A DNA stretch of 4,246 nt from positions 1 to 4,246 of the IMG/VR virus record IMGVR_UViG_2693429733_000009; one strand, given 5' to 3'. Below are positions 1 to 4,246 of this stretch, piece by piece (the stretch's first letter is position 1; the number at the start of each line of letters is the position of its first letter). The notes under the pieces were generated by a model. The model was not told the origin of the DNA, searched no databases, and saw nothing but the letters and a program-made list of their open reading frames with translations. This stretch comes from a virus. Lineage: Duplodnaviria; Heunggongvirae; Uroviricota; Caudoviricetes. Position numbers and translations under genes: made by a program.

Positions 1-35
1 GCCAGCGGTAATTGAAGCCTGATAGCTAATTTCAC

Positions 36-458
36 TCACAGTACCGCCTCCTGAAAATCACCCTGATAGAAAGCCGGTACACGCTGCATAACTTCACTCT
101 TCCGGCACTCGCGACAGATTATGTTCTGATGTCTGTCGTAGCGGCGTATTTCTCCGTCTGGTAATGACCAGATAAGGTCCGGATCAACCACAGATGGTTT
201 CTTCAGCTTTGCCCTCGAGAGTTTTTTGCGGGCGTTTTGCCAGTCCTTACGAGCCTGTTCAGACGGGAATAACCCGTAGCCAGAGTTGTATACATCCCCA
301 CTGGCAACCAGCTCTCTGGCGAGAACGCTTATTAAATATCTTGTCGCCCCGGTTTTAGCTTCCAGTTGTCGTAACGTCTCGCGCCCACTCTGGCGTACGA
401 GTTCAACAACCTGCCCCTTAATTTTTTCCCGCTCTTCCTGTGTAAATACTTTTGCCAT
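36..458 (-). CDS. Small helix-turn-helix protein (~140 aa), function unknown; sits where ren/nin-region genes lie in lambdoid phages
   Basis: ORF 36..473 opens with TTG at 473; the better start is ATG 458..456 (MAKVFTQEE...), stop at 38..36. HTH-like segment ETLRQLEAKTGATRYLISVLARE. The first 141 nt recur as diverged paralog fragments at 2267..2407 and 2851..2989, with ~9 synonymous changes and 1 amino-acid change (I to M), which argues for a real coding gene. A faint resemblance of the C-terminal CRECRKSEVMQRV to the lambda Ren C-terminus is from memory only and unverified. Confidence 0.6.
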   Translation of the reverse strand: MAKVFTQEEREKIKGQVVELVRQSGRETLRQLEAKTGATRYLISVLARELVASGDVYNSGYGLFPSEQARKDWQNARKKLSRAKLKKPSVVDPDLIWSLPDGEIRRYDRHQNIICRECRKSEVMQRVPAFYQGDFQEAVL

Positions 459-473
459 AAGCGCCCCCGGCAA

Positions 474-1199
474 TCACTTTTCCGACACAATACGACCGGA
501 GGAATCGACAATCTGTCGAACAATATCCCGGTGCTTGTTCAGCTCCCGCAACGCGGCGCAGACACGCTCCCACTTCTGGACATGACTTTTCGCCCGACGC
601 AGTTCGCGGTTTGCCATATGCAGCGATGGTAAAACCAGGTCATCCGCTTGCGTTTCGGTGAACGATGGCAACGACTGCACAATGTCCGCCACAGTTTCTG
701 TTTTAATTTCTTCCTGTGTTGCAGCTTCCTGTACCGGTAACGCAACACCTGCTGGCTGAGGAAAGACTTTACCATCCGTTTCCGCTATGGATGCGGCTTT
801 CGGCTCTGCCGGTAAATCAGCGCCCGGTATGCAGTACCGAAATTTACCGCCCTGATTCACGCGAATCAGACGCCCTTTGCTGATTGCCATGGCCAGCGAT
901 GAATTCGCCCGGCGGGAGGTAATCCCGAACATCAGTGCCAGCTCATCCGCCGTTTGTGGGCCATGTTGTTCAATCGCCTCAGTCAGCATTTGCGCTGTCA
1001 CTTTCGGTACCGGTGACACTGGTTCACTTTCACCAGCCTGAATCAGCCACCACATCGAACCCTTGTTATCCGCTTCACCACGGCGCTTCAGTTTCCACAG
1101 TTCGTTGACCGCATCTTCACGGCTGATTCCAAGGCGGGACGCCACCACATGTGAAGAGGCTCTTTTCAGTGCTTTCAGTGCGTCAAATACAGTTTCCAT
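474..1199 (-). CDS. Prophage protein of unknown function, 241 aa, with two winged-helix-like segments and an acidic low-complexity linker
   Basis: ORF 474..1217 (TTG at 1217); preferred start ATG 1199..1197, preceded by GGAGG at 1212..1208 with an 8-nt spacer. It begins 22 nt after the DnaC-like stop. Candidate HTH stretches: [21 protein letters not shown] and [26 protein letters not shown]. No family assigned with certainty. Confidence 0.65.
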
Positions 1200-1220
1200 T
1201 AAAACATCCTCCAACAAAAA

Positions 1221-1967
1221 TTACTTCACAACTCCCGGAAAGCTGACATTTGAACGCCAGCTATCCCAGTTAAACGTCACCCACCGACAACCGTTCATGG
1301 TCATGCGGTCCATAATCCTCTCACCAAGAAGCGTGCTCATTGCGGCATGATTCAGGTTTGTTAACATCCCGACACTGCACAGTGATGCTGTCCGGCGATC
1401 AATTATCTGGTGCAATACCACCTGCTCGTTTTTCGTCTCCCGCTGAATGCCTATTTCATCCAGGACCAGCAAATCAACCCCGCAAAGCTCCTGTAAAAAT
1501 TTTTCACCGGATTTGCCGTTGTCGTAGCTGTCATGCAACACGCTCATGACATCAGACACGGTGACGATAATCACGCTGCGCCCCTTCGCCATCAGCCAGT
1601 TACCCATCGCCGCTGCAAGGTGATTTTTCCCGGTGCCGGTTTTACCGCTGAACACAAAATTCGTGCACCCGGTCATCAGTTCGTCAGCTATGGATTTGGC
1701 CTGGCTCAGCGCGTATTTTTGCCCGTCGTTCTGCACCTGATAATTCGCAAACGAGCATTTGCTGTGCAGAGGCTGGATGCCCGAACGATTCAGGATTTTT
1801 TCCACCCGCAACTGGCGATTCTGGCGGTTAATCTCCTCGCTGCGTTTTCGTCCTTCAGCAAGTTGCCATTCCCGCCACTCCTCCACCGTCCGGTACGGTG
1901 GAACCGCCCCCTGTGGTGCAAGTCTGTGAATACGTTCAAGAACCCCGGCTGCCGCAATGTTTTTCAT
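1221..1967 (-). CDS. DnaC-like replicative helicase loader (AAA+ ATPase), in the lambda P-equivalent position
   Basis: 248-aa ORF, ATG 1967..1965, stop TAA 1223..1221. Walker A FSGKTGTGKNHLAAA and Walker B DLLVLDEIG. Clear end-to-end similarity to E. coli DnaC as recalled (NRSGI.PLH..CSF.NY, MLTN, LGERIMDRM, FNWDSWRS). Start lies 6 nt after the stop of the truncated initiator copy at 1974, with a GGGGGTGA Shine-Dalgarno overlapping that copy's end. Confidence 0.93.
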   Translation of the reverse strand: MKNIAAAGVLERIHRLAPQGAVPPYRTVEEWREWQLAEGRKRSEEINRQNRQLRVEKILNRSGIQPLHSKCSFANYQVQNDGQKYALSQAKSIADELMTGCTNFVFSGKTGTGKNHLAAAMGNWLMAKGRSVIIVTVSDVMSVLHDSYDNGKSGEKFLQELCGVDLLVLDEIGIQRETKNEQVVLHQIIDRRTASLCSVGMLTNLNHAAMSTLLGERIMDRMTMNGCRWVTFNWDSWRSNVSFPGVVK

Positions 1968-1973
1968 GCCACA

Positions 1974-2255
1974 TCACCCCCTGAATCCCGGCGGAATTTC
2001 GGTATCCGGTTCAGAAATATGATTCACACAACGCTGGTTGTTCGTGCCGCTTACCGGGAGCAACCAGGGGTTTTCAAAATTCCGGTCCGGCCCAAAAAAC
2101 GTCGTCGCTCGCTGAACAAATTCCGTTCCCGTTTTCCCGGTAGCCGCCAGGTATCTCGCGTAACGCCTCACACCATCCAGCATGGTCTCTGGTGGCACCC
2201 CCTCGCGCAATCTGGCCTTCCAGGCACTGAATGCGGATTTCTTCGGGTTTGCCCC
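1974..2255 (-). pseudogene. Truncated copy of the replication-initiator C-terminal domain (copy A, 282 bp, cut off by the N run)
   Basis: Collinear with 3030..3311 without indels. ORF 1974..2210 encodes ...MLDGVRRYARYLAATGKTGTEFVQRATTFFGPDRNFENPWLLPVSGTNNQRCVNHISEPDTEIPPGFRG, stop TGA 1976..1974. Upstream end abuts the 11-N run. Confidence 0.6.
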
Positions 2256-2266
2256 NNNNNNNNNNN
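2256..2266. other. Run of 11 N (assembly gap or masked bases)
   Basis: Literal n characters in the sequence, joining an initiator 3' fragment to a fragment of the 5' end of a paralog of the 36..458 gene. Confidence 0.99.
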
Positions 2267-2407
2267 GGCAAGAACGCTCATCAGATATCTTGTTGCCCCA
2301 GTTTTAGCTTCCAGTTGTCGTAACGTCTCGCGCCCACTCTGGCGTACGAGTTCAACAACCTGTCCTTTAATTTTTTCCCGCTCTTCTTGTGTAAAAACTT
2401 TTGCCAC
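2267..2407 (-). pseudogene. 5' fragment (first ~46 codons) of a paralog of the 36..458 gene, cut off by the N run
   Basis: GTG start 2407..2405, preceded by GGAGGG. Encodes MAKVFTQEEREKIKGQVVELVRQSGRETLRQLEAKTGATRYLMSVLA. Collinear with 318..458. Confidence 0.55.
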
Positions 2408-2447
2408 AAGCCCTCCTGAAAATTACCTCATGACCAGAAATTAACAC

Positions 2448-2829
2448 TTACCCCCTGAAGCCCGGCGGAATTTCGTTATCCGGTTCAGAAATATGATTCA
2501 CACAACGCTGGTTGTTCGTGCCGCTTACCGGGAGCAACCAGGGGTTCTCAAAATTCCGGTCCGGTCCAAAAAACGTCGTCGCTCGCTGAACAAATTCCGT
2601 TCCCGCTTTCCCGGTCGCCGCCAGGTATCTCGCGTAACGCCTCACACCATCCAGCATGGTCTCTGGTGGCACCCCCTCGCGCAATCTGGCCTTCCAGGCA
2701 CTGAATGCGGATTTCTTCGGGTTTGCCCCGGCACGCAACGGGTATTCCCGCCAGACCTGTTCGAACACATCCGGATAATCCACTCGTCCCACAGGCTGCC
2801 CGGTGTTTTCCGGGGCTACCCGATCGGCT
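2448..2829 (-). pseudogene. Truncated copy of the replication-initiator C-terminal domain (copy B, 382 bp, cut off by the N run)
   Basis: Collinear with 3030..3411 with 11 substitutions and no indels. Encodes ...VDYPDVFEQVWREYPLRAGANPKKSAFSAWKARLREGVPPETMLDGVRRYARYLAATGKAGTEF...PPGFRG, stop TAA 2450..2448. Confidence 0.6.
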
Positions 2830-2850
2830 NNNNNNNNNNNNNNNNNNNNN
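2830..2850. other. Run of 21 N (assembly gap or masked bases)
   Basis: Literal n characters, joining an initiator 3' fragment to a fragment of the 5' end of a paralog of the 36..458 gene. Confidence 0.99.
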
Positions 2851-2989
2851 CAAGAACGCTCATCAGATATCTTGTTGCCCCAGTTTTAGCTTCCAGTTGT
2901 CGTAACGTCTCGCGCCCACTCTGGCGTACGAGTTCAACAACCTGTCCTTTAATTTTTTCCCGCTCTTCTTGTGTAAAAACTTTTGCCAC
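2851..2989 (-). pseudogene. 5' fragment of a paralog of the 36..458 gene, cut off by the N run
   Basis: GTG start 2989..2987, preceded by GGAGGG. Identical to the 2269..2407 copy. The 40-bp intergenic stretch 2990..3029 matches 2408..2447. Confidence 0.55.
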
Positions 2990-3029
2990 AAGCCCTCCTG
3001 AAAATTACCTCATGACCAGAAATTAACAC

Positions 3030-3698
3030 TTACCCCCTGAAGCCCGGCGGAATTTCGTTATCCGGTTCAGAAATATGATTCACACAACGCTGGTTGTTCG
3101 TGCCGCTTACCGGGAGCAACCAGGGGTTTTCAAAATTCCGGTCCGGCCCAAAAAACGTCGTCGCTCGCTGAACAAATTCCGTTCCCGTTTTCCCGGTAGC
3201 CGCCAGGTATCTTGCGTAACGCCTCACACCATCCAGCATGGCCTCTGGTGGCACCCCCTCGCGTAATCTGGCCTTCCAGGCACTGAAAGCGGATTTCTTC
3301 GGGTTTGCCCCAGCACGCAACGGGTATTCCCGCCAGACCTGTTCGAACACATCCGGATAATCTACTCGTCCCACAGGCTGCCCGGTGTTTTCCGGGACTA
3401 CCCGATCGGCTTCCCGCTGAATGGCGGAATCGGCTTCAGGCTGCTGCAGTTGGTGTGATTGCTCCGGCCTTGCGGTCATCACCTGCTGCACAGCGCCCGA
3501 ATCGGCTTTCAGCGCATACGCTGAATCGGCTTCCGGTGTCGTGCCTGCTGGCTGACCAAGATTGACGGTCTGAACATCCCCTGCCTGGTTCGTGGCGTTT
3601 TTTACGCCATGGACCATAGTGTTTTGATCTTCTTNTATCTGTCGTGACTCGTCGTGACATGTGCGTGACATTTCGTGACGCGCCGTGACAATCGCCAT
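3030..3698 (-). CDS. Replication initiator (O-like), C-terminal portion; probably the 3' two-thirds of one gene whose N-terminal domain is in another frame
   Basis: ORF 3030..3698. C-terminal ~115 aa are conserved under purifying selection across three copies. Upstream part is a low-complexity, acidic, linker-like region (EADSA/KADSG/EADSA repeats). Contains one N at 3635. The start is uncertain (ATG 3698 or ATG 3617), or the gene continues from the N-terminal frame. Confidence 0.6.
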   Translation of the reverse strand: MAIVTARHEMSRTCHDESRQIXEDQNTMVHGVKNATNQAGDVQTVNLGQPAGTTPEADSAYALKADSGAVQQVMTARPEQSHQLQQPEADSAIQREADRVVPENTGQPVGRVDYPDVFEQVWREYPLRAGANPKKSAFSAWKARLREGVPPEAMLDGVRRYARYLAATGKTGTEFVQRATTFFGPDRNFENPWLLPVSGTNNQRCVNHISEPDNEIPPGFRG

Positions 3699-4077
3699 TT
3701 TGTTCCCGCTTTCTTTCCCTCTCTCGCTGCGCCCTCTTGCGCTCTGCAGGAGATTTTGCGGTTTGCGAAATATTGCCGTTGTCCTCTTTAAGCACCTGGC
3801 GTTTTTCCCATCCAGTGATTAAATCACCATCAAGTACCCGCCCCTGCATCGTCTGCAAAATTGAATCAATTACCTCTTCTGTCACGTCGAGCGCACTTGC
3901 CAAATCTTCTGTCGTGACATCAATGTGACCTCGCGTGACATTTCGTGACGCGCTCACCAGGAGGTGGATATACACTGCCATCACTGTTGCAATTGGCTGC
4001 CCTGACACCCTGGCAATTGTTCGCCACTTAGGGTCATTTGGCATGTCATGCCATAATCTGAGCCAAGCGTTAGCCAT
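3436..4077 (-). CDS. Replication initiator, N-terminal replisome-organizer-like DNA-binding domain; only roughly 3690..4077 is credibly coding in this frame, and the Arg-rich tail to 3436 is probably out of frame
   Basis: ORF 3436..4083 (GTG at 4083); preferred start ATG 4077..4075 with GAGGTG 3 nt upstream. N-terminus AWLRLWHDMPNDPKWRTIARVSGQPIATVMAVYIHLL fits the W.(K/R)L...DPK pattern of phage replisome-organizer N-terminal domains (from memory). Lies directly upstream of the DnaC-like loader module. Confidence 0.6.
   Translation of the reverse strand: MANAWLRLWHDMPNDPKWRTIARVSGQPIATVMAVYIHLLVSASRNVTRGHIDVTTEDLASALDVTEEVIDSILQTMQGRVLDGDLITGWEKRQVLKEDNGNISQTAKSPAERKRAQRERERKREQNGDCHGASRNVTHMSRRVTTDXRRSKHYGPWRKKRHEPGRGCSDRQSWSASRHDTGSRFSVCAESRFGRCAAGDDRKAGAITPTAAA
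3641..3690. repeat. Iteron-like array 1: five direct CGTGAC repeats at about 10.5-bp spacing, a candidate replication origin inside the initiator gene
   Basis: CGTGAC at 3643, 3653, 3664, 3674 and 3684 (spacings 10, 11, 10, 10). Flanked at 3611..3640 by a stretch of about 65% A+T. Sits at the boundary between the N- and C-terminal domains of the initiator. Confidence 0.6.
3911..3953. repeat. Iteron-like array 2: four direct (C/T)GTGAC repeats at 10-11 bp spacing, plus one inverted copy (GTCACG) at 3881..3886
   Basis: CGTGAC at 3913, 3934 and 3944, TGTGAC at 3924. The 21-mer gcgtgacatttcgtgacgcgc at 3933..3953 is identical to 3663..3683 in array 1. Confidence 0.55.
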
Positions 4078-4151
4078 ACTCACCTCTTCTGATACCGAAT
4101 CTTTTTACTCACGAGTTGCCGGAAGCGATTCGATATGGCTATTGTCAGTCA

Positions 4152-4246
4152 ATGTACTGCCACAGCATTTCCTGCCGGGCCACCACGGTTCATCTGATTG
4201 AAACCGGCGATTGCCACTGCGACAAAATCATCAGCGTCTCTCACCA
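4152..4246 (-). CDS. Possible 3' end of an upstream early gene (partial, only 31 codons visible)
   Basis: The only open minus-strand frame at the window edge: ...VRDADDFVAVAIAGFNQMNRGGPAGNAVAVH, stop TGA 4151..4149. Too short to identify. Confidence 0.2.

Follow-up and report, generated by a model that had tools for sequence, protein, structure and literature searches.

Among described systems, the replication module of the Rac prophage of E. coli K-12 (ydaT-ydaU-ydaV-ydaW-lygF) is one that the locus considered here resembles: a YdaT-family gene is followed by an initiator gene ('phage replisome organizer'), a DnaC-like ATPase gene, a DUF1627 gene and a DUF977/LygF gene. The O/P region of lambda, with an initiator gene that contains short direct repeats at helical-turn spacing and is followed by a helicase-loader gene, offers a second likeness. 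A further precedent concerns the assembly of such regions: in a high-throughput pipeline, joins made from read pairs generate N gaps, and a greedy scaffolder followed by a gap filler can make false joins (PMC5320598).

In this study, we analysed a stretch of 4,246 nucleotides (hereafter the window) of a tailed-phage record, in which initiator 3' ends and the starts of a downstream gene recur next to a DnaC-like loader gene and are separated by runs of N. Two types of module are distinguished throughout: the R type (Rac-like) consists of initiator, DnaC-like loader, DUF1627 and DUF977 genes, and in the Y type a DUF977 paralog (DUF977') comes directly after the initiator, without a loader. We provide evidence that the window is, with high probability, a scaffold of three short-read contigs (the proposed contigs being 1-2255, 2267-2829 and 2851-4246) that derive from two co-resident prophage modules of about 97 % identity and were joined by N.

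Gene order, repeats and N runs

The features of the window are as follows; the three copies of the repeated material are called A, B and C.

36-458, minus strand: full-length DUF977/LygF gene of an R-type (Rac-like) prophage (Pfam DUF977, 2.2e-30, full profile; PHROG 142)
474-1199, minus strand: DUF1627 gene, ydaW-like (Pfam DUF1627, 5.9e-93; same annotation in relatives)
1221-1967, minus strand: DnaC-like helicase-loader gene, ydaV-like (NCBIfam NF009043, Pfam IstB_IS21, PHROG 50)
1974-2255, minus strand: initiator 3' end, copy C, the genuine R-type initiator end adjoining the loader (1-2255 is 99.9 % identical to L006)
2256-2266, no strand: 11-N placeholder, presumed first false join (backward jump in gene order)
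2267-2447, minus strand: first 141 nt of the DUF977 paralog (start GTG 2407) and 40-nt spacer, copy B, Y-type (Pfam DUF977 profile positions 1-41)
2448-2829, minus strand: initiator 3' fragment, copy B, chimera (2450-2603 Y, 2604-2829 R, by mismatch counts per segment)
2830-2850, no strand: 21-N placeholder, presumed second false join (N run)
2851-3029, minus strand: first 139 nt of the DUF977 paralog (start GTG 2989) and spacer, copy A (same sequence as copy B)
3030-4077, minus strand: initiator gene, Y allele, frameshifted by the defect at 3635 (99.1 % identical to Y-type L016)
3635, no strand: single N, third assembly defect, in a 12-nt tandem repeat (alignment to L001-L004)
3643-3689, plus strand: five CGTGAC motifs, iteron-like, putative origin in the initiator gene (motif count against shuffles)
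4149-4246, minus strand: 3' end of the YdaT-family gene that precedes the initiator (identified by alignment with the annotated L006, L016 and L001)

On the minus strand, the end of the YdaT-family gene (4149-4246) is followed by the initiator (4077-3030), a 40-nt spacer, the start of the DUF977 paralog (2989-2851) and 21 N. Past these N, an initiator 3' fragment (2829-2448) leads again through the spacer into the paralog start (2407-2267) and 11 N, and past the latter a further initiator 3' end (2255-1974) precedes the DnaC-like (1967-1221), DUF1627 (1199-474) and DUF977 (458-36) genes. The initiator, DnaC-like loader, DUF1627 and DUF977 genes of a Rac-like module are thus all present, on one strand and in the order found in L001, L004 and L006; of the matching R-type initiator, no more than the final 280 nt adjoin the loader without a break. 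The loader identity proposed originally for 1221-1967 is confirmed by a score of 500 bits against NF009043 (cut-off 389) and by the IstB_IS21 match.

Three N features occur in the window, namely 2256-2266 (11 N), 2830-2850 (21 N) and the single N at 3635, and the backward jumps in gene order coincide exactly with the first two. Three copies of the initiator 3' end (1976-2255, 2450-2729 and 3032-3311) share 98 % identity along 280 nt, their starts lying 474 and 582 nt apart; repeats of such length and identity are far beyond chance. The 141 or 139 nt of the DUF977 paralog, together with the 40-nt spacer, occur twice (2267-2449 and 2851-3031) as identical copies, and a 300-nt pair (2256-2555 and 2838-3137) is 99 % identical. 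A 160-nt family relates the full-length DUF977 gene (318-477) to the two paralog starts (2267-2426 and 2849-3008) at 88-89 % identity. The repeat search accordingly upholds much of the original prediction: two N-gapped copies of the junction between initiator 3' end and DUF977 5' end, with N runs of 11 and 21; three initiator 3' ends and two paralog starts, each N run marking a jump backwards; and a paralog of the 36-458 gene beginning after the initiator, as its 88-89 % identity and Pfam DUF977 match agree.

The ends of the pieces fall at particular sequences. The last base of piece C, 2255, immediately precedes an R/Y SNP (the equivalent of 3312, which would be 2256), and the right end of piece B lies at the first of several short repeats containing ATCGGCTT. 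The starts of pieces A and B differ by no more than 2 nt and fall at a 23-nt block that is identical to 298-320 in the window's own DUF977 gene (four Y-type references); this block is short for typical k-mer sizes, and the stop of A and B there is only partly explained by it. All five contig-end or N positions lie at a branch or a repeat.

Allele states of the copies and of the initiator gene

Alignment of copies A, B and C gave 14 variable sites, with two states at each. Copies A and B are identical over the first 278 aligned nt and then carry opposite states at all 11 differing sites, and copy C has the R state at 9 of 11 sites and the Y state at 2132 and 2142. Within copy B, the segment 2450-2603 has no mismatch to the Y-type L017, L003 and L005 (4 to the R type), and the segment 2604-2829 has none to the R-type L006, L007 and L015, as against at least 9 to every Y-type allele; the adjoining stretch 2267-2449 has 1 mismatch to the Y-type L017. 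Judged from these alignments, the middle piece is an exact chimera of two alleles, and the three copies are mosaics of only two alleles. The pattern of A and B can be read as two different routes along a single chain of SNP bubbles, with C as a third, redundant route through the same material. Since the copies combine two existing alleles with phase switches, they are unlike the duplication of one parental segment. Three real prophage copies were also considered as their source, which is less likely given that only two states occur at the 14 sites and that piece B matches the Y and R alleles exactly on its two sides. On the other hand, copy C switches allele across a 15-nt SNP-free interval (2142 to 2157), for which a simple graph path gives no explanation and mixing in the consensus would be needed, and this counts against the scaffold reading. 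Allele phasing against closed relatives can diagnose false joins without reads.

The initiator at 3030-4077 had been described as intact, and this did not hold, as the N at 3635 splits the gene into two overlapping frames (ORFs 3030-3698 and 3436-4083). The N stands for about 24 nt of a 12-nt tandem repeat (…TGATCTGTATCTTTATCTGTATCTT…), leaving a net deficit of 23 nt relative to four references (L001-L004), and the number of 12-nt repeats at this place varies among relatives (-12 nt in L015, +12 nt in L016). Uninterrupted relatives of the initiator match PHROG 3729 ('replication initiation protein') over their full length, while Pfam and NCBIfam profile searches gave no match for the initiator. 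Exact-protein look-ups of the 114-aa ORF at 2451-2792 and of the frameshifted 213-aa ORF of the initiator N-terminal part found neither on record.

Over 3032-4246, the initiator region has 17 mismatches to R-type initiators and is 99.1 % identical to the Y-type L016, to which 3186-3633 shows no mismatch at all; upstream of 3635, the R and Y initiators differ at only 2 sites in 611 nt. By this comparison the full-length initiator of the window is a different allele from that of the loader's own partner, and comes from a module without a loader. That it is the true partner of the loader, with only the two middle units being extra, was rejected on account of the 17 sites differing from R and the Y-type match. 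Initiators of the two module types are about 97-99 % identical, the same family being used with and without an adjoining DnaC-like loader gene. Near the stop (1974-2015 versus 3030-3071) three R/Y differences are seen, of which one changes the stop codon (TGA versus TAA), one is silent and one alters a single residue (…EPDTEIPPGFRG versus …EPDNEIPPGFRG).

The initiator gene also carries short repeats. CGTGAC has 9 matches in the window, as against 2.28 expected, and 9 or more were reached in 0 of 200 shuffles; five of them stand at 10-11-nt spacing (3643-3689) and three more about 230 nt away (3913-3949), all within the initiator gene. From its spacing and count this array looks like iterons, and thus a putative origin inside the initiator gene, as in lambda. 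In the linker part of the gene (3405-3536), a repeat of about 24 nt containing GAATCGGCTT specifies an EADSA-like peptide repeat; one 24-nt unit of it (window 3499-3522) is missing from the closed relative L006.

The locus in complete genomes and sister assemblies

At least 25 other contigs, among them the complete chromosome CP180280.1 (L006), encode a protein identical to the DnaC-like loader. In all 10 places returned for these near-identical relatives (25 contigs read) the junction is direct, the initiator stop lying 6 nt from the loader start with nothing between. The window matches CP180280.1 with only 2 mismatches over 1-2255 (2,255 nt; 99.9 %) and none over 1-1975, and the DUF977 gene at 36-458 falls within the piece 1-1975 that has 0 mismatches to L006 and L015. 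Upstream in the R-type prophage of L006 there is a ParE/PaaA2 toxin-antitoxin pair, and downstream of its DUF977 gene a restriction-modification pair (N6_Mtase/Eco57I and a BsuBI/PstI-type endonuclease) followed by IS1; these features lie in L006 3081-3565 and 8561-11472.

In the Y-type arrangement, found in the phage collection and in many genomes, a gap of 40 nt separates the initiator (1,071 nt) from the DUF977/LygF gene downstream, and this initiator-to-DUF977 junction occurs in about 1,560 complete E. coli genomes. Among GTDB species-representative genomes, a search with a 35-nt initiator pattern gave only one match, a Shigella flexneri chromosome with the Y-type junction. The complete genome of E. 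coli F8704-2 has both junction types in separate prophages, R-type at 5.00 Mb and Y-type at 1.03 Mb, 4 Mb apart. It had been proposed to check whether separate prophages exist in which the initiator runs directly into the putative helix-turn-helix gene (DUF977) or into dnaC, and the outcome was positive on every side: F8704-2 has both, about 1,560 genomes have the former, and 10 of 10 places have the latter.

No collinear match to 1750-3150 was found among 5,426 complete E. coli genomes. The top records for this query account for 81-82 % of it, with a single stretch of 563 bp used three times; 563 bp is the exact length of the middle piece 2267-2829. With the whole window as query against the same genomes, the best record spans about 3.14-3.25 kb, compared with 4.25 kb in the window, and the sole longer span (4.5 kb) contains an IS2 insertion. 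The annotation order in the best-matching stretches is replisome organizer, ATP-binding protein, DUF1627 and DUF977. Places matching the window region are commonly several in one complete genome, with a median of 2 and a maximum of 9.

Draft records of the same prophage with the CX prefix contain N runs of 1, 2, 21, 175, 257 and 858 nt. Comparison with the closed L006 revealed a 191-nt re-run after a single N in L007 (position 8001), two copies of one region at 92-94 % identity around 21 N in L011 (381-401), and a 320-nt paralogous piece of 92.5 % identity joined by a single N in L010 (321). N-flanked backward jumps recur in assemblies of this kind. N runs are also present in the sister drafts L008 and L013.

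Origin of the arrangement and comparison with known systems

Several lines of evidence converge on assembly. Every structural discontinuity of the window lies at an N placeholder (2256-2266, 2830-2850 and the 23-nt deficit at 3635); the repeated segments exist as separate multi-copy loci in real genomes; the structure is absent from the closed or independent assemblies of close relatives (direct junction in 10 of 10 places, none of 5,426 genomes collinear); and the copies are mosaics of the underlying alleles, with contig ends at branch points. The apparent tandem repeats are therefore almost certainly an assembly artefact that corresponds to no real genomic structure. The suggestion that contig ends had been chained or a repeat collapsed is strongly supported by the separate loci, the direct junctions, the lack of any such chain in 5,426 genomes and the two-allele mosaics.

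Genuine tandem amplification by recombination of co-resident prophages would have produced two extra units of initiator C-terminal part, spacer and DUF977' N-terminal part, with N over short stretches, and we consider it very improbable. It would fit the regular-looking spacings (474 and 582 nt), the short N runs and the fact that prophage replication modules are mosaic and recombining. However, the arrangement is found in 0 of 5,426 complete E. coli genomes and in 0 of the 10 places returned for near-identical relatives (25 contigs read), its novel joints would be unique sequence that assemblers easily cross and yet exactly those are N, the copies are exact two-allele mosaics with phase switches, the pieces end on SNPs and repeats, and the same signature appears elsewhere in sister assemblies. 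Neither a readable novel joint, nor copies of a single parent, nor recovery in related genomes was found. An actual array in which truncated initiator C-terminal domains are fused to DUF977 N-termini upstream of the loader, the N hiding a few bases, is accordingly hardly to be expected either. The original prediction had already ranked a real duplication as the less likely alternative, and it stands in this respect, both joints being N, the copies two-allele mosaics and the arrangement absent in relatives. Less credible still would be a real hybrid locus, in which a Y-type initiator/DUF977' fragment truly lies beside the R-type loader as a tandem or nested remnant and only 2267-2829 is spurious: while E. 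coli and Shigella often carry prophage remnants with truncated genes and IS elements occur near the locus in relatives, the near-identical relatives have an uninterrupted R-type initiator beside the loader, and the R allele continues past 2255 in the right half of B, so that R-type reads beyond the join existed in the sample.

The same artefact might also have arisen from two strains in a mixed or contaminated sample instead of two prophages of one genome. The window shows only that the read pool held two allele sets, which leaves some room for this source, but we regard it as unlikely, as complete genomes commonly hold several matching places (median 2, maximum 9) and at least one of them has both junction types. 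Because multi-place genomes are common and one has both junctions, co-residence is a simpler assumption than two strains. Both prophage types were probably present in the source genome, as the two allele sets of the window and its relatives suggest.

For the scaffold of three contigs, we infer the following assembler behaviour. The near-identical initiator body would have been assembled only once, because only 2 of 611 sites differ upstream of 3635, and the assembled copy would be the one carrying Y-allele bases. At the initiator 3' end the assembly graph would split into a loader branch (R) and a DUF977' branch (Y); the initiator contig may have been extended along the Y branch into DUF977', with the loader-side contig keeping the R-type 3' end. 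Read pairs of the R-type prophage could then have linked the loader-side and initiator contigs, although these overlap rather than abut, and since the initiator contig already held the Y-type 3' end and the DUF977' start, this stretch would show as a backward jump. A 563-nt bubble contig, the other path through the same SNP sites with a Y left side and an R right side, would have been set between them. In the real genome the initiator most likely meets the loader at a single direct junction, positions 1900 and 3450 being about 495 bp apart and not 1,551 bp (495 bp being the distance between their equivalents in L006, computed from alignment coordinates, and 1,551 bp that in the window), and a separate initiator-to-DUF977' junction most likely exists elsewhere.

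The finding serves as a quality flag only: gene order, copy number and initiator-loader pairing are unusable from this record. The truncated ORFs at 1974-2989 are not pseudogenes, and the initiator of the window belongs to the loader-less prophage type and has an artificial frameshift at 3635.

The features of the window are like the false joins of the Velvet, SSPACE and GapFiller combination (PMC5320598), with small arbitrary N runs in multi-copy prophage sequence, duplicated flanks and a chimeric consensus; assigning it to any particular program, as distinct from pipelines of this type, would be inferential. Beneath the artefact lie an ordinary Rac-like replication module and a second lambdoid module. 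Phage Rac records match the window at about 84 % identity; unlike in Rac, the order in the window is broken by two units that appear spurious, and the full-length initiator allele is that of the loader-less module type. The succession of initiator and loader recalls lambda O/P, but the loader of the window is a DnaC/IstB-type AAA+ ATPase and not lambda P, and the helically spaced repeats are a putative counterpart of those in lambda, in an initiator that has no Pfam or NCBIfam match.

What the first reader, a model, noticed from the sequence alone, without database searches (positions are those of the whole stretch)
3641..3690. Five phased CGTGAC direct repeats plus an A+T-rich flank at the initiator's interdomain boundary: a candidate origin
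CGTGAC occurs five times at 3643, 3653, 3664, 3674 and 3684, one helical turn apart, so all copies face the same side of the DNA. An adjacent ~30-bp stretch (3611..3640) is about 65% A+T. The array sits exactly where the initiator switches from its N-terminal DNA-binding domain to the linker and C-terminal domain. Phage lambda has the same architecture: its origin (iterons plus an A+T-rich region) lies inside the O gene at the interdomain linker. The iteron sequence and count here differ from lambda's four 19-bp repeats, so this would be a distinct initiator/origin specificity.
Basis: partly seen in the sequence, partly recalled or inferred. Interest (0 to 1): 0.6.

Follow-up and report, generated by a model that had tools for sequence, protein, structure and literature searches.

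The report
Prophage replication origin inside initiator gene

Summary
CGTGAC occurs at 3643, 3653, 3664, 3674 and 3684, far beyond chance. A second phased array lies at 3913-3949, with an inverted copy at 3881-3886. All sit in a minus-strand initiator gene (4077->3030).

In this window the gene is broken by a 23-bp collapse at N3635. The collapse truncates the A+T-rich tract.

The hexamer falls in all three reading frames, so it is a DNA repeat, not a peptide repeat. In 21 homologues with about 57-99% amino-acid identity, synonymous positions inside the hexamers are frozen while spacer codons drift.

In about 80 species the same two-array layout recurs. The hexamer changes with lineage: GTCACG, GTAACG, GTGACG, GCAACG, CGAACG. 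Array I is always followed by a purine-rich AGATAA-type tract, even in hosts with 60-69% G+C, and often by a short inverted repeat.

The N-terminal domain models as a winged helix. It is not a lambda O homologue.

Best reading: initiator-binding iterons plus an unwinding element, working like ori-lambda or SPP1 oriL. No binding or replication experiment supports this. I rate it a new member of a known kind, of moderate interest.

The parts
3643..3689 (-). Array I: five GTCACG (CGTGAC on +) iterons at 3643, 3653, 3664, 3674 and 3684. They encode initiator residues 130-146 in three different reading frames.
   Evidence: The equivalent array (3-6 copies) is present in nearly all homologues.
3611..3642 (-). 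A+T-rich tract, purine-rich on the coding strand: the putative DNA unwinding element. It is truncated here by a 23-bp collapse at N3635. The intact form is ACAGATAAAGATACAGATAAAGATACAGATCAAGAAGATC on the coding strand.
3586..3616 (.). Inverted repeat with 13-nt arms and a 5-nt loop, immediately beyond the A+T-rich tract.
   Evidence: (I5). Stems of >=7 bp occur at the equivalent place in 31 of 58 homologues against 18% of control windows.
3913..3949 (-). Array II: four phased copies at 3913, 3924 (degenerate TGTGAC), 3934 and 3944. It lies inside the coding sequence of the winged-helix domain (residues 43-55, a loop before the helix-turn-helix).
3881..3886 (+). Single inverted copy of the hexamer. 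The GTGAC core is conserved in the clade: Val65 is GTG in 19 of 19 sequences.
3030..4077 (-). Initiator ('phage replisome organizer') gene. Its frame is broken at 3635. Intact homologues are 1071 bp / 356 aa.
1221..1967 (-). DnaC/IstB-type AAA+ helicase loader gene downstream, the presumed partner of the initiator.

Best explanation
The region is the replication origin of a lambdoid (Qin/Rac-like) prophage, embedded in the gene of its own initiator.

Inferred mechanism:
- The N-terminal winged-helix domain binds the GTCACG hexamers. These are spaced about one helical turn apart, so they lie on one face of the DNA. Binding builds an oligomeric nucleoprotein complex on array I, and probably on array II 270 bp upstream.
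- This stresses the adjacent, least stable, purine/pyrimidine-asymmetric AGATAA-repeat tract, which melts. Transcription through the gene probably helps.
- The C-terminal DnaD-like domain and its DnaT-like tail then bring in DnaB. The carrier is a DnaC-type loader, either phage-encoded as in this window or the host's.

Shown: the repeats, their phasing, DNA-level selection on them, conservation of the layout, covariation of the hexamer with the N-domain lineage, and local duplex instability.

Inferred: who binds, unwinding, and helicase loading.
For: - **Chance excluded.** 9 hexamers against 2.28 expected. 5 phased neighbour pairs against at most 1 in 1000 shuffles.
- **DNA repeat, not peptide repeat.** The hexamer occupies frames 2,0,1,0 in array II and 1,2,0,2,0 in array I.
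- **Synonymous-site test on 21 sequences.** Codon-pair identity is 0.85 inside array II against 0.38 outside (p=3e-5). V47 GTC, T48 ACG, G50 GGT, H51 CAC, V54 GTC and T55 ACG are each 21/21. The spacer codon R49 scores 0.29.
- **Family-wide layout.** 61 of 74 initiator 5' regions have >=2 phased hexamer pairs, against 5 of 406 control windows.
- **Lineage-specific hexamers.** GTCACG, GTAACG, GTGACG, GCAACG, CGAACG and ACTACG occur at the same gene positions.
- **Arrays agree within a genome.** Both arrays share the motif in 40 of 65 loci, against a permutation mean of 13 and maximum of 23.
- **Low G+C after array I.** The 40 nt after array I average 36% G+C against 56% for the loci. In most loci this is the G+C minimum of the gene.
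- **Least stable stretch.** It is the least stable 40 bp of the intact gene.
- **Codon bias in G+C-rich hosts.** Tract Asp codons are GAT 89% against 38% elsewhere (p=2e-13). Lys AAA is 65% against 32%.
- **Motif enrichment.** AGAT is 9-fold enriched in the tract.
- **Gene context.** A helicase loader, helicase or primase-helicase gene follows in E. coli, Aeromonas, Pseudomonas and Ralstonia phages.
- **Experimentally established precedents.** Lambda (PMC7466680) and SPP1 oriL (PMC6316719, PMC5737612).
Against: - There are no binding, unwinding or replication data for any member that I could find.
- Foldseek gave no significant PDB match. In DnaD, the closest replication-protein fold, the winged helix is an oligomerisation domain rather than the sequence reader (own knowledge).
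- The residues that covary best with iteron type are those encoded by array II itself, so the covariation cannot identify a reading head.
- Some lineages lack array II, and one distant cyanophage homologue has no arrays at all.
- The tract also encodes a charged linker, so part of its conservation could act at the protein level.
- The copy in this window is frameshifted.
Confidence: 0.8

Rival explanations
1. The arrays are initiator-binding sites used for control (autoregulation, copy-number handcuffing, incompatibility) or as a centromere-like site. Strand opening would then occur elsewhere in the prophage.
For: There are two separated arrays plus an inverted copy. This recalls control iterons of plasmids such as P1 and the ori/crr pair of P4 (own knowledge). 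Array II has no A+T-rich flank of its own.
Against: Array I is invariably joined to the least stable, A+T-biased tract of the gene, and the codon bias there is at the DNA level. No other hexamer cluster lies within +-2.5 kb in any of 80 loci. No partition genes are annotated in the neighbourhoods.
Confidence: 0.09
2. The phased repeats are binding sites for another regulator, for example the CII/YdaT-like protein encoded just upstream. This would resemble lambda CII's TTGC-N6-TTGC sites at antisense promoters inside genes.
For: A CII/YdaT-like gene lies upstream in the E. coli, Aeromonas and Pseudomonas phages. GTGACA resembles a -35 hexamer, and one antisense promoter-like match lies at 3665-3692.
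Against: The promoter match is at chance level: 1 found against 0.7 expected. The upstream proteins of the three GTCACG phages are only about 29% identical although the hexamer is identical. Homologues are detectable in only about 10 of 80 loci, and those include loci with other hexamers. Arrays of 3-6 copies exceed a CII-type dyad of two.
Confidence: 0.05
3. The repeats are a by-product of coding constraints or replication slippage in a low-complexity linker, with no function at the DNA level.
For: Array I and the tract encode a low-confidence linker. Copy number changes by 21-bp (7-codon) steps.
Against: The hexamer lies in three reading frames. Synonymous sites are frozen while spacers drift. 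The same hexamer is kept in two arrays and changes in concert between lineages.
Confidence: 0.02

Closest known systems
Phage lambda ori-lambda inside gene O (also the Stx phages 933W and P27)
   Same: The origin lies in the middle of the initiator gene. Initiator-binding repeats are followed, in the direction of transcription, by an A+T-rich tract (PMC7466680) and, from memory, by a palindrome. Extra iterons add in-frame residues to the protein. The origin-specific N-terminal part is joined to a recruiting C-terminal part.
   Different: There is no sequence homology to O: no Phage_rep_O hit. Here the repeats are 6-7-bp cores every 10-11 bp without dyad symmetry, instead of 19-bp inverted-repeat iterons. 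There are two arrays instead of one. The partner is a DnaC/IstB-type AAA+ loader, not lambda P.
Bacillus phage SPP1 oriL inside gene 38 (replisome organizer G38P)
   Same: Direct repeats plus an adjacent A+T-rich unwinding element are embedded in the organizer's own gene. A loader or helicase gene lies downstream. A second binding region exists (PMC6316719, PMC5737612). NCBI names the present protein 'phage replisome organizer'.
   Different: The Pfam Phage_rep_org_N match is below threshold (12.8 against 23.3 bits). The second site here is 270 bp away inside the same gene, not about 13 kb away. The hosts are Gram-negative and the repeat sequences differ.
Satellite phage P4 ori/crr and staphylococcal SaPI origins (own knowledge, not checked here)
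   Same: Short (6-8 bp) iterons occur in multiple clusters and are bound by the element's own initiator.
   Different: Those initiators are primase-helicase or helicase proteins, and their origins lie outside or downstream of the gene. There is no homology.

Membership tests
Lambda-type origin / O initiator (Pfam Phage_rep_O) | The initiator is homologous to lambda O. | tested here: not met
   A Pfam scan at E<=10 gives only HTH_Crp_2 (0.065), PhyR_sigma2 (0.11) and Phage_rep_org_N (0.12). There is no Phage_rep_O hit.
Lambda-type origin / O initiator (Pfam Phage_rep_O) | Repeats and an A+T-rich tract lie inside the initiator's coding sequence, with the tract downstream of the repeats. | tested here: met
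Lambda-type origin / O initiator (Pfam Phage_rep_O) | Iterons of about 19 bp with internal dyad symmetry. | tested here: not met
   Only a 6-7-bp core is conserved. The 3-5-bp spacers vary freely.
Lambda-type origin / O initiator (Pfam Phage_rep_O) | A lambda P-type helicase loader as partner. | tested here: not met
   The downstream gene is IstB/DnaC-type: PF01695 at 2e-19, and NCBIfam PRK12377 at 500 bits.
Phage replisome organizer with internal origin (SPP1 G38P type, Pfam PF09681) | The N-terminal domain belongs to Phage_rep_org_N. | tested here: inconclusive
   Pfam gives 12.8 bits against a cut-off of 23.3. PHROG 'replisome organizer' families match at 4e-6 and 2e-4. NCBI names the protein 'phage replisome organizer'.
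Phage replisome organizer with internal origin (SPP1 G38P type, Pfam PF09681) | Direct repeats plus an adjacent A+T-rich unwinding element inside the organizer gene. | tested here: met
Phage replisome organizer with internal origin (SPP1 G38P type, Pfam PF09681) | The organizer binds the repeats specifically and the fragment drives replication. | not testable with these tools
   This needs EMSA or footprinting and a replication assay.
Phage replisome organizer with internal origin (SPP1 G38P type, Pfam PF09681) | A helicase loader or helicase gene lies immediately downstream. | tested here: met
   A DnaC-like gene follows here and in pAEv1818. A primase/helicase gene follows in Marin and a DnaB-like gene in Firinga. 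Tritos, 640R1 and Evi lack one.
Iteron plasmid origins (Rep_3 / RepA-pi class) | 17-22-bp iterons, a Rep_3-type initiator and adjacent DnaA boxes. | tested here: not met
   There is no Rep_3 hit and no DnaA box within 1 mismatch in the window. The repeat core is 6-7 bp.
DnaT (primosomal protein I), as some records annotate it | Full-length similarity to DnaT. | tested here: not met
   Only the last 22-24 residues match. NCBIfam gives 18.2 bits against a cut-off of 201. The PDB hits 6aep, 2ru8 and 9zbt match the tail only.

The most novel reading that the evidence does not exclude
The first ~150 codons form a portable cassette that carries both an origin and the domain that reads it. This cassette has three unusual properties.

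- Its iteron (core NNNACG) has diversified into at least six specificities across Proteobacteria, and both arrays have changed in concert.
- One array lies inside, and dictates the sequence of, a loop of the binding domain itself (residues 43-55).
- Copy number changes in 21-bp steps, which equal two iterons and seven codons.

The tract next to array I is not merely A+T-rich. It is a conserved AGAT-periodic, strand-asymmetric element (AGAT 9-fold enriched; GAT favoured but GAA not). It may be read sequence-specifically as single-stranded DNA by the initiator, the loader or host DnaA.

If so, the family would supply natural orthogonal initiator/origin pairs and a new kind of unwinding element.
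Probability: 0.3. Interest if true: 0.7.

Novelty: new member of a known kind. Interest (0 to 1): 0.5.

Why it matters
This initiator gene is found in 2226 of 5426 complete E. coli genomes. It is annotated only as 'hypothetical', 'phage replisome organizer' or 'DnaT-like', and no origin feature lies under the matches listed.

Locating its origin would do three things:
- explain how a very common class of enterobacterial prophages starts replication after induction;
- give a testable minimal replicon;
- provide a comparative series of matched initiator and iteron variants for studying how origin specificity evolves when the binding site is locked inside the coding sequence of its own reader.

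The principle itself (origin inside the initiator gene, iterons plus an A+T-rich tract) is textbook. A specialist would therefore find it satisfying rather than surprising.

Tried and rejected
- **Literature by sequence or keyword** (GTCACG/CGTGAC + iteron; the tract sequence; 'replisome organi*' + iteron; non-lambdoid Stx replication regions). Nothing turned up on this family. Weigel & Seitz 2006 is not held, so I cannot exclude that this origin was predicted there.
- **Sequence search of the PDB with the N-domain profile.** No meaningful hit.
- **Mutual information between residues and iteron class**, to find the reading head. It is dominated by residues encoded by array II itself, so it is uninformative.
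- **DnaA boxes.** None.
- **Rfam.** None.
- **Promoter and terminator scans.** At chance level.
- **DnaA-trio reading of the tract.** Considered and dropped. The GAT/AAA triplets are in the wrong polarity for 3'-GAT-5' trios (own reasoning).
- **IMG/VR scan.** It returned only near-identical E. coli copies. These were useful for invariance but not for diversity.
- **Plasmid search.** The hits are large plasmids with prophage inserts, mislabelled chromosomes, and two 50.9-kb circular P. aeruginosa 'plasmids' that are phage genomes carrying this module. That is circumstantial support only.

Full report
**Context.** The window is a draft scaffold. It has N runs at 2256-2266 and 2830-2850, a single N at 3635, and internally duplicated segments. 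It covers the replication module of a lambdoid, Qin/Rac-like E. coli prophage. All genes are on the minus strand:
- an initiator (4077->3030);
- a DnaC/IstB-type AAA+ loader (1967->1221);
- a DUF1627 gene and a DUF977 gene.

Near-identical DNA (95-97%) occurs in phages Tritos, Evi, 640R1 and others. There the initiator is an intact 1071-bp / 356-aa gene, annotated variously as 'replication protein, N-terminal phage replisome organiser', 'DNA replication protein O' or 'primosomal protein I'. PHROG places it in phrog_3729, 'replication initiation protein'. Its N-terminal module (residues 1 to about 150-160) and its C-terminal module (from about 200) also occur separately in other families.

**The observation.** CGTGAC is at 3643, 3653, 3664, 3674 and 3684, with spacings of 10, 11, 10 and 10 bp. 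The window holds nine copies against 2.3 expected, and no shuffle reached nine. Phased neighbour pairs number five, against at most one in 1000 shuffles. The flank 3611-3640 is 65.5% A+T.

Three things were missed or need correcting.
- A second array lies at 3913, 3924 (TGTGAC), 3934 and 3944, with an inverted copy at 3881-3886. It is 270 bp from the first array and inside the part of the gene that encodes the folded N-terminal domain.
- The window lacks 23 bp at the N of 3635, relative to three aligned phage homologues. 75 of 80 IMG/VR copies carry the full 40-nt tract. The missing DNA belongs to a 12-bp tandem repeat. The real tract on the coding strand is ACAGATAAAGATACAGATAAAGATACAGATCAAGAAGATC, and the window's gene is frameshifted. 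An assembly collapse is the likely cause.
- A 13-bp-arm inverted repeat follows the tract at 3586-3616.

**DNA-level element or coding by-product?** On the coding strand the hexamer GTCACG falls in frames 2,0,1,0 in array II and 1,2,0,2,0 in array I. It is translated as SR, VT, GH or CH, so it is not a peptide repeat.

I aligned 21 homologues from different species without gaps (about 57-99% amino-acid identity). Pairs sharing an amino acid share the codon 85% of the time inside array II, against 38% elsewhere (Mann-Whitney p=3e-5). Val47 GTC, Thr48 ACG, Gly50 GGT, His51 CAC, Val54 GTC and Thr55 ACG are each 21/21. The Arg49 codon, which sits between two hexamers, varies freely at 0.29.

**Comparative anatomy.** A tblastn search of phages and a pattern scan of one genome per species gave about 85 loci. 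They come from gamma-, beta- and alpha-proteobacteria and a few other phyla, at 36-99% identity.

Nearly all carry two arrays of a hexamer phased at 10-11 bp, at gene positions of about 129-167 and 350-450. 61 of 74 have at least two phased pairs, against 5 of 406 control windows from the same loci.

The hexamer depends on lineage:
- GTCACG in the closest clade (E. coli, Aeromonas, Pseudomonas, Bordetella, Serratia and others);
- GTAACG, and GTGACG in Paraburkholderia and Caballeronia;
- GCAACG in Cupriavidus, Burkholderia and Ralstonia phage Firinga;
- CGAACG(C) in many beta- and alpha-proteobacteria;
- ACTACG.

The common core is NNNACG. Within a genome the two arrays use the same motif: 40 of 65, against a permutation mean of 13 and maximum of 23. 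Many apparent misses are register artefacts.

Some lineages lack array II. Array I plus the tract is the constant core. Copy number differs by 21-bp steps, which equal two iterons and seven codons. Examples are the E. albertii array II and the window's five copies against three in pAEv1818.

The partner gene and the C-terminal domain change between phages: a DnaC-like loader, a primase-helicase or a DnaB-like helicase. The arrays stay with the N-terminal module.

**The flank.** In every lineage array I is followed at once by a tract that is purine-rich on the coding strand, of the type (A/C)(C/T)AGATAAAGATAAAGA, with GATACA and GAGAAG variants.
- The 40 nt after the array average 36% G+C, against 56% for the loci.
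- In most loci this is the G+C minimum of the gene, even in hosts with 60-69% G+C.
- In the intact Tritos gene it is the least stable 40 bp: -43.4 kcal/mol against a locus mean of -53.3 (sd 4.4).
- In 26 G+C-rich loci the tract uses GAT for Asp 89% of the time, against 38% in the rest of the gene (p=2e-13), and AAA for Lys 65% against 32% (p=3e-6). GAA/GAG is unchanged.
- AGAT occurs 147 times against 16 expected from composition, spaced 5-6 nt apart.

The tract is therefore under DNA-level selection and is more specific than simple A+T richness. A short G+C-rich inverted repeat follows it more often than in controls: stems of >=7 bp in 31 of 58 loci against 18% (p=4e-8).

**The protein.** An AlphaFold model of the window's N-terminal 147 residues gives a compact domain (residues about 4-95, pLDDT 88-94). 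It has three helices, a loop at 46-55, a helix-turn-helix at 56-77 and a beta wing. A disordered stretch and a low-confidence basic helix follow.

**Mechanism.** The best-supported reading is an origin of the lambda / SPP1-oriL kind. The initiator binds phased iterons, melts the adjacent tract and recruits DnaB through a DnaC-type loader.

The experimentally established precedents are lambda and SPP1. In lambda the origin lies in the middle of O, with iterons plus an A+T-rich tract (PMC7466680). In SPP1 the AB boxes plus the unwinding element lie inside gene 38, and a 356-bp fragment suffices in vitro (PMC6316719, PMC5737612).

Binding, melting and loading are inferred here, not shown.

**Rivals.**
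- **Control or handcuffing sites only.** The constant link of array I to the unstable tract, and the absence of any other cluster nearby, argue against this.
- **Sites for the upstream CII/YdaT-like regulator.** That protein is only about 29% identical among phages with the identical hexamer. It is detectable in about 10 of 80 loci, including loci with other hexamers.
- **Coding or slippage by-product.** Contradicted.
- **Known RNAs, DnaA boxes, promoters.** None above chance.

**Novelty.** The principle is well known. The family is recognised by name ('phage replisome organizer'). I found no description of its origin in the searchable literature and could not read the main review. The listed RefSeq matches show only CDS features, although the gene is present in 41% of complete E. 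coli genomes.

I file it as a new member of a known kind. It is not a lambda O/ori family member, since homology, iteron type and loader type all fail. It is plausibly a distant Gram-negative relative of the replisome-organizer class.

Noticed in passing
window 1976-3411; N runs 2256-2266 and 2830-2850: The scaffold repeats itself. The initiator 3' end occurs three times (3032-3311, 2450-2729, 1976-2255; about 98% identical). The DUF977 5' end also occurs three times (318-462, 2267-2411, 2853-2993; about 92%). The copies are joined by N runs. This looks like several related prophages collapsed or scaffolded together: one with initiator->DnaC-like gene and one with initiator->DUF977 gene.
   Followed up: partly
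window 3635 (N) and L001:4592-4636: A 23-bp loss within a 12-bp tandem repeat frameshifts the initiator gene in this window. 75 of 80 IMG/VR copies carry the full 40-nt tract.
   Followed up: yes
window 3030-3101 (minus strand); L001:4001-4072: The last 22-24 residues of the initiator (…NHISEPD(T/N)EIPPGFRG) match the C-terminal tail of the host replication-restart protein DnaT (PDB 6aep, 2ru8, 9zbt; NCBIfam DnaT positions 156-179). This may be a short motif for docking to the host helicase or primosome machinery.
   Followed up: partly
L009:2501-2953 (E. albertii) and alignment A2: Iteron arrays grow and shrink by 21 bp, which equals two iterons and seven codons, so the reading frame is kept. 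E. albertii array II has six copies. The window's array I has five copies against three in Aeromonas phage pAEv1818.
   Followed up: partly
L001, L002, L003 (phages Tritos, 640R1, Evi), genes next to the initiator: These phages have no DnaC-like gene after the initiator; a DUF977/'LygF' gene follows directly. The window, pAEv1818 and other loci do have one. The same initiator and origin may therefore work with either a phage-encoded or the host DnaC.
   Followed up: no
L071 (MAG Pseudomonadota) gene nt 122-144 vs 338-379: Array II reads CGAAC while array I reads GTGACGC. This is a possible recombinant between two iteron specificities, or an intermediate in a specificity switch.
   Followed up: no
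A+T-rich tracts of gamma-proteobacterial loci (e.g. L004, L019, L027, L031, L032, L049); window GATC at 3626-3629: GATC (Dam) sites recur in or just after the tract, often as AGATCTAAAA, and twice in the intact E. coli tract. This hints at Dam/SeqA control as at oriC. AGATCT is also, from memory, the 6-mer ATP-DnaA box of the oriC 13-mers.
   Followed up: no
L170 (CP137943.1) and CP124671.1: Two circular 50.9-kb P. aeruginosa 'plasmids' are phage genomes carrying this initiator module (GTCACG type) and a primase/helicase gene. PLSDB gives no replicon type for CP137943.1 (CP124671.1 was not inspected). This is circumstantial evidence of episomal replication.
   Followed up: partly
window 1183-1230: The least stable 40-bp stretch of the window is the short gap between the DnaC-like and DUF1627 genes, not the collapsed origin tract. 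This is probably just an A-rich ribosome-binding region.
   Followed up: no

Follow-up and report, generated by a model that had tools for sequence, protein, structure and literature searches.

The origin of bacteriophage lambda, ori-lambda, consists of iterons, an A+T-rich tract and a palindrome located in the linker-coding part of the O gene (PMC6022878). In phage SPP1, oriL lies inside gene 38 and combines repeated boxes bound by G38P with an adjacent A+T-rich unwinding element, and G38P also binds oriR, a discrete region elsewhere in the SPP1 genome (PMC5737612). Here, we analysed a window, meaning the whole stretch of 4,246 nucleotides of phage DNA, which harbors an initiator gene with two separate clusters of the hexamer YGTGAC, one in the linker that joins the N- and C-terminal domains (array 1) and the other in the part coding for the N-terminal domain (array 2). 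Separate clusters that share the specificity of the origin core are familiar from plasmids: P1 (incA versus incC), F (incC versus ori2) and RK2 (extra iterons) carry auxiliary clusters some hundreds of bp away from the origin core, which are not needed for initiation as such and act by initiator-mediated pairing or looping, a behavior reportedly treated by Zzaman and Bastia in 2005. The satellite phage P4 has a bipartite origin, ori and crr, in which two separated clusters of one short repeat serve one initiator, a primase-helicase; the two sites lie approximately 4.5 kb apart and crr is essential. To our knowledge, none of the P1, F, RK2 and P4 clusters is embedded in the coding sequence of the initiator's DNA-binding domain. 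The literature that we searched contained no description of the origin of the present initiator family or of a second array, and no binding or replication experiment on this family was found there.

Comparison with the two phage systems revealed both shared and divergent traits. As in lambda O/ori-lambda, array 1 lies in the initiator gene linker between the DNA-binding and partner-binding domains, with the same order of elements. By contrast, lambda has four iterons, each an 18-bp palindrome to which dimers bind, whereas the units here have asymmetric 7-8-bp cores placed 10-11 bp apart, one per helical turn, and the initiator, unlike lambda O, has no match to the Pfam lambda O family. In the N-terminal coding part of lambda O, no iteron-like sequence was detected, even with 3 mismatches allowed. 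SPP1 gene 38 likewise has repeats followed by an A+T-rich tandem in a mid-gene linker, as in array 1, so that origin repeats and unwinding element reside in the initiator's own gene, and the NCBI name used here is 'phage replisome organizer'. However, the second SPP1 site, oriR, lies outside N-domain coding DNA, the match of the present initiator to the Phage_rep_org_N HMMs remained below threshold, and no second array was visible in the N-terminal part of gene 38.

Table 1. Coordinates of the features annotated in the window.
Feature	Position	Strand	Description or evidence
Replication initiator gene	4077->3030	minus	PHROG, NCBIfam and Pfam scans, alignment, translation, PGAP names
Array 2	3913..3949	(-)	Four direct units (GTCACR on the gene strand), 10-11 bp spacing; YGTGAC starts on the + strand at 3913, 3924 (TGTGAC), 3934 and 3944
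Inverted unit of array 2	3881..3886	(+)	32 bp (~3 helical turns) from the last direct unit
Array 1, putative origin core	3643..3689	(-)	Five direct units, 10-11 bp spacing, in the linker joining the N- and C-terminal domains; YGTGAC starts on the + strand at 3643, 3653, 3664, 3674 and 3684
Rest of A+T-rich tandem, putative DNA-unwinding element	3617..3642	(.)	GATAAAGATACA x2-3, then GATCAAGAAGATCAAAAC
Palindrome	3586-3616	(.)	13-pair stem (TGGTTCGTGGCG..CGCCATGGACCA), just past the A+T-rich tract
DnaC/IstB-like ATPase (PF01695)	1221-1967	minus	Downstream of the initiator
DUF1627 protein	474-1217	minus	Downstream of the initiator
DUF977 protein	36-473	minus	Downstream of the initiator

YGTGAC occurs at exactly 10 sites in the window, all of them inside the two arrays (Table 1), and the positions that the preliminary description had given for four direct and one inverted copy in the N-terminal coding part were confirmed. 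That description had also pointed out a 21-mer shared at an offset of 270 bp; we found this sequence, GCGTGACATTTCGTGACGCGC, at 3663-3683 and again at 3933-3953, together with a second identical block, the 11-mer TCTGTCGTGAC, at 3638-3648 and 3908-3918, which has the same offset. When the longest same-strand chains of YGTGAC with 9-12 bp spacing were compared with 1500 first-order Markov simulations of the window, chains of 5 and 4 units were observed against no more than 2 in the simulations, and no more than 3 when any hexamer was allowed. Because the simulations never reached chains of 5 and 4, the arrays are real and lie far outside chance expectation. Array 2 is located about 230-270 bp, approximately 22 helical turns, upstream of array 1 in the same orientation, at a position 130-200 nt inside the initiator's own transcription unit. 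Neither in E. coli nor in the other taxa displayed was an A+T-rich trough or tandem found next to array 2. A scan for promoters and terminators near array 2 gave nothing above chance, the one promoter-like match in the region being located in array 1 on the opposite strand, and an Rfam scan of the window identified no RNA family.

In the window as deposited, the minus-strand initiator gene appears as two frames, one labelled 'N-terminal' (4083->3436) and the other 'C-terminal' (3698->3030). Alignment with the phages Tritos and vB_EcoS-640R1, which are 96-97% identical to the window, revealed that one N, at position 3635, takes the place of 24 bases in the tandem GATAAAGATACA tract, so that 23 bases net are missing, or 35 should the source allele carry the 12-mer three times. 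The copy number of this 12-mer is polymorphic, with 2 copies in Tritos and 640R1 and 3 in strain HCP5S3_I2 and the O157-type allele. Once the missing bases are put back, the gene is one ORF of 356 aa; intact relatives have a single ORF of 356-360 aa, and other E. coli initiator alleles combine 360 aa with three 12-mer copies. The split reading frame is an assembly artefact, with the break just past array 1. An internal coding duplication had previously been offered as the reason why the N-terminal frame stays open through array 1, a premise that proved false: because N 3635 replaces 23-35 bases and hides them, the frame open through array 1 is simply the real gene frame. In this true frame both arrays translate to ASRNVT...VTT(E)D, so the shared peptide described earlier holds. 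Many database copies of the protein are labelled 'partial', which fits assemblies that break in this gene.

The encoded protein falls into phrog_3729 (PHROG 3729, 'replication initiation protein') and is named by PGAP either 'phage replisome organizer' or 'DnaT-like ssDNA-binding domain-containing protein'; its C-terminal tail is DnaT-like. The N-terminal domain aligned end to end with both Phage_rep_org_N HMMs, TIGR01714 (E = 0.016, 15.4 bits, cut-off 49.8) and PF09681 (E = 0.12, 12.8 bits, cut-off 23.3), in each case below threshold and short of the curated cut-off. A Pfam scan of the initiator detected no significant family, lambda O included, and a PDB sequence search gave no match. The gene resides in a Qin-type lambdoid immunity and replication module with the order cI, cro, YdaT/cII-like gene and initiator, followed by DUF977 or a DnaC-/P-like loader. 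What follows the initiator differs by allele and may be DUF977 directly, a DnaC-like protein, 'replication protein P' or a DnaB-like protein. An 847-bp initiator query matched 2311 of the 5426 complete E. coli genomes.

On the gene strand, the basic linker is followed by array 1, the A+T-rich tandem and the palindrome, and in all homologues displayed array 1 lies between the basic linker and the C-terminal domain. The GC minimum in Tritos, 0.30 and the lowest in the gene, directly adjoins array 1, and A+T-rich tandems (GATAAAGATACA, GAAGAA or GAGACAGATA) were present beside array 1 in every iteron class. Taken together, array 1, the A+T-rich tract and the palindrome look like an origin of the lambda/SPP1 type inside the initiator gene. 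We also observed two GATC (Dam) sites 9 bp apart at the end of the A+T-rich tract (AGATCAAGAAGATCAAAAC; approximately 457-474 of the L001 gene and 3617-3634 of the window).

We extended the comparison to relatives of the initiator. A tblastn search with the N-terminal part recovered phage homologues at 35-71% amino acid identity from Aeromonas, Pseudomonas, Ralstonia, Microcystis and uncultured sources, most of which have both arrays at homologous positions and with a core of their own, GTCACG, CGAACGC or GCAACG. In pAEv1818 (Aeromonas) and phi1 (Pseudomonas), both with the GTCACG core, array 2 comprises 4 direct and 2 inverted units and array 1 comprises 3-4; one of the inverted units of phi1 overlaps a direct unit. 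The uncultured ct2G2228 (CGAACGC) has 3 units in array 2 and 5-6 in array 1, and Firinga (Ralstonia, GCAACG) has 5 direct and 3 inverted units in array 2 and 4 in array 1. In the uncultured ctOK67 (AACGC(G)), array 2 is degenerate with 1 unit and array 1 has 6 or more, and Mwe-JY25 (Microcystis) has no evident core and neither array. A scan of viral contigs with the E. coli sequence returned 80 loci, none of which differed from the query over the matched N-terminal part, and was replaced by a species-dereplicated genome scan, which added 60 loci; these range from Shigella to Burkholderia and Sphingomonas and include MAGs placed in other phyla. Relatives of the initiator occur across Proteobacteria and beyond.

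In a sample of 64 species-level loci, a phased array 1 was detected in 59. Array 2 was counted as phased units of the same 5-mer as array 1 in N-domain DNA, and at least two such units were found in 49 of these 59 loci (at least three in 40, two in 9), while array 2 was down to one unit or none in 10 of the 59 loci that keep array 1. N-domain DNA contained a mean of 3.53 direct copies versus 0.28 expected from flank density, and 36 of the 59 loci carried at least one inverted copy. The preliminary description had suggested aligning homologues and asking whether array 1 is missing from some of them; it is array 1 that turned out to be near-universal (59/64) and array 2 that is sometimes missing (10/59). 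Array 2 would thus not be essential, being absent or reduced to at most one unit in these 10 loci.

The repeat core itself provided a further line of comparison. Motifs were called with a 9-12-bp periodic caller, an initial caller having picked a 6-bp A+T tandem. We observed that the core switches jointly in both arrays, between GTCACG, CGAACG, GCAACG, GTAACG and GTGACG. Hexamers of a locus's own core were counted 2.3-6.3 times in the N-domain versus about 0-0.3 times for most foreign cores, the exception being AACGCG (0.5-1.3), which overlaps CGAACG- and GCAACG-type units. The iteron classes are partly confounded with phylogeny. The true class assignment gave the maximum over all 40,320 label permutations, and the only ties were swaps among the three classes without array 2. 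De novo motif calling in each zone returned an identical periodic 5-mer in 46 of 49 loci, compared with 36% of non-own pairs, and independently called xxxACG classes were concordant in 43 of 46 loci. On a loop-masked domain tree we counted at least 12-15 class changes, a rough figure given a tree of approximately 50 columns; GTAACG arises in several backgrounds and in both arrays each time, and the inverted units co-vary with the class core too. Both arrays have 10/11-bp spacing and similar flanking-base preferences. The comparative data therefore comprise at least five matched specificity classes. Of the two readings offered in the preliminary description, that of two iteron clusters is supported by the homologous position, by the 10-11 bp phasing and by cores that switch together in distant homologues.

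Three iteron classes carry, at a shared codon position ('RG-x-V-x'), a perfect 10-bp palindrome of the class's own core, found as GTCACGTGAC in five loci (L004, L095, L097, L099 and L110), GCAACGTTGC in four (L007, L142, L143 and L146) and GTGACGTCAC in two (L147 and L148); it is absent from the window's allele. In Erwinia phyllosphaerae (L113), units overlap at a spacing of 5 bp (CGTCACGTCAC...), a feature common to both arrays of the gene.

Codon usage over array 2 was examined in 23 GTCACG-class species at amino acids with at least four codons. The majority-codon share was 0.90 in array 2 versus 0.46 in the rest of the domain, and third-position conservation was 0.77 versus 0.54 (p = 0.0017). 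By this measure, synonymous sites in array 2 are evidently constrained. Judged from the comparisons among relatives, array 2 is frequent and apparently selected, yet dispensable in evolution. Over the arrays, the peptides derive from the same hexamer translated in each of three rotating frames (V-T, x-H and S-R), and only a repeat at the DNA level with a period of 10-11 bp produces such peptides.

At the protein level, the direct units of array 2 encode aa 43-57 (ASRNVTRGHIDVTTE). In an AlphaFold model of the initiator (pLDDT 74), helices were placed at residues 4-14, 16-25, 29-45, 56-63 and 67-77, followed by a hairpin, and the direct units map to the end of helix 3, a loop at 46-55 with a dip in pLDDT, and the beginning of helix 4. 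The turn that joins helices 4 and 5 (L-D-V-T) is encoded by the inverted unit. Array 2 is thereby predicted to encode a variable loop that precedes the helix-turn-helix of a predicted winged-helix domain. Foldseek with this model returned no significant match (best E = 0.3), and its weak list was dominated by winged-helix regulators. The span from DPK to RQ is 80 aa at baseline and 87, 88, 95, 103 or 105 aa elsewhere, the inserts being extra units, and array 2 ranges from 2 to 10 units and changes unit by unit. An O157-type E. coli allele (L151) has six array-2 units with a 7-aa insert (TCHGVSL), and Pseudomonas sp. PA15 and Phytopseudomonas flavescens (L147 and L148) have 8-10 units and a loop 25 aa longer; in the expanded alleles the loop is built from iteron units in three frames. 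Locus L129 was grouped with L147, L148 and L151 as a further array-2 expansion. The 'xRG' motif of the loop is kept at the protein level in homologues without array 2, suggesting that part of the loop conservation is protein-driven and that protein and DNA constraints overlap. In a Serratia MAG (L127) and a Pantoea sp. (L138), both without array 2, an inserted module of approximately 110 aa separates the N-terminal domain from the acidic tract; it gave a weak match to MUG113 (GIY-YIG-like; E = 0.0036, below cut-off) and could represent the insertion of a mobile nuclease domain at the origin.

Considering these data together, we propose that array 2 is probably a second initiator-binding iteron cluster, auxiliary in nature, which cooperates with the origin core at array 1. 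As its core, flanks and phasing match those of the origin iterons, the N-terminal domain that would bind array 1 should bind array 2 as well. The bound arrays would then cooperate, with the intervening DNA looped or wrapped to yield a larger initiator-DNA complex; such cooperation is suggested by the distance of ~22 turns, the common orientation, a possible helical register and the evolutionary dispensability of array 2. Measured from the last unit of array 2 to the first of array 1, the gaps cluster at 160, 169, 179, 189, 209, 219, 229 and 239 bp, and their clustering at period 10 (Rayleigh p ~0.001 for 24 distinct gaps, inflated by shared ancestry and edge-unit calling) is suggestive of two arrays in helical register, though suggestive only. 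The larger complex may tune origin firing, and it may well also damp expression of the initiator and of the downstream replication genes, since array 2 lies inside the transcription unit.

Array 2 could instead be a purely autoregulatory operator, at which bound initiator, possibly as dimers on a direct/inverted pair, blocks transcription through the gene and has no role at the origin. Its place 130-200 nt into the initiator's transcription unit would suit an operator, as would the inverted units and own-core palindromes (GTCACGTGAC, GCAACGTTGC and GTGACGTCAC) that recur at the same place, and plasmid Rep dimers use inverted half-iterons as operators, to which the inverted units here can be likened. 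Yet a promoter is absent at array 2, direct helically phased units dominate it as they do origin arrays, and the orientation shared with array 1 and the in-register gaps suggest that the arrays are coupled; we regard an exclusive operator as unlikely, and a role as a roadblock is compatible with an auxiliary iteron cluster. We consider it unlikely, too, that array 2 is a non-functional by-product, with units copied from array 1 by gene conversion or slippage and left unselected. Unit number is indeed unstable, array 2 has been lost in some lineages, and within the GTCACG class array 2 resembled its own array 1 slightly more than the array 1 of other genomes (21.7 versus 20.5, p = 0.004). Escherichia is the extreme of this within-genome likeness, with the 21-mer and the 11-mer identical at the same offset, and because own-array likeness exceeds the family norm, most of all in Escherichia, the identical 21-mer would be best explained as a lineage-specific exchange between arrays and not as a family-wide feature. 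Against a by-product stand the same codon position, orientation and phasing across proteobacterial classes and at least five iteron specificities, the constrained synonymous sites in 23 species and the co-varying inverted units. Even copied sites would not be neutral, since sites identical to those of the origin would be bound by the initiator.

The other reading in the preliminary description, a duplication, fared unevenly: Escherichia arrays are alike beyond the family norm, which suggests sequence exchange, but the similarity between arrays is confined to the repeat units. As a one-off internal coding duplication under protein-level selection, in which one array is the DNA shadow of a repeated peptide, this reading can point to ASRNVT...VTT(E)D in the same frame and to the offset of 270 bp, a multiple of 3. 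Its frame argument, however, rests on an assembly artefact, there is no flanking coding similarity where the likeness ends, the core has changed many times in both arrays jointly, and the codon is fixed where the amino acid allows 4-6 codons; among the homologues, none was seen to keep ASRNVT with different codons. With peptides that represent one hexamer in three rotating frames and with codons fixed in this way, we rejected duplication at the protein level as highly improbable. A core of a second, independent origin was the least credible of the readings weighed. Array 2 can match array 1 in its number of phased units; it is nevertheless evolutionarily dispensable, and the idea was rejected because the A+T-rich unwinding trough adjoins array 1 only.

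For an auxiliary iteron cluster cooperating with array 1, the nearest functional analogues appear to be the auxiliary clusters of P1, F and RK2 and the ori/crr pair of P4. As in the plasmids, there is a separate second cluster with the specificity of the origin core (in 43/46 loci). For array 2, the evidence that suggests dispensability is evolutionary, namely its loss or degeneration in 10/59 loci. Unlike the plasmid clusters, which are intergenic or flank rep, array 2 is found in a temperate phage and inside the codons of the initiator's predicted DNA-binding domain, and negative control by array 2 would be conjectural. P4 shares two separated clusters of the same repeat, and differs in their spacing, in the essentiality of crr and in an unrelated initiator.

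If array 2 is bound and functional, a regulatory DNA element would sit within the coding sequence of the same domain by which it is read, and the protein loop would be forced to follow the DNA repeat. This would offer a handle on how phage origins change specificity and a route to cross-talk or incompatibility among co-resident prophages, including the Shiga-toxin-era O157 prophage alleles. It would also give a practical account of assembly breaks in the initiator gene. A bolder proposal, which we hold to be quite unlikely, is that the loop encoded by array 2 (RNVTRGH and its class equivalents) helps to read the iteron, or that array 2 pairs origins and so produces incompatibility. Were the loop self-reading, a single mutational step in the repeat would modify both the site and its reader, permitting the rapid birth of new origin specificities; were origins paired, replicon-specific incompatibility would be expected among related prophages sharing one E. 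coli cell.

The remainder of the window contains several near-identical segments. Positions 1976-2255, 2450-2729 and 3032-3311 (the 3' end of the initiator gene) are mutually 98% identical, 2256-2555 and 2838-3137 are 99% identical, and 318-477, 2267-2426 and 2849-3008, which correspond to the start of the DUF977 gene, are 88-89% identical. Runs of N occupy 2256-2266 and 2830-2850. At 1976-3311 and at its N runs, the window resembles a scaffold in which prophage repeats have been collapsed.
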